A stretch of DNA of 64,000 nt, from positions 9,072 to 73,071 of the forward strand of contig CANFLS010000002.1 in NCBI GenBank assembly GCA_947447955.1. The letters run 5' to 3'. A program made the translations under genes and the position numbers. The notes beneath the pieces were generated by a model that was given only the letters and a program-made list of their open reading frames with translations, did no database searches and was not told the origin of the DNA. Positions 1 through 64,000 of the stretch are shown one piece after another. The DNA is from Flavobacteriales bacterium (GTDB lineage Bacteria > Bacteroidota > Bacteroidia > NS11-12g > UBA955). Each line of letters begins with the position of its first letter. The first letter of the stretch is position 1.

Positions 1-2
1 TT

Positions 3-845
3 ATGATTCGAAAAGCACAAAGACAAAAAGCAAAAATTAAACTCGCCCTACAAGGATCTAGTGGTTCTGGAAAAACGTATTCCGCACTTCAAATAGCAAA
101 TGGTATGGCTGAATGGAATAAAATCTGTGTCATTGATACAGAAAACAATTCAGCTGATTTGTACTCACATTTAGGACCGTACAACGTGCTTACATTAAGC
201 AAACCTTTCACTCCTGAAAAGTACATTGAAGCCATCTCAGAATGCGAAAAATTAGAAATGGAAGTCATTATCATTGATTCCCTATCTCATGAATGGGATG
301 GAGATGGAGGGATTTTAGAAACACATTCAAATATGCCAGGTAATTCATTTACGAACTGGTCTAAATTGACTCCGCGACATAATGCCTGTGTTCAAAGAAT
401 CCTAAACGTAAATGCCCATGTAATCGCAACATTGAGAACCAAACAAGATTATGTCCTTACAGATAAAAATGGAAAGATGGTTCCTGAGAAAGTAGGTTTA
501 AAATCTATTACCCGTGATGGTATGGATTATGAGTTTACAATTGTGTTTGAAATAGATATCACGCATAAATGTGCTGCATCCAAAGATAGAACAGGAATAT
601 TTGTTCAGGATTTTCCATTTCAAGCTTCCAAGATAACAGGACAGCGAATTCTAAACTGGTGTGAAAGCGGAGATAAAACAATTGCTCAACAGATTGAAGA
701 ATGTACCGACGTACAATCCCTCAAAATTCTGTATTACGATTTGTCCCTATCTGAAAAGTCAATGTATCACAAGGATTTTTTAGCCCGTCAAATAGAACTT
801 AAACCAAAATTTGAAAGCAATGGAGCTAGCCACATTCATCAATGA
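3..845 (+). CDS. AAA_24/Sak4-like P-loop ATPase (phage/element recombination-associated ATP-binding protein). The start sits at the window edge and may be 5'-partial.
   Basis: Walker A 'GSSGSGKT' near the N-terminus, a Walker B-like 'VIIIDS' and RecA-like spacing. This is typical of phage AAA_24 ATPases and lies on the integrase-bearing element. Confidence 0.55.
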   Translation: MIRKAQRQKAKIKLALQGSSGSGKTYSALQIANGMAEWNKICVIDTENNSADLYSHLGPYNVLTLSKPFTPEKYIEAISECEKLEMEVIIIDSLSHEWDGDGGILETHSNMPGNSFTNWSKLTPRHNACVQRILNVNAHVIATLRTKQDYVLTDKNGKMVPEKVGLKSITRDGMDYEFTIVFEIDITHKCAASKDRTGIFVQDFPFQASKITGQRILNWCESGDKTIAQQIEECTDVQSLKILYYDLSLSEKSMYHKDFLARQIELKPKFESNGASHIHQ

Positions 846-1758
846 GAACATCGCAGAAGCGAGAGTTTCATCCGACAGCCGATTTATTCATGCGAATACA
901 AAATCTGTTTCATTAAACCACCTTAGAGACGATTGCGTAATACCAGTTTTTTCGAAGGACAATGAACCAACTATTAGCAATGCAGACTTCGTTGAAAGCG
1001 TTTATAATGCTGTTCAGAATGTATTTTGCACGGAGGACATTCTTTTGCCTTCTGTAAGGGTTTCTCATCCAATTAAGGGTAGAATTCCAGATGCAAAAGA
1101 TAAGGCAGCAGAAGAGCTCCTAGACGGCGAAAAAACGGTTTATTATGAACGGGTAATGTTCACTATTGAAATCCCTTCTATTTATCGTGTAATCAATGGC
1201 AATCACCTTACTTTGACTGTCGGTGGTGTTAGGGGTTATCACCTAGAAAACCTTTATTCTAAGCGTTCTTTACAGAAATTCAAGGTATTTGTTGGTTTCA
1301 GAAACAGGGTTTGTTGTAATATGTGCGTCAGTACCGATGGAATCTTGGATGATTTAAAAGTAGGTACGAGTTCTGAGCTTTCGGACACAACAGAAAATCT
1401 ACTTTTGAAGTACGAATCAGCAGAAACTTTGGCTCAATATTCTCATTGGGGAAGAACCAAACTTACCGAACAGCAATTTGCTGAATTCTTGGGAAGATGT
1501 AGAATGTTGAATTTTATGCCATCCATTGAAAAGAAGAAGCTGCCAGAATTATTGTTTACCGACCATCACTTAAATTTGGTTGCTGAGGGATATTTCAAAG
1601 ACCAACACTTCGGTAGAGAAAAAGACGGCAGCATTGACCTATGGAAACTTTACAACCTATTTACAAGTGCTAACAAATCAAGTTATATTGATCGATTCCT
1701 AGATAGAGGCGTAAATGCAGCCACAGTAATTTCTAATTTAGAAAGTTATTTATTCTGA
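811..1758 (+). CDS. DUF3871-like hypothetical protein. It is commonly paired with an AAA ATPase on Bacteroidota mobile elements.
   Basis: 315-aa ORF that overlaps the end of the ATPase gene. I recognise the family only loosely from memory of the ATPase+DUF3871 pairing. Confidence 0.35.
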   Translation: MKAMELATFINENIAEARVSSDSRFIHANTKSVSLNHLRDDCVIPVFSKDNEPTISNADFVESVYNAVQNVFCTEDILLPSVRVSHPIKGRIPDAKDKAAEELLDGEKTVYYERVMFTIEIPSIYRVINGNHLTLTVGGVRGYHLENLYSKRSLQKFKVFVGFRNRVCCNMCVSTDGILDDLKVGTSSELSDTTENLLLKYESAETLAQYSHWGRTKLTEQQFAEFLGRCRMLNFMPSIEKKKLPELLFTDHHLNLVAEGYFKDQHFGREKDGSIDLWKLYNLFTSANKSSYIDRFLDRGVNAATVISNLESYLF

Positions 1759-1788
1759 CTGTAGTTGCGTTGATTAACTTTTAATGTG

Positions 1789-1824
1789 AATCCCTCCAAT
1801 TTAATTGGGGGGATTTATTTTTAT
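1789..1824. terminator. Bidirectional hairpin terminator between convergent genes
   Basis: Imperfect inverted repeat 'aatccctccaa...ttggggggatt' followed by a T-rich run. It sits between the + gene ending at 1758 and the - gene ending at 1855. Confidence 0.4.
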
Positions 1825-1854
1825 ATTGAGCAATTCTAAATATTTTAAACCCTA

Positions 1855-2439
1855 TTATAAAATCAGCCAAGTCATCATAACAACCACATAAGCTCCAAAA
1901 CTAATCAAGCCAATTTTCTTGTTATGTTTTCCTACTTTTTCACGTTCAGCATTATTCATGGCAGCTTTACTTGCATCGTATTTGGGATTCGGAACTAAAT
2001 GCGAATAATTCACACCATAAGATTCCCATTTTGTTACTGTATCATTTGTAAACCAAAATTGAACATACGTTTCAATCGTTGAACTATTAACGGTTTGTCT
2101 ATTAACTTGATTTTGAGTTGTATTTAAAGCTCTATCCTGTGGTCTTAAATAAGGATTCAAGGGATCCTGATATATCCTTCCGACACCGCTTGAAAAGCCA
2201 ATACTTGTTGAGTTTGTTACTTCCGATAATTTGAAGTACCAATTTTCAATATTCTCAAAAGTTTCCTTTCTAGTCGGAGTACCATATTTTACAAATACAG
2301 ATTTTTTAGTTGGAAAATCCTCAGTCATAACCTCGTTGTGCGGTTTCATAATTGATTCCGATATAGTATACGGTGGAGGAACAACTGCACAAGAACTTAC
2401 CCAAATCACTACTAATAAAGCTAATAAATAATTTTTCAT
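1855..2439 (-). CDS. Hypothetical lipoprotein
   Basis: N-terminal signal peptide 'MKNYLLALLVVIWVSSC' with a lipobox Cys. No recognisable catalytic motif. Confidence 0.5.
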   Translation of the reverse strand: MKNYLLALLVVIWVSSCAVVPPPYTISESIMKPHNEVMTEDFPTKKSVFVKYGTPTRKETFENIENWYFKLSEVTNSTSIGFSSGVGRIYQDPLNPYLRPQDRALNTTQNQVNRQTVNSSTIETYVQFWFTNDTVTKWESYGVNYSHLVPNPKYDASKAAMNNAEREKVGKHNKKIGLISFGAYVVVMMTWLIL

Positions 2440-2504
2440 TATTGCAAATCTAAAGCATCAAACCTATTATTTGAAAAAAATCCATAAACTTTAATAACAC
2501 CATT

Positions 2505-2954
2505 ATGAAAAACCCAAACATACAAGAAATCAAACTCCATTATATTGCAAACACAAGCAATGAACCAATCACCATAAAAAGCTCACAGGAAGCGTTTAAG
2601 GCCTTCAAAAACATCTTTGATCAAAATACCTTAGCCGTTAGGGAAGAGTTCAATATAATCTATTTAAATAGGGCAAACAAAGTCATCGGAACCTACCAAG
2701 ATTTCAAAGGCGGAATTACAGGTGTAGCAGTCGATTTAAGGCTGATATTTGCTGTTGCTTTAAAATGCCTTGCTGTAACCATTATAGTGGCCCACAACCA
2801 TCCTACGAACAATTTAAAACCATCACAGGAAGATTTAGACATTACACAGAAACTTCATGATGTAGGAAAAATCCTCGACATCAAACTAATGGACCATCTG
2901 ATTCTAGGAACGGATAACAATTATGTGAGTTTTGTGCAGGAAGGGTGGATGTGA
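2505..2954 (+). CDS. radC: RadC-like JAB/MPN domain protein
   Basis: JAMM motif 'HNHP' plus a downstream 'D' in 'VAHNHPTNNLKPSQEDLDIT', in a 149-aa protein. This is typical of RadC proteins on mobile elements. Confidence 0.8.
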   Translation: MKNPNIQEIKLHYIANTSNEPITIKSSQEAFKAFKNIFDQNTLAVREEFNIIYLNRANKVIGTYQDFKGGITGVAVDLRLIFAVALKCLAVTIIVAHNHPTNNLKPSQEDLDITQKLHDVGKILDIKLMDHLILGTDNNYVSFVQEGWM

Positions 2955-3032
2955 TGAAAATCAAAAATTCCGTTCATTTAATTAAAATTTAAAATATATC
3001 TAAATTTAACACAAAAAATTATCTTTGCCATT

Positions 3033-3767
3033 ATGCAATTCAGGAAATTTATAATGATGATAGTTTTAGGTTTGATGTTTTCTAATTTATCCAGCCAATC
3101 AAAATTATCAGTAGAAAAAAAGCTAACTCCGACTGGATTTGGAAAATTAAAAATTAACAAGACAACAGTTTCAGACTTGTTGAAGGGTGATTCAGATATT
3201 TTGTATTTTTTTTTAATAAAAAACAACATCGACACTTTAACAGGGAATGGGCCTGATTTCAATGAGTTTGGGTCAGAATTTTCGAATATTCTAATTTATT
3301 CAAATTTGTATTATGGCTACAAAGTAAGAATGGGAATCATCAAAGAATACACCATAGGAGAATCAAAAATAAATTTGGCTTTGGTGTTTTATAATGATAC
3401 TTTAGTTCAATTAACTATAGCTAATTTAAATTCTGAACTTCATGATCAATGGAAATTAAAATACGGGGATGGTATCTTGACATCTCAACTCAAAAAGATT
3501 AAGTGTAGCAATATGTATGGAGAATTTAGTGAAGAAGAATTGTATTCAACAGTTAACTGGGGCAATAATTTATCGAAAGTATTAGCAACCTGGGAGTTTG
3601 ATAAATATTATGATTCAAAATGTCAAAAACAATATATGGATTATTTTAAGGTACAAAATCCTAAAAAAATGAAAATTGTAGAAACAATTTCGAATAAAAA
3701 CATATTGAAAATTCAGGGATTAATTGAAAGAAAAAAGAAAAATGAAGCTTTAAAATCAGACCTCTAA
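3033..3767 (+). CDS. Hypothetical secreted protein
   Basis: Signal-peptide-like N-terminus 'MMIVLGLMFSNLSSQ'. No motif recognised. Confidence 0.45.
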   Translation: MQFRKFIMMIVLGLMFSNLSSQSKLSVEKKLTPTGFGKLKINKTTVSDLLKGDSDILYFFLIKNNIDTLTGNGPDFNEFGSEFSNILIYSNLYYGYKVRMGIIKEYTIGESKINLALVFYNDTLVQLTIANLNSELHDQWKLKYGDGILTSQLKKIKCSNMYGEFSEEELYSTVNWGNNLSKVLATWEFDKYYDSKCQKQYMDYFKVQNPKKMKIVETISNKNILKIQGLIERKKKNEALKSDL

Positions 3768-3793
3768 ATACTTATTTTAAATTCCAACTTAAC

Positions 3794-4084
3794 TCAATCA
3801 GTCCTTTGTAACCACTCCAATCCTTTCATAGTCCAGCTTATAAGCAATTCACATTCTTCTGGAGACAACCCTTTTGTTCTGTTTATCTCAAACGTATCGA
3901 TAGATACATGAAAACCACCTAGACATTCTAAGTCCCAAATTACGTAAGTATTGCTTTCATCAAGATATGCATCTGCATTCAGAACTTGCTCATCTCTATT
4001 AAATTTACATATTAGAATCCTTTTGGATGGATCACGTGGTGCTAATGCATATTGAAAAGGCCCGTAAGAAATATAGTTATACAA
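3794..4084 (-). CDS. Small hypothetical protein, paralogue 1 of a tandem pair
   Basis: 96 aa. Its C-terminal half aligns with the neighbouring 100-aa protein: 'VIWDLECLGGFHVSIDTFEINRTKGLSPEECELLISWT' against 'VVWEVDEIGTYHVSLDNLDIDKTEGLFQEETELLQFWT'. Confidence 0.55.
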   Translation of the reverse strand: MYNYISYGPFQYALAPRDPSKRILICKFNRDEQVLNADAYLDESNTYVIWDLECLGGFHVSIDTFEINRTKGLSPEECELLISWTMKGLEWLQRTD

Positions 4085-4126
4085 AACTTGAGTTTTTTAA
4101 TTGAAGTTAATTGTTAAAACATGACA

Positions 4127-4429
4127 TCAGCCTTCTAACAAATGCATTCCATGGTGATTTGTCCAGAATTGGAGCAATTCAGTTTCTTCTTGAAATAAGC
4201 CTTCCGTTTTATCAATATCCAAATTGTCTAATGAAACGTGATAGGTTCCTATTTCATCAACTTCCCATACTACACACGTTTTACTAATATTAAGCGAACC
4301 TTCGGCAGTGATTCTTTGTTCTCCTCTGTGCAGAGTGCCAATTATTACTGTTTTCAAAGGGTCATAATCTGACCTAGGTGTTTCAACTGGAGGTTCAGCA
4401 ATTTTCAATTTGATGTCATTGGTGGTCAT
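4127..4429 (-). CDS. Small hypothetical protein, paralogue 2 of a tandem pair
   Basis: 100 aa, paralogous to 3794..4084. Immediately downstream of the caspase-like gene on the same strand. Confidence 0.55.
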   Translation of the reverse strand: MTTNDIKLKIAEPPVETPRSDYDPLKTVIIGTLHRGEQRITAEGSLNISKTCVVWEVDEIGTYHVSLDNLDIDKTEGLFQEETELLQFWTNHHGMHLLEG

Positions 4430-4485
4430 TTTGAGGGATTTTGTCTATGATTTTTATTAATTATTGAAACCTAAATGAGTATTTC

Positions 4486-5217
4486 TTAATTTAACTTAAA
4501 AAGCTTTGAAAATTCTTGTAAATTCAAGTTGCCCAAGATGTAATCACTCTTTTGAACAGCAAGTTCATCTTTATTTATTTCCTGAACAAATTGTTCAAAG
4601 CTAAATGCTGAATTTTCATTTAATTTTTCCATCAGGGATATGAAGAATTTTTGTGTACCATATCCTCCATGAAAATTTGTATAAGCGAAATTCTCAAGTT
4701 CAGTAACATAGTACATCATGTAAAATGAGTTCATGCAATTTAGGGTATTTTCCCATTGCACTCTATTCTGTTCCGATTTTCCAGGAAAAGAGTATTCTTT
4801 TCTTAAAACTTCAAACTTAGGCGAATTAGGTGCAGGGTTGTTTGACCTACAACAATCCATAAAAATCCATTGTTTCTTATTAGGCCTTATGAATTCAGAT
4901 TCATATATGCTCTGGCCATCCTTAAGAGGGATTTGAATTCTTCTATCCACAAAATTTGAATGTCCCGAAAAATATATAAACGTATAATCAGAAGCGTCTA
5001 TTAACTCAAATATTGCATCACGGGTAATGTCATTTGTTTTGCATGTTGAAATTTCATCATCATTAAAAGAACCACCTGAAGCGGAAGTCAAAAAACACTT
5101 AATAAGTCCCAAATCCGATTCGGATTTAAACTCTTCAGAAGCGTCTAAGCTATTATCATTACAAAGAAGAATTGCTTTTCTTGTGATTTTTTTATGTTCA
5201 TTCATGGGATTATGCAT
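4486..5217 (-). CDS. Caspase-like (peptidase C14 / CHAT-like fold) cysteine protease domain protein
   Basis: beta1-like 'KAILLCND'. Catalytic-His motif 'IYFSGHS'. Catalytic-Cys motif 'IFMDCCRS' about 46 residues later, which matches the caspase/metacaspase His-Cys dyad spacing. The start overlaps the upstream small gene by 8 nt. Confidence 0.6.
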   Translation of the reverse strand: MHNPMNEHKKITRKAILLCNDNSLDASEEFKSESDLGLIKCFLTSASGGSFNDDEISTCKTNDITRDAIFELIDASDYTFIYFSGHSNFVDRRIQIPLKDGQSIYESEFIRPNKKQWIFMDCCRSNNPAPNSPKFEVLRKEYSFPGKSEQNRVQWENTLNCMNSFYMMYYVTELENFAYTNFHGGYGTQKFFISLMEKLNENSAFSFEQFVQEINKDELAVQKSDYILGNLNLQEFSKLFKLN

Positions 5218-5512
5218 CTTTATTTGTCCTGAAAATTTCTATTGCTAAATTCCTTTTTTCATGGAAAACTGTTGGGTGTACATACTCGCATTTGCCATCT
5301 TTTTCTATCCGAAAATATTCTATATGACGATGTATTCCAGCACCATCATTCGAAACATCATCTGGGACTACAGCCAGGAGATATACAATTTCTTCTAATT
5401 CGTAGTAAATCACATTTAAACAACGTCTGCTACCCCACGACAAATAATCAATTATTTGAGTTTCAAGCCTTGCATTAAACTCATCAACTGTTATTTGCTG
5501 TTCATTGGTCAT
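5210..5512 (-). CDS. Small hypothetical protein (100 aa) in an operon with the caspase-like gene
   Basis: Overlaps the downstream caspase-like ORF, so translational coupling is likely. Its start ATG overlaps the stop of an upstream paralogue remnant (ATGA). Confidence 0.5.
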   Translation of the reverse strand: MTNEQQITVDEFNARLETQIIDYLSWGSRRCLNVIYYELEEIVYLLAVVPDDVSNDGAGIHRHIEYFRIEKDGKCEYVHPTVFHEKRNLAIEIFRTNKDA

Positions 5513-5652
5513 ATTGGTATTTTATTTTTAGGTATAAGCAATTTTGTCCAAAATTGAAGCATCTCTGATTCTTCTGACGACAAACCTTCCGTTTTATCAA
5601 CAATTAATTTATATTGGATATATTTTTCAACTACTTCAATTTGCCTAACTTT
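5509..5652 (-). pseudogene. C-terminal remnant of a third member of the small-protein paralogue family. It has no start codon.
   Basis: The minus-strand frame translates to '...KLIVDKTEGLSSEESEMLQFWTKLLIPKNKIPI*'. This matches the C-termini of the 3794..4084 and 4127..4429 proteins, and the nucleotide string 'ccttccgttttatcaa' is shared with 4127..4429. There is no ATG in frame after the upstream stop. Confidence 0.45.
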
Positions 5653-7097
5653 TTCATATTGTTATATGTCCATGAGTTTTGTTTAGACGCAAAAAGTTGA
5701 CGACCATTTTTTTTGTAAAACTCTTCACCTGTCAGTGGATCCCGAATTTTTACTGACCACAAATCATCTTTAAAAAGAAGGTGCTCAGTTAGACTTCTTA
5801 TTGCACCACCAGCAGTAGTAACATTATAAACCGAAACATATTGCTTTCCACGCCTCGTCACTTCTACCTTGTTTAGAACTGCGTTTTTTGAAAGAATATA
5901 CTCTTCGGCTTTTTTGTGTTTTTTAGTACGTTCATCTTCAATTGTATCAGACCATCTAAATCTACTATCTACAATTGGGAATTTAACATTCGCTGATATT
6001 TCGATACCTTTATTCTTCAATTCAGAAATAATGAAATTAACAGAATCTTCAAACCGAAGCAAACTGGGAATTTCAGGTACAACAATTAAATTCACCCCAT
6101 ATTGTTTACATTTTTCTATTTTAAGTTTGTCATCTTGCAACAATTTTTTAGTTCCTCTATGATACTTTTCTGAGTAATGTTGTTTACCATTATGTTCAAA
6201 AGCAATTTTTAAATGATCAGAAAACCCATCTAATTCTAGTCGATTTCCTTCATTATTTAGCAACCATGTAGGTCTAACTTTTAAAAACGGAACTTCGAAA
6301 ATTGATTCGAAAATAAATCTACAAACTCTTTCGCCGACACCAGCTGAACAATAGGGACACCAAATTGATTGACTTTTGATAGTGCTATATTTTGATTTAA
6401 ACTCATGTCCATCTTTACATTTCCAAACTTGCAACTCATATGGATTGTATGTTTCTGATAAAAACTTTCCGTTCCTTGTTTCGGCGAGTGAAATACAATC
6501 TGCAATTGTAACTTTCCCTTTACCACTGCATTTTGGGCAATTTTGTTTATGATTTTTAATATTGTTGTATGTCATTGTAAAAACATGACCTTTTTTATTG
6601 CATTTCCATTGTGCTTTTATAGTTGTTCTATTTGGAATTTGAAGAGATAACAATTCACAATCCACGTGAATACCCGCCATTACATAATCATCTCGTGAAA
6701 CTTTTGTTCGGTCTTTTTGCCAAAGCTCAGTTGATAGACAAATTTTACACCAACTACCTTTAGATAAAGATTGTCCATGAGGATAAAATATATGCCCCTC
6801 ACCACATTTTACCTTGTATTTTGTATGTTGATTGATATATTGCTCACTTAGGAATTCACCACCTTTTTGTTTGCAAATTTCCCGCATGTCATCTATTGTA
6901 ATTTTCTTTTGGCCAGCACAATTAGGACACCAACTTCCTCTTAATATAGAATCCGCAGTGGCAGACCAAATGTGACCATGTTCACATTCCCAATCATAAT
7001 GTGCTTTTACACCAGAATATTCACTACTAAGGCATTTACCCAATTTTTCATTTGCGGTAAAACGCAAGTCTGTTATAGTTTTCTTTGGGTTATTCAT
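5631..7097 (-). CDS. Multi-zinc-ribbon (DUF4379-like repeats) protein with a C-terminal Vsr/DUF559-like (restriction-endonuclease-fold) domain
   Basis: About five repeats of 'W.C..GH.W......G.WCP.C' in the N-terminal 250 aa. The C-terminal 'LELDGFSDHLKIAFEHNGKQHY' matches the DUF559/Vsr 'vDF....klaiEvDGgqH' pattern. Confidence 0.5.
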   Translation of the reverse strand: MNNPKKTITDLRFTANEKLGKCLSSEYSGVKAHYDWECEHGHIWSATADSILRGSWCPNCAGQKKITIDDMREICKQKGGEFLSEQYINQHTKYKVKCGEGHIFYPHGQSLSKGSWCKICLSTELWQKDRTKVSRDDYVMAGIHVDCELLSLQIPNRTTIKAQWKCNKKGHVFTMTYNNIKNHKQNCPKCSGKGKVTIADCISLAETRNGKFLSETYNPYELQVWKCKDGHEFKSKYSTIKSQSIWCPYCSAGVGERVCRFIFESIFEVPFLKVRPTWLLNNEGNRLELDGFSDHLKIAFEHNGKQHYSEKYHRGTKKLLQDDKLKIEKCKQYGVNLIVVPEIPSLLRFEDSVNFIISELKNKGIEISANVKFPIVDSRFRWSDTIEDERTKKHKKAEEYILSKNAVLNKVEVTRRGKQYVSVYNVTTAGGAIRSLTEHLLFKDDLWSVKIRDPLTGEEFYKKNGRQLFASKQNSWTYNNMKKLGKLK

Positions 7098-7192
7098 TAT
7101 ATATCGTGAAGCGTTTATTAAACTATTTAATGAATATCGAAATAAATTGAATTCGAGGGCAGTTTATTCAAAAATCACAAAAAAAATCCAAA

Positions 7193-7232
7193 TTACAACA
7201 AAAAAAACTCCACTCATTGCTGGGTGGAGTTG
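7193..7232 (-). terminator. Rho-independent terminator downstream of the 7256..7861 gene
   Basis: Hairpin 'ctccactcattgctgggtggag' followed, on the minus strand, by a T-run. Confidence 0.45.
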
Positions 7233-7255
7233 AAAACATGTAACATAAAAAGTAT

Positions 7256-7861
7256 CTAGAAAGAACATTCGGCATCGAATTTTTCTTGAAAATACTTTTT
7301 AGGATTACACAATAGCTTCTCACGCATTACCTCGAGGGTTTTATGACCGTGAATTCCAAAATACAGAACAGGTCCAATAAGCGAATTGTCTAATGGCACG
7401 ATTGCATCAAAAGGATTGTTAAATTCATCATTCCTACTAAATAGATTAAAAATCAGGTATGACAAGTTTAGGGATTTGTTGAGTTTGTTTAACTCTGCAA
7501 TTGCTTCTGCATCCAATACTACATCTTTATTTGGAGTTGGAAAATTAATTAATGGGTTTGTCAAATCTTTAAATTTTAGGCCAAATAGTTTACCTTGTTG
7601 CAATAGTTCAAAATTGATTTGCTTACCAAAATCGCCCCAAGTGTAACTACTCATTTCGATTACTGCGTCTTCGTAATCTTTGCGTGAATCAAATCCAAAA
7701 TTTCCATCTTGATGTTCACTTTTTGTTTTTTTAATTTTATCTATTATGTTCATGATATGTTTGCCTTTAGGCAATACAAAGATACAAAATGATAAAAAAA
7801 TTACCAGTAAAATGTATAAATATTTATCAACAGTTACGTTTACATTCAACCCATAAAACAA
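7256..7861 (-). CDS. Hypothetical membrane-anchored protein
   Basis: 201-aa ORF with a hydrophobic N-terminal segment 'YLYILLVIFLSFCIFVL'. Confidence 0.4.
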   Translation of the reverse strand: MFYGLNVNVTVDKYLYILLVIFLSFCIFVLPKGKHIMNIIDKIKKTKSEHQDGNFGFDSRKDYEDAVIEMSSYTWGDFGKQINFELLQQGKLFGLKFKDLTNPLINFPTPNKDVVLDAEAIAELNKLNKSLNLSYLIFNLFSRNDEFNNPFDAIVPLDNSLIGPVLYFGIHGHKTLEVMREKLLCNPKKYFQEKFDAECSF

Positions 7862-8059
7862 AGAAAAAGCAGGGCATTTAACAACCCTGCTTCAACTGGT
7901 TTAACGATTTTATTAGTAACGTATGGCTATTGCACTATCCTCTTTGATTGAAAGGATTTTTAATTTATTTAATTTGGCTGATAGGATACAAATGCATTGA
8001 ATTTCAAAACACATCACGCGACCTGTTTACAAATCTTTAATTTAACATATTTTATTAGA

Positions 8060-9775
8060 TTATATAGCATGTACCCTACCAAATTCATCTATCCTAAATA
8101 AATTCAAATCCTTAAAAATTTGCATCATCATTCGACTTTGTTTAGCATCTATATCATAATTATCCTGAAGAATCCATTCTAAATCCAAATAATAAACCTC
8201 TTCCTGTCTAAAAATACCAGGCCCTGTTTTGAAAAAATCTTCTGCAGCCAAATAGAAATTTTCGTCTTCACCATATACAGAACTACCAATCCTGTCATGT
8301 ATAAATTTTATAATTGGGTCAAGAACATATTCTGTTTCTGATTCAGGCAAAACCAAAATTTCAGGGTTGAAATCGAAACTACCTTCACCTTCTTTTCCTA
8401 GTAAATCTTGAGTGTTGAAGGTAACACGTTCATTTAATTTCAAAATTACATTTTCGCAATTTCCATTACTTCGGCGAAATCCTTCATTTGCCTGAGAGAT
8501 CTCTTTATTACCCTCACCTTCAAAATTCACTATGGTTTGAGGGCTGAAGGTTGAAGCATCTGGATTTTCTGCTGTATCAAATATATTTTCGTTACCATCA
8601 CCTTCAACTTTTTCTTGGGTATTTGGTGTGAAGGTTGTTTTTGTCTCAGCATTTATTTCCGAAGAATCTTTGGGGGCAAATTCATCAAGATAGTAAAGTC
8701 CTTTTACATTTTTAACTCTTTCTATTGTTGCCAAATCTCTTAAACGACGTTCGGCCGTTGTTAATGATACATTTAAAAAAGTTTTAATTTTTAGACACGT
8801 AGTTTTAAACGGAAAACCTTTATCTTTAAATATCATGAATAAATCGGACTCAGTTAATTCTTGTTTGCTTTTTTTAACGTTACTATTCATTGATTCCCAA
8901 TTACCCATAACATCAAAGGTTAATGTTTCCTCTTCAAACTCAACTGGGAGTCTATTTTCCTTGTAAAAGTTGGATGTATAATTTCCTTTGGCTACGTTAA
9001 AAAACTTTTGTCCACTTTCGTTTCTAGATAAATATAATGCATATCTAACTTTTTGGGTTAACCCACTACCGCCTTGTATTAATTCTTGAGATGGATTACT
9101 CTTGTATCCAGCTTTATTAACGTGATGAACAAAAAGAAGAGCCAATCTATGGGTTCTGACTAATTCATCAAACGCTTTGATGTCCCGCCTCATCTGAATA
9201 TTGCTGTTTGTATCGGAACCAGAAAATATATCTCCAAACGCATCTACAATAATTAGATCGACTGGATTTTCTTCACAGAATAAAGACAACTTCTTTATTA
9301 ATTCAGTGATTGTTTCATCGGTTAAAAAAGCCAAGCTAAGATTGTTTTTATCAAGATCTACATGTTTCAGCAATTGCTTGTTTAAACTGCTACTAACGGC
9401 ATCCTCTTGGTCTTCCGTAAAAACATAAAGAACCCGATTGTGAATCGGTTTTAATCTCTGGCCCAAATATTCGGTAGAGCCTTTTGCAATTGTTATAGCC
9501 AATTCTTTAGCTAGTTGAGATTTTCCCATATCAGGAGGTCCAACCAATAATCCTGTTCCTGTGCGAGGAATTAGGTTATCCCATAAGAAGTCCGTTTCTT
9601 TTCCATCAAAGGATGCCAAAAGTTCGGTAGCTGTGTAAACTAATAAGCTACTTTTAGTTTTAACAGCGGTTGTGATTGAACTAACGTTGGTTTGTTCGTG
9701 TGCTCCAGATGAATCTTTCCGATACTCTGAGCTTTTTATTAAATTACTCATAATTGAATGCAAAATTGGCAGCAT
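8060..9775 (-). CDS. AAA_25/RepA-like P-loop ATPase (primase-associated replicative helicase of integrative elements)
   Basis: Walker A 'GPPDMGKS' and Walker B 'LIIVDAF' in a RecA-like core, with a long C-terminal extension. It sits in the position typical of element replication modules, near the integrase and excisionase-like genes. Confidence 0.6.
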   Translation of the reverse strand: MLPILHSIMSNLIKSSEYRKDSSGAHEQTNVSSITTAVKTKSSLLVYTATELLASFDGKETDFLWDNLIPRTGTGLLVGPPDMGKSQLAKELAITIAKGSTEYLGQRLKPIHNRVLYVFTEDQEDAVSSSLNKQLLKHVDLDKNNLSLAFLTDETITELIKKLSLFCEENPVDLIIVDAFGDIFSGSDTNSNIQMRRDIKAFDELVRTHRLALLFVHHVNKAGYKSNPSQELIQGGSGLTQKVRYALYLSRNESGQKFFNVAKGNYTSNFYKENRLPVEFEEETLTFDVMGNWESMNSNVKKSKQELTESDLFMIFKDKGFPFKTTCLKIKTFLNVSLTTAERRLRDLATIERVKNVKGLYYLDEFAPKDSSEINAETKTTFTPNTQEKVEGDGNENIFDTAENPDASTFSPQTIVNFEGEGNKEISQANEGFRRSNGNCENVILKLNERVTFNTQDLLGKEGEGSFDFNPEILVLPESETEYVLDPIIKFIHDRIGSSVYGEDENFYLAAEDFFKTGPGIFRQEEVYYLDLEWILQDNYDIDAKQSRMMMQIFKDLNLFRIDEFGRVHAI

Positions 9776-9800
9776 TCAAGCACTTAACATTCACCCAATT

Positions 9801-10598
9801 TTAAGGTGAATTTTCACTATCGTATTGACTAATAGCATTATGAATGCTTTTTGTAAATTCTTTTAGACGCTCAAATCCTGCATTTTCTGTGTCGCTCATT
9901 ACTGAATTATCGATAGGATTACCTTTTACATCCAATTTCAAAGAAGGCTTTTGTCGTTTTTTAATTCTATTCCAAGCTGTGATAGTATCTTTATATGAGT
10001 TTTCGATATCTAACCTACCGTTATAAAAAAATCCACTTTTGAATATCAAATCTTTAAGGTTGGACATGTCTATTTCCTCCGTTTCTTTTTTAAACGCTCC
10101 AAACTCTTTCAAACTATACAAAACCATCAAAACCTCCCTGTAAGTCCACTTCCAGTTTATAAATTCAATATCTTCCGTAACAAATGGGTAAGCGACTAAA
10201 ATATGGTCAAATTTATTTTTTAAATTAATCCTTACATATTTTATCACATATTTTTTCTTATCTAATTTCAGTCGTTTATTTTCATTTATCAAATCGACAA
10301 GTTTTCTTTGGACCCATTCCAAAAACTTGGCTTTGTAATCCATTTCTGTATAAAATGCCAACTGCACACTTATAGAATTAATTAAAGTTTCCATTTGAGA
10401 TTGAATTATTTCATCCGCAAAATCATCGCCATCCTTCAAATTTTTTAACCATTGTGAAAATTCCTTTAGGGTTTTCTTAAAATCTGCAAATTCACCAGCA
10501 ACTGTTTGTGTCATATTCAAATATATAAAACATTCCCCCAAAACAAAAAAGGTGTCCTTACCAAGAACACCCTTTTCATCTAAAACCACAACCAACAA
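9801..10598 (-). CDS. Hypothetical protein (element-encoded)
   Basis: 265-aa ORF between the helicase and the HTH gene. No motif recognised. Confidence 0.4.
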   Translation of the reverse strand: MLVVVLDEKGVLGKDTFFVLGECFIYLNMTQTVAGEFADFKKTLKEFSQWLKNLKDGDDFADEIIQSQMETLINSISVQLAFYTEMDYKAKFLEWVQRKLVDLINENKRLKLDKKKYVIKYVRINLKNKFDHILVAYPFVTEDIEFINWKWTYREVLMVLYSLKEFGAFKKETEEIDMSNLKDLIFKSGFFYNGRLDIENSYKDTITAWNRIKKRQKPSLKLDVKGNPIDNSVMSDTENAGFERLKEFTKSIHNAISQYDSENSP

Positions 10599-10877
10599 CT
10601 ACGCACACTCCCTACACTTAACTTTATTCTTCTCCATTTGCTCGTAGACGGAGTTTATGTCGTAATAATACATATTACCATACAATGTGAATGTAAGAGC
10701 TCCATTGATCCTTAAATCGGTTAATTTGGTGGTTGAAATTTGAAGCAGTTCTTTGACTTCTGCTCCTTTTAACCATTGTCTGGGATTTCTCTCATTTTGT
10801 AACAAGTCTGTCATAGCTGCTATCATCTCTGCTTTGAACTTGCTGAAGTGTTCTTCAGTAACTAAATCTATTTTCAT
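10599..10877 (-). CDS. Helix-turn-helix DNA-binding protein (excisionase/Xis-like, HTH_17 type)
   Basis: 92 aa with a 'WLKGAEVKELLQISTTKLTDLRINGAL' HTH motif. It lies immediately upstream of the integrase, which is the usual Bacteroidota int-xis arrangement. Confidence 0.6.
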   Translation of the reverse strand: MKIDLVTEEHFSKFKAEMIAAMTDLLQNERNPRQWLKGAEVKELLQISTTKLTDLRINGALTFTLYGNMYYYDINSVYEQMEKNKVKCRECA

Positions 10878-10879
10878 GA

Positions 10880-12208
10880 TTAAATAATTTTTTGTAATTG
10901 TGGTGCTTGTTCAGAATCTTCATTCGAATTGTCTTCATCTGGCCATTGGGTAGTCAGTTCTCTCAGTTTTACCATTTCCCCCAATATTTTCTGATTCGTT
11001 ACCTTGGCGTAAATCTGCGTTGTTTTGATATCAGAATGACCAAGCATCTTACTTACGCTTTCCATAGATATTCCCTGAGTCAAAGTTATGGTAGTAGCAA
11101 ACGTATGTCGAGCCAAATGTGTAGTAAGCGTTTTGTTGATTCCACATATATCTCCAATTTCTTTTAAATATGCATTCATCTTTTGATTGCTCAACACTGG
11201 CAACACTTTTTTATCAATTTCTCTAGCAGGATGGCCATTGTACTTTTTAATAATTCTCAATGCTGCTGGTAAAAGTGGAACATTAACACCATTGCCAGTT
11301 TTTTTACGTGATGTATTAACCCATTGTTCCCCATCTATTCCCATGGAGATTTGATCTATGGTTAACATTTTAATGTCGATATACGCTAATCCCGTATAAC
11401 AGCAAAACACAAAAATGTCCTTTACCATTTCTAACCGTTCATTTGAAAAAACCTTTGCTTCCAATACGCTCAATTCTTCCATTGTTAAATAGCCCCTGTT
11501 AACCTCCCTGATTTTTCCCTTGTACTTTACATATGGGTCTTTGCTAATCATTTCAGTATTTAAAGCATATCCAATAACCGTTCTAAAGTACTTTACATAT
11601 TTAACGGCCGCATTATTGCCAATTCCTTTATCCGTTCGTAAGAAGTGCTCAAAATCCATCAAATTGGAAAATTTAAAGTCGTCGACTGCGACATCTTGAA
11701 CGTTCAACTTTTTGTTCAAGAAATCAAGCAAATGAACTTTTAGGGTGCAATATTTTCGATATGTTAAATGACTGTATTCAATACCTACCAAATCTTTTCT
11801 AATGGCAATAAACCTTTCAAAGATTTCCATAAGGGTAACTCGTTTTTCTGGAGTGCCTAAGTAATGCTTTTTAATGTCATAGACGCTAATTGCATTGCCA
11901 TTACCTACCAACATGGAATACACCTGATAGATGTTGTTGTTAATGTCTCCTAAGCAAGAATTGATGGTTTTAGATTGCTCTGATGAACCTCTTGCCCTTT
12001 TGTTAATTTCACACCATTTGTTAGCTTCAATTTTCAAACCAGTGCTCATTTCAACCCTTTGAGAGTTAAGTGTGATTCGGACGTAAATAATTACTTTTTC
12101 GTCATTCGATGTTCTTGTTTTGCGTGTTGTAAAAATAACGCTGAAAGAATTGTACATTTTTTTACTAATTATATCCATAAAGTTACTACATTTTGCTTCG
12201 AAAGTCAA
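10880..12208 (-). CDS. int: Tyrosine-type site-specific integrase
   Basis: C-terminal catalytic region 'HLARHTFATTITLTQGISMESVSKMLGHSDIKTTQIYAKV' carries the R..H..R..Y signature. An N-terminal Arm-type domain is present. It is adjacent to the tRNA-Asp 3' end. Confidence 0.9.
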   Translation of the reverse strand: MTFEAKCSNFMDIISKKMYNSFSVIFTTRKTRTSNDEKVIIYVRITLNSQRVEMSTGLKIEANKWCEINKRARGSSEQSKTINSCLGDINNNIYQVYSMLVGNGNAISVYDIKKHYLGTPEKRVTLMEIFERFIAIRKDLVGIEYSHLTYRKYCTLKVHLLDFLNKKLNVQDVAVDDFKFSNLMDFEHFLRTDKGIGNNAAVKYVKYFRTVIGYALNTEMISKDPYVKYKGKIREVNRGYLTMEELSVLEAKVFSNERLEMVKDIFVFCCYTGLAYIDIKMLTIDQISMGIDGEQWVNTSRKKTGNGVNVPLLPAALRIIKKYNGHPAREIDKKVLPVLSNQKMNAYLKEIGDICGINKTLTTHLARHTFATTITLTQGISMESVSKMLGHSDIKTTQIYAKVTNQKILGEMVKLRELTTQWPDEDNSNEDSEQAPQLQKII

Positions 12209-12340
12209 GTGAAGTTTTCAACACTATCAACAATATAGCAATAACTTAGAGCCATCCGAGGGAGTCTTTTTTCGCCTAATGACATGACTCCCGAATTGCT
12301 CCCCCTAATGAGCTAATTTTACGGGTATTTTAGATTCGAC

Positions 12341-12380
12341 TAAAAACAAAAAACCCCGTAAACACTAGATTTACGGGGCT
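12341..12380 (-). terminator. Rho-independent terminator downstream of tRNA-Asp
   Basis: Hairpin 'ccccgtaaacactagatttacgggg' followed, on the minus strand, by a T-run. Confidence 0.5.
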
Positions 12381-12403
12381 TAATGATTAAATAATAATTT
12401 TAG

Positions 12404-12480
12404 TGGCGGTCTGGACGGGACTCGAACCCGCGACCCCATGCGTGACAGGCATGTATTCTAACCAGCTGAACTACCAAACC
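12404..12480 (-). tRNA. tRNA-Asp (anticodon GUC)
   Basis: Reverse complement 'GGTTTGGTAGTTCAGCTGGTTAGAATACATGCCTGTCACGCATGGGGGTCGCGGGTTCGAGTCCCGTCCAGACCGCCA'. It folds as a cloverleaf with anticodon loop 'CTGTCAC' and is near-identical to E. coli tRNA-Asp. Confidence 0.9.
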
Positions 12481-12611
12481 GTTTTCCTAATCAGATGTTC
12501 GTGATTGGGAGTGCAAAAATACTATTTTCAATGTCATTTCCAACTTTTTTTTTGATAATTTTAGAAAAAAATTCATTTTACCACTCCCGCTGCCGTATTT
12601 TCGCTATCACA

Positions 12612-15104
12612 ATGACTAAGAAAATATCCATTTTTGCCGCTTTAGTTGCTTGCTTTTCAATTGCTTCGGCGCAATTTCCCGAAATTAATTGCTACCACAA
12701 CGATCCAGGTGCACACGAACGAAATAGAAACATAGATGTTTCTCACATGCTCGTTGAGGTTTCTTTTAACCCCGCTCAAAAACAAGTTTTTGGTGTGGTT
12801 ACCCATACCTTCTCATCACTGCAAAACAATACCGACACCATTTTCTTTGATGCCCCCGGTATAAAAATCAATAAAGTTTGGCTCGATAACAAAGAAATTG
12901 GTTTTCGTACTAATTCTGAGGGACTTATTTGCCAAACAAATTTGAAAAACGATTTCAAAAAAGTTCACATCGTAAAAATTGACTATGCCGCTACCCCTGC
13001 AAAAGGAATCTATTTCATTGGATGGAATGTCCCTCAAATAGAAGATCCTGCAAACATGACACGACGCCAAATCTGGACCCAAGGACAAGGTATCGACAAC
13101 CGCCATTGGATTCCAATGATAGACGACCGTGGTGACAAATTTATTACCGAAACAAAAATTACCTTCCAAAGCGATTATAACGTTTTAAGCAATGGGAATC
13201 TGGTTTCAAAAACTATTGATGCCAAAGACAAATCAAAAACTACCTGGCATTATAAAATGCCAAAACCACATGCCGGTTATTTATTGATGTTGGCCATTGA
13301 CAAATACGCTGTAAAATCTACCAAAACCAAACGTGGAACACCAATGAATTTATGGTACTACCCTGAACATCCAGAACGTGTTGAGCCAACAAATTTATAC
13401 AGTGAAAAAATAATCGAGTTTTTAGAAGACGAAATTGGGGTGCCTTATCAATGGGGATCATATTCTCAAGTAATGGTGCAAGACTTCTTATATGGTGCCA
13501 TGGAAAACACAAGTGCTACCATATTTGGTGATTTCTTTTGGGTAGACAAACGAAGCTTTTTAGACAAAAACTACATTGGCGTGAACGCCCATGAAGCAAC
13601 CCACCAATGGTTTGGTGATTTGATTACCGGTCGTCACGATGGTGAACAATGGTTGCAAGAGAGTTTTGCAACTTTTTACCCTGGATTATTCAACGGTTCT
13701 GCCATTTCAAAATCAGAGATGGATTGGTATTTTAGAGGACAAATGCTAGGTGCCATTGCCGCAGGCAAAGCAAACTCTTTGCCCGTGCGACATAGCCAAG
13801 CAGGAAGTTCTAGACATTATCCGAAAGGAGCTTCTGTGTTATATATGTTGCAACATTTGTTAGGTCGCGATAATTTTAGACGCAGCATTCGATTGTATTT
13901 AGAGCGCAATATGTTTGCTACGGTTGAAACTTGGGATTTGCAAAAAGCAATAGTTGATGCTACGGGCATCAATATGGATTGGTTTTTTGACCAATGGATT
14001 CACCGCGGTGGAGAACCAAAGTTAAAAGTAAGCACTCAAAATGCGGTGCAAAACGGAGAAAATGGCATTGAATTCACGGTTGAACAAGTTCAAAAAATTG
14101 ACCCTGTTGTAGGTGTATTTAAAATGCCAACAGACATAGCAATCTACTTTAAAGATGGCAGTGTGCACCGCCAAACAGTCATGATTGACAAAGCGTTCCA
14201 AAAGTTCTTTGTCCCTACAAAAAATAAAGAAATCGCATTTAAATTGTATGATGAGGGAAGTTTTATTTTAAAGGAAATAGAATTTACAAAATCACCTGAA
14301 GAACTAATGGCTCAATTGGCAAAAGCTGAAAACATGCTTGATAGATATGATGCGTTGGTGGCTTTGAAAGGATTCAACAGCGTTATTTTGAACAATGAAA
14401 ACATAAGTAAGGCTTATGGATTGGCATTGATGAATGCTTGGCAAACAGAAACATACAAAGAGATGCGCACAGAAATTGCAAATCAATTCTTAAATATGGG
14501 AAACTTGCCTTTGCCATTGTACACCCAAATTGCAACAGACAAAATTACTGAAGTGCGCAGGGCATTTGTAAACAAAGCGCCTATCAATGAAGAGACAAAA
14601 GGATTGTTTGAAGCCGCGTTAACCGACAGCAGTTACTTAACAATTGAAGCTGCTTTGATGAAGATGTGGAACCATCAGATGTATCAAAATAAGCATAATA
14701 CGCTTTTAGATAAAATAAAAACTGTGAATGGCTATACAAATAACATCAAAGTAAGATATTGTGAATTGGCCAGTGAAACATATCCTGATATGAAAGGAAG
14801 TTTTATTGGTGCATTGGTAAGTATGAGCAGCGACAAATATGAGTTTAGAACCAGAATATTGGCAATGCAAGCTTTGCAACGTTTGAATTTTTTAAACGAT
14901 GACCTTGTTTTAAATTTATTTGAGGGAATGACCACTTTCAATAGCCGTTTGAATAGTCCAGCCATAGAAGTTGCTACTTATTTCAACAAACAAACGCAGT
15001 ATGCCAGATTATTTGCTAAAGTATTGCAATCATATAGTTTGAATGCCACTAATGAAGCTCAAAAAGCCAATGAAAAGAAAATTCGTCGGATTTTAGGATA
15101 TTAA
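12612..15104 (+). CDS. M1-family zinc aminopeptidase (aminopeptidase N-like), secreted
   Basis: 'GAMEN' exopeptidase motif and the 'HEATHQWFG...E' zincin motif. I placed the start at the Met preceding the signal peptide 'MTKKISIFAALVACFSIASAQ'. Confidence 0.85.
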   Translation: MTKKISIFAALVACFSIASAQFPEINCYHNDPGAHERNRNIDVSHMLVEVSFNPAQKQVFGVVTHTFSSLQNNTDTIFFDAPGIKINKVWLDNKEIGFRTNSEGLICQTNLKNDFKKVHIVKIDYAATPAKGIYFIGWNVPQIEDPANMTRRQIWTQGQGIDNRHWIPMIDDRGDKFITETKITFQSDYNVLSNGNLVSKTIDAKDKSKTTWHYKMPKPHAGYLLMLAIDKYAVKSTKTKRGTPMNLWYYPEHPERVEPTNLYSEKIIEFLEDEIGVPYQWGSYSQVMVQDFLYGAMENTSATIFGDFFWVDKRSFLDKNYIGVNAHEATHQWFGDLITGRHDGEQWLQESFATFYPGLFNGSAISKSEMDWYFRGQMLGAIAAGKANSLPVRHSQAGSSRHYPKGASVLYMLQHLLGRDNFRRSIRLYLERNMFATVETWDLQKAIVDATGINMDWFFDQWIHRGGEPKLKVSTQNAVQNGENGIEFTVEQVQKIDPVVGVFKMPTDIAIYFKDGSVHRQTVMIDKAFQKFFVPTKNKEIAFKLYDEGSFILKEIEFTKSPEELMAQLAKAENMLDRYDALVALKGFNSVILNNENISKAYGLALMNAWQTETYKEMRTEIANQFLNMGNLPLPLYTQIATDKITEVRRAFVNKAPINEETKGLFEAALTDSSYLTIEAALMKMWNHQMYQNKHNTLLDKIKTVNGYTNNIKVRYCELASETYPDMKGSFIGALVSMSSDKYEFRTRILAMQALQRLNFLNDDLVLNLFEGMTTFNSRLNSPAIEVATYFNKQTQYARLFAKVLQSYSLNATNEAQKANEKKIRRILGY

Positions 15105-15151
15105 TATCCGATTTCTATAAACTTTGGCATATGGTTTGCTTATATTCGAGT

Positions 15152-15469
15152 ATGCCAAAGTTTCTAATTATAATCGCACTTATGTTCTCAGGACTAAACA
15201 GTGTATTGGCTGATATACCAAAAGTAAATGCCATACCAAATCCTGCATCAACAATATTAAATATTCAAGTTAGCAATACAGATTTAAGCGATATAAAAAT
15301 CAAACTTTTTTCTGTTTTAGGAAGTGAAGTTACAAATTTAGAAATTCATGAAACCGACAATAAAGGCGGATATTCTTTGAATGTAAGTCAAATACAGGAT
15401 GGTATTTATCTATTAACAGTTCAAAGCGGAAAAGAACAAGTAACAAAGCGAATTAAAATACAACATTAA
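15152..15469 (+). CDS. Small secreted protein made essentially of a T9SS type-A C-terminal sorting domain
   Basis: Signal peptide 'MPKFLIIIALMFSGLNSVLA' followed by a roughly 80-aa CTD-like beta-sandwich ending 'GIYLLTVQSGKEQVTKRIKIQH'. Confidence 0.55.
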   Translation: MPKFLIIIALMFSGLNSVLADIPKVNAIPNPASTILNIQVSNTDLSDIKIKLFSVLGSEVTNLEIHETDNKGGYSLNVSQIQDGIYLLTVQSGKEQVTKRIKIQH

Positions 15470-15520
15470 ATTTAAATATGCCTATTTAATTGCAATAAAT
15501 TTTATAAAAATTAATGAAAA

Positions 15521-15550
15521 AATCTCAATGTAAGTTGAGATTTTTTTTTG
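15521..15550 (+). terminator. Rho-independent terminator
   Basis: Hairpin 'atctcaatgtaagttgagat' followed by a T9 run. Confidence 0.6.
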
Positions 15551-15649
15551 CCACAGCATTGAATTTTGAAGAAAATGCAACAAAAAACAACCGTTTCCTT
15601 TGATTTTTGACAAAAAAACGATTAATTAGCGTTTTATTTAGGATAAATA

Positions 15650-18460
15650 TTGAAAATGAGTCTCCATTTTGATAAACTGCACGCACGAATGTTTAAAAAA
15701 CTAGCGCTACCATTGGTTATTATGACCATTGTTTTCGGAATTAACACAGGTTGTTCTCCGACATTCAAAGAGGCAAAGACCTTATTTGATCAAGAATACT
15801 ACGGTCAAGCGGCTGTAACCTTTGAAGAAGTTTCAAAGCGTGACAAAGACAAAAAAGTAAAAGAAGAAGCAGTATTCATGGCTGCCGAAGCTTATCGCTT
15901 GAACAACGATTACGACAAGGCGAGGAAATTGTACGAGAAGGTTTTGAAAAAAGACCCTAACAATACCCAGTCATTGTTGATGCGTGCAAACATGTTGAAA
16001 AAACTTGAAATGTACCGTGAAGCCAATGATGCTTACAATAAATATTTAGAAAAAGTTCCTGGCGATACTAGCGTACAATTGAAAAAAGCAGGATGCGAAT
16101 TGGCTTTGAGATGGACACCAGATAGTTCATTATTTAAAGTTGAAGCTTTCAAACCTGCAAATTCAAAAGCGAATGACTGGGCACCAATGATTGCTGCAAA
16201 GAAAGACAATATTGTATTTTTTGCTTCAGACAGAGAAGGTGGATTTAGCAAACGTGTTTATGGTGGTACCATGCAAATGTGGTCAGACATTTGGTACGTT
16301 GAAGGTAAAGAAGAAAAAGCAGCATCTACAGGCAAGGGAAATAAGAAAACCAAAGTAAAAGTTGTTAAATGGAATAAGCCTGTTTACGCAGAAAAGAATA
16401 GCAGTAAATGGAATGAAGGTGGATTAACTTTTGACGATAAATTCTCTACCATGTACATTACCCAATGTGGTGGTGAAGATGGAAAAACTGAAAAATGTGC
16501 AATTTACAGCTACAAAAAAACCGGCGTTGATTGGAATTTAGGTGAACCATTAGAAATCTGTAAAGAAGATACTGGCCATAGTTATGGACATCCTTCTTAC
16601 GGTTTGGATGACAAAACTTTATATTTCGCTTCTGACCGTCCAGGTGGATACGGTGGATTTGATATTTGGGCAATCACTTGGAGCAAACGTTCTAAATCAT
16701 GGGGAGCACCTATTAATTTAGGTCCAGACATTAATACTGCTCAAAACGAATACTTCCCTTATTTCAATAAACACGACAAACGTTTATATTTCAGTTCAGA
16801 CGGATGGCCAACTTTAGGTGGTTTGGATATCAATGCGGCTGAATCAACCAACGACATTACCAAATGGAGAGACCGTGAGAACATGCGTGAACCATTGAAT
16901 AGCGGTGGTGACGATTTTGGTATCACTTTCTATGAAGGAAAAAGCAACAAAGGTTTCTTTACTTCAAATAGAGGTGCTAAGAAAAATGACGACGATATTT
17001 ATGCATTTGACATTGTACCTTTGGTTATTACCATTCGTGGTGTTGTTACAGATTGTAACACAAACAAACCATTGGTTGGTGCAACTGTAATGATTTCAAA
17101 CGACAAAGACACCAGCGTAATGATTTTGAAAGCAAATGAGAATGGCGAATACCAGGCTACTTTGAATCCAAAAACAAACTACGAATTATTGGCTAAATAT
17201 CCTGAAAAGTATTATTTTGAAAAACCTCCTGTAAACAGAACTACCCATGGTATTCGTTTTAGCAAAGAGTTGATTCAAGATTTCTGTATGGAAAACCCAT
17301 TGGACAAAATTTACACATTGCCTATTTTCTACGATTTAGACTCTGCAAACATTCGTCCTGATGCTGCCAAAATCCTTGATACATTTGCTGAAACAGTATT
17401 GGTGAAATATCCTCGATTGGTTGCTGAATTTGGATCACATACGGATTGTCGTGCATCAGAAGTTTACAACACCAAATTGGCTCAACGTCGTGCAGACAGT
17501 GCCAAAGTATACTTGCTTAGAAAATACAAAATTGATACAGCACGTATCCATGCCGTTGGTTATGGAGAAAAAGAGTTGATCAACGATTGTAAATGTGAAG
17601 GTGCAGAAAAAGCAGGATTTACGCCTTACCATAAAGACACAACACGCAAAATGGTTGTTGTGAAAGATGCAAAAGGAAACGTAGTAAAAAGCTATTATGA
17701 ACAATACAAACAATCTGAGTTAACCAAAATTGACGGAAAGTGGTTTGTACCTTGTGATGAATACCAACACCAACAAAACAGACGTACTACGGTTAGGTTT
17801 GAATATGGCAATGAGAAATCAAGAGCCAAAATCAACCAAGACGTTGACTTGAACAATAGTAACAAAGGTGCTGAAGCAAAACGCAAAGAAGAAGAAGCAA
17901 AAGCAAGAGAAAATGCAATTATTGCTGATGTTGATATGAGCACTGTAATTCGCGTTAGAATTAGCACCGAAGACAGTATCAGATTTGTTTCTGTAATGGT
18001 TGCAAACAAAGAAGCGAAACAATTTGCTTTTGACTTGAATGGTAAAGTAACTGCGGTTCCTGCAGAAGTTGCTGCTGAATGGTTCGAAAAAGAATTGATC
18101 AACAAGAAAGATTTCGTTGACGGTGAGAAATTTAAAGTTGGTAAAGTAAAATTACCTTCTAACAAATTTGTAGTTGAAGAAATGATGATTGGCGATTACA
18201 TCGTTAAAGGTGTTCAATTTACTATTACTGATAAAGTAAAAGTTCCTACTTTGGGTAAAGGATTCTTTGCTAAACCTTTCAAATCAGATTCAAGAATCAT
18301 AGGTGCGGAATTGGTATTGGTACCTAAGAAAGTTCAGAAAAAGAAGAAAGAAAAAGCTGAGAGCACTTCAACTGAAGATTCATCTTCTTCTAAAAAATCT
18401 AAGAAGTCTAAGAAATCAGATAAAACTGACGAAACTGCGCCAACTGAAGAAAATAAATAA
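15650..18460 (+). CDS. porE: PorE-like OmpA-family lipoprotein (TPR, WD40/TolB-like beta-propeller, carboxypeptidase-regulatory-like domain and OmpA_C) with a Lys-rich C-terminal extension
   Basis: Lipobox 'NTGCS'. TPR region 'AEAYRLNNDYDKARKLYEKVLKKDP'. TolB-like repeats 'FFASDREGG' and 'YFASDRPGGYGGFDIW'. CarbopepD_reg-like 'ITIRGVVTDCNTNKPLVGATVMISND'. OmpA_C 'FGSHTDCRASEVYNTKLAQRRADSAKVYL'. The domain order matches the T9SS component PorE. Confidence 0.6.
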   Translation: MKMSLHFDKLHARMFKKLALPLVIMTIVFGINTGCSPTFKEAKTLFDQEYYGQAAVTFEEVSKRDKDKKVKEEAVFMAAEAYRLNNDYDKARKLYEKVLKKDPNNTQSLLMRANMLKKLEMYREANDAYNKYLEKVPGDTSVQLKKAGCELALRWTPDSSLFKVEAFKPANSKANDWAPMIAAKKDNIVFFASDREGGFSKRVYGGTMQMWSDIWYVEGKEEKAASTGKGNKKTKVKVVKWNKPVYAEKNSSKWNEGGLTFDDKFSTMYITQCGGEDGKTEKCAIYSYKKTGVDWNLGEPLEICKEDTGHSYGHPSYGLDDKTLYFASDRPGGYGGFDIWAITWSKRSKSWGAPINLGPDINTAQNEYFPYFNKHDKRLYFSSDGWPTLGGLDINAAESTNDITKWRDRENMREPLNSGGDDFGITFYEGKSNKGFFTSNRGAKKNDDDIYAFDIVPLVITIRGVVTDCNTNKPLVGATVMISNDKDTSVMILKANENGEYQATLNPKTNYELLAKYPEKYYFEKPPVNRTTHGIRFSKELIQDFCMENPLDKIYTLPIFYDLDSANIRPDAAKILDTFAETVLVKYPRLVAEFGSHTDCRASEVYNTKLAQRRADSAKVYLLRKYKIDTARIHAVGYGEKELINDCKCEGAEKAGFTPYHKDTTRKMVVVKDAKGNVVKSYYEQYKQSELTKIDGKWFVPCDEYQHQQNRRTTVRFEYGNEKSRAKINQDVDLNNSNKGAEAKRKEEEAKARENAIIADVDMSTVIRVRISTEDSIRFVSVMVANKEAKQFAFDLNGKVTAVPAEVAAEWFEKELINKKDFVDGEKFKVGKVKLPSNKFVVEEMMIGDYIVKGVQFTITDKVKVPTLGKGFFAKPFKSDSRIIGAELVLVPKKVQKKKKEKAESTSTEDSSSSKKSKKSKKSDKTDETAPTEENK

Positions 18461-18480
18461 TCATATTTAATACCTAAGAA

Positions 18481-18521
18481 AACCCTTCAATGCCGAAAGC
18501 TTAGAAGGGTTTTCTTTTTTT
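18481..18521 (+). terminator. Rho-independent terminator
   Basis: Hairpin 'aacccttcaatgccgaaagcttagaagggtt' followed by a T-run. Confidence 0.55.
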
Positions 18522-18544
18522 ATAACCCTACAAAATCAAATTTT

Positions 18545-19357
18545 ATGATACCTCATATTCCAAAAATTAAACATCTCGATTCTAATAACTTTTTCCTACT
18601 TGCTGGTCCTTGTGCAATTGAAGGCCGTGACATGGCATTTAAAATTGCAGAACAATTGGTTACAACTTGCGACAAGTTACAAATCCCATTGGTTTTCAAA
18701 GGATCTTATAGAAAGGCAAACCGTTCTAGAATTGATTCTTTTACCGGAATTGGAGATGAATTGGCACTATCTATCTTACAAGAGGTAGGTGCACATTTTA
18801 ATATTCCAACAGTAACAGACATTCACGAATCGCACGAAGCTGCAATGGCGGCACAAGCAGTTGATGTATTACAAATTCCTGCCTTTCTTTTTAGACAAAC
18901 CGAATTATTGGTGGCAGCAGCAAAAACAGGCAAGTGGGTAAATATTAAAAAAGGACAATTTGCGGGATCAGACGCCATGCAACATGCCTACCAAAAATGC
19001 GTTGACAGTGGAAACGACAGGGTAATTTTAACCGACAGAGGTAATTCTTTCGGCTATACCGATTTGGTAGTTGACTTTAGAAACATCCCTCAAATGCAAC
19101 GAATTGGAGCGCCAGTTGTAATGGACATTACACATAGCCTTCAACAGCCCAACCAAAGCAGTGGGGTAACAGGTGGCAAACCAGAATTGATTGAAACAAT
19201 TGCCAAAGCAGCCATTGCCGTTGGTACCGATGGTTTGTTTATGGAAACACATCCAGATCCATCAACAGCCAAAAGTGATGGAGCCAACATGATACCATTA
19301 CACAAGGTTGAAGATTTATTACAAAAGTTAGTACGTATTCGTCAAGCAATTATTTGA
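18545..19357 (+). CDS. kdsA: 3-deoxy-8-phosphooctulonate (KDO-8-P) synthase
   Basis: Strong resemblance to KdsA: 'LAGPCAIE', 'KGSYRKANRSRIDSFTGIG', 'LQIPAFLFRQTELLVAAAKTGKWVNIKKGQF', 'DITHSLQ'. Confidence 0.9.
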   Translation: MIPHIPKIKHLDSNNFFLLAGPCAIEGRDMAFKIAEQLVTTCDKLQIPLVFKGSYRKANRSRIDSFTGIGDELALSILQEVGAHFNIPTVTDIHESHEAAMAAQAVDVLQIPAFLFRQTELLVAAAKTGKWVNIKKGQFAGSDAMQHAYQKCVDSGNDRVILTDRGNSFGYTDLVVDFRNIPQMQRIGAPVVMDITHSLQQPNQSSGVTGGKPELIETIAKAAIAVGTDGLFMETHPDPSTAKSDGANMIPLHKVEDLLQKLVRIRQAII

Positions 19358-19369
19358 TTGACATCTTAT

Positions 19370-19408
19370 AAAACGAAAAAGGGCGCTAAAAGCGCCCTTT
19401 TTCGTTTT
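19370..19408. terminator. Bidirectional rho-independent terminator between kdsA and htrA
   Basis: Perfect 18-bp inverted repeat 'aaaacgaaaaagggcgct/agcgccctttttcgtttt' lying between the convergent kdsA (+) and htrA (-) genes. Confidence 0.7.
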
Positions 19409-19421
19409 AATCATTGATTAC

Positions 19422-20867
19422 TTAATATCTATAAAAGCTATAGCTTCTGTTACTTCCATTGGGGTCTTTCCCCTCAATTTCTAATCTACCATTAGATCCT
19501 TCCATGGCCGCAATTAAATCAACTGCCTCTGTATACGTTTTGCCATTGAATTTCATTACAATAAATCCATTTGGCAATCCCATCTGCGCAACAAATAAGT
19601 TATTCTTAATGTTGATGATTCTTATACCTGATGCAATTTTGTATTTCTCACAATCTGATTTGGTTAAAGGTTGAAAATCAGCACCCAGATATTTGCTATT
19701 TACAGCGCCTTTCATTACCAAAGCTTGATTCTCTTTCTTGTCTACCAAGTTAATGGTAAATTCCATTTCCTTCCCAGCCCTTAGAACATGCACCTTGATA
19801 GCATTTCCTGGACGTTGGTATGCCATGAATTCATCGTAAGACGAACGGCCATTGATATTTGTATTTCCAATTTTAACAATGATATCATTTGCTTTTAAAC
19901 CTGCTTTTGATGCAGGTCCATCGGCTAAAACATCTTTCACTTTCACAGGCTCAAGTTTCAATCCCAAAGTTTCAATTTCATTTGAACTGGCTTCGCCAAT
20001 TTCCATTCCAGAAAACGCCCTTTGCACTTCTCCTTTTTCAATGAAATCTTTTACGATTTTCTGAACAATGTTACTAGGAATGGCAAACCCATAACCGGTA
20101 TAACTTCCCGTATTGCTTTGGATGGCTGTATTTATTCCAACCAATTGTCCCTTCAAATCAACCAAAGCCCCACCACTGTTTCCAGGATTGATGGCGGCAT
20201 CGGTTTGAATAAAGCTCTCAATGGGAAACTGATTTTTTACAATATTGATATTTCTGCCTTTGGCACTCACAATACCCGCTGTAACGGTACTATTTAAGTT
20301 AAATGGATTTCCTACTGCAAGCACCCATTCTCCCACTTTCACATCATCGGAATTGGCAAAAACTACTGCGGGCAAATTCTTCTCCTCAATTTTTATCAAA
20401 GCCAAATCTGAACCTGGATCGGTTCCAACCACCTTGGCTACATATTCTTTTTTGCTGTTATTCAATACTACCGTAATTTTATCTCCACCTTGAACAACAT
20501 GGTTGTTGGTTACAATATATCCATCGCTGTTTACGATAACACCACTTCCCGTTGAGGTAGCTTGTCCCCTACTGCCAAATGGGTCAAAATCCCAAAAACC
20601 GAAAGGACTTTCATATTGAACGGTGCTGAGGGTTTTGATAAAAACAACGGTGGGGGTAGAAATGGCACTTGCCTCTTCAAACCCGGCTAAATTCATACCA
20701 TTCGACGCCATCTTAACAGGAATATCATCTCCGGCAACCCTTAAAAATGCAATACCCGAATTGTTTGCTTTGTTAAATATCCAAGACCCAACGAATCCAG
20801 ACGCAACCGACAATAAAACAACCGTAATCCACGAAACATTCTTTTTCATAACATTTAAATATAGCAA
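19422..20867 (-). CDS. DegP/HtrA (Do-family) periplasmic serine endopeptidase with PDZ domains. The start may be the internal Met at 20849.
   Basis: Trypsin-like catalytic motifs 'TNNHVV', 'DLALIK' and 'GNSGGALVDLKGQLVGINTAI', followed by PDZ-like regions. Confidence 0.85.
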   Translation of the reverse strand: MLYLNVMKKNVSWITVVLLSVASGFVGSWIFNKANNSGIAFLRVAGDDIPVKMASNGMNLAGFEEASAISTPTVVFIKTLSTVQYESPFGFWDFDPFGSRGQATSTGSGVIVNSDGYIVTNNHVVQGGDKITVVLNNSKKEYVAKVVGTDPGSDLALIKIEEKNLPAVVFANSDDVKVGEWVLAVGNPFNLNSTVTAGIVSAKGRNINIVKNQFPIESFIQTDAAINPGNSGGALVDLKGQLVGINTAIQSNTGSYTGYGFAIPSNIVQKIVKDFIEKGEVQRAFSGMEIGEASSNEIETLGLKLEPVKVKDVLADGPASKAGLKANDIIVKIGNTNINGRSSYDEFMAYQRPGNAIKVHVLRAGKEMEFTINLVDKKENQALVMKGAVNSKYLGADFQPLTKSDCEKYKIASGIRIINIKNNLFVAQMGLPNGFIVMKFNGKTYTEAVDLIAAMEGSNGRLEIEGKDPNGSNRSYSFYRY

Positions 20868-20922
20868 ATTTTAAGCAAAAATACAATGAGAAACGACAAG
20901 AATCAATTGGAAATCGATGGAG

Positions 20923-21963
20923 TTAATTTGCAGTTCGATTTAACAATAAATACTCATTGATGCGATTTTCAACATTCAATCGAATATCCATATAATAGAA
21001 ATTCAAATCGGCAATGTGATAATTGGGATTCCTATAAAAAACACTCCCTCTAAAGCGGGGTTTGTTCACCCATAAAATTCCTCCATGAACTTGGGCGTCG
21101 CATCGATTCGGCAAAACTTTGTGCGCAGGCAAAAGCACCGTTCCTTTGCTTAGTTCCTTAGGAACATAGTTTTCGTTATACTCCCAAGTAATGGGATTGA
21201 TACAAATTGCCTTTTCGGCGGTTACCCATGGATTATCAGGAACGAAGCCGTGTTCGTAGCTCCTCCAACTCACCCAACATTGGGTTTGATTGGCGTTGTG
21301 ACAAAAGTCAATTGCCGGCAATGAATCTGTTGGAACTGGCATTCCAATGATATACGCCACAACCAATTTCTTCTTTAAGGTATCACTAAAAAATTCCTTC
21401 AATAACCTCGCGGCATGAATGGTTCCTTGGCTGTGAGATGCAATCACAATTGGACGGTTGTGGTTGTAATTTTTCAAATAATACAAAAATGCATTTCTAA
21501 TATCTTGATAGGCATAATCGAGTGCTTTCCATTTATCGCTCAAATCCTTGGTTCTAAAACAGTACATATGCGCTTGACGGTATCGAGGAGCATACACCTT
21601 ACAACTTCCATTAAAAATGGAAGCTTGAAACTTTACGGGCGATTTGTCTACGCTTTCATTTTCCTCTTGGTCATTCACATCGGCATTCCATTGATAAGGT
21701 CCTATGGCTTGCTTTTGAAAAGTTGTAGGATGAATGTAAAACAAATCCGCTTTTGCAGATGATTGATTGTCTTTTAGTTCTTGAGGGACAAAATCAGCTT
21801 GGTCCCTTTTTGTAGGCAATGCCGACCAATTTTGCACTAAGGAATAATCGGTTAAGGGAGGTTTGACGCAGGAATCAAAGGCAACGGGTATTTTATATAC
21901 TTTTTGCGCAGATACCGTTTGTAAAACAAACAACAAAGCAAGTTGCAACGTGAACTTTTTCAT
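20923..21963 (-). CDS. Secreted alpha/beta-hydrolase (DUF3089-like lipase/esterase fold)
   Basis: Signal peptide 'MKKFTLQLALLFVLQTVSAQ'. Nucleophile-elbow motif 'ASHSQGT' (G-x-S-x-G variant). Confidence 0.5.
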   Translation of the reverse strand: MKKFTLQLALLFVLQTVSAQKVYKIPVAFDSCVKPPLTDYSLVQNWSALPTKRDQADFVPQELKDNQSSAKADLFYIHPTTFQKQAIGPYQWNADVNDQEENESVDKSPVKFQASIFNGSCKVYAPRYRQAHMYCFRTKDLSDKWKALDYAYQDIRNAFLYYLKNYNHNRPIVIASHSQGTIHAARLLKEFFSDTLKKKLVVAYIIGMPVPTDSLPAIDFCHNANQTQCWVSWRSYEHGFVPDNPWVTAEKAICINPITWEYNENYVPKELSKGTVLLPAHKVLPNRCDAQVHGGILWVNKPRFRGSVFYRNPNYHIADLNFYYMDIRLNVENRINEYLLLNRTAN

Positions 21964-22032
21964 AGGATTGATAATATAACCAAAAGAGGCGCAAAATGTT
22001 GCGCCTCTTTTGAAATTTTGTTTGTTATTTTT

Positions 22033-22446
22033 TTAATGCATTCCTGGCATCAATGGACGATACCAAGGAATTCCGGCCAAAATTAAAATTAACGCCACAA
22101 GGTAAAACCATTTTGCATTGTCTTTTCCTTTTTTCACTGAAACTCCAGCAACTGTAATCAAGGCAATAGAAATAATCATCATCAAAGGATGTTCAACCGC
22201 CATTTTGCGCTGCATTGCATCTTTCATTACAGCACCCATTCCACCGGCAGCTTGAATCAATTTCAATCCCCAAGCACCTGCATACCATTGAACCAAACCC
22301 AATAGCAACATTACATGAGAAGTAATGGTTAAAATCCTGGTTTCCTTGCCATTCTTTTTAGAAAAACTATTGATCAAAGACCAAATTAACAACACCAATA
22401 TTACCCAACGGAGTAAATTGTGTAAATGTACAAATCCTGTCATCAT
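22033..22446 (-). CDS. Hypothetical multi-pass membrane protein
   Basis: 137 aa with four predicted hydrophobic helices. Confidence 0.4.
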   Translation of the reverse strand: MMTGFVHLHNLLRWVILVLLIWSLINSFSKKNGKETRILTITSHVMLLLGLVQWYAGAWGLKLIQAAGGMGAVMKDAMQRKMAVEHPLMMIISIALITVAGVSVKKGKDNAKWFYLVALILILAGIPWYRPLMPGMH

Positions 22447-22659
22447 ATTCTATTTGTTTATGTTTGTTTGCAAGCAAATATAATGGAAAAGCAATTGCCT
22501 ATTTCCACAAAAAAATGAAAATTAAACATGTGTATCTAAAAAATTACGCCGAGAATAAAATCATGACTTAAACATCAGAAAATCATGAAATAATCTTGTT
22601 GAATTTAGCATTGCGAAGGAATTAGAATTTTACTACCTTCGTGATAGAAAAATCTATCT

Positions 22660-25470
22660 ATGAAAAAGTGGTTAAAGCGCATTGGCATTGGTATTGCCGT
22701 AATTTTTTTGATTTTATTCATCCTTCCATTTGCATTTAAAGGAAAAATTTTAAAAATGGCCCAAGAAAGTGCTAGCACTTCTGTTAATGCCAAAATATCC
22801 TTCGATGACGATTTGAGTTTGAGTCTCATTCGCAATTTTCCAAATTTATCGGTTGGGGTAAACAATTTAAAAGTTATTGGTATCGACTCATTCAAACACG
22901 ATACCTTGTTCTCGGCTCCAGAAATCCGATTAACCATTGATATCTCTTCATTGATTGGGGGAAATAAACCTATCAATATTCGCAGAATATATTTAAATCA
23001 ACCACGCCTCAATGTGGTTGTACTTAAAAGCGGAAAAGCCAATTACGACATTGCTAAACCTGATACATCAACCGTGGTTGACACGTCTACAAGTGCTCCT
23101 TTGTCGTTGAAATTGAAAAATGTTGAAATTGAAAATGGCTATATTGCCTATAACGACCATAGCATGGATTTTGATATGGTTGCCGGTGGTGCAAACTTGA
23201 ACCTAAAAGGCGACTTTGCCGATAACATCTTTGTAATGAGTACCGAACTTGGTTCAAGCAACTTGAATATGAGTTTTGGTGGCATGACCCTGGTTTCTAA
23301 ATCTAATCTCGATGTGAAAACCAACGTAGATGTGGATTTAAACAAAATGCGCTTTGCCATCAAAGACATTGCCGTAAAAATGAATGAACTTCCTTTGGAT
23401 GCCAAAGGTTGGTTGCAAATGAACGAGAATAACATGGATATGGATTTTGCAATTGAAGCACCAACGTCTGAATTCAAATCATTCCTTTCTGTAGTTCCAG
23501 GTTGCTATACCAAAGACTTTTCTCAAGTGAAAACTTCTGGTAAACTTGGTTTGAAATTTGGAATTAAAGGTATTATGGACAGTTTGAGAATGCCAGCAAC
23601 CCTTGCCGAATTGAAAGTAGATAATGCATCGTTTCAATATCCAGGATTGCCAGCAAGTGTTTCTGGTATCAATGTAGATTTCAAATTCGACAATCCCGAT
23701 GGAACTCCAGACAAAAGCATTGTTGACCTTAAGAAATTCCAAGCCAACTTAGGTGGAGAACCTTTGGATGCACAACTATATTTGTCGAACCCTATTTCAA
23801 ATGCCTATGCAAAAGGGTACTTAAAAACTGCATTGCATTTAGAAAAATGGTTGAATTTAATGCCATTGGAGAAAAATACTGCGCTCAAAGGTGAAATCTT
23901 GGCAGACATGAATTTTGATGGACATTATTCAGAAATTGCCCCTGGCAAACTGCAAGATTTAAAGGCAGAGGGACATATAGCCATCAACGGTTTGCAATAC
24001 AATGCGCCTTCTACCCTTCCTTTGTCTATCAATAATTTGAAACTTAATTTAAGTCCTAAACAGTTTGATTTACCTTCTGTTGATTTGACCTATGGGAAAT
24101 CAACCATTTCTGCCAACGGACAAATTACCAATATGTTGGGTTACTTGTTCAATGAAGAAACTTTACATGGAAACTTGAATTTAACGAGCAACGGATTAGA
24201 CCTGAACGAATGGATGAACTCATTGCCAAAATCAACCGAAGAAACTGCCAAAGTAGATACTTCAGCGCCAATGGCGGCACCGATTATTCCAGCTAATATT
24301 GACTTCCAACTTACAGCAAATGCAGCAAGCATGCAATTCCAAGATTACAACCTTACAAATTGTATAGCGAAATTAATTGTTGCGAATGGGGTTGTTAGCA
24401 TTGATCCTATCAAAGCAAGTTTATGGGGAAGTACCTTCGAAATGAACCGAACATCTTATTCTCATATAAAAGGTGGCGATCCAATTGTAAATAGCAGTGT
24501 TGCATTGTCGAATTTAAATCCCTCAAAACTCAATGAAAAAATAGCGTTGGTAAACAAATATGCACCGGCGTTGAAAGACATTGAAGGATTGGCAAACTTG
24601 AATATGAATTTAAAAACCAACTTAACCCAAGAAATGGGCGTTGACATGAATTCTGTTTTTGCCGATGGAAATTTAGATGTTTTGAAAGGTTTAATTAACA
24701 TGCCGAATTGGTTAAGTGAAGCAGGTAAATTCTTCAAATGGGACGCTAAAAAACTTGAATTACAACCTACCAAAGTGGGATTCACCATTGAAAATGGCGA
24801 ATTAAAATTGAAAGATTCTATCCGCATGAAATTGCCTAAAGGTGGCAAAATGAGTTTGATAGGTAGGGTAAAATTGGATCAAACCATTGATTTTGGGGGA
24901 CGTATTATTGCCGAAGGAAAATCTTTGCCCTTAAAAATTACAGGAACAGTTCAAAGTCCTAAATTGGTGATCGATTGGAAAGGTTTTGGAAAAGACTTGG
25001 CACAAACATACTTGGATAAAGGCAAGGAAGAAATCAAAAACAAAGCCATGAAAGCAGCCGATGATATTTTGAACAAAGCCAGAGCTGAGGCCGACAATTT
25101 GAAGCAAACTGCCCGCGAAAAGGCTGAACAACTCCGTCAAGAAGCTCACAAATTGGCCGATAAAGAAAGATCAGAAGGCGATAGGCTTGCAACAGAAGCT
25201 TTGAAAAAAGCAAACGATGAAGCGGATAAATTGATGGGTAGAGCATCTAACCCAATCGAAAAATTTGCTGCTGAAAAAGCGGTGAAAATTTTGAAGAAGG
25301 AAGCAGAAAAGAAAGCCAACCAGTTCAAACTTGCCGCAGGAAATAACGCCAGTAAAATTGAAACAGAAGCCAATAAAAAAGCGGATGCTTTGGTGGCCGA
25401 GGCCGACAATAAATCTGCCGAGATTATAAAAAATGCAGAAGAGCAAAGAAATAGAATCAACGAGAAATAA
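22660..25470 (+). CDS. AsmA-family outer-membrane-assembly protein with a C-terminal coiled-coil tail
   Basis: N-terminal TM anchor 'IGIGIAVIFLILFILPFAF', a long repetitive beta-rich body, and a C-terminal Ala/Lys/Glu-rich coiled coil ('KAADDILNKARAEADNLKQTAREKAEQLRQEAHKLADKER...'). Confidence 0.55.
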   Translation: MKKWLKRIGIGIAVIFLILFILPFAFKGKILKMAQESASTSVNAKISFDDDLSLSLIRNFPNLSVGVNNLKVIGIDSFKHDTLFSAPEIRLTIDISSLIGGNKPINIRRIYLNQPRLNVVVLKSGKANYDIAKPDTSTVVDTSTSAPLSLKLKNVEIENGYIAYNDHSMDFDMVAGGANLNLKGDFADNIFVMSTELGSSNLNMSFGGMTLVSKSNLDVKTNVDVDLNKMRFAIKDIAVKMNELPLDAKGWLQMNENNMDMDFAIEAPTSEFKSFLSVVPGCYTKDFSQVKTSGKLGLKFGIKGIMDSLRMPATLAELKVDNASFQYPGLPASVSGINVDFKFDNPDGTPDKSIVDLKKFQANLGGEPLDAQLYLSNPISNAYAKGYLKTALHLEKWLNLMPLEKNTALKGEILADMNFDGHYSEIAPGKLQDLKAEGHIAINGLQYNAPSTLPLSINNLKLNLSPKQFDLPSVDLTYGKSTISANGQITNMLGYLFNEETLHGNLNLTSNGLDLNEWMNSLPKSTEETAKVDTSAPMAAPIIPANIDFQLTANAASMQFQDYNLTNCIAKLIVANGVVSIDPIKASLWGSTFEMNRTSYSHIKGGDPIVNSSVALSNLNPSKLNEKIALVNKYAPALKDIEGLANLNMNLKTNLTQEMGVDMNSVFADGNLDVLKGLINMPNWLSEAGKFFKWDAKKLELQPTKVGFTIENGELKLKDSIRMKLPKGGKMSLIGRVKLDQTIDFGGRIIAEGKSLPLKITGTVQSPKLVIDWKGFGKDLAQTYLDKGKEEIKNKAMKAADDILNKARAEADNLKQTAREKAEQLRQEAHKLADKERSEGDRLATEALKKANDEADKLMGRASNPIEKFAAEKAVKILKKEAEKKANQFKLAAGNNASKIETEANKKADALVAEADNKSAEIIKNAEEQRNRINEK

Positions 25471-25487
25471 TTAAGTAGGTTGATACT

Positions 25488-26339
25488 ATGAAACTCAATT
25501 CCTTTCTTTTTCTGTTTTCTTATTTTATTTTCAATATTGGGATTTCTCAAGAAAACTATTTACCAATACCCAATACCCTTGAACCTTGCAGCGATTCAAA
25601 AAGAACAATTGTTTGCGGCAACACAGGACAAAAAATCTATTTGGCACCTAGTTATTCATTAAGGGAATTTACCTTCATCGAATACATAGAAGGTCCATCA
25701 AATGGCATTATTGAAGTGGTAGAAAATCTATTGTTAAAAGATACTTTTACCATTTGGATCAATGATGCACAACTGAAATTACAAAATAAAGAACCCTTTG
25801 TGAAAGGGAGAAAACTGAAAGCGGTTTGCACCTTTATACAAGATTACGACACCATCATTGCAGGTGGTAGGGGAAGTTTATCGGGGTGGTACGCTTTAGA
25901 AATTGTAAATGTCAATAAAAAATTTACCGCACCCGAAATTATATCTGCTCCGGCATTTGAAAAGTTTGTGAAATCATTTCAAAGTGCAGGATCAAATTGC
26001 GACAAAAATATTTTTGGAGTTTTTTGCGATTCCGCCACCCAAGATACCCTGTGTATTTTTCCCTCAAAAATCAGAAATGAAATTAAAGGCAAATACATTT
26101 TGAAAAATTCACTTGAAAGATCTGATTTAGAGGTACAAGTACTTTACAACAACTATTTGGGCATATTGCGAATCAAATTGCCTTATCCTTCAGAATCAAG
26201 TTTTATTTACTACCATCCAAACTGTTGGGTGCTGCCTGGTGAAGTGGGTACAAAAGCCTATTTTCAAGAAGGAAGTACCATTGAAGGTGAAATTTTTCCG
26301 GCTAGACCGCCAAAATTCTTTAAACGCATCTCTAAATAA
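25488..26339 (+). CDS. Hypothetical secreted protein
   Basis: Signal peptide 'MKLNSFLFLFSYFIFNIGISQ'. Confidence 0.4.
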   Translation: MKLNSFLFLFSYFIFNIGISQENYLPIPNTLEPCSDSKRTIVCGNTGQKIYLAPSYSLREFTFIEYIEGPSNGIIEVVENLLLKDTFTIWINDAQLKLQNKEPFVKGRKLKAVCTFIQDYDTIIAGGRGSLSGWYALEIVNVNKKFTAPEIISAPAFEKFVKSFQSAGSNCDKNIFGVFCDSATQDTLCIFPSKIRNEIKGKYILKNSLERSDLEVQVLYNNYLGILRIKLPYPSESSFIYYHPNCWVLPGEVGTKAYFQEGSTIEGEIFPARPPKFFKRISK

Positions 26340-26340
26340 C

Positions 26341-26688
26341 ATGGTAAGATTCGAAACAAAAAAACAAAAAGTACTTCCTATGAAGGATTTTATAAAAAGA
26401 TTATTTAAGTACTTTTTATATGCCTCTCTCATTGTGATTTTCTCAATGGCATTGGGCGTAATTGGATATATGCATTTTGCACAACTGAATTTTATTGATG
26501 CCTTCCACATGTCTGCCCTCATTCTAACAGGAATGGGTCCTGTTGTTGAAATGAAAACAACCGCAGCCAAGTTGTTTTCATCGTTTTATGCCTTATATAG
26601 TGGAGTAGCATTCCTAACCATGATTGCCACATTTTTGGCACCCATTTTACACCGCTTGTTGCATGTTTTACATCTCGACGACGAATAA
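26341..26688 (+). CDS. Small membrane protein with an ion-channel-like two-helix architecture (hypothetical)
   Basis: TM1 'YFLYASLIVIFSMALGVIGYM', a short re-entrant-like segment 'ILTGMGPVVEM', then TM2. There is no TVGYG potassium-channel signature, so the function is uncertain. The start is the Met after the upstream stop. Confidence 0.35.
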   Translation: MVRFETKKQKVLPMKDFIKRLFKYFLYASLIVIFSMALGVIGYMHFAQLNFIDAFHMSALILTGMGPVVEMKTTAAKLFSSFYALYSGVAFLTMIATFLAPILHRLLHVLHLDDE

Positions 26689-26712
26689 TTATCCCTCAAA
26701 ATAAATACAGAT

Positions 26713-27321
26713 ATGAACCGTACACTTTTTATTGTCCTTGGTTTGTTGTTTATGTTCTCTTGCAATCAAAACAACACCACTACCGAAAATAACCAATCGT
26801 ATGATGTTTCGGGACTTACCGTTTTAGACAGTTCACGCAATGATTTTCATATTGCGTTTGATAAAAACATTGGACAAGTGGGACTCATTGTTCACGAAAA
26901 TCAAAGCGTTCAATATTATCCGTTGGGGTTATTTCACAACTCAGAAAATGGTGTTCCCAATAAAATAATTGTAGATACCTTGAGTCAAAATGTGTACCTA
27001 TTTACCGTGATTTCTCACTTGAAAACGGGCAATCTCGTGGGGAATAATATTAACCTAGTTTCATTCAATGTACAAACAAAAAATATTACCCAAATTCATG
27101 CCTTCAAGAACCTCGGTGCCTTCGCCGATACATTGGCTTACGATACCCTAAAAGACGTAAAATTCTTTGATTACAAGTTTATCAAAGTCAACCAAAAGGA
27201 TTCCTTCCTATTTGATATTAAAGAGTATAAACCTTTCAAACCCCTTGATCAAAATCCTAGCAAAAAGTCAAAATACGTAACTGCCATTCAACAGCATCCT
27301 TTTCGTTTGAAAGGGTTGTAG
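26713..27321 (+). CDS. Hypothetical lipoprotein
   Basis: 'MNRTLFIVLGLLFMFSCNQ' lipobox. Confidence 0.45.
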   Translation: MNRTLFIVLGLLFMFSCNQNNTTTENNQSYDVSGLTVLDSSRNDFHIAFDKNIGQVGLIVHENQSVQYYPLGLFHNSENGVPNKIIVDTLSQNVYLFTVISHLKTGNLVGNNINLVSFNVQTKNITQIHAFKNLGAFADTLAYDTLKDVKFFDYKFIKVNQKDSFLFDIKEYKPFKPLDQNPSKKSKYVTAIQQHPFRLKGL

Positions 27322-27332
27322 TTCTTATGTAT

Positions 27333-28463
27333 TTAAAGCAAATATTCTAAAAAATTTGCTTCGGTTACAATACCAACCTCTGCTTCCGGATATTTAGAAG
27401 TAAATGCCTTTGTTATTTTGCTTTTTTGCTTCACCTTGCATTCAAAAGCATAAATTTTATCGTCACGTTTTTCAATTAAATCTACCTCTTGTTGTGCATA
27501 GGTTCGCCAGAAATAAAATTGCGTAAACTGTCGTTTGTATTGATTCAATTTGATTCTTTCTTGAATTACAAAGGCCTCAAACAAAGCACCCCAATCTTCA
27601 CGGCTGTTTCTAGCACCGAATTTTCTGATGATTGCGTTCCGGATTCCATTATCGTAAAAATACCATTTGTGGGTTTTCGTAACTTCGCTGCGGTCGTTAT
27701 TGCTATACCCTCGCAAGGAAAAAAGAATAAAGTTCTTTTCAAGCAAATCTAAATAACGCTCTACGGTATTCTTACTAATTCCCAATGATTTACCAAGTTC
27801 GTTGTATGAAACTTCGCTGCCCATTTGATGGGCCACCAATTCTAACAATTGCTGAACTTTTGATGAATTTTGAATTCCCTCAAATTTAAACACATCACGC
27901 AGCAAATTGCCAATTCCCAAATCTACCAAATATTCTTGCTTGTCAATTTCATTCTCAAATTTGAAAATTTCGGGATAACTCCCATAAATAAGTCTTGTAT
28001 CCAACTGATTCATTATTTCAAAGTTTGAATCTACATTGCTTTGCTCAATGATACTTATTGGCATTAAATGATACGTGTAACTTCTTCCCAACAAAGGTGC
28101 ACCGGCAGCATTTGAAATGTCAAATGAAGACGATCCAGTAACAATAATTGTTAAGCCTTCAATGTGATCTATAATCAACTTTAAAACTTGCCCAATTTCT
28201 TCAATATTTTGCGCTTCATCAATACAGAGCAACTTGATTCCACTAAAAAGCAATTGATAATTTGCAACCGATCTATTGCTTAATTTCTTTTGAATTTCAA
28301 CATCTTCTCCGTTAATCCATAACTTTTTTGAAGTTTGCACCTCAAAAAGTTGTTGCATCAAATACGTTTTCCCAGTACGGCGAGAACCGTAAATAATCAA
28401 AACTTTTTGCTGCCCAATTTTAGCTTGAATTTGTTCTAAAATTCCGCGTTGAAATTGTTTCAT
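27333..28463 (-). CDS. AAA_14 + DUF4143 family ATP-binding protein
   Basis: Walker A 'GSRRTGKT' near the N-terminus, Walker B 'LLCIDEAQ', and a C-terminal DUF4143-like region. This is a paralogue of 30106..31305. Confidence 0.8.
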   Translation of the reverse strand: MKQFQRGILEQIQAKIGQQKVLIIYGSRRTGKTYLMQQLFEVQTSKKLWINGEDVEIQKKLSNRSVANYQLLFSGIKLLCIDEAQNIEEIGQVLKLIIDHIEGLTIIVTGSSSFDISNAAGAPLLGRSYTYHLMPISIIEQSNVDSNFEIMNQLDTRLIYGSYPEIFKFENEIDKQEYLVDLGIGNLLRDVFKFEGIQNSSKVQQLLELVAHQMGSEVSYNELGKSLGISKNTVERYLDLLEKNFILFSLRGYSNNDRSEVTKTHKWYFYDNGIRNAIIRKFGARNSREDWGALFEAFVIQERIKLNQYKRQFTQFYFWRTYAQQEVDLIEKRDDKIYAFECKVKQKSKITKAFTSKYPEAEVGIVTEANFLEYLL

Positions 28464-28485
28464 ACTTCAAATATAAAACAAAAAC

Positions 28486-28580
28486 TATGAATTTAGTCAG
28501 TAAAATTTGAAATTATCTATTAATTTAGTCAGTAAGTTGACCAAATTTACTATTAATTTAGTCAGCCAACTGACTAAAAT
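28486..28580. promoter_or_regulatory. Operator-like repeats upstream of the DUF4143 ATPase gene
   Basis: Three copies of 'TAATTTAGTCAG' spaced about 32 bp apart. The last copy forms the perfect palindrome 'TTTAGTCAG-ccaa-CTGACTAAA'. Confidence 0.4.
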
Positions 28581-28613
28581 CATACTTTTTCAATTCAAAC
28601 AACTAAAAATCAA

Positions 28614-29648
28614 TTACTTATTGTAATTTCCCAAAATTTCAACCACTTTATCTATCATTTGGGGGGTAACATCGAGGTGGGTAACCATCCGAATTTGGGT
28701 GGCACTCATGGCAGATACGCGGATGTTGTTTGCCAATAAATAATCCGAAACTTGCTTCACCGTTGTTGGTGCTTTAATTGAAAAAATTACTATGTTGGTT
28801 TCTACCGGAAGCACCGCTTCTACCCAATTCAACGATGCTAACGTTTTACCCAAAACTTGCGCATGCGCATGGTCTTCGGCCAATCGATTTACTTGATGTT
28901 CCAAAGCATAGCTTGCAGCGGCTGCTAAAAATCCGGCTTGACGCATGCCTCCGCCCATTACTTTTCTTACCCTTCTGGCTTCTTTGATAAACTCTTTGCT
29001 TCCCAAAAGCACACTGCCAACAGGTGCGCCCAAGCCTTTGCTCAAGCACAAAGAAATGCTATGAAATATTTTCCCATACATCAACGGGTCGTTGTTTTGG
29101 GCAACTATGGCGTTCATTAATCGAGCACCGTCGAGGTGCAGGCTCAATCCATGTTCATCGCAAAGATTTCGAATTGCTTGCAATTCGCTCATTTGGTAGC
29201 AGCTACCCCCACCCCTGTTGCAGGTATTTTCCAAACTCACCAATCGGGTTCTGGCACGGTGCACATCGTCGGGGTTGATGACCTCGGCAATTTGCGCAGC
29301 TGTAATTTGTCCGCGGTTGCCTCGAATCAATCTTGCTTGACAGCCAGAATTCTTGCCAATTCCACCTCCCTCATAAAAATAAATGTGCGAACCTTCTTCG
29401 CAAATGACTTCATCGCCGGGTTGTGTATGCACGTTAATGGCAATTTGGTTGGTCATGGTTCCTGAGGGACAAAACAGCGCAGCTTCCATTCCAAACATTT
29501 GTGCAGCAAAGTGTTCCAATTCGTTTATGGAGGGATCTTCGCCAAACACATCATCGCCCACAGCGGCATTCATCATGGCAGTGAGCATATTTGGGGTTGG
29601 TTTTGTAAAGGTATCGGAACGAAGTTCTATGGGCGTATTTGTATTCAT
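28614..29648 (-). CDS. ltaE: Low-specificity L-threonine aldolase (PLP-dependent)
   Basis: 'RSDTFTKPT', 'GTMTNQIAI', 'SLCLSKGLGAPVGSVLLG' (PLP-Lys region). 344 aa. Confidence 0.8.
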   Translation of the reverse strand: MNTNTPIELRSDTFTKPTPNMLTAMMNAAVGDDVFGEDPSINELEHFAAQMFGMEAALFCPSGTMTNQIAINVHTQPGDEVICEEGSHIYFYEGGGIGKNSGCQARLIRGNRGQITAAQIAEVINPDDVHRARTRLVSLENTCNRGGGSCYQMSELQAIRNLCDEHGLSLHLDGARLMNAIVAQNNDPLMYGKIFHSISLCLSKGLGAPVGSVLLGSKEFIKEARRVRKVMGGGMRQAGFLAAAASYALEHQVNRLAEDHAHAQVLGKTLASLNWVEAVLPVETNIVIFSIKAPTTVKQVSDYLLANNIRVSAMSATQIRMVTHLDVTPQMIDKVVEILGNYNK

Positions 29649-29798
29649 GACTTTTATTATTTTGGGGGATATTTTGCCGTGAGCCGGCTTTCAAAGTAAC
29701 GAATTTATGATGAATTTTTCAGAAATGCGTCCCTCAAAAATAAAACCATTACAATGAAGCACTATCTTTGTAAATGAATTTACAACAAAATAAAGATC

Positions 29799-30104
29799 AT
29801 GTTAGAAAACTGCTATACCACCAATAAATTATTAAGCAAAGAAGAAACCATTGTTGCCATTTTACGCGATGCGGAAGACCAATGGGAATTTGTAGGCGAC
29901 AAACCAAACAATGAGGAAGAAATTGTGGTGGTATCGTTGGAGCAGATTTATGAATCTTACCCTGAGTTAAAAGAGATTTGCGAACAGCTTGAATTGAGCC
30001 AATGCGCAGTGTGGGACAACATCGACAACGAGTGGTTGATAGACGAATACGACGACGAAGAAGAATACGACGAAGACGAGGAATCTGAAGAAGAGGGTGC
30101 GTAA
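29799..30104 (+). CDS. Small acidic hypothetical protein
   Basis: 101 aa with a poly-Asp/Glu C-terminus 'DEYDDEEEYDEDEESEEEGA'. No motif recognised. Confidence 0.35.
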   Translation: MLENCYTTNKLLSKEETIVAILRDAEDQWEFVGDKPNNEEEIVVVSLEQIYESYPELKEICEQLELSQCAVWDNIDNEWLIDEYDDEEEYDEDEESEEEGA

Positions 30105-30105
30105 T

Positions 30106-31305
30106 TTAGAATAGACTCTTTGGGTCTATTGTTATAAATTTTTGCCACGTCAACCCATTCTCAGAAAGTTGATATACTTTGTGGGGTTTGAATTTCTTTT
30201 GAAATTCAGCCAAACCTGTTATTTTATCTGTGCCAATTTTCACTTCCAAAGCAATGTATTTTTGCTGGTATTGGATAATAAAATCAACTTCGGCATTGCT
30301 TTCATTCCAATAATACACTTTAAACTCATTTGAAGCATAAGCCATTAAATGTGTACCAATTGCCGATTCAATAATGCGTCCCCACAATTTTTTATTTTGG
30401 AAGGATTCTTCAAAATTTGAATTTAAAGCAGTTGTCATTAACGCTTGATTTTGCACTTGAAACTTAGGACTACTGCTTTTTTGTCGGGCAGCATCAATTG
30501 AAAACTTTTGCAACCCGGTTAACAAACCTGCTGCATTCATCAGTTCTATATATTGCGCCAATGTAACCGTGTTGCCAGAATCTTGCAGTTGCCCCAAAAT
30601 TTTATTGAACGATAAAATTTGACCAGAATAGCTTGCACCTAATTCAAACAATCTCCTCATTAACAAAGGCTTATCGATTCGTTTGAGCATTAAAATATCT
30701 TTGGTAATTGCAGTTTCCACCAATGAATCTTTTACGTAATTTTTCCATCTAAGTTCGTTATCAATCATCGACATTGAACCTGGATAAGCCCCAAACCAAG
30801 CATATTGTTCTGGTGTTATTCCAAATGCTTCTTTGAGTTCGGTATACTTCCAATGATTCAATTGTATATTTTCAAAACGACCTGCGAGCGATTCAGAAAG
30901 TCCTTCTTGAATCAATAATTTAGAAGAGCCCAATAAAATAATTTTCAATTTATCGCTAACATTCCGATATTTATCTTCGTCTGATAAGCGCTTTACAATT
31001 TCACTCCATTGGTGTATTTTTTGTATTTCATCAATTGCCAAAACAGTAACTTTATTTGATAGGGAGCTGTCAATTCTAGCGGCATTCCAAATTGCTTCTA
31101 TCCAAGTTGTATCGGCGTTGCTTACAGAATCCGCAATATGGTATTGCCCATTAATTTGATCGAGTTCGAAAAGTTGCTTCACCATGGTTGTTTTTCCAAC
31201 TTGACGTGGACCAACAATTACTTGAATCAGCGCGTGCTGTTCAAGAATGCGGTTTTTCAATTCAAAAAAGGCCTCTCTGTAGTACATAAATGCAAATATA
31301 GTCAA
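30106..31305 (-). CDS. AAA_14 + DUF4143 family ATP-binding protein. The start may be the Met at 31287.
   Basis: Walker A 'GPRQVGKT' and Walker B 'VLAIDEIQ'. Same architecture as 27333..28463. Confidence 0.8.
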   Translation of the reverse strand: MTIFAFMYYREAFFELKNRILEQHALIQVIVGPRQVGKTTMVKQLFELDQINGQYHIADSVSNADTTWIEAIWNAARIDSSLSNKVTVLAIDEIQKIHQWSEIVKRLSDEDKYRNVSDKLKIILLGSSKLLIQEGLSESLAGRFENIQLNHWKYTELKEAFGITPEQYAWFGAYPGSMSMIDNELRWKNYVKDSLVETAITKDILMLKRIDKPLLMRRLFELGASYSGQILSFNKILGQLQDSGNTVTLAQYIELMNAAGLLTGLQKFSIDAARQKSSSPKFQVQNQALMTTALNSNFEESFQNKKLWGRIIESAIGTHLMAYASNEFKVYYWNESNAEVDFIIQYQQKYIALEVKIGTDKITGLAEFQKKFKPHKVYQLSENGLTWQKFITIDPKSLF

Positions 31306-31311
31306 TCTTTT

Positions 31312-31483
31312 ACAATTTTACTCAATGTACTGAGTAATTTTACTCAATACGCTGAGTAATTTTACTCAGTAAAAAACCGTATGAAATCACCAATTTCGAT
31401 ATGAATTTGGTGGTTATAATCGCCAATTTCGATATGAATTTGGTGGTTATAATCGCCAATTTCGATATGAATTTGGCGATTTC
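31312..31483. promoter_or_regulatory. Operator-like repeats plus a tandem 33-bp repeat upstream of the second DUF4143 ATPase gene
   Basis: Three copies of 'AATTTTACTCA(A/G)', including the palindrome 'TACTGAGTAATTTTACTCAGTA' (31312..31378). Then about 2.9 tandem copies of 'tc(a/g)ccaatttcgatatgaatttggtggttataa' (31387..31483). Confidence 0.4.
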
Positions 31484-31502
31484 AATAAATAAAACCTAAT
31501 TA

Positions 31503-33059
31503 TTACTCGTTTTTGAATTTAAATTTCAGTTGGTATACCAAATCGGCAGATTGGAAAACGCATTGCTTTTCGAGGAAGATTTTTGCACTAGAAAAAATCG
31601 GATTTGTGTTCATTTCTAATTTTTTCAATTCAAAATTCTCATTGGTGATTGCAAACAAGATTCCTTGTTTTAGTGTAAATGCAAACAAATAAGCGTGCAA
31701 CTTTGCGTTGTAACTCACCCCGCGAAGAAATAGGTTTTCCCCATAACTGGTGTTTAATTTGCGCCACCAACCTAATTCCACAGCTGTCCCTTTTTTGAAA
31801 TCATACGCATAAGGCATTCCAAAGAAAAATAATTGATTGTTTAAAAAAGTATTCATAATCAAACCAAAATCGGCCGATTCATTAGATAATTTCGTTATTA
31901 ACTCATTTGAAACGTTGTATTCTTTTAAAATTTTAAACGAGGGTGATTTAACTACAGAAATATTAGACCAATGGTATTCCCCCGTCGGATTTACTTCACA
32001 AATTTTAGCAGGTTGCAACTCAACAGCCAAAGGAGATTTATCATTTTTAAAAATCGCCATATCCTTCAATTCATCGTCTGAAAAAATCCGCCCCAATAAT
32101 TTAGATCCATTCGGGTACGGAATTAAATAATTATATGGAAGCGTGTGGCCATTTTTCAAGGATGCATCGACTTCATTGTTGGACATGATTTCATAAGTAA
32201 AAGCACCGTTTTTATTGAAGGTAATAAAAAGGGTGGCCTTCCAAAAAATCACCGTATCACCTTGGTGTTTATACAAATAGTTAAATGCCACATGAAAAAC
32301 CGTATTTTCTCCGCTCGGGAAAATGCCCAAAAGCATATATTTATCTTTGAGCATATCTTTCAGTTCATTCGAATACAAAACCTCACCCATTGGTTTGGGA
32401 ACGCGTTTTAAAATAGAATCGTAATTAAATTGATCAAACAATTTCAATTCTGAGGCAATAGTATCATTGGGTTTTACCCAAAACAAACGGTTGCGCACAT
32501 CGTTAAAGAAGTTGCCCATTTGAGTCTTTGCTGTATATCTAATTATGAATGAACCCACTGGAACTTTACATATTTTAATAAGAGACAAATCGATAACGGA
32601 TTTTTGGGCCAGCAATTCTTTAATATTGGAAGCATTCACAGCGTCAATTTGCGCAAATTGGGGATTGACATTGAATTGAAAATAATACCCCTTATTTTGA
32701 TCCACATTAAGTTTGCCTAACAAATCGAATATATGGTCATTAAAAACGATGATTCTATTTTTAAATTGATCTTTAATCAATGTTTGTAAAGCGGTATCTG
32801 CTAGTGGAAATACAAGCGGAACAGATTTTAATTTCTCAAAGGCGTATCCTGAAATTTCATCTTTACACCAATCGCAACTGGCGTATTTAAGCGTCATCAA
32901 TTGCAGCGACTGCCCTTGATTTAATTTCAAAGTCTCTGAAAAATCATTAAAAATTTGATCCACCAATTTTATTTCCCGATCATTTTGAGGGATCCAAACG
33001 TTGGCAGAAGAGAACGAAAGAGTGAAAAAACCAATAAGTAAACTACATATATATTTCAT
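31503..33059 (-). CDS. Hypothetical secreted protein with an N-terminal CxxC ('CDWC') motif
   Basis: Signal peptide 'MKYICSLLIGFFTLSFSSA', then 'ASCDWCKD', which may indicate a thioredoxin-like fold. Confidence 0.35.
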   Translation of the reverse strand: MKYICSLLIGFFTLSFSSANVWIPQNDREIKLVDQIFNDFSETLKLNQGQSLQLMTLKYASCDWCKDEISGYAFEKLKSVPLVFPLADTALQTLIKDQFKNRIIVFNDHIFDLLGKLNVDQNKGYYFQFNVNPQFAQIDAVNASNIKELLAQKSVIDLSLIKICKVPVGSFIIRYTAKTQMGNFFNDVRNRLFWVKPNDTIASELKLFDQFNYDSILKRVPKPMGEVLYSNELKDMLKDKYMLLGIFPSGENTVFHVAFNYLYKHQGDTVIFWKATLFITFNKNGAFTYEIMSNNEVDASLKNGHTLPYNYLIPYPNGSKLLGRIFSDDELKDMAIFKNDKSPLAVELQPAKICEVNPTGEYHWSNISVVKSPSFKILKEYNVSNELITKLSNESADFGLIMNTFLNNQLFFFGMPYAYDFKKGTAVELGWWRKLNTSYGENLFLRGVSYNAKLHAYLFAFTLKQGILFAITNENFELKKLEMNTNPIFSSAKIFLEKQCVFQSADLVYQLKFKFKNE

Positions 33060-33122
33060 TTTTCTATATTCATTATTTGTAATTTAACAAATAAAATACA
33101 TTTATTCGTAAATAAAAAATAT

Positions 33123-36100
33123 TTGCTAACCAATGCAATATCAACTATATTCGAAACTTCCTTGAACATTGCAACAACATATATCAATCAATCAAAAAAG
33201 TGGATAGTGCTTTTGCTCTATCCACTTTTTTGTTCAACAACTTTGTTGGCTCAAAATACCTACGTCAAATCAAATCCATTTCCAACCGATTATTTTATTC
33301 AAAACAAAGGACAATGGAACCACGAAGATTCTAGCATTGGTTATATACTTTGGAATGGCATTCACAACGTGCACCTTTTTAAAAATAAACCCGGATTTAC
33401 TTGGAAATTTACACAAGTAAAAATGCACAAAGAAGATCATGAAAATGAATTTTCTGAAATAGAATCTGAGTATGAAAAAGAACGTGAAAGAGAATTGGAA
33501 GCAGGAAATGGCAAAGAAAAATCTGATGAACTTACCCAAGTTTTTTTAAATGCCAACCCCAATCCTGAAATTGTAGTAGAAAAACCTTCCGATTTTTATT
33601 GGACCTATGGTCCCGAAAAATGGAATTCAATCGGATTTAAACGCATTACCTACAAAAATATTTATCCGTTTATTGATGTGTATTACGAAACCTGCAACAA
33701 CCCAGCTTTGGGAAATTTCAAATACGGTTTCATTTTACACCCCGGTGCAAATCCAAACCACATTCAGATGCAACTAAAAGGGGCCAAATTCAAAAACCTC
33801 AAGGAGAACTCCATTCAATATGTTGCCAAAGAGTTTACCCTGTTTGATTCAGGGTGGAATGCAGTTCAAAACGAAAAAAACATCCCCCTAAAATTAAAAT
33901 TATCAAAAAGTTTATCAAACTTAAAGAACACGCTTCAAATCAATTTAAATTGTCCAAACCCAATTCAATCTGAAACATATATTGATCCTTATGTGAAAGT
34001 AATTGATAGTTTTTTAGATGCGCCTAGAAATTACTACAATTTTGAAAATTTAGTTTCTCAAATGGATTATGATAGCGATGACAATACTTTGGTAATGAGC
34101 CAAAACGAACGTTATCCATTAGTTGCTAAATACAATAAAAATGGAAAACTTCAATGGCTTTTCTCAGGGCAGTTACCATTAATAAATTGGTATTCCTCGG
34201 TGTATACATATTATGCACCTGGTGCGATTATTATGGATAGAAACAATAAAAAATTGTATATAGGACCAGGATTTAAACCATACGGCAACGGCCCACAACT
34301 TATTAGATTAGATACCAAAGGAAATCATGATAATTTCTTATCACAGGCAAGAGCTGACGCACCTGAACTTTGGGATTTAAACATAAATTGCAAACTAAAT
34401 AAAATCGTAGTTTCTGGTGGTGGCATAATGGCCCCTGTAAATATGACTTTAATTAGCAAAGACACTAGTACTTTAAAACCAAATGTTTACCGAATTACTA
34501 GTGATACTAAAAACATTGGACAAGACATAATACGTTCAATCATCGATTTTGAAAATAATTATTTTGTGTTAATTAATTACAGTAAATTAACTATGAAATA
34601 TGATAGTATTGGTCAACCAATTGGCAGTTATTGGAAGGATTACCGCGGACTTATATTAGCAAATGATTCTTTCAATGGGCCAAAATATGAAATTGATATC
34701 AGTCCATATTTCGTGTTTCACGAATACAGCAATTTTACAAAGATGAACACAATTACGAACAGATTCAATGGATTGGCAGTAAATGATAGCTTTGTATTTA
34801 TTTATGATGGCAAAGTATTGATGGTGAATGAAAAGTTTACCGGTAAAATTCGATGTATTGATTCTGTGGCCTGGCATAAAGGTAGGCGTGGGCATTTAGG
34901 GCAGTCCGGCATAGCGGCAGACAACTGCAACCACGTTTTCTTAGGGGGTGACAGTGCCAATGTTTTGGTCTACACCTTTGCAAAAAACAAACTCAAACTT
35001 GATACCACCATCTACCTGTTTAAACCGGCTAAAATCCGAAAAGTGATCGATATCCGACTCAACGAATTAAGCAATCAACTTTTTGTTGCGGGCGATAGTT
35101 TTACCGCCTCCTTTCCCAACCCCTTTGCCAAATCTTGCTCTGTAGTGCGCACTTTTAAGGTCGATACCATACTCACTTCAAAATGCCAAGGAAATTTTAT
35201 TGCCAAAATACCCAATGCCGATTCTATTACTGATTATACCTTTCAGTGGACAAAACTCAATGCCAAAAATCAACCCATTGTGCAACTTTTTACGGGCTCA
35301 AAGCATTTTTACGATACCCTTAAAAATCCCAATCCCGGTGACACCTTTGAACTCCTTGTAGCCAAAAACTATTTCTGCAACGGCGAATACCAAAAGTTCA
35401 TTTTTACCACAGGCAAAATACACAACATTGACGTTTACGATACCCTTTGTGCCGGCGCAATTTATACCAACCGAAAACACAAAATCTATAAAGACTCTAC
35501 GTTTCCCTATACCCTAAGCAACCGTTACAAATGTGATTCTGTGGTTACTTATCACATTCATTTTAAAGATACTTCATCTACCTATCAAAAGGTAGTTCGC
35601 TGCAGGGGTGACTCTTTGAAAGTGGGCAAACACGTGTATACCAACGCCGGCTTTTTTAAAGACACTTTGGTGAACAAATTTGGTTGCGACTCTTTTGTGT
35701 ATTCTAAATTTAGCATTGCCTCTGATACGGTGTATTTGAAGGAGCACGTTTGCAACACCTATATTTACAAACTTGGTGATTCTACTTTTTACAAACCCGG
35801 AAACTACAAAGTGGTGTTTAGGAGTTCCAAAGGTTGTGATTCTATGGTAATTGCCAAAATCACCATGTCGCGCGATACCGCTGTGCGCATCAAACCCACC
35901 ATTTGCCAAGGAGATTCGTTTGTGCTTCGGGGATTAAAGTATGTGCTTTCAGGAAATTACCAAGTCAAATTGCCCCGTTTTGACGGCTGCGATTCAACCA
36001 TCCGCATTGCATTAAGCGTGAAACCAAAATCGTTCATCCAAAACAAAATTTCACTTTGTTTTGGTGACTCATTGATTGTGGGAAAGCACAATTACAAAAA

Positions 36101-36869
36101 AACCGGAACCTATTTTGATACATTAAAGAGTTTGTGGGGATGTGATTCGGTAATCAACTCAACCGTTGTGGTTCACCCAAAATACGACACCACTGCCGTT
36201 TACATACTCTGCGGAGACAGCACTGTGGTGATTAACAACGTTCCTTATTCTAAAAATACCAGTTTCAATTTCAAACACACTTCTTTTGCCGGGTGCGATT
36301 CCATGGTGCGGTACAGAATTTTAAAAACCAAATTGACTCCAGACTTTGCCATTGATTCTAGTCAGGTTCCAGAATTTACGTTCACCAATGCATCACGAGA
36401 TGCCATTAAATTCCTTTGGAGCTTTGATGATGGCTACAAAGATTCAACCCGTGCTAAATTAACTTATCAATTTAACAAAATCGACAACTTGCATCGCATT
36501 TGTTTGCGCGTCACCGACAGCTTGGGCTGCATCGATTCAACTTGCATTGACATCCCTCCATCAAAAATATCTTTTGATTTATACAACAGTTTTAGTCCCA
36601 ATGGCGACGGAATCAACGATCAGTTTGCTGTGATGTCGAAGGGCAAAGATTTGCAATACGATTTGATGATATTCAACCGTTGGGGAGCCAAAGTTTACGA
36701 AGTGGAACATGCTTACACCCGCCAACCCAATTTATATTGGAATGGAAGGGTGATGAACAACGGCGCGGAATGTCCTGCCGCCACTTATTTCGCCCTCTAC
36801 ACCCTCTACCTAAACGGCCCCAACAACCCACCATCAATCATCCACGGAACGGTGATGTTGGTGAGATAA
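33123..36869 (+). CDS. Large T9SS type-B (CHU_C/gliding-associated) C-terminal-domain protein with about six Cys-containing tandem repeats. A cell-surface adhesin-like protein.
   Basis: C-terminus 'FSPNGDGINDQF...IFNRWGAKVYE' is a type-B sorting domain. Residues around 800-1050 carry about six repeats of roughly 45 aa with a conserved 'GCDS(x)V' motif. Confidence 0.6.
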   Translation: MLTNAISTIFETSLNIATTYINQSKKWIVLLLYPLFCSTTLLAQNTYVKSNPFPTDYFIQNKGQWNHEDSSIGYILWNGIHNVHLFKNKPGFTWKFTQVKMHKEDHENEFSEIESEYEKERERELEAGNGKEKSDELTQVFLNANPNPEIVVEKPSDFYWTYGPEKWNSIGFKRITYKNIYPFIDVYYETCNNPALGNFKYGFILHPGANPNHIQMQLKGAKFKNLKENSIQYVAKEFTLFDSGWNAVQNEKNIPLKLKLSKSLSNLKNTLQINLNCPNPIQSETYIDPYVKVIDSFLDAPRNYYNFENLVSQMDYDSDDNTLVMSQNERYPLVAKYNKNGKLQWLFSGQLPLINWYSSVYTYYAPGAIIMDRNNKKLYIGPGFKPYGNGPQLIRLDTKGNHDNFLSQARADAPELWDLNINCKLNKIVVSGGGIMAPVNMTLISKDTSTLKPNVYRITSDTKNIGQDIIRSIIDFENNYFVLINYSKLTMKYDSIGQPIGSYWKDYRGLILANDSFNGPKYEIDISPYFVFHEYSNFTKMNTITNRFNGLAVNDSFVFIYDGKVLMVNEKFTGKIRCIDSVAWHKGRRGHLGQSGIAADNCNHVFLGGDSANVLVYTFAKNKLKLDTTIYLFKPAKIRKVIDIRLNELSNQLFVAGDSFTASFPNPFAKSCSVVRTFKVDTILTSKCQGNFIAKIPNADSITDYTFQWTKLNAKNQPIVQLFTGSKHFYDTLKNPNPGDTFELLVAKNYFCNGEYQKFIFTTGKIHNIDVYDTLCAGAIYTNRKHKIYKDSTFPYTLSNRYKCDSVVTYHIHFKDTSSTYQKVVRCRGDSLKVGKHVYTNAGFFKDTLVNKFGCDSFVYSKFSIASDTVYLKEHVCNTYIYKLGDSTFYKPGNYKVVFRSSKGCDSMVIAKITMSRDTAVRIKPTICQGDSFVLRGLKYVLSGNYQVKLPRFDGCDSTIRIALSVKPKSFIQNKISLCFGDSLIVGKHNYKKTGTYFDTLKSLWGCDSVINSTVVVHPKYDTTAVYILCGDSTVVINNVPYSKNTSFNFKHTSFAGCDSMVRYRILKTKLTPDFAIDSSQVPEFTFTNASRDAIKFLWSFDDGYKDSTRAKLTYQFNKIDNLHRICLRVTDSLGCIDSTCIDIPPSKISFDLYNSFSPNGDGINDQFAVMSKGKDLQYDLMIFNRWGAKVYEVEHAYTRQPNLYWNGRVMNNGAECPAATYFALYTLYLNGPNNPPSIIHGTVMLVR

Positions 36870-36882
36870 AGGTAGGGGGGGA

Positions 36883-37359
36883 TTAGTTTGGTAATTTACG
36901 ATTTGTCCATCCAGATTTCAAAGAATTAACCTTTACAGGATTCAAATTGAATTTATGCAACTCAAATAAATGATTGTATATTAATTCATATGCAAATACT
37001 GCCTTTTCAAATCCATCGGCACCGATATAATCAGGTTGAGGTTTTGACTTTCCAGCTGAATCAAATAAATATCTGGCCCTTCGAGATAGTAATTGTAATT
37101 TCTCATATGCAATACCAACCTCACTCGGAAGTTTTGCTTTGCTTCCATCATTTGAATGGTGTATGATATTCTGAACCGAAACATGGGTATAATAATATCC
37201 ACCATCTGTTTCTTTGATATGAGAATTTACCAAATGCAAGGCTGAATAAAAAAGTGCAGTAACCTGCCAATCCCAAAATTTTTCAGGGGTCAAATTCAAT
37301 GTCTCAACAAGTTTAAGATTCCTTTCCGCTTGACGATAATGAAAAACAGATTTTGGCAT
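36883..37359 (-). CDS. Hypothetical protein
   Basis: ORF immediately following the stop of 37364..37840, with the start taken at 'MPKS'. No motif recognised. Confidence 0.35.
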   Translation of the reverse strand: MPKSVFHYRQAERNLKLVETLNLTPEKFWDWQVTALFYSALHLVNSHIKETDGGYYYTHVSVQNIIHHSNDGSKAKLPSEVGIAYEKLQLLSRRARYLFDSAGKSKPQPDYIGADGFEKAVFAYELIYNHLFELHKFNLNPVKVNSLKSGWTNRKLPN

Positions 37360-37363
37360 AAAG

Positions 37364-37840
37364 TTAAAGTACTTTAAAATGCGCAGGAACAGATAAATTA
37401 TCTGATTGCTCAACAATCATTGGTGATAGGGAAATTCCACTATCTCTGTGTTCAAAATTTGCATCAATGACAGATGCTAAAATAGCTTCCATAGTTTCGT
37501 CATCTCCATCAGCTATTTCGGCCCAAATATACACTTTATTATTCTTTTGACTTAACGCCAATTTATGTGGCTTCGATTTGTGTATTGCCTTTAAATTTTG
37601 AATAAAACTTAAAGCAATTTGAACACCTAGTATTTCATTGTTATTATTTTGATTCACTTTAAGCATTGGCAGATAATTGCCTTTTAAAATTTGTTCCCAA
37701 ATTTCTTTTTTTTGCGTAGGAGCCACACCAGCAGTTATTTCCAACTCTTCTCCTTTAATATATGCAGCAACTTGATCAATAAAATAATCAAAGCCTGTTT
37801 CTTTATTTTTTGTGTTGATGATTTCTGTTTCCATACGCAT
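37364..37840 (-). CDS. Hypothetical protein
   Basis: 158-aa ORF forming a two-gene unit with 36883..37359. Confidence 0.35.
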   Translation of the reverse strand: MRMETEIINTKNKETGFDYFIDQVAAYIKGEELEITAGVAPTQKKEIWEQILKGNYLPMLKVNQNNNNEILGVQIALSFIQNLKAIHKSKPHKLALSQKNNKVYIWAEIADGDDETMEAILASVIDANFEHRDSGISLSPMIVEQSDNLSVPAHFKVL

Positions 37841-37936
37841 TACAAATTTGCAACATTTTTTTTAAAATCAGTGTATTATATAATTCAAAGTGAATACTTT
37901 AACTGTAAAATTATTTGCGAAAAACGCAAAATAACA

Positions 37937-38008
37937 ACCCCATAGCCTCCGCTGCTTCGCAGCTAGCGGGCTTTTTCCTGAATCCCTCTCTCAAACTTCG
38001 TTTGGAAC
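37937..38008. repeat. Copy A (3' half) of a hairpin-containing ~115-bp repeat family
   Basis: 'agcctccgctgcttcgcagctagcgggctttttc...ccctctctcaaacttcgtttgga' is nearly identical to the copies at 43322..43574. Confidence 0.7.
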
Positions 38009-38155
38009 CTTAAATATCCCTCATGATTAATATTGAGCATATTGATGTGTAATATTATATCTAATTACATATAATCTAAATAAAAAATATAAAAATGTAT
38101 GTAATTGCATATAATTAGAATATTTTCACTATTTTTGTATGTAAAAACATATAAT

Positions 38156-38353
38156 ATGAGTGAATTATCAGACTTTGTGAAGACCCGAAGAAAGCATTTA
38201 GGCTTGACGCAGGAAGAGTTTGCAGAAAAAGCAGGAGTTGCACTTACAGTGGTTAGAAAGATTGAACAAGACAAAGAAAACCTTAGTTTGTCAAAAGTCA
38301 ATCAGGTATTAATGATGTTTGGGTATAGTATAGGACCAGTTAAATCCAATTAA
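38156..38353 (+). CDS. XRE-family HTH protein, HipB-like component of a tripartite Hip toxin-antitoxin module
   Basis: 'LGLTQEEFAEKAGVALTVVRKIEQ' HTH. It lies immediately upstream of the HipA-N and HipA-C genes. Confidence 0.65.
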   Translation: MSELSDFVKTRRKHLGLTQEEFAEKAGVALTVVRKIEQDKENLSLSKVNQVLMMFGYSIGPVKSN

Positions 38354-38355
38354 AA

Positions 38356-38691
38356 ATGCGAAAAGCAATCATAAAATACAATAACAACTTGGCCGGAATT
38401 TTAACCGAAGAAGACAATGGAGAGTACCAGTTCGTTTATGATGAAACGTATGCTCAAACTTTTCCCAACCAATTCATTACCTTCCAAATGCCGGTAACAA
38501 CAAGACCATATAGAAGCAAAATACTTTTTCCTTTTTTTGATGGACTAATACCGGAAGGATGGCTTTTAAATATTGCTGCTGAAAGTTGGAAAATCAACAA
38601 AAATGACCGCATGGGATTGCTCCTTGCCTGTTGTCAAAATGCGATAGGTGCGGTAAGTATTCATCCAATTAAAATAGAAACAAATGCATAA
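38356..38691 (+). CDS. HipA N-terminal subdomain protein (HipS-like antitoxin component)
   Basis: 111 aa resembling the HipA N-terminal 'couple_hipA' region. It overlaps the next ORF by 8 nt. Confidence 0.6.
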   Translation: MRKAIIKYNNNLAGILTEEDNGEYQFVYDETYAQTFPNQFITFQMPVTTRPYRSKILFPFFDGLIPEGWLLNIAAESWKINKNDRMGLLLACCQNAIGAVSIHPIKIETNA

Positions 38692-39628
38692 ATGTTTATA
38701 TTGTTATCTGCCCTTAGATAAAACTGAAGTTGATTACCACGCAAAGTGCAGTAAAGCATTCTACGGATCAAAATATGCACCCGTATTACCCTACCAATTA
38801 TCAGAGATGGAAAAATTGGCAACGGAAGCAGCCCAACTATCCATTACCGTTCCGGGAGTACAACCCAAATTATCATTAGGTTGGCTTAAAACACAATTAG
38901 AAGATGGACACATGGGTAGATTAAACATTATGAATGCGTTAGATGGGAACTACATATTAAAACCTCAAAATTCTCTTTATCCTCAAATGCCAGAAAATGA
39001 ACATCTTTCTATGAAACTGGCAGAACTATTTAAAATTGACGTTGTGCCTGTGAGCATGATTCGTTTACAGTCGGGAGAACTCTGTTTTATTACCAAACGA
39101 ATTGATAGAAATTCGGATGGATCAAAAAACCACATGATTGATTTTCTGCAAATTTTAGAACTCTCAGACAAATACAAAGGAACCACAGAAGCATTGGGAA
39201 AAACGATTGGAGATTTATCCGTAAACACATTATTCGACAAACTCCGTTTTTTTGAATCTGTAGTATTCAACTTTATCATTGGAAATAACGATATGCATCT
39301 AAAAAACTATTCCATGTTTATATCTGAAATGGGTTGGGTATTATCGCCATTTTATGACCTACTGAATGTGAAAATAATATTACCCAAAGACAAAGAAGAC
39401 ACGGCTTTGCTACTTGGTGGAAAAAAAGAAAACTTCAAAAAAGGGTATTTTGATCAACTTGCATTGGTGTTGAATTTAAATGAAAAACAAACAAAAGGGG
39501 TATACAAGAAATTACAAAAATGGTTACCGCTCGCAATTCAATTGATTGAAATATCATTTCTAGAAGCTGAACTCCAAGAATCCTATAAAAAATTGATTAC
39601 CGAGCGCGTAAAGCTTTTCACTAAATAA
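38684..39628 (+). CDS. HipA-family Ser/Thr kinase domain protein (HipT-like toxin component)
   Basis: HipA catalytic motif 'GNNDMHLKNYS' and the 'LSPFYDLL' region. It also has an N-terminal Cys-rich stretch 'CLYCYLPLDKTEVDYHAKC'. Confidence 0.7.
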   Translation: MHKCLYCYLPLDKTEVDYHAKCSKAFYGSKYAPVLPYQLSEMEKLATEAAQLSITVPGVQPKLSLGWLKTQLEDGHMGRLNIMNALDGNYILKPQNSLYPQMPENEHLSMKLAELFKIDVVPVSMIRLQSGELCFITKRIDRNSDGSKNHMIDFLQILELSDKYKGTTEALGKTIGDLSVNTLFDKLRFFESVVFNFIIGNNDMHLKNYSMFISEMGWVLSPFYDLLNVKIILPKDKEDTALLLGGKKENFKKGYFDQLALVLNLNEKQTKGVYKKLQKWLPLAIQLIEISFLEAELQESYKKLITERVKLFTK

Positions 39629-39666
39629 CAAAGGCCCTAGATTGCTCTGAGGCCTTTGTTTTATTG
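39629..39666 (+). terminator. Rho-independent terminator after the hip operon
   Basis: 'aaaggccctagattgctctgaggccttt' followed by 'gttttatt'. Confidence 0.5.
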
Positions 39667-39680
39667 ATCGGGATGACTGG

Positions 39681-39780
39681 ATTATCCTCGATAATCTTAG
39701 CAGATTATCTTCGATGATCTCGGTGGGGGTGGTGAATCAACAAAAAAGCCTTCGCTGCTTCGCAGCTTTTGGCTTTCTTC
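39681..39780. repeat. Copy B of the ~115-bp repeat family (diverged)
   Basis: 'tatcctcgataatcttagcagattatcttcgatgatctcggtgggggtggtgaatcaacaaaaaagccttcgctgcttcgcagctttt' aligns with 43437..43540. Confidence 0.6.
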
Positions 39781-40498
39781 AATTGGCTAAATTATCGGCT
39801 GACTTCAACACTATCGCTTTTAGCATTCTCCCAAATAACTCTCAAACGCACATTTTTAGACAAAACGCACAAAAACCAATAAAACCTTACATTTATTATT
39901 AAAACCATGCCAATTCCATAAAGATTGCAAATGTGTGAGGAACGGACCAGAAGGATTGAAAATAACAGTCTCAGGCTGCTGAAATTGAAGGAAGAACAAA
40001 AGCTGACCGATCAGGAAGCGCTGAAGATTGGGATAAAAGTAGTGGCGGGAATTGCTATTTTTAGAGGTCTGGTTTCGCTATTGGATTCAAAGCCTCCCCC
40101 CAAAACCTAATTTTGTCAATTTTCGAAAATAGGAGTATATTTTCCAAAAAGGATACACGGTAAAACACCCCAATTAAAACAAGAGTCATTCGTGAAAACA
40201 TTTGAATATGAAATATTTACATATTCACCTTATCGGAATTCTTAAAATAATTTTGAAGAAATTTGTTTTTTATTTATTTATTTTATATGTTCGTTTTGTG
40301 ATTCCTACAAAATAATACGTTACAAGTTTTGAAATCATTACATTCTTTACCGCAAGGTCGAACTCCTTTACATATTTTTCCTAGCATAGATTTGAATATG
40401 CAAATATTTAAAATCTTTAATATTAGAAATCCCGATTCATGTTTTCAAAATCAACAACATATTGTTTAAAAAACGACAGCCCTTGCCCACAAAAAAAG

Positions 40499-40750
40499 AT
40501 GACATACTCAAACAAAATGCATGGTCTGTTGAATGCCTTTTTTTTAAGTTTGGTTATTTTGAACTTGGTTCTAGCCTCATGCACAAGATGTGACTGTAAA
40601 GAGACATTTGACAGCAACAAAGTGTACCATAAAGGAGACCTTGTTATATATTCAGGGAAATGTTGGAAAGCTGTTACACAAGGTCAGGGAATAGTTCCGG
40701 GGCCTTGGCAGCAAAATGGCAATGATATTTGGACGGAATGCATGAAATAA
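40499..40750 (+). CDS. Small lipoprotein with a CBM5/12-like carbohydrate-binding motif
   Basis: Lipobox 'LVLASC'. 'YHKGDLVIYSGKCWKAVTQGQG..PGPWQQNGNDIWTEC' resembles the CBM5/12 consensus (W...Y..GD.V.Y.G..Y.A......G..P). Confidence 0.4.
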   Translation: MTYSNKMHGLLNAFFLSLVILNLVLASCTRCDCKETFDSNKVYHKGDLVIYSGKCWKAVTQGQGIVPGPWQQNGNDIWTECMK

Positions 40751-40770
40751 AATCTAATAAAAACTGATAT

Positions 40771-41475
40771 ATGAAAATGGTCAAATTTAGAATACTTGGA
40801 TTTATGATTCTTAATTCATATATATCATTTGGAGCTGCACAGGAGCGCAATTCAATTAGCTTGGGTAGCAACTTTGTAACGATTGGAGGGCCTAATAGTT
40901 ATTTTCATACTCCGTCTTTTACTAGTTCCCCTTATGTTGATGCTGGAATTACTGCAGAATATGCCAAGCGCCTCTTTCTTAAATCTGAAACTTCTGCTGT
41001 AAGTGGTGACACTTTTAAAAATAAGAAAATCAACACGCAAAGATGGTTTACAGAAATTGGTGTAAGAATAAATTATACAAGATATGGAATCACTGCCACC
41101 ACCAAAATACCATTCGACCAGGATTTTATTTGTTCAACTAAGAGATTATCTATCAATCTTGTGCAAGCTGTAAACTTTAATCTATCAAAATCGGTCATTA
41201 TTAATATTAGTCTTTTGGAAGGATTTGCGTTTAGTGAGGTTACAGGTGACACCCTTGTATCAAGGAAGTATGGATTAATAGATGAACAAGGCAATTCGAA
41301 TCTTCGAAGTTTTTCTTTAGACATAAATGGGAGTTTATCATTCATAATTATTCCAAAGCTTTACTTTAACATTGGGTATACAAATGGCTTACTGAATATT
41401 ATTAAAATGGGTGAATCAAATTACCCTGTTTCAAAGGAATTTTACCCATATTTAAGAATAACCAAAACATTTTAA
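40771..41475 (+). CDS. Hypothetical outer-membrane beta-barrel-like protein
   Basis: Signal peptide 'MKMVKFRILGFMILNSYISFGAAQ', alternating hydrophobic beta-strand pattern, and a C-terminal aromatic residue ('...RITKTF'). Confidence 0.4.
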   Translation: MKMVKFRILGFMILNSYISFGAAQERNSISLGSNFVTIGGPNSYFHTPSFTSSPYVDAGITAEYAKRLFLKSETSAVSGDTFKNKKINTQRWFTEIGVRINYTRYGITATTKIPFDQDFICSTKRLSINLVQAVNFNLSKSVIINISLLEGFAFSEVTGDTLVSRKYGLIDEQGNSNLRSFSLDINGSLSFIIIPKLYFNIGYTNGLLNIIKMGESNYPVSKEFYPYLRITKTF

Positions 41476-41581
41476 TATAAAAACTGTATTAATCGGAGTT
41501 GTATTCACTCTAACCGCCCTTAAGGTTAATTTTACTAGCGCTCAAGAGATAAGAGCATTTCAAAAAACGAGTATTAAGGAA

Positions 41582-42958
41582 TTGCATAATATTGAAAAAG
41601 GATCAAACGGAAGATACCTTGTTGGGGGGAACTTTAATTCAAAGCTTGATTTTTTATCAATCCACGATAGCTGTACCACTTTCACAAGTGCCTTTTTTGC
41701 AGAGATGGACTCATCTAGTAATAACCTAAAGTATAATAAGGTTTCATCTTCGGGATATATAAGGGTTATAAAAGCTGGACTTTCAGGAAGTTCTGGCTCT
41801 TGGGGGCTAATACTATTCAATAAAAGTTTACAAATTGGGACTAAAACAATATTCATAGGTGAGAAATGGGGAATATCACTTTTAATATTTAGTGATTCAG
41901 TCAGTGATTTACTGATTGATTCAGGAAGTAACTTTGATGTGGTTGAGGCAAGAGTAAACAATGGAAAATGTAATGTACTCTACGGAAAAACTGGAAGTAC
42001 GGCATTTCTTTTTAGCGCAATTAGCATGGATATTAATGCAAAAATATCAAGTACTTCGATTGCAAGAACCGTGTCATATACGGACTTTTTAAGTGCATAT
42101 ATCATAGATGACAATAAGTTTTATCTGATAGGTCGATCAGAAGATGAAATAAAAGTTAATTTTTTTGAGTCGAAAAACAATAATTGGAGGAACGCACTCA
42201 TCGGTCTTCCGGGATTAAGGTTTATCAGCTCATATCACTCTGGAAATTTTGCCAATCTTATTATTCAAAGGGAAGATTCTATAATTCTTGAGTCGATTGA
42301 TTTTGGTAATTCAAGCAATCAGTTAAAGGAGATTTACTTGTTTAAAGGTGATAAGGTAAATATTAAAGCAATCAGCCAAGGAGCATCTCTATATTATATA
42401 GGTACGGCCAATTCTTATGTTAGTGCAGAGAGCGCACCAATATACATTTCTTCTGACTCGAATTCTTTTGTTGCTATAGACTTTGAATCTGATGGATTAA
42501 TTGATACTCTTTTGAGTTTGAATGTAAAAAACATTTTTGACTACTTAATATTCAATGAATATACAATAATATATATGGATGAATTGAATGAGAATACAAT
42601 ATCAGCTGAGAATCAGTTCCTCATTCCTGGTTTGACAACTTCCATTGGATTTTCCTCAATTTCAGGCAAAATTCCTTATACCCAACATTCTAAACCTTTA
42701 CCAACAGCATGTGCAAAGAATAAAAATATTGGAACTGTGATTCCAAATCCATCCAAAGCGAATTTTGGGTTTCAACTTAACGATTGGAAATTGATTGAAC
42801 TCAAATCGATAATTGTCTTTGATATTAATGGCAGAACTGTGCAAAACAGAGTGGAATTAAATAAAATATGGGTCGAAATGCCTGGAACTTACATAATTCA
42901 ATATAAATATTTTGAGTCCAATATTTTATACAGAAAAAAAGTGGTTGTTACCGACTAA
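41582..42958 (+). CDS. Hypothetical protein with a possible T9SS type-A C-terminal sorting domain
   Basis: The C-terminal roughly 80 aa ('IIVFDINGRTVQNRVELNKIWVEMPGTYIIQYKYFES') is CTD-like. The true start and signal peptide are uncertain. Confidence 0.4.
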   Translation: MHNIEKGSNGRYLVGGNFNSKLDFLSIHDSCTTFTSAFFAEMDSSSNNLKYNKVSSSGYIRVIKAGLSGSSGSWGLILFNKSLQIGTKTIFIGEKWGISLLIFSDSVSDLLIDSGSNFDVVEARVNNGKCNVLYGKTGSTAFLFSAISMDINAKISSTSIARTVSYTDFLSAYIIDDNKFYLIGRSEDEIKVNFFESKNNNWRNALIGLPGLRFISSYHSGNFANLIIQREDSIILESIDFGNSSNQLKEIYLFKGDKVNIKAISQGASLYYIGTANSYVSAESAPIYISSDSNSFVAIDFESDGLIDTLLSLNVKNIFDYLIFNEYTIIYMDELNENTISAENQFLIPGLTTSIGFSSISGKIPYTQHSKPLPTACAKNKNIGTVIPNPSKANFGFQLNDWKLIELKSIIVFDINGRTVQNRVELNKIWVEMPGTYIIQYKYFESNILYRKKVVVTD

Positions 42959-43321
42959 GGTCTCCCACAATATCAACTTCGTCACCGTCTTTTCCATTTA
43001 CTTCAATGATGATTTAAATATCATCCATGACCTATGCGGTCTCTGAACGCCACCACATCCGTTGGAACACATGGACTAGTTGGAGAAAACTCATTTGCCC
43101 CAAATTTTCTGTGTGTTTTATCATCCGTTTTTGCAAGGTTTTTCCCTATTTCTCTCAAATCTTGCAATTTTGAACACATATTTCGTTCACATCCTGTACA
43201 TTGGGCTTATATCCTTGCCCTTTTCAAGGGTCGACTAACTAATTTGAACTATGTTTGAAACATCATTAACAAACAAGACTTCCAGTTTCCCGAAAGCTTT
43301 GTCCTGATTGAGTATGGATTG

Positions 43322-43436
43322 CGAGATTATCTCCAATGATCTCGTGGGGGTGGTGGCTCAACCCAAAAGCCTCCGCTGCTTCGCAGCTAGCGGGCTTTTT
43401 CATGCATCCCTCTCTCAAACTTCGTTTGGATTCGGT
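43322..43436. repeat. Copy D1 of the ~115-bp repeat family (tandem with D2)
   Basis: 'agattatctccaatgatctcgtgggggtggtggctcaacccaaaagcctccgctgcttcgcagctagcgggctttttcatgcatccctctctcaaacttcgtttggattcggtc'. Confidence 0.8.
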
Positions 43437-43574
43437 CGAGACTATCCTCGATAATCTTAACAGATTATCTCCAATGATCTCGTGGGGGTGGTGGCTCAAC
43501 CCAAAAGCCTGCGCAGCTTCGCAGCTAGCGGGCTTTTTCATGCATCCCTCTCTCAAACTTCGTTTGGATTCGGT
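43437..43574. repeat. Copy D2 of the repeat family
   Basis: Near-identical to D1, with an additional 5' segment shared with copy B ('tatcctcgataatcttaacagattatctcc'). Confidence 0.8.
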
Positions 43575-43579
43575 CTGCA

Positions 43580-43612
43580 TGAAAAAGCCCTACGCTTCGC
43601 GTAAGGCTTTTT
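43580..43612 (-). terminator. Rho-independent terminator downstream of tRNA-Pro
   Basis: On the minus strand: 'aagccttacgcgaagcgtagggcttttt'. Confidence 0.55.
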
Positions 43613-43615
43613 TGT

Positions 43616-43692
43616 TGGTCGGGATGGCGAGATTCGAACTCACGACCCCTTGCACCCCATGCAAGTGCGCTACCGGGCTGCGCTACATCCCG
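43616..43692 (-). tRNA. tRNA-Pro (anticodon GGG)
   Basis: Reverse complement 'CGGGATGTAGCGCAGCCCGGTAGCGCACTTGCATGGGGTGCAAGGGGTCGTGAGTTCGAATCTCGCCATCCCGACCA'. It is similar to E. coli proL, with anticodon loop 'ATGGGGT'. Confidence 0.85.
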
Positions 43693-43781
43693 ATTGTGTT
43701 GCTAGTTTTACTAACTCCGGTAATTGCGCATGGGAACGGGTCTCCCCTAAAGGGACGGCAAAATTAATATTTTTTTTTCAA

Positions 43782-45005
43782 TTATTGTGCCCACAATCCA
43801 GACAAATGTACCAATACCTCACTCGCTTTTTCCATGTCTTGCACACTCACATATTCGTGCTTTCCATGAAATGCCATTTCACCAGTGAAAATATTCGGAC
43901 AAGGCAATCCCATGAAGCTCAATCTGCTACCATCGGTGCCACCGCGTGCACTTGTTAATTGTGGTGTCATTCCTGCCATCTCAATCGCCTTGATTGCATA
44001 TTCAGAAATTTCAGGTGTCAACTGCACCACATCTTTCATATTTCGGTATTGCTCAGCAACTTCCATACTCGCAGTTGCTCCAGGATATTCAGCAACAGTT
44101 GCTTCCATCAACGCTTTCAACTTCGCTTCATGCTCTGCCAAATTCGCAGTAATAAAGTCCCTCACAATGAACTTCACATAGGCATGTTCGGCACCGCCAC
44201 CCATGGTAACCGGGTGAACAAATCCCTCACGATCAGACGTAGTTTCAGGACTCCATTCATTCTTAGGCAAACGACTCAAAAAGTCGCCAGCAATTTTCAA
44301 GGCATTCACCAACTTATCTTTGGCATAACCCGGATGGGCAGAAATTCCATAGAAATTCACTGTTGCTCCATCGGCACTAAATGTTTCATCTTCGTAGCAA
44401 CCGCGCTCACCCGCATCGAGGGTATAGCCATAATCGGCCCCTAATTTTTCAATATTTACATGATCTACCCCATGTCCAATTTCCTCATCTGGGGTAAATA
44501 AAATTTTAATATCACCATGAGGGATATTCGGATTTTGAACCATTTTTTGAACGAAATCCATAATAACCGCAACGCCTGCCTTATCATCGGCACCCAAGAG
44601 GGTTGTACCCGAAGCGGTTACGATATCGTCGCCAATTCTTTCTAACAAATAGGGATGCTCTGAAGGTTTAATCACTTGTGAAGTATCGTCGGGAAGCACA
44701 ATGTCTTGACCTTGATAATTTCTATGAACAATGGGTTTCACATTGGCCCCAGTACAATCTGGAGAAGTATCAACATGAGAGCAAAAGCAAATCACAGGTA
44801 CTTTTTTATTTACATTCGACGGCAAAGTTGCATACACATATCCATACTCATCAAGATGCGCATCGGTTAATCCCATTTCCAACAGTTCCGCGACCAAAAC
44901 CCTACTCAAATCTTTTTGTTTTTCGGTACTTGGAAACGTAGTTGACTCAGGATCACTTTGTGTATCAATCTTCACATAATTGCAGAAACGTTGTTCTATG
45001 TTCAT
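43782..45005 (-). CDS. pepT: Peptidase T (tripeptide aminopeptidase, M20B)
   Basis: M20 metal-binding motifs 'CFCSHVDTS', 'GADDKAGVA', 'TPDEEIGHG' and a C-terminal 'ARGGTDGS'. 407 aa. Confidence 0.85.
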   Translation of the reverse strand: MNIEQRFCNYVKIDTQSDPESTTFPSTEKQKDLSRVLVAELLEMGLTDAHLDEYGYVYATLPSNVNKKVPVICFCSHVDTSPDCTGANVKPIVHRNYQGQDIVLPDDTSQVIKPSEHPYLLERIGDDIVTASGTTLLGADDKAGVAVIMDFVQKMVQNPNIPHGDIKILFTPDEEIGHGVDHVNIEKLGADYGYTLDAGERGCYEDETFSADGATVNFYGISAHPGYAKDKLVNALKIAGDFLSRLPKNEWSPETTSDREGFVHPVTMGGGAEHAYVKFIVRDFITANLAEHEAKLKALMEATVAEYPGATASMEVAEQYRNMKDVVQLTPEISEYAIKAIEMAGMTPQLTSARGGTDGSRLSFMGLPCPNIFTGEMAFHGKHEYVSVQDMEKASEVLVHLSGLWAQ

Positions 45006-45037
45006 AGGTCAAAGATAAACATAAATGTTTATCTTTT

Positions 45038-45135
45038 GGATTAGACGGATTAGACGGATTAGACAGATTAGACAGATATTTTGATTAGACAGATTAGACC
45101 GGTTAGACGGATTAGACGGATTAGACGGATTTTGG
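45038..45135. repeat. Array of about 10 copies of the 9-mer (G/A)GATTAGAC. This is the left inverted terminal array of the four-helix-bundle cassette.
   Basis: 'ggattagacggattagacggattagacagattagacagatattttgattagacagattagac...'. Confidence 0.8.
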
Positions 45136-45245
45136 GTTAGGAGGGTTTGATAGTTTATTAGAGAAATTGCAATAAATGCAATTTAATTAATGAAATAACT
45201 TAGAGATTATTTAGGGGAAAGGAATTATGAATTTGTAATGAAGAA

Positions 45246-45635
45246 ATGTTTACAAGAAAAATATTCAGTTTTGAAAAATTAGAAGCGTGGAAAAATGCAC
45301 AATCTATTGCAATGAAAGTCTTTGAAATTACAGCAAAATATCCCGATTCTTATTTTTCACCCATGGCAAACCAAATGAGGCGTTCCGCCATTTCAATTAG
45401 TTCAAATATTGCCGAAGGACAAGGAAGATTTGAAGGAAAAGAACAAAGTCAATTTTACAAATTTGCTTATTCTAGTCTCATGGAATTATTAAACCAACTC
45501 ATCATAAGTCATGAATTAAATATGATTACGATTGAAGAATATGACGAAATTAGAAACCTTATTGACAAAACATCTTTACAATTAAATGGGTTAAACAGAT
45601 ACACTCGAACAAAAATCCCTCAAAAGAAATCTTAG
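45246..45635 (+). CDS. Four-helix-bundle protein (23S rRNA intervening-sequence protein family)
   Basis: 129 aa. 'FEKLEAWKNAQSIAMKVFEIT', 'MRRSAISISSNIAEGQGR', 'FYKFAYSSLMEL' match the TIGR02436/IVS-protein pattern. Confidence 0.75.
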   Translation: MFTRKIFSFEKLEAWKNAQSIAMKVFEITAKYPDSYFSPMANQMRRSAISISSNIAEGQGRFEGKEQSQFYKFAYSSLMELLNQLIISHELNMITIEEYDEIRNLIDKTSLQLNGLNRYTRTKIPQKKS

Positions 45636-45664
45636 AATCCTCCCGATAAATATCGGGATAAACA

Positions 45665-45760
45665 TCTTTATCACTAATCAAAATATCTGTCTAACCCGTT
45701 TAACCCCTAAACAAAAAATCAGTCTAATCTGTCTAACCCGTCTAATCTGTCTAACCCTAA
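45665..45760. repeat. Right inverted terminal array (GTCTAATCT / GTCTAACCC units) of the four-helix-bundle cassette
   Basis: 'ctaatcaaaatatctgtctaa' is the exact reverse complement of 'ttagacagatattttgattag' at 45067..45087. It is followed by '...gtctaatctgtctaacccgtctaatctgtctaaccc'. Confidence 0.75.
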
Positions 45761-46992
45761 ACGAGATCTGTCAAACTCATCTCCAACGCTTTGGCGCTTA
45801 AGCCTGTAGTTTTTGGATTGAATTGGTGTACACGCATGATGCTTGAGCGGATGATGTTGCTTACATCTTTGAAAATGGCAACGTCGGTTACTTCGGCATC
45901 TTGTTTCATCAAATAGGCAAATACACGCGCCATTCCACAGTTTGCAATGAAATCTGGAATAACTGCAAATTGGCTATCTGCAAGGCGAGAAATTGGACCC
46001 ATGAAAATTTCTTCATCGGCAAACGGAACGTTTGCACCACAAGAAACCACTTCGATTCCAGATTTCGCCATGCGATTTACTTGGTCTTCAGTTACCAAAC
46101 GGCTTGCAGCACCTGGAATAAATATTTCCGCAGGCAAATCCCAGATTTGGGCATTTACTTCTTCGAAGCTCATCATGTTTGGAGCGTTCAAAGAGTTACC
46201 ATCGCGGGTGAGGAACAATTCTAAAATTTCTTCATGTCCCAAACCATTCTTACTGATAATACCGCCATTGCGATCTATGATCCCTCCAATGCGAACACCG
46301 TATTTTGTTAGATAGAAGGCAGCTGCAGCAGCTACATTTCCCCAACCTTGGATAATTGCCAATTTGTTGTTCATGAAACCACCATACACTTCGTAATAGT
46401 GGCGAACACCTTCTGCAACACCCCAACCGGTAATCATGTCGGCAATGGTCAATTCTTTAGTAACATCTGGACTCAAACGCTCGTCGGTAATTGGCAACAA
46501 AACTCCTTTTTGCAAACGAGAAATGGCTTTCAATTTGTCTTCTGGAGAGTATTGAGTTAAATGTCCAGCAACAACACCTTCTTGGGGATGTAACACACCC
46601 AAAGCAGCTGTCATTGGAATCACCTCGTGAATTTCATCTACGTTTAAGTCACCACCTGTTCCATAGTAGTTTTTCAACAACGGACGAACGGCCTTGTACC
46701 AACGCTCTAAAACCCCTTTTTTACGTGGATCAGCAGGATCGAAATTAATACCAGACTTGGCACCACCAATTGGAGGACCGGCCACGGTAAATTTCACTTC
46801 CATGGTTTTTGCAAGGCTTTCAACTTCACGTTGGTTTAAACCTTTGCGCATTCGGGTTCCACCACCAGCAGCACCGTTTCTTAATGAATTGATTACAATC
46901 CAACCTTCCGCCTCTGTTTCGGCATCTTTCCAAGCAAAAACAATTTCTGGTTGTTTTCCCTCAAATTTCTGTATTAACTGATCTAATTTCAC
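45757..46992 (-). CDS. Glu/Leu/Phe/Val-family amino-acid dehydrogenase (glutamate dehydrogenase-like)
   Basis: 'GGGTRMRKGLNQREVESLAKTMEVKFTVAGPPIGGAKSG' (catalytic Lys-rich Gly motif). Rossmann motif 'IQGWGNVAAAAAFYL'. Confidence 0.75.
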   Translation of the reverse strand: MKLDQLIQKFEGKQPEIVFAWKDAETEAEGWIVINSLRNGAAGGGTRMRKGLNQREVESLAKTMEVKFTVAGPPIGGAKSGINFDPADPRKKGVLERWYKAVRPLLKNYYGTGGDLNVDEIHEVIPMTAALGVLHPQEGVVAGHLTQYSPEDKLKAISRLQKGVLLPITDERLSPDVTKELTIADMITGWGVAEGVRHYYEVYGGFMNNKLAIIQGWGNVAAAAAFYLTKYGVRIGGIIDRNGGIISKNGLGHEEILELFLTRDGNSLNAPNMMSFEEVNAQIWDLPAEIFIPGAASRLVTEDQVNRMAKSGIEVVSCGANVPFADEEIFMGPISRLADSQFAVIPDFIANCGMARVFAYLMKQDAEVTDVAIFKDVSNIIRSSIMRVHQFNPKTTGLSAKALEMSLTDLV

Positions 46993-47001
46993 GTGTATAT
47001 T

Positions 47002-48084
47002 TTAAATTAATTTCGAAAAATCTCCATCTAAAGAGCCCCCAACAAAAGCATGTTTTGCTCCGGTTGCATTGGGCAAAGTATTGCAAATATTTTTGGCGCG
47101 CATGGCTCCCAACAAGGCGAAAATCATGGCTTCTTTGTAGTTTACCAATTGTTCATCTGGCACCACTACTTGGGCTTCGGTTTCAGACTTAATAAAGTCT
47201 ACCAACACCTGATTCAAAGCACCGCCACCGGTAACCAAAATTCGCGTTTCTTGCAAATCTTTTTCGGCAATTCGGTCTAGGGCAATGGCAATTTGAGTTG
47301 CAATGTGCATCACCAAAGTTTTCATGCGATCTTCTAATGGTTGATCGTCATAATCTCTCACCAAATGCCAAAAGTTTTTATTAATCCATTCTCTACCCAA
47401 GCTTTTTGGGTAGTTATTTTTGTAATAGGGAATTTCGTTTAAGGCATGTAACAACGGATAAATGATATTGCCGTTTTCGGCAATTTTACCATCTTCATCG
47501 TATTTCAAATTGCGTTCACGGGCCAAACGGTTTAGAATGATGTTACAAGGAGCAATGTCGAAGGCAATGCGTTTTCCTTGGTGTTTTGCAGAGATATTGC
47601 AAAATCCACCCAGATTCAAACAGAAGTCGTAATCTGGAAAGAGTAAATCGTCGCCCAATCCCACTAACGGAGCACCTTGACCACCAAGGGCCACGTCGCC
47701 ACGGCGAAAATTGGTAACCGCAGGAATTCCCGCTGTTGCTGCCAAAGTAGCGCCATCGCCAATTTGATTGGTAATCCAATTCTTGGGATCGTGAAAAATG
47801 GTATGTCCATGAGAAGCAATCAGGTCAATTTGCTTGCCCGTTTCTTGGGCAAAACCTCTTGCCAATTCGCCCAAATAACGTCCGTAAAACACATCGGTTT
47901 TTACAAAAACTTCGGAGTTTTGGTATTTCAATTGCGACAATCGCACCCTCCAAGTTTCGTTGTAAGGCACTGTAATTGCGCTGTCAATATTCACCGACCA
48001 TTGGTCGCCATTTTGCTGCACATCGCACAATGCCAAATCAATGCCATCCATGCTTGTGCCACTCATTATACCTAGTACCTTCAT
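47002..48084 (-). CDS. anmK: Anhydro-N-acetylmuramic acid kinase
   Basis: 'MKVLGIMSGTSMDGIDLALCDV' and overall AnmK/ASKHA-fold similarity. 360 aa. Confidence 0.8.
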   Translation of the reverse strand: MKVLGIMSGTSMDGIDLALCDVQQNGDQWSVNIDSAITVPYNETWRVRLSQLKYQNSEVFVKTDVFYGRYLGELARGFAQETGKQIDLIASHGHTIFHDPKNWITNQIGDGATLAATAGIPAVTNFRRGDVALGGQGAPLVGLGDDLLFPDYDFCLNLGGFCNISAKHQGKRIAFDIAPCNIILNRLARERNLKYDEDGKIAENGNIIYPLLHALNEIPYYKNNYPKSLGREWINKNFWHLVRDYDDQPLEDRMKTLVMHIATQIAIALDRIAEKDLQETRILVTGGGALNQVLVDFIKSETEAQVVVPDEQLVNYKEAMIFALLGAMRAKNICNTLPNATGAKHAFVGGSLDGDFSKLI

Positions 48085-48229
48085 ACTTTCTTACAATGTG
48101 TAAAAATGCAAAAATAGGCAATGAAAAGGAATAATTTTTGGATAAAATAGCAACCACAACCAATTATTTCAGGAATATGTAGCAGTTTTCACAAAGATTT
48201 TGTAAAATGCAAGTTCAAATTTATTTGCT

Positions 48230-49528
48230 ATGAAAAGAAAATCGTTTTTAACCATTGGAACTGGTCTTTTTGCCGCTGCTAATTTAAAGGCTGCCAATTC
48301 ACAAATTATTGAAGCACAACTCAATGATATGGGTTCTTTGGCACAACTTGACCAAACCGACAATTTCGATTGGGCCGCAATTAGAAGTATGTTTCCACTT
48401 GGTAACGACCGTATTTTCTTAAACAATGGCACCATGGGAATTACGCCCTACCCCGTTTTGAATGCAGTTCAAAATAGCTTTGAATCCATTGCCGAAAAAG
48501 CAGAATACCCGCACCATAGCGACGACTTAGAAAAAATGCTCGCAAGCATCATTGGCACCGATCCAAAAGAAATTGGCATTACCAAAAATGTAAGCGAAGG
48601 CATCAATCACATTTGTTGGGGTTTGGATTTGAAGCGTGGCGATGAGGTTATTTTAACCGAACATGAACATGTTGGGGGATGCTTGGCCTGGTTACACCGT
48701 GCAAAAGTGGATGGCATTGTCATCAAAACTTTTGTTCTTGGAAAAACCGCCGAAGAAACTTTGAATAACCTAAATGCGGCTATCACCAAAAAAACCAAAG
48801 CCATTGCAGTACCGCATATACCTTGCACCATTGGACAAATTTTGCCCGTAAAAGAAATCTGTGATTTGGCAAGAAGTAAAAACATTATCAGTTGCATTGA
48901 TGGAGCCCATCCGCTGGGAATGATTCAATTTAATGTGAAGGACATTGGCTGCGATTATTATGCAGGTTGTTTTCACAAATGGGTTTTGGGACCTATTGGT
49001 TCGGGTTGGTTATACATTGCACAACAAAAACTACAGCAGACCAAAATTTACCATGTGGCGGCATACAGCGCTGGAGAGTTCAACATGAGAGCAACTCCGC
49101 CAAGCATGGGACCTTTGGTAGATTCTGCAGGCCGATACAGTTATGGTACTTTTTGTGGACCTTTGCATGTGGGTGCATTGAAATCGTTGGAGTTTTACAC
49201 CAAAATTGGTCCTTCGCGCATTGAAAATCGCGTGAAATATTTGGCACAAAAATTACAAAATTCACTATTGGAAATTGGCGATGGCATAGAAATGCTTACC
49301 CCAACGGAAGACAGATCGCGGGGTGCTCAAATTGGATTCAGAATTAAAAAATCTAAGAAAGACAATCCAAATATTGGCTTTGTAAACTATGCAAGGTCTA
49401 AGCAAATGATTTTGAGGCATGTGGCAGAAAACGGACTCGATAATATTCGAATTTCAACCCATTATTACAATACCGAACGTGAAATAGAACAATGCGTATC
49501 TTTGCTCAAAGAATATGCATTCGGATAA
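48230..49528 (+). CDS. Class-V aminotransferase-fold PLP-dependent enzyme (secreted or periplasmic)
   Basis: Signal peptide 'MKRKSFLTIGTGLFAAANLKAANS', 'FLNNGTMGITP', and a 'HKW' PLP-Lys region. 432 aa. Confidence 0.6.
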   Translation: MKRKSFLTIGTGLFAAANLKAANSQIIEAQLNDMGSLAQLDQTDNFDWAAIRSMFPLGNDRIFLNNGTMGITPYPVLNAVQNSFESIAEKAEYPHHSDDLEKMLASIIGTDPKEIGITKNVSEGINHICWGLDLKRGDEVILTEHEHVGGCLAWLHRAKVDGIVIKTFVLGKTAEETLNNLNAAITKKTKAIAVPHIPCTIGQILPVKEICDLARSKNIISCIDGAHPLGMIQFNVKDIGCDYYAGCFHKWVLGPIGSGWLYIAQQKLQQTKIYHVAAYSAGEFNMRATPPSMGPLVDSAGRYSYGTFCGPLHVGALKSLEFYTKIGPSRIENRVKYLAQKLQNSLLEIGDGIEMLTPTEDRSRGAQIGFRIKKSKKDNPNIGFVNYARSKQMILRHVAENGLDNIRISTHYYNTEREIEQCVSLLKEYAFG

Positions 49529-50492
49529 TTCAAATGAAAAACTTGCCTCTCTCTTTTTTGAGGGATGGGAAAACGATCAAATCCAATTTGAACTAACCAC
49601 TTCTGGAAGCACCGGCGAACCCAAGAGAATCATTCTTGAAAAAGACAAACTCGTTTGGAGCGCCAATAATACCAAAGAAGCTTTCTTAAAAAGAACCATC
49701 AACAAATACCAACTTTGTTGTTTGCCCGTATCAAAGGTTGGTGGATTTATGCAACTGGTGCGCAGCGCTGTTTGGCATTCCCCGGTTGATGTGGTTGAAG
49801 CAAGTGCAAATCCGCTGTTGGAATATAGAGGTGCAGCACAAATTGCATCATTTACCCCCATGCAATTGTGGCATATTTTGAACCATGAAATTAGCAGAGA
49901 GGTGCTACATCAGTTTCACACTGTGTTGATTGGCGGCGGCACAATATCCCCCGAAATAGAAAAAACTTTGCTGAATAACTACCCCGACACCCGCTGGTTT
50001 CATACCTTCGGAATGACAGAAACTTATTCTCATTTTGCGGGACGAGAGTTGGGTAAAAATATATACGAAGTATTGTCCAATACAGAAATTGCCCAGAACG
50101 AACTTGGAGCATTAAAAGTGAGGAATTTTATTACAGATAACGAATGGGTCCAAACCAACGATATTGTTGAACTCATTGATGAAAAGCAATTTATATGGTT
50201 GGGAAGAACAGATTTCACTATTAATTCTGGGGGATTTAAAATTCAATTAGAAACGGTAGAATCTGAAATTCAAAAACAAACAAATTGGCCGAGCGATGCT
50301 TTTTTTTGTTGGCACATGCCCGATGAAATATTGGGACAAAAACTTGTTCTGGTTACCACTGAAAAGAATGTCCCTCAAAAATGGAATTTCTCGAATGACT
50401 ATTTCAAACCCAAAGAAATATTTGTAATTGATCAATTGATATACACCGAAAACGGCAAAATCAACCGGGCAAAAAGCTTTGAATTAATTTAG
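49515..50492 (+). CDS. AMP-binding (adenylate-forming) enzyme, short MenE/O-succinylbenzoate-CoA ligase-like
   Basis: AMP-binding core motif 'TSGSTGEPK', a downstream 'GMTET' and 'NGKINRAK'. 325 aa. Confidence 0.55.
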   Translation: MHSDNSNEKLASLFFEGWENDQIQFELTTSGSTGEPKRIILEKDKLVWSANNTKEAFLKRTINKYQLCCLPVSKVGGFMQLVRSAVWHSPVDVVEASANPLLEYRGAAQIASFTPMQLWHILNHEISREVLHQFHTVLIGGGTISPEIEKTLLNNYPDTRWFHTFGMTETYSHFAGRELGKNIYEVLSNTEIAQNELGALKVRNFITDNEWVQTNDIVELIDEKQFIWLGRTDFTINSGGFKIQLETVESEIQKQTNWPSDAFFCWHMPDEILGQKLVLVTTEKNVPQKWNFSNDYFKPKEIFVIDQLIYTENGKINRAKSFELI

Positions 50493-50915
50493 TGTTCCGA
50501 AGTAAAAATACATTCCAATACACAACGAAACGATGCCCACAAATCTCACAATTTGCGATTTCAATTGTGCATCTAAATAGGATTTTGGAAGACCCATTTC
50601 ACGTTGTTTTTTAAGGGTATAGGTGCTGAGAATAACGATATAAAGCGCAATCAATACGAAGTATGATAACGTTGGATTGATATGCCTATTTTCGAGCCAA
50701 ACCGATGCCCCAGAATACATGGCAGCTAGGTAAATAATTACAATTGACATTAAAATAACCACTGATGCCATTCGGGTTTTTGAGAAATTTGAAATCAACA
50801 TTCCTTTTTCTTCGTTGGACAGTACTTTCAATCCTTTTTCGCTTAAAATTTTGGAAACTATAATGGAAGTAATCATTATGCCCATTCCTAAATAGAAGTA
50901 ATATTCTGGTTTCAT
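50484..50915 (-). CDS. Hypothetical membrane protein
   Basis: 143 aa with four hydrophobic helices. Confidence 0.4.
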   Translation of the reverse strand: MKPEYYFYLGMGIMITSIIVSKILSEKGLKVLSNEEKGMLISNFSKTRMASVVILMSIVIIYLAAMYSGASVWLENRHINPTLSYFVLIALYIVILSTYTLKKQREMGLPKSYLDAQLKSQIVRFVGIVSLCIGMYFYFGTLN

Positions 50916-50960
50916 TTTGTAAAATTAGTGAGAATTGATGAATTTATATTAACAACCAAA

Positions 50961-51827
50961 TTAATTGGCTGGCATTTCTATTGAATAGGAAAATTGTTTC
51001 ATTTGGTTTGGTTCCAAAATATGGATACCTTCTTTGTCTCTCAAATTACCGGTTGCATTGGTTGAGTCGGCAAGTCCAGCCCAAGGTTCAATGCAAAAAA
51101 ATGGTGCACCGGGTTTGGTCCAAAATCCCCAATGAGGAAAATCAGAACTACTTACAGTAACCACTGGAGTATTGTCTAACTCGCAAAGCGTTACGCGGTA
51201 AAACGGTACATTTTTAAATACTACTGCATCGTGTTGAATGAGTTCATCAGATAGCAACAGTTCATGGGTGTTTTGCATAGTAGGAGTTGATTCTCCTGTA
51301 TATAATCCATTATCAATCAAATATCTATCTGCGGTAAATGGTTGATCGAACACCAATTTATATTGATTAAGGGGTTTGTCAATTGCAAATCCGGGATGAG
51401 CCCCTATAGAAAAAGGCATTTCAACTGACGATAAATTTGTTACAGAATAATGAATATCGAGGCAATTTTCTGTAAGAATATAAGAAATATTTAGCAGAAA
51501 ATCAAATGGGAATTGTTTGCGCGTTTCTTCATTGGAAGTCAGTTGCATGGATAAGGAATTTTCAGTATGCTGAATTATTTCAAATTCCATATTTCTGGCA
51601 AAACCATGTTGTAGCATTTCAAAATGCATTTCATTTTCCAAAAAACTATTATCTTTTAATTTACCTACAATTGGAAATAAAACGGGTGAAATTCTATTCC
51701 AAAATTTTAAATCCGGATTCCATAAAATATCTGTTTTATTAGTTAAATTGTGAATCGAGATTAATTCTGCTCCGCTTTTCGATGCATTCACAAAAAAGAC
51801 ATTGTTTTTTAGAGAATAATTGGTCAT
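50961..51827 (-). CDS. Aldose 1-epimerase family protein
   Basis: 288 aa. 'FPFDF', 'GAHPGF', 'HWGFWT' are characteristic of YihR/mutarotase-like epimerases. Confidence 0.6.
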   Translation of the reverse strand: MTNYSLKNNVFFVNASKSGAELISIHNLTNKTDILWNPDLKFWNRISPVLFPIVGKLKDNSFLENEMHFEMLQHGFARNMEFEIIQHTENSLSMQLTSNEETRKQFPFDFLLNISYILTENCLDIHYSVTNLSSVEMPFSIGAHPGFAIDKPLNQYKLVFDQPFTADRYLIDNGLYTGESTPTMQNTHELLLSDELIQHDAVVFKNVPFYRVTLCELDNTPVVTVSSSDFPHWGFWTKPGAPFFCIEPWAGLADSTNATGNLRDKEGIHILEPNQMKQFSYSIEMPAN

Positions 51828-51882
51828 TTTGCGCGAAATTAGGCAAAAGTATACCTAGCTCCCAAAAATCATTCTATATCAA

Positions 51883-52599
51883 ATGAATAATCAATCATCA
51901 AAACTTAAAATACTCATCATAGACGATGAATTATCGGGAAGGACGATGATTGAATATTATATTCAACAATTTCTAAATAATTTGGTTGATAAAATGGTTA
52001 AAGTTTCGTCGATTGATGAAGCAAAAGAAGCAATGTTGAGTTTAAGTCCAAATATTGTTTTCACCGATTATGAGTTGAGCGGAGAAGATGGACTTAAGAT
52101 TGCCCCCTTTTTATCTAAAGATTGTGTTTTGGTTGTTGTAACGGCTCACTCTCAATATGCAATCAATGCAATACGAGCAAATGTTTTTGATTATTTGTTA
52201 AAGCCAATTGATGAGGCAGAATTTATCAAATTTAAAAACCGATTAATTCAAAAATTAAGTATAAAATTTGGATTGCCTAATCCTTTAAATCCATCAGAAT
52301 CTTTTGTAATTAAAGAAAACGGAGAAAATATCTTAATTCCATTTGAAGATATTATTTTTATTGAGGCAAGTGGCGCTTACTCAAAAGTTGTAACTTTGAA
52401 CCGCAAATACGTAGCAACTAAAACTTTAAAAGCATTAGAAGAAACCATTTTACCAAAATCATTTTTAAGGGTTCATAGATCTTTTTTGGTACCTAAATGG
52501 CAAATTACAAGTTTTAGTAGTAATTATTTATGTCTAAAAGATGGCACACATATAAACCTTTCCAAAACTGGAAGAAAAATATTACAGGATTCTTTTTAG
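51883..52599 (+). CDS. LytTR-family two-component response regulator
   Basis: Receiver domain 'KILIIDDE...FTDYEL...LKP' and a C-terminal LytTR DNA-binding domain ('FLRVHRSFLV'). Confidence 0.85.
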   Translation: MNNQSSKLKILIIDDELSGRTMIEYYIQQFLNNLVDKMVKVSSIDEAKEAMLSLSPNIVFTDYELSGEDGLKIAPFLSKDCVLVVVTAHSQYAINAIRANVFDYLLKPIDEAEFIKFKNRLIQKLSIKFGLPNPLNPSESFVIKENGENILIPFEDIIFIEASGAYSKVVTLNRKYVATKTLKALEETILPKSFLRVHRSFLVPKWQITSFSSNYLCLKDGTHINLSKTGRKILQDSF

Positions 52600-55430
52600 T
52601 CCTAATTTGTACTACGTTATTTGCTTCGGGTGATTATGGTCTAGAATTAGATTATAACAAAGGGTTGCCATCAACTGTTACAAGAAAAACATTCATAGAC
52701 AAAGAAGGTACTGTTTGGGTAGGCACAGATGCCGGCTTGGGCGTATTTCCTAAAATCAGCGCACCTAAAGTAATCATTGCTAAAAAAGTTGGCTTTAGTC
52801 AAGTCTGGGATATCATACAAAGGGAGAACCTCCTATACATTGCGAGTTATGATTCTGGATTGTTTATTTTCAATATCAATAGTGGAGATTTAATCAAACG
52901 ATATCGCTACAGCCAATATCCCAGAATTAGAAAATTTAAAGAAATTAATAACCGACTCTTTTTAATTGCGGGCAATGGTTTTTTTGAAATTTCAGGATTA
53001 AAAGTAAACTGTATATTGAATAAAGTGAAAAATAAATCTGAAGGCAAGAATATGCCAGTAGACATATTTTACTTTAACAAGCAGTTTTATGTAAGTTTTT
53101 ATGACAAGCAGCCATTATTGACTTGGAAAAATGAAAAGAAATGGGAAACTAATCCCGAAGACCCGCTGAATAAATATTTACTTCAAAATGGGAAATACAA
53201 AACGGTGATGACCACTATTGTTTTCCAAAACAAATTATTTGGCAGCACCGGATTCAATTCGTATTTCTCATTAGATGCAAATGGAAAAACAGAAACCTAC
53301 TCTTTTAAATATAAAAATAATGATAATTATGTGGTGTGGGATTTTGCAGCAACACATAACAAATTAATTTTAGCGGTTGGAAATACCAATAACCTTGAAA
53401 GCGGTTATTTGTATACACACAACGAATACCAAAAAACATTTGACATTAGCCAGCAGCCTAAAAAACCGTTCTTTTGGGGAGTCACCTATGATTCAATAAA
53501 CCATGGAATTTGGGCAAACTCAATACACAAAGGTGTTTATTATTATCCTCAATTTCAAAACAACATTGACTTACCATTTGCGGTTGAAGATTATTTTGAA
53601 AGTCAGAACTTTCAATTTGCTTGGAAAGCGAATGAACTCATTTTCAAAACCAAGCAGGGTTTGATTTGGGAGACGTTTAAAACAGAAACCAATATTCGGT
53701 CAGTGCAGGCATTCAACGGAAATATCATTATTCATTGCGAAGATGGAATTTGCATTTTTAATTCAAAACAGAAGAGTAAAATAAAACACATTTTCAGAAC
53801 AGCCTTTCAACACGTTTTTATTCAAAATGAAATTTTATATTGTATTAATTATTTTGGCCCTATTTGGAGTTATGACTTAAATAAAGAAAAAGTAATTAAT
53901 CATTTAGATCAGTCTATTACCTATTTCAATTCAATTGCCTCATCAAAACTATTTACCATATTGCATTCCGATAATCTAGGTTATTTTATTCTTCAAAATG
54001 ATTCAATTTATCATCTAACTGTAGATATACCGATTGATAAAAGTAAATTTAATTTTTATTTGGCTGGAAATGCAATGCTCATCCGAGACGGTCAAAATTT
54101 AATTTGCTGCGAAATTGATTTTATTCGAAAACGAATCAAAGCCAAAGAAACAATAAATCTGCAAAAGTTATTTCCAACAATTGAAATAACTTGGATTAAA
54201 GGCGATGAAAAAGGCTTGTGGCTGGGAAATAGCAACAATGCACTGCAATTTGCCATCAATCAAAAGAGCAAATACATAAAATTCTTAAATCAGTTTTACT
54301 TAGGCAATTCACAGGAAATTAATGACATACATTTTGAATCAACTTACTTGTATTTATTAAGAAATAATTATGTACAAAAAATCAATTTTTTAGAATCTCT
54401 GAAGCAAAATCAATTATTCAACTGCGTATTTGAAACATATCAAAATATTTCTGATTTTAAATTACCCTATTATAATCAGCGAGAGAACTTTCCCATTCGA
54501 TTAATTTCACCCAATTATATTCATGGCAATCACAGTGTATGTGAATTGATGTTATCAAATGACGATTCGATTTTGTTTCAAAATTTCAAAGAAACGCGCC
54601 TCCCAATTTGGATGAATGACATAAACGAGGGGTTATTTCAAATATCCATAAATACAATCAAATGGAAAAAGGGAATTCCTTTGAAAATAGAAAATCCTTT
54701 GTTAAGAAGAACGGAATTTTGGATTTTGGTCCTGATTGCCGCATTCATTTTCTTCTTCTTCATATACAACGAGCAATTTCAAAAATTTCAACTACAAGAG
54801 AAAATTATTGGATTAGAATTAAGCCGTTTGAAATCAAACATGAATCCACATTTCATTTTTAATGTAATGAATTTTGTACAAGCCATGATTGTCAAGGACA
54901 ACAAAACTATGGCGTTGAAGGCAACAACAAAACTGTCTCAAATAAACAGGTTGTTTTTGGAAACCTCAGAAAAAGATTTCATCAGTATCAAACAAGAATT
55001 AGAATTTGCAGATACCTATATCCAATTAGAAAAAATGCGCTTTGAAAGTGATAAAGAATTTGAATTTAATATTATTATTGAAGAGGGAATAAATATAGAA
55101 ATCTGGAATTTACCCCCCTTGATATTGCAGCCACTTTTAGAAAATGCGCTCAAACATGGTGTTTTACTAGAGAAAAAAGCAATTGGGTTTATATCTATTC
55201 ATATTACATCAACCTCGCCAAATGAAATCATCATTCATATTCAAAACAAAGGCTTAACGAGTGCATTTAAGCGCAAAATAGGCACTTCAAATGGCCAAAA
55301 GATGGTGCTTGAAAGAATTGGATTATTCAATAAGAAATTCAAGAAAATATCTAAAATCGATTTTTCAACAAGCTTTGAAGGTAAATATTACAATTGTTTC
55401 ATTTTAATCTCAAAAATCGATTCAAATTAA
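52530..55430 (+). CDS. Sensor histidine kinase: N-terminal periplasmic beta-propeller-like sensor, TM, LytS/YehU-type His_kinase + HATPase
   Basis: TM 'FWILVLIAAFIFFFFIY', then 'LSRLKSNMNPHFIFNVMNFV' (PF06580 H-box) and the C-terminal ATPase 'LILQPLLENALKHG'. The start is uncertain because the ORF overlaps the response-regulator gene end by 70 nt. Confidence 0.75.
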   Translation: MSKRWHTYKPFQNWKKNITGFFLVLICTTLFASGDYGLELDYNKGLPSTVTRKTFIDKEGTVWVGTDAGLGVFPKISAPKVIIAKKVGFSQVWDIIQRENLLYIASYDSGLFIFNINSGDLIKRYRYSQYPRIRKFKEINNRLFLIAGNGFFEISGLKVNCILNKVKNKSEGKNMPVDIFYFNKQFYVSFYDKQPLLTWKNEKKWETNPEDPLNKYLLQNGKYKTVMTTIVFQNKLFGSTGFNSYFSLDANGKTETYSFKYKNNDNYVVWDFAATHNKLILAVGNTNNLESGYLYTHNEYQKTFDISQQPKKPFFWGVTYDSINHGIWANSIHKGVYYYPQFQNNIDLPFAVEDYFESQNFQFAWKANELIFKTKQGLIWETFKTETNIRSVQAFNGNIIIHCEDGICIFNSKQKSKIKHIFRTAFQHVFIQNEILYCINYFGPIWSYDLNKEKVINHLDQSITYFNSIASSKLFTILHSDNLGYFILQNDSIYHLTVDIPIDKSKFNFYLAGNAMLIRDGQNLICCEIDFIRKRIKAKETINLQKLFPTIEITWIKGDEKGLWLGNSNNALQFAINQKSKYIKFLNQFYLGNSQEINDIHFESTYLYLLRNNYVQKINFLESLKQNQLFNCVFETYQNISDFKLPYYNQRENFPIRLISPNYIHGNHSVCELMLSNDDSILFQNFKETRLPIWMNDINEGLFQISINTIKWKKGIPLKIENPLLRRTEFWILVLIAAFIFFFFIYNEQFQKFQLQEKIIGLELSRLKSNMNPHFIFNVMNFVQAMIVKDNKTMALKATTKLSQINRLFLETSEKDFISIKQELEFADTYIQLEKMRFESDKEFEFNIIIEEGINIEIWNLPPLILQPLLENALKHGVLLEKKAIGFISIHITSTSPNEIIIHIQNKGLTSAFKRKIGTSNGQKMVLERIGLFNKKFKKISKIDFSTSFEGKYYNCFILISKIDSN

Positions 55431-56716
55431 CCATTTATCTTGTACATGAATTCCTTAGGCTTCTTGGGATTGAGAACTTTCTCAATTTTCCCAGGATAAT
55501 TTTGATTCACTTCGTTAATTATTTGACTTCTCTTGATTTTTCTAACTTGGCTAGAGTAATGATAAATTCGAAAAATCAAATCAATTTCTTGCTCTGAATA
55601 TGCATTGTCTTTAAGCGTATCCAAGTAACCAAAAATATTTATTTCTTCTTCTAAATGTCTGTATTGATTCAGTATTTTTTTGTTATAAATTCCACCTGTA
55701 CTAAAAAAATGATACCCGAGAAACATAACCAACATCAATAAAACTAAGATAAAGTATTTGTATGAAAAATCAGACCACTCAAATTTAGGATTTAAAGGAG
55801 TCCAGTTTTCGAATTTAAATTCTTCAAAACAGTACAATTCAATATAGTTATCTAAGTTAATTCTTTCAATGGAAAGATCTGGCAAAACACTCACTAGTTC
55901 GTTTCCAATTAGAAATCTATAAAATGAGTCTACGAAATCTATTCTTTGCGTATTCGACTCATGATAGAGAGACGGCCCCGAACCATTTTTGTACATTGTT
56001 TTTTTTGATTTGTCAAAAATATACATGATAGAATTGGGGGTTCCATAAATGATATATTTTGAAAATTGATTGTTATACCCCACAGAACAGGCTTGGATTT
56101 CAGTATTTGGGCTCTCACTTTTAAATTCTAAAAACTGAAGTTTTTTCAAATCTAAAATATAACAATTGGCATTTATCGAAGTTCCTTTTAAGCTAACATG
56201 GTGTCTAATTGTTCCATAAATGTAAATAGAATCACCCTGAAGCACCGACATCAAGGGCTTCCCAATTAAATACACATCGTTTTTCACCATCACCAATTCC
56301 CACTCTTTGGTGCGTTTGTCGAACCTAATTAATTTGGCATGGTCATTCCAAAACCCATATCCCCCAAAAGCATAAATTTCACCTTTATACAGAAACAAAT
56401 GGCGCACAAAATTGTGTCCATGAAACTGAGAATGATCTAAGCGTATAAATGTATTTCTAGAGGGTAAATATGAATATAAATAATGCGTTCCATCGGGATT
56501 TAAAAACATGGAATCACCTGAAATTAGATAATCTGTTTCACCAATTGCTGAATGACTCAAACTATTAGTTTCGGCATTGGCCTTGTTTAAGATTTTGGTA
56601 ATTTCAACCGGAGTATAATTAAATGCAAATCCTTGATTATAGATAAATAGCATAGCCATAATCAAAAAAAGTAATTTTTGAGTTTGGCGGCTGTTATATT
56701 TAGTTTTCAAGTTCAT
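55427..56716 (-). CDS. Hypothetical membrane protein with Kelch-like repeat motifs
   Basis: Signal peptide, 'IYAFGGYGFWND' Kelch-like motif, internal TM 'YFILVLLMLVMFLGY'. Confidence 0.4.
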   Translation of the reverse strand: MNLKTKYNSRQTQKLLFLIMAMLFIYNQGFAFNYTPVEITKILNKANAETNSLSHSAIGETDYLISGDSMFLNPDGTHYLYSYLPSRNTFIRLDHSQFHGHNFVRHLFLYKGEIYAFGGYGFWNDHAKLIRFDKRTKEWELVMVKNDVYLIGKPLMSVLQGDSIYIYGTIRHHVSLKGTSINANCYILDLKKLQFLEFKSESPNTEIQACSVGYNNQFSKYIIYGTPNSIMYIFDKSKKTMYKNGSGPSLYHESNTQRIDFVDSFYRFLIGNELVSVLPDLSIERINLDNYIELYCFEEFKFENWTPLNPKFEWSDFSYKYFILVLLMLVMFLGYHFFSTGGIYNKKILNQYRHLEEEINIFGYLDTLKDNAYSEQEIDLIFRIYHYSSQVRKIKRSQIINEVNQNYPGKIEKVLNPKKPKEFMYKING

Positions 56717-56927
56717 TGTTTGAACAAATGTATTAAATAAACATCTGTTTATTGTTTTGACTTTTTGCTTATTTCCGTCAATATTTTGATATCCATAACA
56801 GAAACCTCACCCATCAATTCCCAAATTGTTAATATTCTATATTTTACATATTTAAAATAGCTACATAACAATCAATTTTCAAAACATAATAATATCTAAC
56901 ATTCAAAGTTGTAAATTTGTATTACCA

Positions 56928-57710
56928 ATGTCGCACCAAAAACCTTTAATTTTAATTAGCAATGACGATGGAATTACCGCACCCGGTATTCAAGCACTCA
57001 TTGATGTGATGAAAGAAATTGGCGAAGTAATTGTAGTTGCTCCTGATAAGCCGCAAAGCGCAATGGGACATGCCATTACCATTAACCAACCTATTCGCAT
57101 TACCGAAGTACATATTCATGAAGGAGTAATCGCTTATCAATGTACGGGTACACCCGTTGACTGTGTGAAAATTGCCATTGACAAAATTCTTCCTAGAAAA
57201 CCCGATTTAATGGTTTCTGGAATCAATCACGGTTCAAATTCATCTATCAATGTTATTTATTCCGGCACCATGTCGGCCGCAGTTGAAGCATCTATCGATG
57301 GAATGAAAGCCATTGGATTTTCTCTTTGCGATTATGCTTGGGATGCCGATTTTGAATCGATCAAACCCTACATCAAAACCATTGCACTTGAAACCCTAAA
57401 AAATGGTTTGCCTTATGGTACTTTGTTAAATGTAAATATTCCAGTTCCTGCTGATAAAAATATTTTAGGCATTAAAATTTGCCGTCAAGCTCAAGCAAAA
57501 TGGAAGGAAGATTTCGACCGCCGTCAAGATCCTTTTGGACGCGATTATTTCTGGATGACAGGGCAGTTTGTGAATATGGACAAAGGAGAAGATACAGATC
57601 AATGGGCACTTGATCATGGATATATTTCTATAGTGCCAACTATGTATGACCTCACCGACCACCAAAGAATTGGGTCGCTTAATCAATGGAACCTCAATGG
57701 AACAACTTAA
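56928..57710 (+). CDS. surE: 5'/3'-nucleotidase SurE
   Basis: 'ILISNDDGITAPGIQAL' N-terminal DD motif and overall SurE similarity. 260 aa. Confidence 0.85.
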   Translation: MSHQKPLILISNDDGITAPGIQALIDVMKEIGEVIVVAPDKPQSAMGHAITINQPIRITEVHIHEGVIAYQCTGTPVDCVKIAIDKILPRKPDLMVSGINHGSNSSINVIYSGTMSAAVEASIDGMKAIGFSLCDYAWDADFESIKPYIKTIALETLKNGLPYGTLLNVNIPVPADKNILGIKICRQAQAKWKEDFDRRQDPFGRDYFWMTGQFVNMDKGEDTDQWALDHGYISIVPTMYDLTDHQRIGSLNQWNLNGTT

Positions 57711-57720
57711 CCTAAAACAA

Positions 57721-57996
57721 ATGGCTATAGGATTTATTATTGGATTAATAATTCCTTTTTTACTAGGTACCGGAATTGCAACTGTTATGCACATCCATGC
57801 CGAAACATTCATCAAGAGCATTATTCATTTAAGACATGTTTACAACACCCCGTTTCAAGTTGGAGTAGCTGGAAATATTGGTTTGTTTTTCTATTTAATG
57901 AAATACGATAAAATGATTTTCTTTAATAGGGGATTGTTAATCGCTACAATGCTGATGGCCATTTTAGCCATGATTATTGAATTGCAATCATTCTAA
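57721..57996 (+). CDS. Small hypothetical membrane protein
   Basis: Three hydrophobic helices. The stop overlaps the lpxB start. Confidence 0.35.
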   Translation: MAIGFIIGLIIPFLLGTGIATVMHIHAETFIKSIIHLRHVYNTPFQVGVAGNIGLFFYLMKYDKMIFFNRGLLIATMLMAILAMIIELQSF

Positions 57997-59126
57997 TGAA
58001 ACTCTTTTTTGTAGCAGGAGAAGCCTCCGGCGACCAACATGGCTCTCGTTTGATAGCCAAAATCAAATCACTTGACCCATCTATTGAAATGGTGGCTTGG
58101 GGCGGAGATTTGATGCAAAATGAAGGCGCCAAATTGCTTTCTCACTACAAAAACAGGGCTTATATGGGCTTGGTTGAAGTATTGAAAAACATACGTGCAA
58201 TTAAAGGCTATATGAAGCAAGCCAAAGCAGATATTCTTGCCGAAAAGCCCGATGCCATTATATTCATTGACAATCCAGGTTTCAATTTACCCTTGGCACA
58301 GTTTGCCAAAAAACACGACATTGCTGTTCATTGGTACATTGCTCCAAAAGCTTGGGCTTGGAACAAAAGCAGGGTGAAAACCATGCGCAAATGCATTGAT
58401 CACCTTTACGTGATTTTTCCTTTTGAAGTTTCTTTTTTTGAGGGACTTGGGATGCCTTGCACCTATGTTGGAAACCCTACCCTTGAATCGGTGTTGGAAT
58501 TTCAACAAGTCCAACCAAAACAACCCGATTTCATAGGATTAAATCCAGATAAACCTACCATTGCTATTTTAGCAGGAAGCCGCAAAAACGAAGTCTCTAC
58601 CCTGTTGCCCAATTTCATCAAGGCAGCGAATCAAATTGGCAATGCAAATGTAGTTGTTGCCGGTGCTCCCGGTTTGGATATGGAATTTTACAATGATATT
58701 TTAAATACCCATCAGTTAACAGCAAGCATTGTATTTGGTAAAACTTTTGAAATTTTAAGTCAAGCACATCAAACCAAAGGATTTGCCTTGGTGGCAAGTG
58801 GTACGGCAACTTTAGAAACAGCTTTGTTTAAAGTACCGCAAGTGGTTGCTTACAAGGTAAATAAAATTACTTATTTCGTTGGTAAACGTCTTTTGAAAAT
58901 ACCTTACGTGTCTCTGGTAAATATTTTGTTGCAACGCCAATTGGTAGAAGAGCATTTACAAGATATTGAGGTCAAAACGCTCACGAATGCCATTACCCGT
59001 TTGCAAACTCCTTCATCATTAGAAACGATCAACAAAGGATATATTGAGCTTTGGAACATGCTTATTTCGAAGGGACAAGACGTAAGTAAAAACGTAGCAG
59101 AAAATATCTTAAAGTCATTTAATTAG
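57996..59126 (+). CDS. lpxB: Lipid-A-disaccharide synthase
   Basis: 'MKLFFVAGEASGDQHGSRLI' N-terminus and GT-B fold similarity throughout. 376 aa. Confidence 0.85.
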   Translation: MKLFFVAGEASGDQHGSRLIAKIKSLDPSIEMVAWGGDLMQNEGAKLLSHYKNRAYMGLVEVLKNIRAIKGYMKQAKADILAEKPDAIIFIDNPGFNLPLAQFAKKHDIAVHWYIAPKAWAWNKSRVKTMRKCIDHLYVIFPFEVSFFEGLGMPCTYVGNPTLESVLEFQQVQPKQPDFIGLNPDKPTIAILAGSRKNEVSTLLPNFIKAANQIGNANVVVAGAPGLDMEFYNDILNTHQLTASIVFGKTFEILSQAHQTKGFALVASGTATLETALFKVPQVVAYKVNKITYFVGKRLLKIPYVSLVNILLQRQLVEEHLQDIEVKTLTNAITRLQTPSSLETINKGYIELWNMLISKGQDVSKNVAENILKSFN

Positions 59127-59171
59127 TTAAATTTCTATTTAACAAAACCTTTTCCCTATTTTTGCCACAGA

Positions 59172-59248
<77 letters not shown>

Positions 59249-59264
59249 CCCAAATTTTCAATTT

Positions 59265-59795
59265 ATGTTATCTACCATTTTCACCATCGTAGGTAGTGTT
59301 TTTGCACTTATCCTCTTATTGGCCTTAATTATGCCAAAAAAATCAACCATCATTGCCGATATTGACATTGAATTAGGGAAAGATCAAGTGTTTGAATATG
59401 TAAAACTTATGACAAACCAAAAGTACTTTAACAAATGGGTTATGGCCGATCCAAATTCAGAAATGGTATATACTGGTGAAGATGCCAAAGTTGGTTTTAA
59501 AGTTTACTGGAATAGCAAAAACAACAACGTTGGCGAGGGAGAACAAGAAATCATTGAAATTGTAGAAGGTGAAAAAATGAAAGTTGAAATTAGGTTTGTG
59601 CGTCCAATGCAAGGAACGAGTTATTCAACTACCACCACAACAATGAAATCTGAGAACTTAACAAATGTGAACTTAACATTTGAATCTACCAGTAAAATTC
59701 CGTTCAACGTAATGTCTGCCTTGTTTGTTCCAATGCTTAGAAAAGACATGAATCAAACACTTTCAAATTTGAAAGCGTTATTAGAAAAAAAATAG
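59265..59795 (+). CDS. SRPBCC-superfamily (START/Bet v1-like) membrane-anchored protein
   Basis: N-terminal TM 'IFTIVGSVFALILLLALIM', followed by about 150 aa with an SRPBCC-like secondary-structure pattern. Low certainty. Confidence 0.35.
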   Translation: MLSTIFTIVGSVFALILLLALIMPKKSTIIADIDIELGKDQVFEYVKLMTNQKYFNKWVMADPNSEMVYTGEDAKVGFKVYWNSKNNNVGEGEQEIIEIVEGEKMKVEIRFVRPMQGTSYSTTTTTMKSENLTNVNLTFESTSKIPFNVMSALFVPMLRKDMNQTLSNLKALLEKK

Positions 59796-59800
59796 GCTTC

Positions 59801-60274
59801 TTACAACCCCAAATGTTTCATGTACAGCGTTGCGCATGCTTCGGCATCGCTTAAGGCATCGTGGTGATTCAGGTGGATACCGTATTCATCGCACAATTTT
59901 TTCAAGCCTTTTTTAAAGATTACATAGGTGCACTTTTTCACATACTTCGGATGGGGCAACTGATAAAAATCTAATACTTTCGCCAAGCAAGTAAAATCAA
60001 ATTTACCGTTGTGGGCCACAACCGTTTGTCCCTCAAAAAAATGTGAAATATCATCCCAAACTTCATCAAAAGTGGGTGCATTTCTGGTATTCATTGCCGT
60101 AATGCCATGCACTTTGGTATTCCAATAATGGTACTCGTTATTTGGAGGCTGCACCAAAATAGAAACCCTTTCGGTAACAACGCCAAACATCACTTTTACA
60201 ATCCCAATTTGGCAAACGCTATAACCGTTGCTATTGGCTGTTTCAAAATCTAGGGCCGTAAAAATGTGGCTCAT
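59801..60274 (-). CDS. DEDDh 3'-5' exonuclease domain protein (DnaQ-like)
   Basis: Exo I 'LDFETAN', Exo II 'VAHNGKFDFTCL', Exo III 'HHDALSDAEA'. Confidence 0.8.
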   Translation of the reverse strand: MSHIFTALDFETANSNGYSVCQIGIVKVMFGVVTERVSILVQPPNNEYHYWNTKVHGITAMNTRNAPTFDEVWDDISHFFEGQTVVAHNGKFDFTCLAKVLDFYQLPHPKYVKKCTYVIFKKGLKKLCDEYGIHLNHHDALSDAEACATLYMKHLGL

Positions 60275-60787
60275 TTAATCCTTTTTTTCTTTGAGTTCTT
60301 TTCTCTTCCTTGGAGAAATTAAACTGTCTGCTGGATACTGACGTTTCATGCTATCTAAAACACCATGCGCCCAAAGTTCAAATTCATGCTTTTGCAAATC
60401 GGTTAAAACTGCAACTTTATGAATAAACGTATAACTTTCTAAAGGCATTTCGCCTTCTGTAATTTCGTCTAAACACTCTTCAATTTTATGGAACTGTTTC
60501 CAAGGTCTATAATTTTGAAACTCATAAATGTTGAAGTGCTCTTTACCCTCCTCAATGTGATCGGCCAACCAAAATTTAACCGGTTGAATCTTCGAATACC
60601 AAGGGTATTCTGTATTGTTAGAATGGCAGTCGTAACACGACGTTCTCAAGATGTTTTTAAATGTATTTGAAGTTGGATACATTGTATACAACTCAGGATC
60701 TTTTTGATCAGATACATTTTTTTCTGAGGGAATAAGTTGGATCAAAGCGAAAACCGCAATGATTCCTAAGAGAACTTTCTTTAGCAT
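60275..60787 (-). CDS. Heme-binding domain (PF14376-like) protein
   Basis: 'CYDCHSNNTEYPWYSK' motif after an N-terminal anchor. Confidence 0.6.
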   Translation of the reverse strand: MLKKVLLGIIAVFALIQLIPSEKNVSDQKDPELYTMYPTSNTFKNILRTSCYDCHSNNTEYPWYSKIQPVKFWLADHIEEGKEHFNIYEFQNYRPWKQFHKIEECLDEITEGEMPLESYTFIHKVAVLTDLQKHEFELWAHGVLDSMKRQYPADSLISPRKRKELKEKKD

Positions 60788-61254
60788 AATCTATTTACCC
60801 AAATATCGGTATTTTCTTTGATAATTTGAAATACATTTTCAAAACCTTCATCGCCACCAAACCAAGGATCAGGGACATCGGCTCCCGGATTTTCCACATC
60901 AAAAGTTCTAAATAATTTCACTTTTGCCCTTTGCTCATCGTTCATGCACATTTTCAAAACACGCTGATTGATACTGTCGTCCATGGTTAGAATTAAATCA
61001 AAGTCAGTAATATCTGATAATTTAATTCTACGGCTAACATGAGGTATATTAATACCATGAATCATGGCATTTCTTCTTGTTCTTACATCTGCACGCTCGC
61101 CATCGTGCAATCCATTGGTGCCACAAGAATCAATTTTAAATTGATTTACTAAATTTCTAGATTCAATTTCCGATTGAAACAAAGCCTCAGCCAATGGGCT
61201 TCGACAAATATTACCCAAACAAACAAAGAGGATGCGTTGCACTTTCTGACTCAC
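60781..61254 (-). CDS. Low-molecular-weight protein-tyrosine phosphatase
   Basis: P-loop 'CLGNICRSP' (CX5R), plus a downstream Asp general acid in 'GTNGLHDGE'. Confidence 0.85.
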   Translation of the reverse strand: MSQKVQRILFVCLGNICRSPLAEALFQSEIESRNLVNQFKIDSCGTNGLHDGERADVRTRRNAMIHGINIPHVSRRIKLSDITDFDLILTMDDSINQRVLKMCMNDEQRAKVKLFRTFDVENPGADVPDPWFGGDEGFENVFQIIKENTDIWVNRLC

Positions 61255-61282
61255 ACAGCAAAGTTACTGCAAGAAATTGATA

Positions 61283-62377
61283 TTATTTCTTTAGCTCTTT
61301 GATTGTGCCTTGTGGCGTAATCAAGAGTATTTCCGTTTCCTTTTGAACTTTGGTATTGTGATAAACAGTTGGTACAATTTTGTATTTCACTTCCAAAGAA
61401 TACACAAACTGAATCCCTGGTTTTAATGGCGAAGGATTCACAACGATATCAAATCCATCGCTTGAAATCTGGTTATAAAACAAGGTTGATCTGCTGTTGT
61501 TCGTTGGCATTGCCATTTTAGAAGCATCGCTAGACGATTCATCATCCAATGTACTCACCGCCAAAGGCGAATAAGACACATACTGATCTACCGGAAAATT
61601 CTGAGCTTGTTGTTCTGTAATGGTTCTAAAATTAGTATCCAGTTGCACACCCAATTTGGCATAATATTTCAATTTCTTCTGCAAAATCAATTGTGCCTTT
61701 TCTCTGATGATGGCATTCGCAACTTCGGTAGAATCGAATTGATATTCAACCTTTACCAAATCATAAATTTCACATTGTGCAGCCATTGAGAACAATTGAT
61801 CTAATTGAGCTGGGTCGCGATAACGAACATGCAAATTCTTTTGAATTTCAAATCCTTTAGGAACCTGGATATATGATTTAGAAAATGTTTTTTTCTCTCT
61901 TTCAAAAATTGGAACCAATGCAATCATATCTAAGTAAAAATTGTCTTTTTTTACCCCAATTTTATTCGCCAACGAAACGAATTTATTCACCCTCCATTGC
62001 AACAAACTATCCAATTCTTGGATTTTCTTACCCGCTTGATTCAAATGAAAAATGGCAGTATAATTATTTGGAACTGCATTGTACAATACATTTACTTTCA
62101 CTACATAATCATTACCGCTAGAATAAGAACTGTAATTGTTTGTTACTTGTTGCATCAATGCCTTATCGTCATTTTGATATCCATTGTTGTATCCATTGTT
62201 GTATCCATTATTCCCAGCAACTCCAGCATCACTTCTACCCTTCGACTTGGCTTTAGATTGATACATTTCGCTGTTTTTAAAGCGGTTGTTTTCATTATAA
62301 GCGGCATTGCCAGAAACTTGTGCCGAAAGAGAAATTGTTGCAAAAAGCGCAACAAAAAACAGATATATTTTTTGCAT
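61283..62377 (-). CDS. Hypothetical secreted protein (possibly SIMPL/DUF541-like)
   Basis: Signal peptide 'MQKIYLFFVALFATISLSAQ' and an N-terminal 'NGYNNGYNNGY' low-complexity stretch. Confidence 0.35.
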   Translation of the reverse strand: MQKIYLFFVALFATISLSAQVSGNAAYNENNRFKNSEMYQSKAKSKGRSDAGVAGNNGYNNGYNNGYQNDDKALMQQVTNNYSSYSSGNDYVVKVNVLYNAVPNNYTAIFHLNQAGKKIQELDSLLQWRVNKFVSLANKIGVKKDNFYLDMIALVPIFEREKKTFSKSYIQVPKGFEIQKNLHVRYRDPAQLDQLFSMAAQCEIYDLVKVEYQFDSTEVANAIIREKAQLILQKKLKYYAKLGVQLDTNFRTITEQQAQNFPVDQYVSYSPLAVSTLDDESSSDASKMAMPTNNSRSTLFYNQISSDGFDIVVNPSPLKPGIQFVYSLEVKYKIVPTVYHNTKVQKETEILLITPQGTIKELKK

Positions 62378-62467
62378 AATTTTAAAACGTATTTACTTAG
62401 ATTAAGTTACAAGTTAATAACGAACAAATCCCAAAACAATTGTTCACTTCACAATAGAATTTGGGTT

Positions 62468-63634
62468 TTAGTATTCTAAACTGCCCCAAGCACCTTCAAT
62501 GGTCAATTTTTTGCCTGAATGTCCCTCAACAAAACCAATAATTTGTGCTTCTACCCCAAATGATTTAGAAATGGCAATCATGGTTTCGGCAGATTTGGCA
62601 TCGGTATAAATCTCTAATCTATGTCCCATATTAAATACTTGGAACATTTCTCTCCAATCGGTACCGCTTTGGGTTTTAATCAAATCAAACAATGGAGGAA
62701 TTGGCATCAAGTTGTTTTTCATAATGTGCACATTGTCGGCAAAATGCAAAACTTTTGTTTGTGCACCACCCGAACAATGAATCATACCTTTCACTACTTC
62801 CCTGCCGCATTCGTCAAATATCTTTTTCACAATTGGGGCGTATGTTCTGGTTGGCGACAACACCAATTTACCTGCGTTTAAAGGAGAACCTTCAACCGCA
62901 TCGGTTAGTTTCATGTTGCCACAATAAACCACATCTTCTGGTAAATCGGTGTTGTAAGATTCAGGATATTTCTCACGGTATTCTTTTGAAAAAACATCAT
63001 GGCGGGCGCTGGTTAAACCATTGCTTCCCATTCCACCGTTATATTCGGTTTCGTAAGTAGCTTGTCCATAACTAGAAAAAGCCACAATTACTTGTCCATC
63101 AGCAATATTTGAATTGTCAATGATATCAGAACGCTTTCCATGGGCTACAAGGGTAGAATCAACAATGATTGTTCTAACCAAATCTCCAACATCGGCGGTT
63201 TCACCACCAGTTGCATGGATTTCAATGCCATGCTCACGCATGCTTTGGCAAAACATTTCTGATCCCTCAATCAAAGAAGAAATAACTTCACCAGGAATTA
63301 GGTTCTTGTTTCGGCCAATGGTACTCGACAATAAAAATGGGCCAGTTAATCCAGCACATAGCAAATCGTCGGTATTCATTACAATGGCATCTTGAGAAAT
63401 GCCTTTCCAAACCGACATATCGCCAGTTTCTTTCCAATAAATATAGGCCAAACTGCTTTTGGTACCTGCTCCATCGGCATGCACAATGGTACAAGCATTT
63501 GGGTCGTTGCTCAAGTAATCGGGAATAACCTTACAAAACGCTTTGGGAAACAATCCTTTATCTATGTTTTTGATGGCGTTGTGTACATCTTCTTTTTGCG
63601 AAGAAACTCCCCTACGAGAATATTTATCAGACAT
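62468..63634 (-). CDS. purM: Phosphoribosylformylglycinamidine cyclo-ligase (AIR synthase), Bacteroidota-type
   Basis: 'MSDKYSRRGVSSQKEDVHNAIKNIDKGLFPKAFCKV...HADGAGTKS' matches the Bacteroidota PurM N-terminus as I recall it. The ORF extends to 63655, and I placed the start at 'MSDKY'. Confidence 0.65.
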   Translation of the reverse strand: MSDKYSRRGVSSQKEDVHNAIKNIDKGLFPKAFCKVIPDYLSNDPNACTIVHADGAGTKSSLAYIYWKETGDMSVWKGISQDAIVMNTDDLLCAGLTGPFLLSSTIGRNKNLIPGEVISSLIEGSEMFCQSMREHGIEIHATGGETADVGDLVRTIIVDSTLVAHGKRSDIIDNSNIADGQVIVAFSSYGQATYETEYNGGMGSNGLTSARHDVFSKEYREKYPESYNTDLPEDVVYCGNMKLTDAVEGSPLNAGKLVLSPTRTYAPIVKKIFDECGREVVKGMIHCSGGAQTKVLHFADNVHIMKNNLMPIPPLFDLIKTQSGTDWREMFQVFNMGHRLEIYTDAKSAETMIAISKSFGVEAQIIGFVEGHSGKKLTIEGAWGSLEY

Positions 63635-63733
63635 GGTGCAAAGATACGAATTCAAAATTAAAGTCGCCGAAAAAGTCCCTCAAACCGCTACTTTCTGTTC
63701 CTTCCGAATCGTTTTTTCCCTATTTTTGAAGCA

Positions 63734-64000
63734 ATGAAAATAATTTCTTACAACGTAAACGGTATTCGCAGTGCAACCACCAAAGGACTTTATGAATATT
63801 TAATGGCCGAGGGTGCCGATATTGTTTGCTTTCAAGAACTAAAGGCGCTTCCAGAGCAAATTGATCAAGCTCCTCTTGAAGAAATGGGCTACAATTGCCA
63901 TTGGTTTTCAGCCCAAAAGAAAGGCTACAGCGGCGTAGGAATTATTTCAAAACACAAACCTAACAATGTAGTTTACGGTTGTGAAAATGATCTTTTTGAT
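63734..64000 (+). CDS. xth: Exodeoxyribonuclease III (Xth/APE family), 3'-truncated by the window end
   Basis: 'MKIISYNVNGIRSA...IVCFQELK...GYSGVGI' are the N-terminal EEP-nuclease motifs. Confidence 0.75.
   Translation, partial: MKIISYNVNGIRSATTKGLYEYLMAEGADIVCFQELKALPEQIDQAPLEEMGYNCHWFSAQKKGYSGVGIISKHKPNNVVYGCENDLFD

What the first reader, a model, noticed from the sequence alone, without database searches (positions are those of the whole stretch)
5631..7097. Unusual fusion: about five tandem treble-clef zinc ribbons joined to a Vsr/DUF559-like endonuclease domain
The N-terminal 250 aa consist of a repeated 'W(K/E)C..GH.(W/F)......(G/S).WCP.C.G' module. This pattern is known from DUF4379-type 'probable zinc-ribbon' proteins that are enriched in giant viruses and mobile elements. 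The C-terminus matches the restriction-endonuclease-like DUF559/Vsr signature. Multi-zinc-ribbon nucleic-acid binders fused to a nuclease could act as a sequence- or structure-sensing effector nuclease. Alternatively they could act as a homing-endonuclease-like selfish gene.
Basis: partly seen in the sequence, partly recalled or inferred. Interest (0 to 1): 0.5.

Follow-up and report, generated by a model that had tools for sequence, protein, structure and literature searches.

The report
Zinc-finger-array homing-type nuclease on island
This gene encodes four zinc-finger DNA-binding modules joined to a Vsr-like DNA-cutting domain, an architecture already described for homing endonucleases of phages and giant viruses, so it is a real but fairly ordinary selfish nuclease gene carried on a bacterial genomic island.

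Summary
The ORF is real (window 5631-7097, minus strand, 488 aa). It has four, not five, ~60-aa Cys/His modules that pass Pfam thresholds for DUF4379 and CapR.

The fusion is not unusual:
- 117 of the 120 best homologues carry it.
- The nuclease domain has 5,675 representative clusters.
- Campylobacter phages annotate relatives as "Hef-like homing endonuclease".
- A 2025 paper describes this architecture in phage introns.

The gene is cargo of an integrative island at tRNA-Asp in a Flavobacteriales-like genome. It behaves as a gene-sized mobile cassette. In one relative it is a 1,549-bp low-GC insert between two housekeeping genes, and four empty alleles were found.

The best reading is a free-standing homing-type endonuclease. 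A domesticated interference nuclease is the main rival.

Only the last ~110 residues are unexplained. They occur in a narrow clade and are under purifying selection.

Verdict: new member of a known kind, modest interest.

The parts
5631..7097 (-). Whole ORF, 488 aa plus stop: zinc-finger array, Vsr-like nuclease domain and C-terminal domain
   Evidence: It has 14 full-length homologues at 55-89% identity. dN/dS against the L003 copy is 0.13. It is single copy in the window.
6912..7085 (-). Zinc module 1 (aa 5-62). Ligands C38, H42, C57, C60.
   Evidence: Regex and alignment. The CapR PF21817 match covers aa 24-61. Ligands are at least 90% conserved. pLDDT is 95-98.
6732..6905 (-). Zinc module 2 (aa 65-122). 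Ligands C98, H102, C117, C120.
6522..6701 (-). Zinc module 3 (aa 133-192). Ligands C166, H171, C187, C190.
   Evidence: The best DUF4379 stretch covers aa 154-193.
6342..6515 (-). Zinc module 4 (aa 195-252). Ligands C227, H231, C247, C250.
   Evidence: All four ligands are invariant in the close family. C247 and C250 are invariant in 121 sequences.
5973..6341 (-). Vsr/EDxHD-like PD-(D/E)xK nuclease domain (aa 253-375). Putative active site E256, D290, H302, H307, D323, plus E301 and K326.
5634..5972 (-). C-terminal domain of unknown fold class (aa 376-488): long helix, three-stranded sheet, less confident tail with the motif DPLTGEEFY...GRQLFASKQNSWTYNN.
   Evidence: It occurs only in the close family. 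It has no Pfam, PHROG or PDB match. dN/dS is 0.185. Block-mean pLDDT is 56-93, lowest (56-74) over aa 441-488.
7098..7196 (-). Upstream part of the ~1.58-kb cassette, lying between the upstream gene's hairpin plus T-run and the ATG.
   Evidence: Homology to L030 stops at window 7197, just after the hairpin CTCCAC-N10-GTGGAG-T8. Homology to L003 stops at 5618, 13 bp past the stop codon.
10880..12208 (-). Context: tyrosine integrase of the island that carries the gene.
   Evidence: Pfam Phage_integrase, Phage_int_SAM_5 and Arm-DNA-bind_5.
12404..12480 (-). Context: tRNA-Asp, the integration site of the island.
   Evidence: ARAGORN. Homology to the related island L003 begins inside the tRNA at 12435.

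Best explanation
The gene encodes a free-standing endonuclease of homing type. It belongs to the family that joins an array of CapR/DUF4379-type zinc fingers to an EDxHD/Vsr-like PD-(D/E)xK nuclease domain.

Proposed mechanism:
- The four ~60-aa zinc modules, each a helical linker plus a CHCC zinc site, together read a long DNA target. This is inferred from experimentally shown DNA binding by CapR and CasPR domains.
- The Vsr-like domain cuts DNA with a Mg2+ site built on D290, assisted by E256, H302, H307 and D323. This is inferred from conservation and from the Vsr/I-Bth0305I precedent.
- Cleavage of alleles that lack the gene, followed by recombinational repair, would copy the ~1.5-kb gene cassette into new sites. 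This is inferred from the presence/absence patterns found here.

In this window the cassette rides as cargo on an integrative island inserted at tRNA-Asp of a Flavobacteriales-like bacterium. The extra C-terminal domain (aa 376-488) is probably a further DNA-contact or dimerisation element. That last point is a guess.
For: Domain content:
- Pfam DUF4379 and CapR pass their thresholds.
- Confident AF2 models were obtained.
- E256 (117/118), D290, E301, G304, H307 and D323 (all 118/118) are conserved.
- Their spacing matches the published E170/D196/N208/H213/D222 of I-Bth0305I (PMC3239194).

Family precedent:
- The same architecture is reported as homing endonuclease genes in phage group I and II introns (PMC12350094).
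- Campylobacter phage relatives cover aa 2-342, occur in 2-7 copies per genome, and are annotated as Hef-like homing endonucleases.
- phrog_559 matches at E 2.8e-38.
- 283 viral structure matches were found.
- CapR domains bind DNA, and this depends on their Cys residues (PMC8096241).

Mobility:
- In L001 a 59%-identical copy is a 1,549-bp insert. Its GC is 35%, against 44-46% in the flanks.
- It lies exactly between the FtsX-permease stop codon and the next small ORF, and the four empty alleles L023, L024, L026 and L027 lack it.
- Homology to L001 and L005 is confined to the gene itself, while the L005 integrase is only 24% identical.
- In the window the conserved block ends 13 bp after the stop codon. 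In L030 it begins right after the upstream gene's terminator.

Other:
- No partner gene is conserved across eight contexts.
- Purifying selection acts on all three regions, with dN/dS 0.11-0.19.
Against: - Nothing here shows cleavage, a target site or homing.
- The window copy is not in an intron or intein.
- No true empty allele of its own site was found. L030 differs downstream as well, so it is a mosaic junction rather than an empty site.
- The window and L003 copies lie in an island backbone that is equally similar elsewhere (86-89%). That pair alone therefore does not show independent movement.
- Gene-sized insertion could also result from ordinary horizontal transfer and illegitimate recombination.
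- Strong purifying selection and island residence fit a domesticated function equally well.
- The equivalence of active-site residues rests on motif spacing, not on a superposition I could inspect.
Confidence: 0.6

Rival explanations
1. Domesticated interference or defence nuclease. The island uses a homing-endonuclease-derived, sequence-specific nuclease to cut an infecting or helper phage, or a competing element. This would parallel the way the Vibrio PLE satellite uses HEG-derived proteins.
For: - The gene is cargo of integrase-bearing islands in 4 of 5 close contexts.
- Distant relatives lie in variable regions near AbiEii, HNH_5 and HSDR_N_2 genes.
- The window island has a satellite-like layout of integrase, small HTH protein and AAA_25 primase/helicase-like protein.
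- dN/dS is 0.13.
- There is a precedent for domestication of this DNA-binding domain in a satellite (PMC8096241) and in anti-CRISPR repressors.
Against: - PADLOC gave no hit.
- There is no conserved partner, immunity gene or methyltransferase.
- One homologue sits alone between housekeeping genes as a clean insert, which a selfish gene explains more simply.
Confidence: 0.22
2. Non-cutting DNA-binding regulator. The protein has lost nuclease activity and acts as a repressor through its zinc modules, like CapR or CasPR.
For: CapR and CasPR are HEG-derived repressors that use the same domain type.
Against: - Those repressors lack a nuclease domain.
- Here the nuclease domain is intact, with all EDxHD residues invariant or nearly so in 118 relatives.
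- That domain is under purifying selection, with dN/dS 0.115.
Confidence: 0.08
3. Vsr-type repair nickase that corrects T:G mismatches arising from cytosine methylation.
Against: - The Pfam Vsr model gives no hit.
- No cytosine methyltransferase is present in the island.
- A four-module DNA-binding array and a patchy, mobile distribution do not suit a housekeeping repair enzyme.
Confidence: 0.03
4. RNA-binding or RNA-cutting protein resembling RAP-domain proteins.
Against: - RAP is a eukaryotic organellar lineage of the same fold.
- The close relatives with known function act on DNA.
- Sequence identity to the RAP hits is only 6-16%.
Confidence: 0.03

Closest known systems
CapR-like zinc-finger array plus EDxHD/Vsr-like homing endonucleases of phage group I/II introns (Nucleic Acids Res 2025, PMC12350094)
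   Same: Three to five ~60-aa domains related to Pfam CapR, DUF4379 and DUF723, followed by a ~100-aa EDxHD/Vsr-like nuclease domain. That paper already notes thousands of unannotated relatives.
   Different: The window gene is not intron-encoded. It is free-standing on a bacterial integrative island, and it carries an extra ~110-aa C-terminal domain. I did not compare sequences directly with those four proteins.
I-Bth0305I, prototype of the EDxHD homing endonucleases (PDB 3R3P, PMC3239194)
   Different: I-Bth0305I uses NUMOD/HTH-type DNA-binding regions, not zinc modules. It is encoded in a group I intron in phage recA. Identity is only 17% over 94 aligned residues.
Hef and 'Hef-like homing endonucleases' of T4-related and Campylobacter myophages
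   Same: tblastn matches cover aa 2-342, that is the zinc modules plus the nuclease. They are free-standing, with 2-7 copies per phage genome. Taylor et al. place Hef in the Vsr-like family.
   Different: Identity is 25-29%. They are phage-borne and lack the C-terminal domain.
CapR of the Vibrio cholerae PLE satellite and CasPR anti-CRISPR repressors
   Same: The same zinc-finger DNA-binding domain type. DNA binding was shown experimentally and depends on the Cys residues.
   Different: They have one or two modules and no nuclease, and they act as repressors.
Marseilleviridae and other giant-virus '4 x DUF4379 + restriction endonuclease' proteins (PMC5513546)
   Same: The same domain order and module number. 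They are the best BFVD structural matches, at E 1e-32 to 1e-33.
   Different: They are eukaryotic-virus proteins at 22-28% identity, and their function is untested.
E. coli Vsr endonuclease (PDB 1CW0/1VSR)
   Different: Vsr is a single-domain repair enzyme linked to Dcm. It has its own structural zinc site and intercalating Trp residues. The Pfam Vsr model does not match here.

Membership tests
CapR-like array + EDxHD/Vsr-like homing endonuclease family (PMC12350094) | Three to five ~60-aa domains related to Pfam CapR, DUF4379 or DUF723 | tested here: met
   Four modules. DUF4379 scores 51 bits against a cutoff of 24.5. CapR scores 24.4 against 24.2. DUF723 scores 12.4, below its cutoff.
CapR-like array + EDxHD/Vsr-like homing endonuclease family (PMC12350094) | A ~100-aa domain with the Vsr/EDxHD fold following the array | tested here: met
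CapR-like array + EDxHD/Vsr-like homing endonuclease family (PMC12350094) | Conserved E, D, H, D catalytic residues | tested here: met
   E256 is conserved in 117/118 sequences; D290, H307 and D323 in 118/118. Order and spacing resemble I-Bth0305I. The equivalence is inferred from spacing, not from a superposition.
CapR-like array + EDxHD/Vsr-like homing endonuclease family (PMC12350094) | Residence in an intron or intein, or free-standing with presence/absence polymorphism at a defined site | tested here: inconclusive
   Met for the homologue P0012: a 1,549-bp insert with four empty alleles. For the window copy only mosaic boundaries were found, at 7197 and 5618. No true empty allele was found.
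CapR-like array + EDxHD/Vsr-like homing endonuclease family (PMC12350094) | Site-specific DNA cleavage that drives homing | not testable with these tools
   Needs biochemistry and crosses.
Vsr very-short-patch repair endonuclease | Match to the Pfam/NCBIfam Vsr model | tested here: not met
   No Vsr hit at E up to 10 for aa 253-488, and none in NCBIfam.
Vsr very-short-patch repair endonuclease | Linkage to a cytosine-5 methyltransferase | tested here: not met
   No methyltransferase among the island genes.
DUF559 (PF04480) endonuclease-like proteins | Match to the DUF559 model | tested here: not met
DUF2726 (PF10881) PD-(D/E)xK family | Match to the DUF2726 model above threshold | tested here: not met
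   Fifteen of 54 relatives give weak hits, best E 0.0014. None was listed for the query at E up to 1.
Known anti-phage defence systems (PADLOC-DB 2.0) | Match to any defence-protein model | tested here: not met
   No family at E up to 0.01 for the target protein.
Type II restriction-modification system | Cognate methyltransferase next to the nuclease | tested here: not met
   None in the window island or in eight homologue contexts.

The most novel reading that the evidence does not exclude
The island-borne copies form a distinct subfamily whose clade-specific C-terminal domain (aa 376-488) adapts a homing-type nuclease to the island's own use. The island would deploy it as a sequence-specific weapon against a helper phage or a rival island, as PLE satellites deploy HEG-derived proteins. 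The domain's tail motif is shared with small ~119-aa island proteins, which would then mark a common DNA-recognition or partner-binding element of these Bacteroidota islands.
Probability: 0.15. Interest if true: 0.5.

Novelty: new member of a known kind. Interest (0 to 1): 0.27.

Why it matters
The value is mainly for annotation. The protein and its thousands of relatives are filed as "zinc-ribbon domain-containing" or "hypothetical". Here they can be read as nucleases with a CapR-type zinc-finger array and a Vsr/EDxHD-like catalytic domain.

The clean occupied and empty allele pair in Flavobacteriales MAGs gives a concrete candidate target site for testing homing by this family outside phages. 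Modular zinc-finger arrays that read long DNA sites attached to a compact nuclease may also interest enzyme engineers.

None of this would surprise a specialist in mobile elements.

Tried and rejected
- **Sequence searches of the PDB.** The whole protein, the nuclease-domain profile and the C-terminal-domain profile found nothing usable.
- **Pfam on aa 253-488.** Only a chance-level DUF7346 hit appeared.
- **Foldseek of the C-terminal model against the PDB.** No hit had E below 0.2. The top of the list was still RAP, I-Bth0305I and Vsr.
- **AFDB50.** This library was unavailable.
- **C-terminal domain as a cysteine-less CapR module.** hhalign of its profile against 254 aligned zinc modules gave probability 1.2%, so the idea was rejected.
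- **Paralogue fragment at 5542-5610 as a scar of the nuclease gene's insertion.** Comparison with L003 shows it belongs to the neighbouring caspase-like cassette instead.
- **Second att copy of the tRNA-Asp 3' end.** None is present in the window, so the far island end was not defined.
- **PADLOC.** No hits for the target protein or eight of its nine neighbours. The AAA_25 protein (8060-9775) gave three weak hits, best mad8 at E 6.2e-05.
- **Sigma-70 promoter and terminator scan.** Counts were at chance level, and the scan does not suit Bacteroidota promoters.
- **Metagenome scan for an empty allele of the window's own site.** It gave one locus, L030. That locus is a mosaic junction, not a clean empty site.

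Full report
**The observation**

The ORF exists at window 5631..7097 on the minus strand and encodes 488 aa. The N-terminal 252 residues hold four, not five, repeats of about 60 aa. Each repeat is a helical linker of the type 'TIxD...A...G.(C/F)LS..Y' followed by a C-x3-4-H ... C-x2-C ligand set. The ligand sets lie at aa 38-60, 98-120, 166-190 and 227-250.

Pfam recognises the repeats. DUF4379, described as a 'probable treble clef zinc finger', scores 51 bits against a cutoff of 24.5, with E 1.6e-13 over three stretches. CapR just passes its cutoff at 24.4 against 24.2. All sixteen ligand positions are at least 90% conserved in the close family. The full-length AlphaFold2 model has mean pLDDT 90.3, with the modules at block means of 89-98 and only the module 2-3 linker lower. 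I could not inspect coordinates, so zinc geometry is inferred, not measured.

**The nuclease claim**

Sequence profiles do not support a DUF559/Vsr 'signature':
- No Pfam family matches aa 253-488 below E 0.1.
- PDB sequence searches are empty.
- Among 54 relatives, DUF2726 gives weak hits in 15 (best E 0.0014) and DUF559 in one (E 0.07).

- many other PD-(D/E)xK nucleases below these

In 118 aligned domains E256 is conserved in 117. D290, E301, G304, H307 and D323 are conserved in all 118. Their order and spacing parallel E170/D196/N208/H213/D222 of I-Bth0305I, which equal E25/D51/H64/H69/D97 of Vsr (PMC3239194). I infer this equivalence from motif spacing.

**How common the fusion is**

The fusion is very common:
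- 117 of the 120 best homologues contain the nuclease domain next to zinc modules. Many carry further modules after it.
- Those 121 proteins hold 770 modules.
- A full HMMER scan with aa 251-488 finds 5,675 representative clusters at E up to 0.001 and 2,018 at E up to 1e-10.
- phrog_559 matches aa 16-370 at E 2.8e-38.
- 110 phage records match. In Campylobacter myophages the matches cover aa 2-342, occur 2-7 times per genome, and are annotated 'Hef-like homing endonuclease'. In other phages the same zinc modules sit next to GIY-YIG or other nucleases.
- Foldseek against viral structures gives 283 hits at E up to 0.001. Giant viruses lead the list, and it includes phage 'homing endonucleases'.

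**What the literature already says**

- A 2025 paper reports homing endonuclease genes in phage group I and II introns. They have three to five ~60-aa CapR/DUF4379/DUF723-like domains followed by an EDxHD/Vsr-like domain. The authors call this a large unrecognised outgroup with thousands of UniProt hits (PMC12350094).
- CapR is a satellite repressor derived from a homing endonuclease. Its DNA binding is lost when its Cys residues are mutated (PMC8096241).
- CapR domains are also required for the DNA-binding CasPR anti-CRISPRs.
- CapR and related zinc-finger domains recur in T5orf172 homing endonucleases (PMC10448857).

**Context in the window**

The gene lies in an island next to tRNA-Asp (12404-12480). 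The island carries:
- a Bacteroidota-type tyrosine integrase (10880-12208)
- a small HTH-like ORF
- an AAA_25 primase/helicase-like protein (8060-9775)
- a caspase-like ORF (4486-5217)
- RadC, DUF3871 and AAA_24 genes up to the window start

No second att copy is in the window, so the island extends beyond the window start. Flanking genes with Por_Secre_tail domains point to Bacteroidota. The closest genomic relatives are Flavobacteriales MAGs.

**Evidence that the gene moves on its own**

1. In L001, a 59%-identical copy is a 1,549-bp segment of 35% GC, against 44-46% in its flanks. It lies exactly between the stop codon of an FtsX permease gene and the next small ORF ahead of gcvT. Four related contigs (L023, L024, L026, L027) keep the same gene order without it. 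In L026 and L027 the two flanks are only 8 bp apart. I saw no convincing terminal inverted repeats or target duplication, only a 7-bp GGATTAG repeat that may be chance.
2. Nucleotide homology between the window and L001 or L005 is confined to the gene. In L005 the gene lies directly after an integrase only 24% identical to the window's.
3. Against the related island L003 (integrase 88.5% identical), the conserved block around the gene runs from window 7354 to 5618. It ends 13 bp after the stop codon. The rest of the upstream ORF is only 35% identical.
4. In L030 the upstream ORF is 92% identical up to its hairpin and T-run (window 7197). Unrelated DNA without the nuclease gene follows.

The gene therefore sits at boundaries of genetic exchange, as reported for phage nuclease genes (PMC10448857). 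No partner gene is conserved across eight contexts. dN/dS against L003 is 0.13 overall, and 0.11, 0.115 and 0.185 for the three regions, so all parts are maintained.

**Mechanism and rivals**

I commit to a free-standing homing-type endonuclease (confidence 0.6).
- Shown: the domains, the fold, the conservation, and the gene-sized presence/absence pattern.
- Inferred: zinc binding, DNA recognition by the array, Mg2+ catalysis at D290, and homing.

The main rival is a domesticated interference or defence nuclease serving the island (0.22). Island residence and purifying selection favour it. PADLOC gave no hit for the protein and the solitary insert in L001 weighs against it. The other rivals are a non-cutting regulator (0.08), a Vsr-type repair nickase (0.03) and a RAP-like RNA function (0.03). 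All three fit the conserved active site, the absence of a methyltransferase, or the DNA-acting relatives poorly.

**What remains unexplained**

Residues 376-488 form a helix, a three-stranded sheet and a lower-confidence tail. They occur only in the close family: 14 full-length proteins, a 306-aa variant (P0042) and a fragment. They match nothing in Pfam, PHROGs or the PDB. They are not detectably a degenerate zinc module. The tail motif DPLTxEEF...QxFAxxxNxxxYNN also opens small 118-119-aa proteins, and the one whose context was examined (P0386) lies next to an integrase in another island.

**Verdict**

It is a new member of a known, recently described kind, not an unusual fusion. Interest is modest (0.27).

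Noticed in passing
window 4118-5617: A ~1.5-kb cassette that is absent from the otherwise 86-89% identical island in L003/L004. It holds a 100-aa ORF (5210-5512) overlapping a 243-aa caspase-like ORF (4486-5217; Peptidase_C14 at 21.5 bits against a cutoff of 21.4). It is bracketed by paralogous small ORFs (4127-4429, 3794-4084) and by a 23-aa C-terminal fragment of a third paralogue at 5542-5610. It looks like cargo exchange by recombination between the paralogues.
   Followed up: partly
window 12404-12480; L003 5274-5641; L004 3538-3905: The same island family (integrase 88.5% identical) sits at the 3' end of tRNA-Asp in the window but at the 3' end of the tmRNA gene in L003/L004. Homology between the two starts about 30 nt before the end of each RNA gene.
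   Followed up: partly
window 1-3800: AAA_24 (3-845), DUF3871 (811-1758) and RadC (2505-2954) genes show that the mobile element continues to, and probably past, the window start. Its far end was not found.
   Followed up: partly
window 5634-5740 (aa 453-488); P0386-P0388; L028 7001-7360: The C-terminal motif DPLTxEEF(Y/F)P...QxFAxxxNxxx(Y/F)NN of the nuclease protein is also the N-terminus of 118-119-aa proteins. The one looked up (P0386, in L028) lies near an integrase and a resolvase gene in another island. The function is unknown.
   Followed up: partly
window 8060-9775: A 571-aa AAA_25 protein matches phage primase/helicase PHROGs. Together with the integrase and a small HTH-like ORF (10599-10877), it gives the island a satellite- or PICI-like replication module.
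   Followed up: no
window 7197-7225: A hairpin CTCCAC-N10-GTGGAG followed by T8 lies just after the upstream 201-aa ORF and is conserved in L030. It marks the left edge of the nuclease cassette. The terminator scan missed it because its loop exceeds 8 nt.
   Followed up: partly
contigs of P0007; protein P0042: The P0007 island carries a second, 576-aa DUF4379 protein on the opposite strand. P0042 is a 306-aa variant of the family that keeps only one zinc module plus both C-terminal domains.
   Followed up: no

What the first reader, a model, noticed from the sequence alone, without database searches (positions are those of the whole stretch)
38156..39628. Tripartite HipB-HipS-HipT-like kinase toxin-antitoxin locus
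Three overlapping or adjacent + strand genes are present.
- An XRE HTH protein of 66 aa.
- A 111-aa protein corresponding to the HipA N-terminal subdomain.
- A 314-aa HipA-core kinase with the 'GNNDMHLKNYS' catalytic motif.

This split-HipA organisation (hipB-hipS-hipT) is the recently described three-component variant in which the N-subdomain protein is the antitoxin. The kinase here also has an N-terminal Cys-x2-Cys...His...Cys cluster that I do not associate with characterised HipT. The locus ends with a terminator and is bracketed by copies of a repeat element (37937..38008 and 39681..39780).
Basis: partly seen in the sequence, partly recalled or inferred. Interest (0 to 1): 0.5.

Follow-up and report, generated by a model that had tools for sequence, protein, structure and literature searches.

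The report
HipBST kinase toxin-antitoxin operon
This is an intact three-gene HipB-HipS-HipT kinase toxin-antitoxin cassette of a type already known to be common in Bacteroidota, ordinary except that its kinase keeps a probable zinc-binding knuckle that the two experimentally studied HipT kinases have lost.

Summary
Three coupled + strand genes encode:
- a 65-aa HipB-type HTH protein (38156-38353);
- a 111-aa HipS, equivalent to HipA N-subdomain 1 (38356-38691);
- a 314-aa HipT core kinase with intact catalytic residues (38684-39628).

A strong terminator hairpin follows.

**Closest relatives.** The nearest solved structures are Legionella pneumophila HipS/HipT (profile E 3.5e-46; model TM 0.90). 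E. coli O127 HipBST comes next.

**Conservation.** The split arrangement holds in 80 of 80 related genomic loci, almost all Bacteroidota. Flanking genes are never shared, so this is a self-contained mobile cassette.

**Regulation.** Upstream of hipB lie three 18-bp inverted-repeat sites (T[A/G]TAT[G/C]-N6-CATATA), 40 bp apart. They are the only such sites in the 64-kb window and recur upstream of hipB in relatives. This parallels the three HipB operators shown experimentally in Legionella.

**Cys/His cluster.** C4, C7, H19 and C22 are real and about as conserved as the catalytic residues. 116 of 125 diverse clade sequences have all four. Both characterised HipTs keep only the first Cys. It is probably a zinc knuckle in the "mini-domain of unknown significance".

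**Verdict.** A new member of a known kind, with modest interest.

The parts
38056..38073 (+). Operator-like site O1 (distal): TATATC-TAATTA-CATATA, an 18 bp inverted repeat with 6-nt arms
   Evidence: Direct-repeat family D1 with 40-bp spacing. The regex T[AG]TA[CT]N7CATA[CT]A has only 3 sites in the 64-kb window, and this is one. The motif recurs upstream of hipB in 69 of 70 related loci.
38096..38113 (+). Operator-like site O2: TGTATG-TAATTG-CATATA
   Evidence: Lies 40 bp from O1.
38136..38153 (+). Operator-like site O3 (proximal): TGTATG-TAAAAA-CATATA. It ends 2 nt before the hipB ATG and overlaps a Bacteroidota-type -7 box TAnnTTTG (TATTTTTG, 38130-38137).
   Evidence: In related loci the last site most often abuts the start codon. 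The promoter assignment is inference from the published Bacteroidota consensus, recalled from my own knowledge.
38156..38353 (+). hipB: 65-aa Xre/Cro-C1 HTH protein, the predicted operator-binding autorepressor
   Evidence: PF01381 at 1.4e-10. TIGR03070 couple_hipB at 74.4 bits, above its 71.65 cutoff. Present upstream of hipS in 77 of 80 related loci; the other 3 are cut by contig ends.
38356..38691 (+). hipS: 111-aa homologue of HipA N-subdomain 1, the predicted antitoxin. Carries the E67-G68-W69 wedge motif.
   Evidence: PF13657 at 9e-22 and TIGR03071 at 1.5e-26. PDB HipS(Lp) at 4.6e-17, HI_0666 at 4.9e-11, HipS(Ec O127) at 1.2e-10. PEGW is present in 80 of 80 related loci.
38684..39628 (+). 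hipT: 314-aa HipA-core Ser/Thr kinase, the predicted toxin
   Evidence: PF07804 at 4.3e-41. PDB HipT(Lp) at 8e-39, or 3.5e-46 over residues 1-311 with a profile; HipT(Ec O127) at about 1e-15 to 1e-19. AF2 model has pLDDT 92.5 and matches 7wcf/7vkc at TM 0.90/0.89.
38693..38749 (+). N-terminal mini-domain Cys2-His-Cys cluster (C4, C7, H19, C22), a predicted zinc knuckle
   Evidence: Present in 120 of 120 close homologues and 80 of 80 genomic loci. Found in 116 of 125 diverse clade sequences, and where lost, positions 2-4 go together. Nearly invariant across 99 diverse sequences, alongside the catalytic residues. In the AF2 model residues 1-40 have pLDDT 91-95, with bridges at residues 3 and 10 and a helix at 20-27.
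38840..38869 (+). Gly-rich (P-) loop region S53-I-T55-V-P57-G-V-Q-P-K62. T55 aligns with the autophosphorylated Ser54 of HipT(Lp) and Ser57 of HipT(Ec).
   Evidence: Alignments. The T[IV][TP] loop group is described in PMC10627512.
39281..39313 (+). Catalytic motif GNNDMHLKNYS (D203 catalytic). Mg-binding D225 is at 39356-39358 and RxDR (R139-D141-R142) is at 39098-39109.
   Evidence: These residues are invariant or nearly invariant in alignments A2 and A3. They align with HipT(Lp) D197/D219 and HipT(Ec) D210/D233.
39627..39667 (+). Intrinsic terminator hairpin plus U-tract directly after the hipT stop codon
   Evidence: Inverted repeat I22. Folds at -18.1 kcal/mol, z = -4.8. A weak Rfam match covers only the terminator part of CsrC.
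37935..38007 (+). 5'-truncated copy (element positions 36-108) of a roughly 115-bp intergenic repeat with a terminator-like hairpin core. This is flanking context, not shown to belong to the cassette.
39702..39781 (+). 3'-diverged copy (element positions 1-79) of the same repeat. Its first 20 nt or so are duplicated again at 39680-39697.
   Evidence: (I17, D2).

Best explanation
The locus is a functional, self-contained tripartite HipBST toxin-antitoxin operon of the Legionella-related subclade, sitting in an uncultured Bacteroidota genome.

**Proposed mechanism**
- HipT is a HipA-type Ser/Thr kinase. When free, it arrests growth by phosphorylating an essential cellular target. By analogy this is a translation factor such as an aminoacyl-tRNA synthetase, but the target in this subclade is unknown.
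- HipS is the separately encoded equivalent of HipA N-subdomain 1. It binds the kinase N-lobe and blocks it by inserting its Glu-Gly-Trp wedge (E67/W69) next to the Gly-rich loop.
- HipB is a small HTH dimer that represses the operon by occupying three phased 18-bp inverted repeats. These overlap the promoter and abut the start codon. HipB also joins the HipS-HipT complex.
- Thr55 beside the Gly-rich loop is a likely autophosphorylation site.

**What is shown here**
- Gene anatomy, homology and intact motifs.
- Conservation of the split arrangement.
- Conservation and phasing of the operator-like sites.
- Conservation of the four metal-ligand residues.

**What is inferred**
- Toxicity, neutralisation by HipS and DNA binding by HipB.
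- Zinc binding, autophosphorylation and the target.
For: **Domains and structures**
- Domain assignments are above the curated cutoffs.
- The best solved relatives are HipT(Lp)/HipS(Lp), then HipBST(Ec O127).
- The AF2 model (pLDDT 92.5) superposes on free HipT(Lp) at TM 0.90, RMSD 2.2 Å over 319 columns.

**Kinase and antitoxin motifs**
- K62, R139/D141/R142, D203/H205/K207/N208 and D225 are invariant or nearly invariant in A2 and A3.
- HipS PEGW is present in 80 of 80 loci.

**Operon conservation**
- hipS lies immediately upstream of hipT in 80 of 80 loci, and hipB is present in 77 of 80.
- hipS and hipT overlap by 8 or 11 nt in 70 of 74 loci.
- No flanking gene of the window recurs next to the cassette elsewhere, apart from one hit for the 1248-aa neighbour.

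**Operators**
- The window has 3 sites in 64 kb, all upstream of hipB.
- The 70 related loci have 166 sites in the 150 bp upstream of hipB, with 40-bp spacing in 88 of 97 intervals.
- Background is 10 sites in 535 kb, both strands.

**Experimental precedent**
- HipT(Lp) is toxic, HipS(Lp) neutralises it, and HipB(Lp) binds three evenly spaced 18-nt operators with 6-nt inverted repeats (PMC10653801).
- HipS(Ec) W65 is essential for neutralisation (PMC10627512).
Against: - No experiment exists on this locus or on any Bacteroidota member that I could find.
- The target of the nearest characterised relative, HipT(Lp), is unknown and is not TrpS or GltX (PMC10653801). The target step is therefore the weakest.
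- The position equivalent to the phospho-serine is Ala in about a quarter of clade representatives (32 of 125). Autophosphorylation control is therefore not universal in the clade.
- HipS(Lp) lacks the Trp wedge, so the neutralisation details differ even between the two characterised systems.
- Zinc binding rests on the sequence pattern and model secondary structure only. I could not obtain model coordinates to measure ligand geometry.
Confidence: 0.87

Rival explanations
1. The cassette's main biological role is anti-phage abortive infection, not persistence or stabilisation of mobile DNA. Phage infection would release the kinase, for example through antitoxin loss or transcription shut-off, and stop translation before the phage completes its cycle. 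This concerns the role, not the molecular anatomy, and can coexist with the best explanation.
For: - HipT and HipS give weak hits to the PADLOC candidate defence system PDC-M03 (7e-08 and 6e-06).
- A HipA-family kinase system (DS-6/HipAD) has been validated as phage defence (PMC13092281).
- The cassette sits in non-conserved neighbourhoods, which suggests mobility.
Against: - The PADLOC hits are partial and weak.
- DS-6 has a different partner protein.
- No recognised defence genes were found next to the locus.
- No phage assay exists for any HipBST.
Confidence: 0.25
2. The locus is a canonical bipartite hipBA whose hipA was broken in two by a frameshift or nonsense mutation. On this reading it is a decaying pseudogene, not a true three-component system.
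For: - HipS plus HipT together are collinear with HipA-like single-chain proteins.
- Fused 440-470-aa forms of the same clade exist.
Against: - The split is conserved in 80 of 80 loci from different families.
- The hipS stop and hipT start overlap in a conserved way, by 8 or 11 nt.
- Both ORFs are full length and highly conserved.
- HipT starts with its own conserved mini-domain at residue 1.
Confidence: 0.01
3. HipB, not HipS, is the neutralising antitoxin, as in HipBA. HipS would then be an accessory or activating subunit of the kinase.
For: - HipB belongs to the 'couple_hipB / Y4mF family antitoxin' model.
- In HipBA systems HipB is the antitoxin.
Against: - In both characterised HipBST systems HipS neutralises HipT and HipB does not (PMC6581861, PMC10653801, PMC9325769).
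- This HipS keeps the Trp wedge that is essential in E. coli O127.
- The 65-aa HipB is barely more than an HTH domain.
Confidence: 0.05

Closest known systems
Legionella pneumophila HipBST (Lpg2368-2370; PDB 7vkb, 7vkc, 7wcf, 8ezr)
   Same: - Same three-gene order with tightly coupled genes.
- Short HipB of about 65-72 aa, and HipS of about 102-111 aa.
- Full-length collinear HipT, including the N-terminal mini-domain (profile E 3.5e-46, model TM 0.90).
- RxDR motif, catalytic Asp and Mg-binding Asp.
- Three evenly spaced 18-nt operators with 6-nt inverted-repeat arms, the proximal one at the promoter.
- The subclade is reported as widespread in the FCB superphylum, which includes Bacteroidota (PMC10653801).
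   Different: - Only 31-34% identity to HipT(Lp) in the structure-based alignments.
- This HipT has the Cys2-His-Cys cluster where HipT(Lp) has C-T-S-G.
- The Gly-loop motif is T-V-P, not S-V-Q.
- This HipS has the Trp wedge (PEGW) where HipS(Lp) has Ile/Met.
- Operator spacing is 40 bp start to start (22-bp gaps), against 53-bp gaps in Legionella, and the operator sequence differs.
- The proximal operator abuts the start codon.
E. coli O127:H6 HipBST (PDB 7ab3-7ab5)
   Same: - Tripartite architecture.
- HipS Glu-Gly-Trp wedge.
- Ser/Thr at the first phospho-position beside the Gly-rich loop.
- GNNDMHL(K/R)N catalytic motif.
- HipT has an N-terminal mini-domain (residues 1-41, 'of unknown significance', PMC10627512).
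   Different: - Much more distant (E about 1e-15 to 1e-19; 20-22% identity in the structural alignment).
- HipT(Ec) has a second phospho-serine (S-I-S), whereas this one has Pro there.
- The HipT(Ec) mini-domain has C-L-S-G at the four ligand positions.
- HipT(Ec) targets TrpS. The target here is unknown.
Canonical HipBA (E. coli K-12, Shewanella oneidensis)
   Same: - Same kinase fold and catalytic residues.
- HipB HTH autorepressor with multiple operators.
- The HipS sequence matches HipA residues 3-105.
   Different: - HipA is one 440-aa chain and HipB is the antitoxin.
- Here the N-subdomain is a separate protein predicted to be the antitoxin.
- The operator motif differs from TATCC-N8-GGATA (motif recalled from my own knowledge).
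Fused single-chain members of the same clade (for example P0173, P0178, P0190, P0200, P0246, P0269)
   Same: They contain Couple_hipA, then the CxxC...HxxC knuckle at about residues 130-155, then HipA_C. The knuckle is therefore part of the clade's ancestral architecture.
   Different: They are one polypeptide of 440-470 aa. Their partner genes and regulation were not examined.

Membership tests
HipBST tripartite toxin-antitoxin | Three co-oriented, tightly coupled genes in the order hipB-hipS-hipT | tested here: met
   There is a 2-nt gap between hipB and hipS and an 8-nt overlap between hipS and hipT. The same order holds in 77-80 of 80 related loci. The overlap is 8 or 11 nt in 70 of 74 loci.
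HipBST tripartite toxin-antitoxin | HipB is a small Xre/Cro-type HTH protein | tested here: met
   PF01381 at 1.4e-10. TIGR03070 couple_hipB at 74.4 bits, above the 71.65 cutoff.
HipBST tripartite toxin-antitoxin | HipS is a protein of about 100 aa homologous to HipA N-subdomain 1 | tested here: met
   PF13657 at 9e-22 and TIGR03071 at 1.5e-26. PDB HipS(Lp) at 4.6e-17, HipS(Ec) at 1.2e-10, and HipA residues 3-105 at 4e-3.
HipBST tripartite toxin-antitoxin | HipT is a HipA core kinase lacking N-subdomain 1, with a Gly-rich loop, a catalytic motif and a Mg-binding Asp | tested here: met
   PF07804 covers residues 55-277. G58-V-Q-P-K62, D203/H205/K207/N208 and D225 are all conserved. The fold matches HipT(Lp) at TM 0.90. 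The activation loop was not checked residue by residue.
HipBST tripartite toxin-antitoxin | [quoted passage not shown] | tested here: inconclusive
   T55 aligns with Ser54(Lp) and Ser57(Ec), so a phosphorylatable residue is present. Phosphorylation itself cannot be tested here. The position is Ala in 32 of 125 clade sequences.
HipBST tripartite toxin-antitoxin | HipT is toxic and is neutralised by HipS, not by HipB | not testable with these tools
   Inferred from homology and from the conserved HipS E67-G68-W69 wedge. Needs expression assays.
HipBST tripartite toxin-antitoxin | HipB autoregulates through operators in the promoter | tested here: inconclusive
   Three 18-bp inverted repeats lie 40 bp apart. 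They are unique in the window and conserved in relatives: 166 sites in 70 loci against 10 per 535 kb of background. Binding itself was not tested.
Legionella-type HipBST subclade (PMC10653801) | Closer to HipBST(Lp) than to HipBST(Ec) in sequence and structure | tested here: met
   HipT scores 137 bits against Lp and 60 bits against Ec. HipS scores 65.5 against 44.9 bits. Foldseek gives 1e-26 against 4e-20. No phylogenetic tree was built.
Legionella-type HipBST subclade (PMC10653801) | S-Psi-Q Gly-loop motif, and Ile/Met rather than Trp at the HipS wedge | tested here: not met
   Here the motifs are T-V-P and PEGW. These are features of the Legionella proteins and are not necessarily definitions of the subclade.
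Canonical bipartite HipBA | A single HipA polypeptide of about 440 aa containing N-subdomain 1 | tested here: not met
   Two separate conserved ORFs are present here and in 80 of 80 relatives.
Zinc knuckle / treble-clef-like zinc site | Four Cys/His ligands arranged as CxxC plus a second pair (HxxC) at the start of a helix | tested here: met
   The pattern is C4-x2-C7-x11-H19-x2-C22. In the AF2 model beta-bridges sit at residues 3 and 10 and a helix spans 20-27, with pLDDT 91-95. The ligands are nearly invariant across 99 diverse sequences.
Zinc knuckle / treble-clef-like zinc site | Metal actually bound, with tetrahedral ligand geometry | not testable with these tools
Indirect support comes from ligand positions 2-4 being lost together in the exceptions.
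PADLOC candidate defence system PDC-M03 | Full-length matches to both PDC-M03A and PDC-M03B | tested here: inconclusive
   Only partial, weak matches were found. HipT residues 106-225 score 7e-08 and HipS residues 14-62 score 6e-06.

The most novel reading that the evidence does not exclude
The Cys2-His-Cys knuckle may be more than a structural staple. It could be a zinc- or redox-sensitive switch. Oxidation or metal loss would unfold the mini-domain that packs against the kinase N-lobe next to the HipS interface. That would change HipS binding or Gly-rich-loop conformation and so couple toxin activation to oxidative or metal stress. On this reading the two experimentally studied HipTs (E. coli O127 and Legionella) are degenerate exceptions that lost this control layer. 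The 'mini-domain of unknown significance' would then have a defined function in most of the family.
Probability: 0.12. Interest if true: 0.6.

Novelty: new member of a known kind. Interest (0 to 1): 0.3.

Why it matters
The locus adds little as a locus. HipBST systems of the Legionella-related subclade were already reported as widespread in the FCB superphylum, which includes Bacteroidota.

Two by-products are useful to people working on Hip kinases.

**1. The mini-domain looks like a zinc knuckle.**
- The N-terminal HipT mini-domain is called 'of unknown significance' in the E. coli structure paper.
- In about 93% of diverse clade representatives it carries a Cys2-His-Cys cluster conserved as strongly as the catalytic residues.
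- The cluster is also present in fused single-chain forms.
- Both characterised HipTs have lost three of the four ligands.
- This gives a concrete, cheap hypothesis to test: metal content and ligand mutants. It also suggests the model systems are atypical for the family.

**2. A phased operator triplet is conserved across families.**
- A conserved triplet of 18-bp operators, 40 bp apart, is present upstream of hipB in relatives from many Bacteroidota families (38 of 70 loci have all three).
- This extends the three-operator architecture shown for Legionella HipB.

Tried and rejected
- **First structure prediction.** A shallow alignment of 20 sequences at 75% identity or more gave an unusable model (pLDDT 42). 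A 99-sequence alignment that included 50%-cluster representatives solved this (pLDDT 92.5).
- **Ligand distances.** I could not measure Cys/His distances because model coordinates are not exposed to the Python sandbox.
- **Literature on a metal site.** I searched the four main HipBST papers and the library for any mention of zinc or cysteine in HipT/HipA. I found none. This is absence in the searched library, not proof of novelty.
- **Gerdes et al. 2021 supplement.** I looked for Bacteroidota HipT entries and for the CLYCY/VPGVQPK motifs and found nothing. The stored file is truncated.
- **Strict promoter search.** A strict TAnnTTTG box 6 nt before the proximal operator was found in only 5 of 69 relatives. 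Part of the shortfall arises because the strict operator regex misses degenerate sites. The promoter assignment therefore stays an inference.
- **Repeat element as RNA.** Rfam gave no family for the flanking repeat. Its full-length fold is not better than shuffles (z = -0.8), so I treat it as a terminator-containing intergenic repeat and not as a structured RNA.
- **Broken hipA pseudogene.** Considered and rejected.
- **Neighbouring ORFs.** I checked the two upstream 158-aa ORFs and the downstream ORFs for association with the cassette. There is none.
- **Composition.** No compositional anomaly is confined to the cassette.
Full report
**Observation**

- hipS 38356-38691 is 111 aa.
- hipT 38684-39628 is 314 aa.
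- hipB and hipS are separated by 2 nt. hipS and hipT overlap by 8 nt (ATGCATAA).

Profile searches put each protein above curated thresholds.
- HipB: PF01381 HTH_3 at 1.4e-10, and TIGR03070 couple_hipB at 74.4 bits against a 71.65 cutoff.
- HipS: PF13657 Couple_hipA at 9e-22, and TIGR03071 at 1.5e-26.
- HipT: PF07804 HipA_C at 4.3e-41.

The motif GNNDMHLKNYS is residues 200-210.

A hairpin directly after the stop codon (39627-39660) folds at -18.1 kcal/mol with z = -4.8, and UUUUAUU follows it. This is a convincing intrinsic terminator, although the simple consensus scan missed it.

**Relation to solved systems**

- HipT is most similar to Legionella pneumophila HipT. A single-sequence search gives E 8e-39 against 7vkb/8ezr. 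A family profile aligns residues 1-311 at 3.5e-46.
- E. coli O127:H6 HipT comes next at about 1e-15 to 1e-19, and canonical HipA is far behind.
- HipS behaves the same way: HipS(Lp) 4.6e-17, H. influenzae HI_0666 4.9e-11, HipS(Ec) 1.2e-10, HipA residues 3-105 at 4e-3.
- A first AlphaFold run on a shallow alignment failed (pLDDT 42).
- With 99 diverse sequences the model reached pLDDT 92.5 and pTM 0.91. It superposes on free HipT(Lp), entries 7wcf and 7vkc, at TM 0.90 and 0.89, with RMSD 2.2 Å for 7wcf. It superposes on HipT(Ec) at TM about 0.82.

**Kinase and antitoxin features**

- Residues known to matter in the characterised systems are present and conserved. These are K62 in the G-V-Q-P-K loop, R139-x-D141-R142 (RxDR), D203/H205/K207/N208, and D225 for Mg binding. 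They align with HipT(Lp) D197/D219 and HipT(Ec) D210/D233.
- Thr55 aligns with the autophosphorylated Ser54(Lp) and Ser57(Ec). Pro57 occupies the second E. coli site. This places the protein in the T[IV][TP] loop group described in PMC10627512.
- That position is Ala in 32 of 125 clade sequences, so this control is not universal in the clade.
- HipS carries E67-G68-W69. This is equivalent to HipS(Ec) E63/W65, the Trp wedge essential for neutralisation (PMC10627512). HipS(Lp) has Ile/Met at that position. PEGW is present in 80 of 80 related loci.

**Conservation and mobility**

- A scan of GTDB species representatives found more than 573 genomes with a relative. The 80 best hits are almost all Bacteroidota from many families; one is a Dehalococcoidales MAG.
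- hipS sits directly upstream of hipT in 80 of 80 loci. hipB is present in 77 of 80, and the other three are cut by contig ends.
- The hipS stop overlaps the hipT start by 8 or 11 nt in 70 of 74 loci. This rules out a broken hipA pseudogene.
- None of the window's neighbouring ORFs recurs beside the cassette in those loci, apart from one hit for the 1248-aa neighbour.
- GC content is not anomalous for the cassette alone.
- The three genes therefore form an autonomous, horizontally mobile module, which is typical of toxin-antitoxin systems.
- The identical protein occurs on several contigs from uncultured MAGs.

**Regulation**

- Upstream of hipB are three copies of an 18-bp inverted repeat with 6-nt arms, T[A/G]TAT[G/C]-N6-CATATA.
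- They lie at 38056, 38096 and 38136, exactly 40 bp apart (family D1).
- A regular expression for the motif finds only these three sites in the whole 64-kb window.
- In 70 related loci it finds 166 sites in the 150 bp upstream of hipB. Of those loci, 38 have three sites, and 88 of 97 intervals are 40 bp.
- Background is 10 sites in 535 kb on both strands.
- The proximal site ends 2 nt before the ATG. It overlaps a TATTTTTG box (38130-38137) that fits the Bacteroidota -7 consensus TAnnTTTG. That promoter reading is an inference.
- The arrangement closely parallels what Lin et al. showed experimentally for Legionella. There, three evenly spaced 18-nt operators with 6-nt inverted repeats are bound by HipB, and the proximal one overlaps the promoter (PMC10653801). 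Here the gaps are 22 bp where Legionella has 53 bp, and the sequence differs.
- The data also show that the 82-aa hipB call in public records (TTG at 38105) is probably over-extended. It would bury O2 and O3 inside coding sequence.

**The Cys/His cluster**

- C4-x2-C7-x11-H19-x2-C22 is present in all 120 closest database homologues and in all 80 genomic loci.
- I then examined representatives of 50%-identity clusters from an exhaustive search, which gave 4351 hits at E<1e-3.
- Of 125 sequences with a complete N-terminus, 116 have C-C-H-C. One more, P0211, is a window artefact of the extraction.
- The real exceptions keep the first Cys and lose the other three together: C-T-S-G, C-T-N-A, C-S-T-S and C-T-S-A.
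- HipT(Lp) is C-T-S-G, and HipT(Ec O127) is C-L-S-G (MANCRILLTPLNERDEQRGYSTQG, verified against 7ab3).
- In the 99-sequence alignment C4 is invariant. C7, H19 and C22 are at least 90% conserved, in the same class as the catalytic residues.
- In the confident model residues 1-40 have pLDDT 91-95. C4 and C7 flank a tight hairpin with bridges at residues 3 and 10. H19 and C22 open a helix at 20-27. That is the layout of a zinc knuckle or treble-clef site.
- Fused 440-470-aa single-chain relatives carry Couple_hipA, then the same knuckle at about residue 130-155, then HipA_C. The knuckle therefore belongs to the clade's basic architecture.
[quoted passage not shown] It also notes that the region is disordered in the HipS-HipT(Lp) complex but ordered in free HipT(Lp) (PMC10627512).
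- Residues 4-28 of Lpg2370 had earlier been aligned to the RING ligase FANCL (PMC9325769). This fits a degenerate zinc finger.
- None of the four HipBST papers mentions zinc or cysteine, and library searches found nothing relevant.
- Zinc binding itself remains an inference.

**Flanking repeats**

- They belong to a roughly 115-bp element with four + strand copies in the window.
- The copy at 37935-38007 is 5'-truncated and the copy at 39702-39781 is 3'-diverged. Two full tandem copies at 43324-43575 lie next to tRNA-Pro(GGG) at 43616-43692.
- The core is a GC-rich hairpin flanked by A and T runs, which looks like a bidirectional terminator.
- The full element does not fold better than shuffled sequence, and no Rfam family matches it.
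- The two flanking copies are not halves of one interrupted element, so they do not mark an insertion. I treat them as context.

**Mechanism and verdict**

- The best-supported explanation is a working HipBST module (confidence about 0.87).
- HipT is a growth-arresting kinase. HipS is its wedge-type protein antitoxin. HipB represses through three phased operators.
- The target is unknown. The nearest characterised relative does not act through TrpS or GltX (PMC10653801).
- An anti-phage role is possible but unsupported beyond weak PADLOC hits to the candidate system PDC-M03 and precedent for other HipA-family kinases.
- The locus is a new member of a known kind.
- The only points a specialist might find new are the near-universal putative zinc knuckle, which both model HipTs lack, and the 40-bp-phased operator triplet conserved across Bacteroidota relatives.

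Noticed in passing
window 43324-43445, 43462-43575, 37935-38007, 39702-39781; tRNA-Pro(GGG) 43616-43692 (-): A roughly 115-bp intergenic repeat with a terminator-like hairpin core (CGCTGCTTCGCAGC) has four + strand copies in the window. Two full tandem copies lie directly downstream of a tRNA-Pro gene. It has no Rfam family and no better-than-shuffle fold.
   Followed up: partly
window 38105-38353: Public gene calls on identical contigs annotate hipB as 82 aa from a TTG at 38105. The conserved operators O2 and O3 would lie inside that extension, and homologous HipBs start at the ATG at 38156, so the 82-aa call is probably an over-extension.
   Followed up: yes
window 36883-37359 (-) and 37364-37840 (-): Two adjacent 158-aa ORFs lie 4 nt apart, divergent from hipB. 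They have no Pfam, NCBIfam, PHROG or PADLOC hits, are not paralogues of each other, and are not found next to hipBST in 80 related loci. They may be an uncharacterised two-gene module.
   Followed up: partly
window ~37000-43000: A stretch of lower G+C (0.32-0.35) lies between flanks of about 0.40-0.46 and ends at tRNA-Pro. It contains hipBST, several ORFs without family assignment and the repeats. It may be an island, but I did not look for an integrase.
   Followed up: no
P0173, P0178, P0190, P0196, P0200, P0204, P0206, P0209, P0212, P0220, P0246, P0268, P0269 (representative library): These 440-470-aa proteins carry the CxxC...HxxC knuckle at about residue 130-155, upstream of the HipT-like part. 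Pfam scans of five of them (P0173, P0178, P0190, P0200, P0246, P0269 were scanned) show Couple_hipA at the N-terminus and HipA_C from about residue 180-207, so they are single-chain HipS-knuckle-HipT fusions. The characterised E. coli K-12 HipA lacks such a knuckle (from my own knowledge).
   Followed up: partly
P0232 (632 aa), P0261 (629 aa): These HipT-like proteins have the knuckle and kinase in the N-terminal 300 aa or so, plus a C-terminal extension of about 300 aa with no confident Pfam assignment.
   Followed up: no
L021 (Dehalococcoidales MAG contig JAQUQL010000050.1): A complete hipBST is 55% identical in HipT and has the same operator motif upstream, yet sits on a contig binned to Chloroflexota. 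This is either cross-phylum transfer or a binning error.
   Followed up: no
HipT position 55 across the clade: The residue aligned with the autophosphorylated serine of characterised HipTs is Ala in 32 of 125 diverse clade sequences. Many family members therefore cannot use that phospho-switch.
   Followed up: partly
window 33123-36869 (+): The upstream neighbour is a 1248-aa protein with DUF7948, PKD-like and CHU_C (type IX secretion sorting) domains. This supports a Bacteroidota origin for the window.
   Followed up: no

What the first reader, a model, noticed from the sequence alone, without database searches (positions are those of the whole stretch)
45038..45760. Four-helix-bundle (IVS-family) protein gene carried on a small cassette with inverted GATTAGAC-repeat termini, inserted between gdh and pepT
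The 129-aa four-helix-bundle gene (45246..45635) is flanked on the left by about 10 tandem 9-mers '(G/A)GATTAGAC'. On the right it is flanked by the reverse-complement arrays ('GTCTAATCT/GTCTAACCC'). Both sides include an exact 21-bp inverted repeat, 'ttagacagatattttgattag' at 45067..45087 against 'ctaatcaaaatatctgtctaa' at 45670..45690. The unit sits in the intergenic region between two housekeeping genes. This family is known from 23S rRNA intervening sequences and as scattered small genes of unknown function. A terminal-inverted-repeat cassette suggests that it is a selfish, MITE-like mobile cargo.
Basis: seen in the sequence. Interest (0 to 1): 0.5.

Follow-up and report, generated by a model that had tools for sequence, protein, structure and literature searches.

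The report
IVS-type four-helix-bundle gene cassette
A small gene of the "23S rRNA intervening-sequence protein" family, bracketed by inverted arrays of 9-base repeats, was inserted long ago into a housekeeping operon, and the same bracketed layout recurs around this gene family across Bacteroidota, apparently undescribed.

Summary
A 129-aa PF05635/TIGR02436 gene (45246-45635, +) lies between a left array of about 10.6 GGATTAGAC units (45038-45131) and reverse-complement arrays on the right (45674-45757). The exact 21-nt inverted repeat exists, at slightly shifted coordinates.

The cassette is an insertion. Relatives with 81-87% identical dehydrogenase have gdh-like and pepT 19-33 nt apart. All cassette-bearing lineages form one clade. 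The insertion is old and stable: synonymous sites are saturated, the ORF has dN/dS 0.06-0.16, and both arrays persist in 8 lineages.

The layout is family-wide. Of 73 distant four-helix-bundle loci, 37% have flank inverted repeats made of 7-9-nt tandem units, against 0.8% of control genes. These genes are almost always co-oriented with their neighbours.

A freshwater contig carries ORF-less miniature elements with 91% identical arms, so the termini belong to a dispersed family.

Best reading: this is a non-ribosomal counterpart of ORF-bearing 23S rRNA intervening sequences. Its arms probably pair into an RNase III-type stem, but that step is inferred. "MITE-like mobile cargo" is only partly supported. 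I found no current mobility, no target-site duplication and no transposase.

The parts
45010..45017 (-). Bacteroidetes-type -7 promoter box TAnnTTTG (TATCTTTG on the minus strand), ending 4 nt upstream of the pepT ATG.
   Evidence: the motif is at the same position in all 7 cassette-bearing lineages examined, with the two 'nn' bases varying. It is absent from the spacers of relatives that lack the cassette. The promoter function is inferred.
45011..45036 (.). Perfect 12+12 palindrome AAAGATAAACAT-AA-ATGTTTATCTTT, lying between pepT and the left array and overlapping the -7 box.
   Evidence: (I22). It is specific to the window lineage and is not seen in the orthologs.
45038..45131 (+). Left (5') arm: about 10.6 tandem 9-mers of the form (G/A)G(A/G)TTAGAC, interrupted once by AGATATTTTG.
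   Evidence: Copy number varies by one unit among strains.
45132..45245 (+). Leader of 114 nt between the left arm and the ATG. It contains the palindrome AAATTGCA-ATAAA-TGCAATTT at 45164-45184.
   Evidence: A TTGCAA-N3-5-T(T)GCAA motif is visible in the upstream region of all orthologs. No TAnnTTTG box lies on the + strand here.
45246..45635 (+). Four-helix-bundle protein gene of 129 aa, family PF05635/TIGR02436, with a predicted pI of 9.3.
   Evidence: Family assignment. AlphaFold2 model with pLDDT 95.5 and four long helices. Best structural matches are 2GSC, 2RLD and the DGR protein Avd (4DWL, 8UB7). dN/dS 0.06-0.16. pI.
45641..45658 (.). Hairpin TCCCGATAAATATCGGGA, starting 5 nt after the stop codon.
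   Evidence: A similar TCCCGA-N-TCGGGA hairpin accompanies the arrays in L133 and L173.
45674..45757 (-). Right (3') arm: reverse-complement units GTCTAATC(T/C) and GTCTAACCC plus the subterminal stretch CCCGTTTAACCCCTAAACAAAAAATC. It ends at the dehydrogenase stop codon.
   Evidence: It is 91% identical over 79 nt to L133:7080-7157. In L004 this arm is about 106 nt longer.
45038..45757 (+). The whole cassette of about 720 bp, absent from outgroup relatives.
   Evidence: Empty sites. Phylogeny. The arms pair in the predicted folds of both strands, with z-scores of -7.5 and -8.6.

Best explanation
This is a non-ribosomal 'intervening-sequence-type' cassette. A gene for a basic four-helix-bundle protein sits in the loop of a long inverted repeat whose two arms are arrays of a short tandem unit. 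The protein belongs to the S23p / 23S-IVS protein family, which is homologous to the DGR accessory protein Avd.

Shown:
- The cassette entered the 19-33-nt spacer of an anmK-gdh-pepT operon once, in the ancestor of a freshwater Bacteroidota clade. It is oriented antisense to the operon.
- It has since been inherited vertically. The ORF is under purifying selection, and both arrays are kept and change in step.
- The same plan flanks a large fraction of distant PF05635 genes. That plan is a G-rich, C-poor 7-9-nt array upstream on the coding strand and its reverse complement just after the stop codon.
- Those distant genes nearly always lie in the sense orientation inside co-directional gene runs.

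Inferred:
- Any RNA that spans the cassette folds its two arms into a 50-95-bp imperfect duplex. That duplex would be cut by RNase III, as was shown experimentally for the ORF-bearing IVS of Coxiella 23S rRNA, whose stem also contains tandem heptamers (GACAGAT).
- The element is therefore removed from, or splits, the host transcript at the RNA level, which makes insertion into rRNA or operons tolerable.
- In this clade the operon was cut. pepT appears to have gained its own -7 box at the outer edge of the left arm.
- The way such cassettes move at the DNA level, and the biochemical role of the protein, remain unknown. Binding nucleic acid as a pentamer, as Avd does, is a guess.
For: - Protein family and fold.
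- Arms and their statistics.
- Predicted folds: both strands pair the arms, at -188.9 kcal/mol (z -7.5) and -195 kcal/mol (z -8.6).
- Empty sites and a single origin.
- Persistence: the same site and arrays occur in 8 lineages, with dS above 1.3 and dN/dS 0.06-0.16.
- Concerted change of the unit's last base: it is C in both arms in the window and L011, and G or A in both arms in L017, L202, L204 and L205.
- Family-wide flank inverted repeats: score >=35 in 37% of 73 distant loci against 0.8% of 120 control genes, p 1e-16.
- Family-wide tandem arrays: present on both sides in 22 of 76 loci against 2 of 133 controls.
- Arm examples from other loci.
- Orientation: 59 of 62 cassettes lying between co-directional neighbours are in the sense orientation, p 1.7e-14.
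- No room for a promoter: in L093 the array ends 17 nt before the ATG, and the cassette sits between the upstream gene's stop codon and an intrinsic terminator.
- None of the 20 loci with the strongest inverted repeats is in rRNA.
- Precedent: the Coxiella IVS has a 28-bp terminal-repeat stem, RNase III cleavage, and 2-4 tandem GACAGAT heptamers with strain-level copy-number variation (PMC4990558).
Against: - Mismatches between the arms show no G-U bias on either strand. Across 31 loci there are 41 sense-compatible transitions, 48 antisense-compatible transitions and 113 transversions. Selection for RNA pairing is therefore not demonstrated.
- Units share a recurring GTTTA-like core, seen in 19 of 29 arms against 8.4 expected. 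Arm polarity is strict, with G>C in 27 of 29 arms. Both hint at sequence-specific recognition, not mere complementarity.
- In this window the gene is antisense to the host operon, which is the 3-in-62 minority arrangement. It has a conserved 114-nt leader, so its own mRNA may start inside the left arm boundary and lack the 5' arm.
- No RNA data or RNase III test is available here.
- 63% of distant loci fall below the inverted-repeat threshold.
Confidence: 0.5

Rival explanations
1. DNA-level mobile element with subterminal repeat arrays. The arrays would be multiple binding sites for a trans-acting recombinase, or for the four-helix-bundle protein itself, as at Mu/Tn7 ends or in the RAYT-REPIN arrangement. 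The cassette would be the 'master' copy and the ORF-less pairs its miniature derivatives.
For: - The site is empty in relatives.
- L133 has at least two miniature copies with 91% identical cores that are bounded exactly by the arrays, sitting in consecutive housekeeping spacers.
- An L133 arm is 91% identical over 79 nt to the window's right arm.
- A GTTTA-like core recurs in the units, and arm polarity is strict.
- Protein identity correlates weakly with arm k-mer content, rho 0.22.
- Arm mismatches show no RNA-type bias.
Against: - No transposase or recombinase lies in or next to the cassette.
- No target-site duplication is seen at the window cassette or at the L133 copies.
- The window holds only one copy in 64 kb.
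- In the 29 loci with a shared 7-mer (26 of them distant), the unit is seldom seen beyond 300 nt either side of the gene.
- None of the 78 other GATTAGAC-array loci encodes a four-helix-bundle protein.
- The position has been stable over saturated dS.
Confidence: 0.25
2. The arrays are regulatory or contingency repeats. They would be iteron-like operator sites, or slippage-prone spacers that tune expression of the four-helix-bundle gene or pepT. The inverted symmetry would then be incidental to a divergent or convergent promoter and terminator layout.
For: - Unit copy number varies among strains.
- A conserved -7 box for pepT lies at the array edge.
- Precedents exist for intergenic heptamer repeats proposed as regulator sites (PMC4679880) and for a Porphyromonas MITE containing a minisatellite with promoter activity (PMC4596501).
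Against: - The pepT -7 box lies outside the array, so unit gain or loss does not change the spacing downstream of the -7 box; the -33 element was not located.
- This reading does not explain why the downstream arm is the reverse complement of the upstream arm in 37% of distant loci.
- It does not explain the ORF-less paired copies.
Confidence: 0.12
3. The association is coincidental. A lineage-wide microsatellite happens to flank an unrelated small gene.
For: GATTAGAC arrays occur at many loci without the gene in metagenome contigs, including solo arrays that begin right after stop codons.
Against: - Gene-flanking inverted arrays are enriched about 45-fold over control genes in unrelated Bacteroidota, and the unit sequences differ between loci.
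- Within the window the unit occurs only at this cassette, apart from one chance hit.
- The arrays are retained in all 8 orthologous lineages.
Confidence: 0.03
4. The gene is the Avd accessory gene of a degraded diversity-generating retroelement (DGR).
For: - A weak PHROG hit to 'Avd protein of DGR', E 0.0013.
- Structural similarity to 4DWL and 8UB7.
Against: - Within 5 kb on either side in the window and its orthologs, no called gene carries a reverse-transcriptase Pfam family; several have no hit on record, and template/variable repeats were not searched for. The genes with hits are pepT, the dehydrogenase, anmK, an aminotransferase and an AMP-binding enzyme.
- The closest structural match is the non-DGR protein Xcc0516 (2GSC), at 31% identity against 10% for Avd.
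Confidence: 0.02

Closest known systems
ORF-bearing intervening sequences (IVS) of 23S rRNA in Coxiella, Leptospira, Brucella and Xanthomonas-type organisms
   Same: - The ORF belongs to the same protein family (PF05635/S23p).
- The size is similar, 0.4-0.76 kb.
- The ORF lies in the loop of a stem formed by terminal inverted repeats.
- In Coxiella the 5' arm contains 2-4 tandem heptamers GACAGAT with strain-level copy variation, and RNase III cuts at the first repeat (PMC4990558). The window unit, ttaGACAGATtaGACAGAT, contains that heptamer.
   Different: - This cassette is not in rRNA. It sits in a protein-coding operon spacer, and here it is antisense to the operon.
- Its arms are much longer, about 85-95 nt made of 9-mers.
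- The ORF is clearly under purifying selection, whereas the Coxiella ORF is reported to be decaying and probably untranslated.
- Excision at the RNA level has not been tested here.
RAYT / REP-REPIN systems
   Same: - A single-copy, vertically inherited gene is flanked by inverted copies of a short repeat.
- That repeat also occurs elsewhere as ORF-less inverted pairs and as solo copies in intergenic spacers (L133, L155).
   Different: - The protein is a four-helix bundle, not an IS200/IS605-type tyrosine transposase.
- The repeats are tandem arrays of 7-9-mers, not 20-40-nt palindromes.
- Dispersed copies were seen in another contig, not in this window's genome.
MITEs, including BrickBuilt of Porphyromonas gingivalis (PMC4596501)
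   Same: - It is small, intergenic and bounded by inverted repeats.
- It is a Bacteroidota element containing tandem repeats.
- It may carry promoter activity at its edges.
   Different: - It carries a conserved protein-coding gene.
- No target-site duplication is visible.
- There is no multi-copy evidence in this genome.
- The tandem repeats form the termini themselves, whereas in BrickBuilt they form an internal minisatellite.
Intergenic short tandem repeats of cyanobacteria, Beggiatoaceae and Bacteroidetes (STRR; TAACTGA heptamers, PMC4679880)
   Same: - The arrays are made of 7-9-nt units with variable copy number.
- They are confined to intergenic DNA, often beginning right at start or stop codons.
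- Their phylogenetic distribution is patchy.
   Different: - Those arrays are described as direct repeats near start codons.
- In the papers I read they have no reported pairing into inverted arms and no reported link to PF05635 genes.
Avd of diversity-generating retroelements
   Same: - It shares the homologous four-helix-bundle fold and a basic character.
- Avd forms a pentamer that holds the reverse transcriptase and RNA (4DWL, 8UB7).
   Different: - No reverse transcriptase or template/variable repeats lie nearby.
- Sequence identity to Avd is only about 10%.

Membership tests
PF05635 / TIGR02436 four-helix-bundle (23S rRNA IVS protein, S23p) family | The profile HMM match exceeds the curated cutoff. 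| tested here: met
   Pfam gives 98 bits against a cutoff of 33.8, covering the full profile (1-106 of 106). TIGR02436 gives 88.6 bits against a cutoff of 24.
PF05635 / TIGR02436 four-helix-bundle (23S rRNA IVS protein, S23p) family | The protein has a four-helix-bundle fold like Xcc0516 (2GSC). | tested here: met
   The AlphaFold2 model has pLDDT 95.5 and four long helices. Foldseek matches 2GSC with TM-score 0.86/0.95, rmsd 1.1-1.4 A and 31% identity. phmmer against PDB sequences gives E 1.3e-13.
PF05635 / TIGR02436 four-helix-bundle (23S rRNA IVS protein, S23p) family | The protein assembles as a homopentameric toroid. | not testable with these tools
   Only a monomer was modelled.
23S rRNA intervening sequence (IVS) element | The element is located inside a 23S rRNA gene (helix 9, 25 or 45). 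| tested here: not met
   It lies between pepT and an ELFV dehydrogenase. Rfam finds only three tRNAs in the window.
23S rRNA intervening sequence (IVS) element | Terminal inverted repeats form a stem that encloses the ORF. | tested here: met
   The arms are 55 nt at 87% complementarity, with further registers also pairing. Minimum-free-energy and centroid folds of both strands pair the arms, with z-scores of -7.5 and -8.6.
23S rRNA intervening sequence (IVS) element | RNase III excises the element from the precursor RNA. | not testable with these tools
   This needs RNA ends or an in vitro cleavage assay. The precedent is PMC4990558.
MITE (miniature inverted-repeat transposable element) | The element has terminal inverted repeats and is small. 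| tested here: met
   The cassette is about 720 bp, with arms of 85-95 nt.
MITE (miniature inverted-repeat transposable element) | The element is non-coding. | tested here: not met
   It carries an intact 129-aa ORF with dN/dS 0.06-0.16.
MITE (miniature inverted-repeat transposable element) | The element is present in multiple copies in the same genome. | tested here: not met
   The 64-kb window contains no other array and no other four-helix-bundle gene. The rest of the genome was not available. Multi-copy ORF-less relatives were seen only in another contig, L133.
MITE (miniature inverted-repeat transposable element) | A target-site duplication flanks the element. | tested here: inconclusive
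   None is visible at the window cassette or at the L133 copies. The insertion is old, so a short duplication could have eroded.
DGR accessory protein Avd | The gene lies next to a reverse transcriptase and a template/variable repeat pair. | tested here: not met
   No called gene within 5 kb on either side in the window strain or the orthologs carries a reverse-transcriptase Pfam family; some genes have no hit on record, and template/variable repeats were not searched for.
RAYT-REPIN-like system | The gene is flanked by inverted copies of a repeat that is dispersed in the same genome. | tested here: inconclusive
   Flanking by inverted repeats is met. Dispersal was seen only in other contigs of unknown relationship to this genome.
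RAYT-REPIN-like system | The gene encodes a Y1 (HUH) transposase. | tested here: not met
   The protein is a four-helix bundle with no other Pfam hit.

The most novel reading that the evidence does not exclude
PF05635 four-helix-bundle proteins and short-tandem-repeat arrays form a two-part system found across Bacteroidota, and perhaps in cyanobacteria and in the ORF-bearing rRNA IVSs. In this reading the basic, probably pentameric protein recognises the GTTTA-like 7-9-nt units, as DNA or as RNA. It would be responsible for maintaining or dispersing array-bounded elements, in the way a RAYT serves its REPINs. The gene-bearing cassette would be the master copy. ORF-less inverted pairs and solo arrays would be its derivatives, and 23S IVSs would be the special case of insertion into rRNA.
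Probability: 0.15. Interest if true: 0.85.

Novelty: new variant of a known kind. Interest (0 to 1): 0.6.

Why it matters
PF05635 is a very large family of small genes. They are annotated only as 'four helix bundle protein' and have no known function outside DGRs. The origin and mobility of ORF-bearing rRNA intervening sequences have been open questions since the 1990s.

Three results here make those questions testable:
- The gene comes as a package with inverted short-tandem-repeat arms.
- The package occurs in ordinary operons, nearly always in the sense orientation.
- Empty sites and miniature derivatives exist.

Together these give a defined RNA/DNA substrate (the arms), a candidate ligand for the protein, and natural presence/absence pairs.

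There are also practical consequences. These cassettes split operons; here pepT appears to have gained its own promoter. They also break metagenome assemblies, as contigs L004 and L007 start inside the left array. In one published Flavobacterium columnare comparison, a four-helix-bundle gene between guanylate kinase and the NaMN adenylyltransferase gene was listed inside a predicted 'phage region'.

Tried and rejected
- Second copy in the window: tblastn with 48 family members and a motif search found none.
- Known RNA family over the arms: Rfam at gathering thresholds found only tRNAs in the window, and one tRNA in the 20 loci with the strongest inverted repeats.
- Choosing the functional RNA strand from G-U-compatible mismatches: there is no bias, 41 against 48. 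The fold energies of the two strands are also similar.
- Defence-system membership: PADLOC gave no hit.
- Phage carriage: only 1 relative was found in 2.9 million viral contigs.
- The 259-nt gdh-pepT spacer of L104 as a decayed cassette: it has no significant similarity to the cassette and no protein remnant. This is left open.
- Four-helix-bundle genes next to other GATTAGAC arrays: a profile search of 78 loci found none. Most of those hits come from one metagenome (Ga0126342) with arrays hundreds of bp long. They may be an unrelated minisatellite.
- A canonical Bacteroidetes -7 box upstream of the four-helix-bundle ATG: none in any ortholog.
- Literature searches for PF05635, TIGR02436 or S23p together with repeats outside rRNA found no description of this architecture. 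The library searched is open-access only, so absence is not proof.
Full report
**1. The observation**

The region reads as described. The ORF at 45246..45635 (+) encodes 129 aa. It matches PF05635 end to end (E 4.6e-28) and TIGR02436 (88.6 bits against a cutoff of 24).

Tandem Repeats Finder reports a 9-nt array at 45038-45131 with 10.6 copies and consensus GGATTAGAC. It also reports reverse-complement arrays between 45674 and 45757. GATTAGAC occurs 11 times in the window against 1.13 expected, and no shuffle out of 100 reached 11. Ten of the eleven occurrences lie in the two arrays.

The best arm pair is 55 nt at 87% complementarity, and many shifted registers also pair.

The neighbours are pepT (43782..45005, -) and an ELFV-family amino-acid dehydrogenase (45757..46992, -). 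The dehydrogenase is called gdh below for brevity, although its NCBIfam GDH scores are far below their cutoffs. anmK follows it. The right array ends exactly at the gdh stop codon.

**2. It is an insertion, a single one, and an old one**

The identical protein is found on at least 10 metagenome or MAG contigs, always as pepT-4HB-gdh (4HB = the four-helix-bundle gene). Differences are limited to a one-unit change in the left array. One strain has a right arm about 106 nt longer.

Proteins 74-80% identical to it (P0004 to P0009) also sit between pepT and gdh, and they are also flanked by arrays.

Relatives found through the dehydrogenase tell the other half of the story:
- Contigs with 87% and 81-84% identical gdh have anmK-gdh-pepT with only 33 and 19 nt between gdh and pepT, and no cassette.
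- One contig at 91% has an unrelated 259-nt spacer.
- One group lacks pepT at this position.

In neighbour-joining trees of both gdh and pepT, the cassette carriers form one clade (gdh at least 93% identical), and all the non-carriers lie outside it. The simplest history is one insertion into an operon spacer, antisense to the operon.

Among carriers, synonymous divergence is saturated (dS 1.3 to above 3). Even so, the ORF has dN/dS 0.06-0.16, compared with 0.02-0.06 for gdh and pepT. The arrays persist on both sides in all eight lineages.

The last base of the unit differs by lineage but tends to be shared by the two arms. It is C in the window and L011, and G or A in L017, L202, L204 and L205. 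The arms therefore evolve in concert.

**3. The layout is a property of the gene family, not of this locus**

A scan of species-representative genomes returned 80 loci encoding 36-50% identical relatives. They come from Flavobacteriaceae, Chitinophagaceae, Saprospiraceae, Bacteroidales and a few other phyla.

I aligned the 300 nt upstream of each gene against the reverse complement of the 300 nt downstream:
- 37% of 73 loci scored 35 or more, against 0.8% of 120 other genes in the same loci. Shuffled and direct-orientation controls scored about 19-20. Mann-Whitney p is 1e-16.
- The arms are themselves tandem arrays, such as GTTTAGAG, GTTGTGAA, GTGATTAG, GGTTTAT, GAGCAGG and GTAGTAGG. The best period is most often 8, then 7, then 9.
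- Tandem Repeats Finder finds arrays of period 6-12 on both sides in 22 of 76 loci against 2 of 133 controls. It finds them on at least one side in 54 of 76 against 22 of 133.

The arms have a fixed polarity. The upstream arm is G-rich and C-poor on the coding strand in 27 of 29 loci, p 1.6e-6. GTTTA occurs in 19 of 29 arms against 8.4 expected.

The 3' arm starts a median of 18 nt after the stop codon. The 5' arm ends a median of 56 nt before the ATG.

Where both neighbours point the same way, the cassette is in the sense orientation in 59 of 62 cases, p 1.7e-14. The window's clade belongs to the antisense minority.

A spot check of L093 shows the compact form. In order, it reads: the upstream gene's stop codon, 9 nt, four GTGATTAG units, 17 nt, the ORF, 9 nt, seven CTAATCA units, and then a canonical terminator. 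That leaves no room for a promoter, so the cassette must be transcribed with its host gene.

None of the 20 loci with the strongest inverted repeats lies in rRNA.

**4. The termini also exist without the gene**

An exact-match scan of metagenome contigs for three consecutive units found 87 stretches. Only the two known orthologs encode a four-helix-bundle protein, by tblastn and by profile search.

Many of the hits come from a single metagenome with arrays hundreds of bases long, and they may be unrelated.

Freshwater contig L133 is different. It is 10.8 kb, 40% GC, and carries housekeeping genes. It has array-bounded elements in four consecutive spacers. Two of them are copies of one roughly 260-bp element: a (+) array, a 150-nt AT-rich core without an ORF, and a (-) array. 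Their similarity begins and ends at the arrays, and no target-site duplication is visible.

An L133 arm, including its non-repetitive subterminal part, is 91% identical over 79 nt to the window's right arm. A TCCCGA-N-TCGGGA hairpin like the one at 45641-45658 accompanies the arrays there as well.

The arms therefore belong to a dispersed, modular repeat family, which is the strongest support for past mobility. In the 29 loci with a shared 7-mer (26 of them distant), the unit is seldom seen beyond 300 nt either side of the gene. The window has no second copy.

**5. The protein**

AlphaFold2 gives a confident four-helix bundle with pLDDT 95.5. The best structural matches are:
- Xcc0516 (2GSC, a pentameric toroid; TM-score 0.86/0.95, 31% identity);
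- BT_0352 (2RLD);
- the DGR accessory protein Avd, alone (4DWL) and within the reverse transcriptase-RNA particle (8UB7).

The predicted pI is 9.3, and the family median is 9.2.

No gene with a reverse-transcriptase Pfam family lies within 5 kb; template/variable repeats were not looked for. PADLOC gives no hit. Relatives are almost absent from viral contigs.

**6. How it most likely works**

The closest described object is the ORF-bearing IVS of 23S rRNA. It has the same protein family, the same size class, and an ORF in the loop of a terminal-repeat stem.

For Coxiella, RNase III was shown to cut that stem. The authors also noted 2-4 tandem GACAGAT heptamers in the 5' arm, with strain-level copy variation (PMC4990558). 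The window unit, ttaGACAGATtaGACAGAT, contains that heptamer.

Both strands of 45030-45765 are predicted to pair the arms into a long interrupted stem, at -188.9 and -195 kcal/mol with z-scores of -7.5 and -8.6.

I therefore read the cassette as an IVS-type module living in an operon instead of in rRNA. The arms make a duplex in any spanning RNA, RNase III would cut it, and the host transcript is split, not poisoned. Tandem units make such a stem robust, because slippage of whole units still leaves the arms able to pair in a shifted register.

The status of each step is:
- Shown: the anatomy, the insertion, the conservation and the family-wide pattern.
- Inferred: the RNA duplex in vivo and cleavage by RNase III.
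- Unknown: the DNA-level transfer mechanism and the protein's activity.

In this clade the operon was interrupted. A perfect Bacteroidetes -7 box (TAnnTTTG) lies 4 nt upstream of the pepT ATG, at the outer edge of the left arm, in all seven carrier lineages examined. It is absent from the spacers of the relatives without the cassette. This suggests that pepT now has its own, near-leaderless promoter.

**7. Evidence against, and the rival readings**

Arm mismatches show no preference for G-U-compatible changes on either strand, and many are transversions. The recurring GTTTA-like core, the strict polarity and a weak correlation between protein identity and unit content (rho 0.22) all point towards sequence-specific recognition.

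That fits a DNA-level element with subterminal binding-site arrays, or a relationship between the protein and the arrays like that of a RAYT and its REPINs. Against this reading, there is no transposase, no target-site duplication and no dispersal in this window.

Regulatory or contingency-repeat explanations do not account for the inverted symmetry. The coincidental-microsatellite reading is excluded by the controls. A DGR remnant finds no support in the gene neighbourhood, where no reverse transcriptase was seen.

**8. Novelty**

The protein family, rRNA IVSs, intergenic heptamer arrays (PMC4679880) and Bacteroidota MITEs with tandem repeats (PMC4596501) are each known.

I found no description of PF05635 genes outside rRNA being systematically bracketed by inverted short-tandem-repeat arms, of their orientation bias, or of their miniature derivatives. 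The search covered open-access literature only.

I rate it a new variant of a known kind, with moderately high interest.

Noticed in passing
L017:4394-4582, and likewise L202, L204, L205, L023 and L200: In most orthologous lineages, the + strand just before the dehydrogenase stop codon carries an inverted copy of that gene's last ~23 nt: GAAATGAGTTTAACGGATTTGGT|TTA|AACCAAATCC.... This gives a perfect hairpin centred on the stop codon. The block made of the inverted gene end plus the array is tandemly duplicated twice (L017, L205) or three times (L202). The window lacks this feature, and its array abuts the TAG directly.
   Followed up: partly
window 45011-45036: A perfect 12+12 palindrome lies between pepT and the left array and contains the proposed pepT -7 box. 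Its + strand half reads TATCTTTTG, a near -7 box pointing into the cassette. It occurs only in the window lineage.
   Followed up: partly
window 43324-43575 and 43616-43692: A 138-nt unit is repeated 1.8 times at 98% identity, immediately beside tRNA-Pro(GGG), downstream of pepT. In other strains of the same species (L003, L005, L006) the DNA beyond pepT carries an HTH / Couple_hipA / HipA_C toxin-antitoxin module instead. This is therefore a strain-variable spot next to a tRNA.
   Followed up: no
L133:1293-1549, 4057-4322, 5595-6019, 7084-7396: Four consecutive intergenic spacers among housekeeping genes hold GATTAGAC-array elements. They include two ~260-bp ORF-less inverted-array copies and mosaic forms with a ~95-nt block repeated three times.
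   Followed up: partly
L155:4042-4166; L169:740-860 and 4800-5230: Solo arrays of up to 14 GATTAGAC units begin right at the stop codon of a small gene in L155 (not identified with any tool). In L169, GATTAGAC-type arrays lie next to arrays of a different unit (GGTTTAG / GTTTAGG).
   Followed up: no
L114-L192 from metagenome Ga0126342: Dozens of contigs from one metagenome carry one-stranded GATTAGAC arrays 100-600 nt long, sometimes several per contig. Their origin is unknown. They may be a eukaryotic or otherwise unrelated minisatellite.
   Followed up: no
L004:1-175, L007:1-193: Several metagenome contigs begin inside the left array, so these arrays break short-read assemblies. The contig-length tallies for this protein are dominated by short contigs.
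   Followed up: no
window 31385-31476 and 28483-28565: Two 33-nt tandem repeats lie elsewhere in the window: 2.8 copies at 98% identity and 2.5 copies at 80% identity. Their context was not examined.
   Followed up: no
literature: Flavobacterium columnare 94-081, positions 175781-177372 (PMC5524665): A published 'phage region' table lists guanylate kinase, a four-helix-bundle protein and NaMN adenylyltransferase with spacers of about 35 nt. This is the same pattern of a cassette between co-directional housekeeping genes, and was probably mis-called as phage.
   Followed up: no
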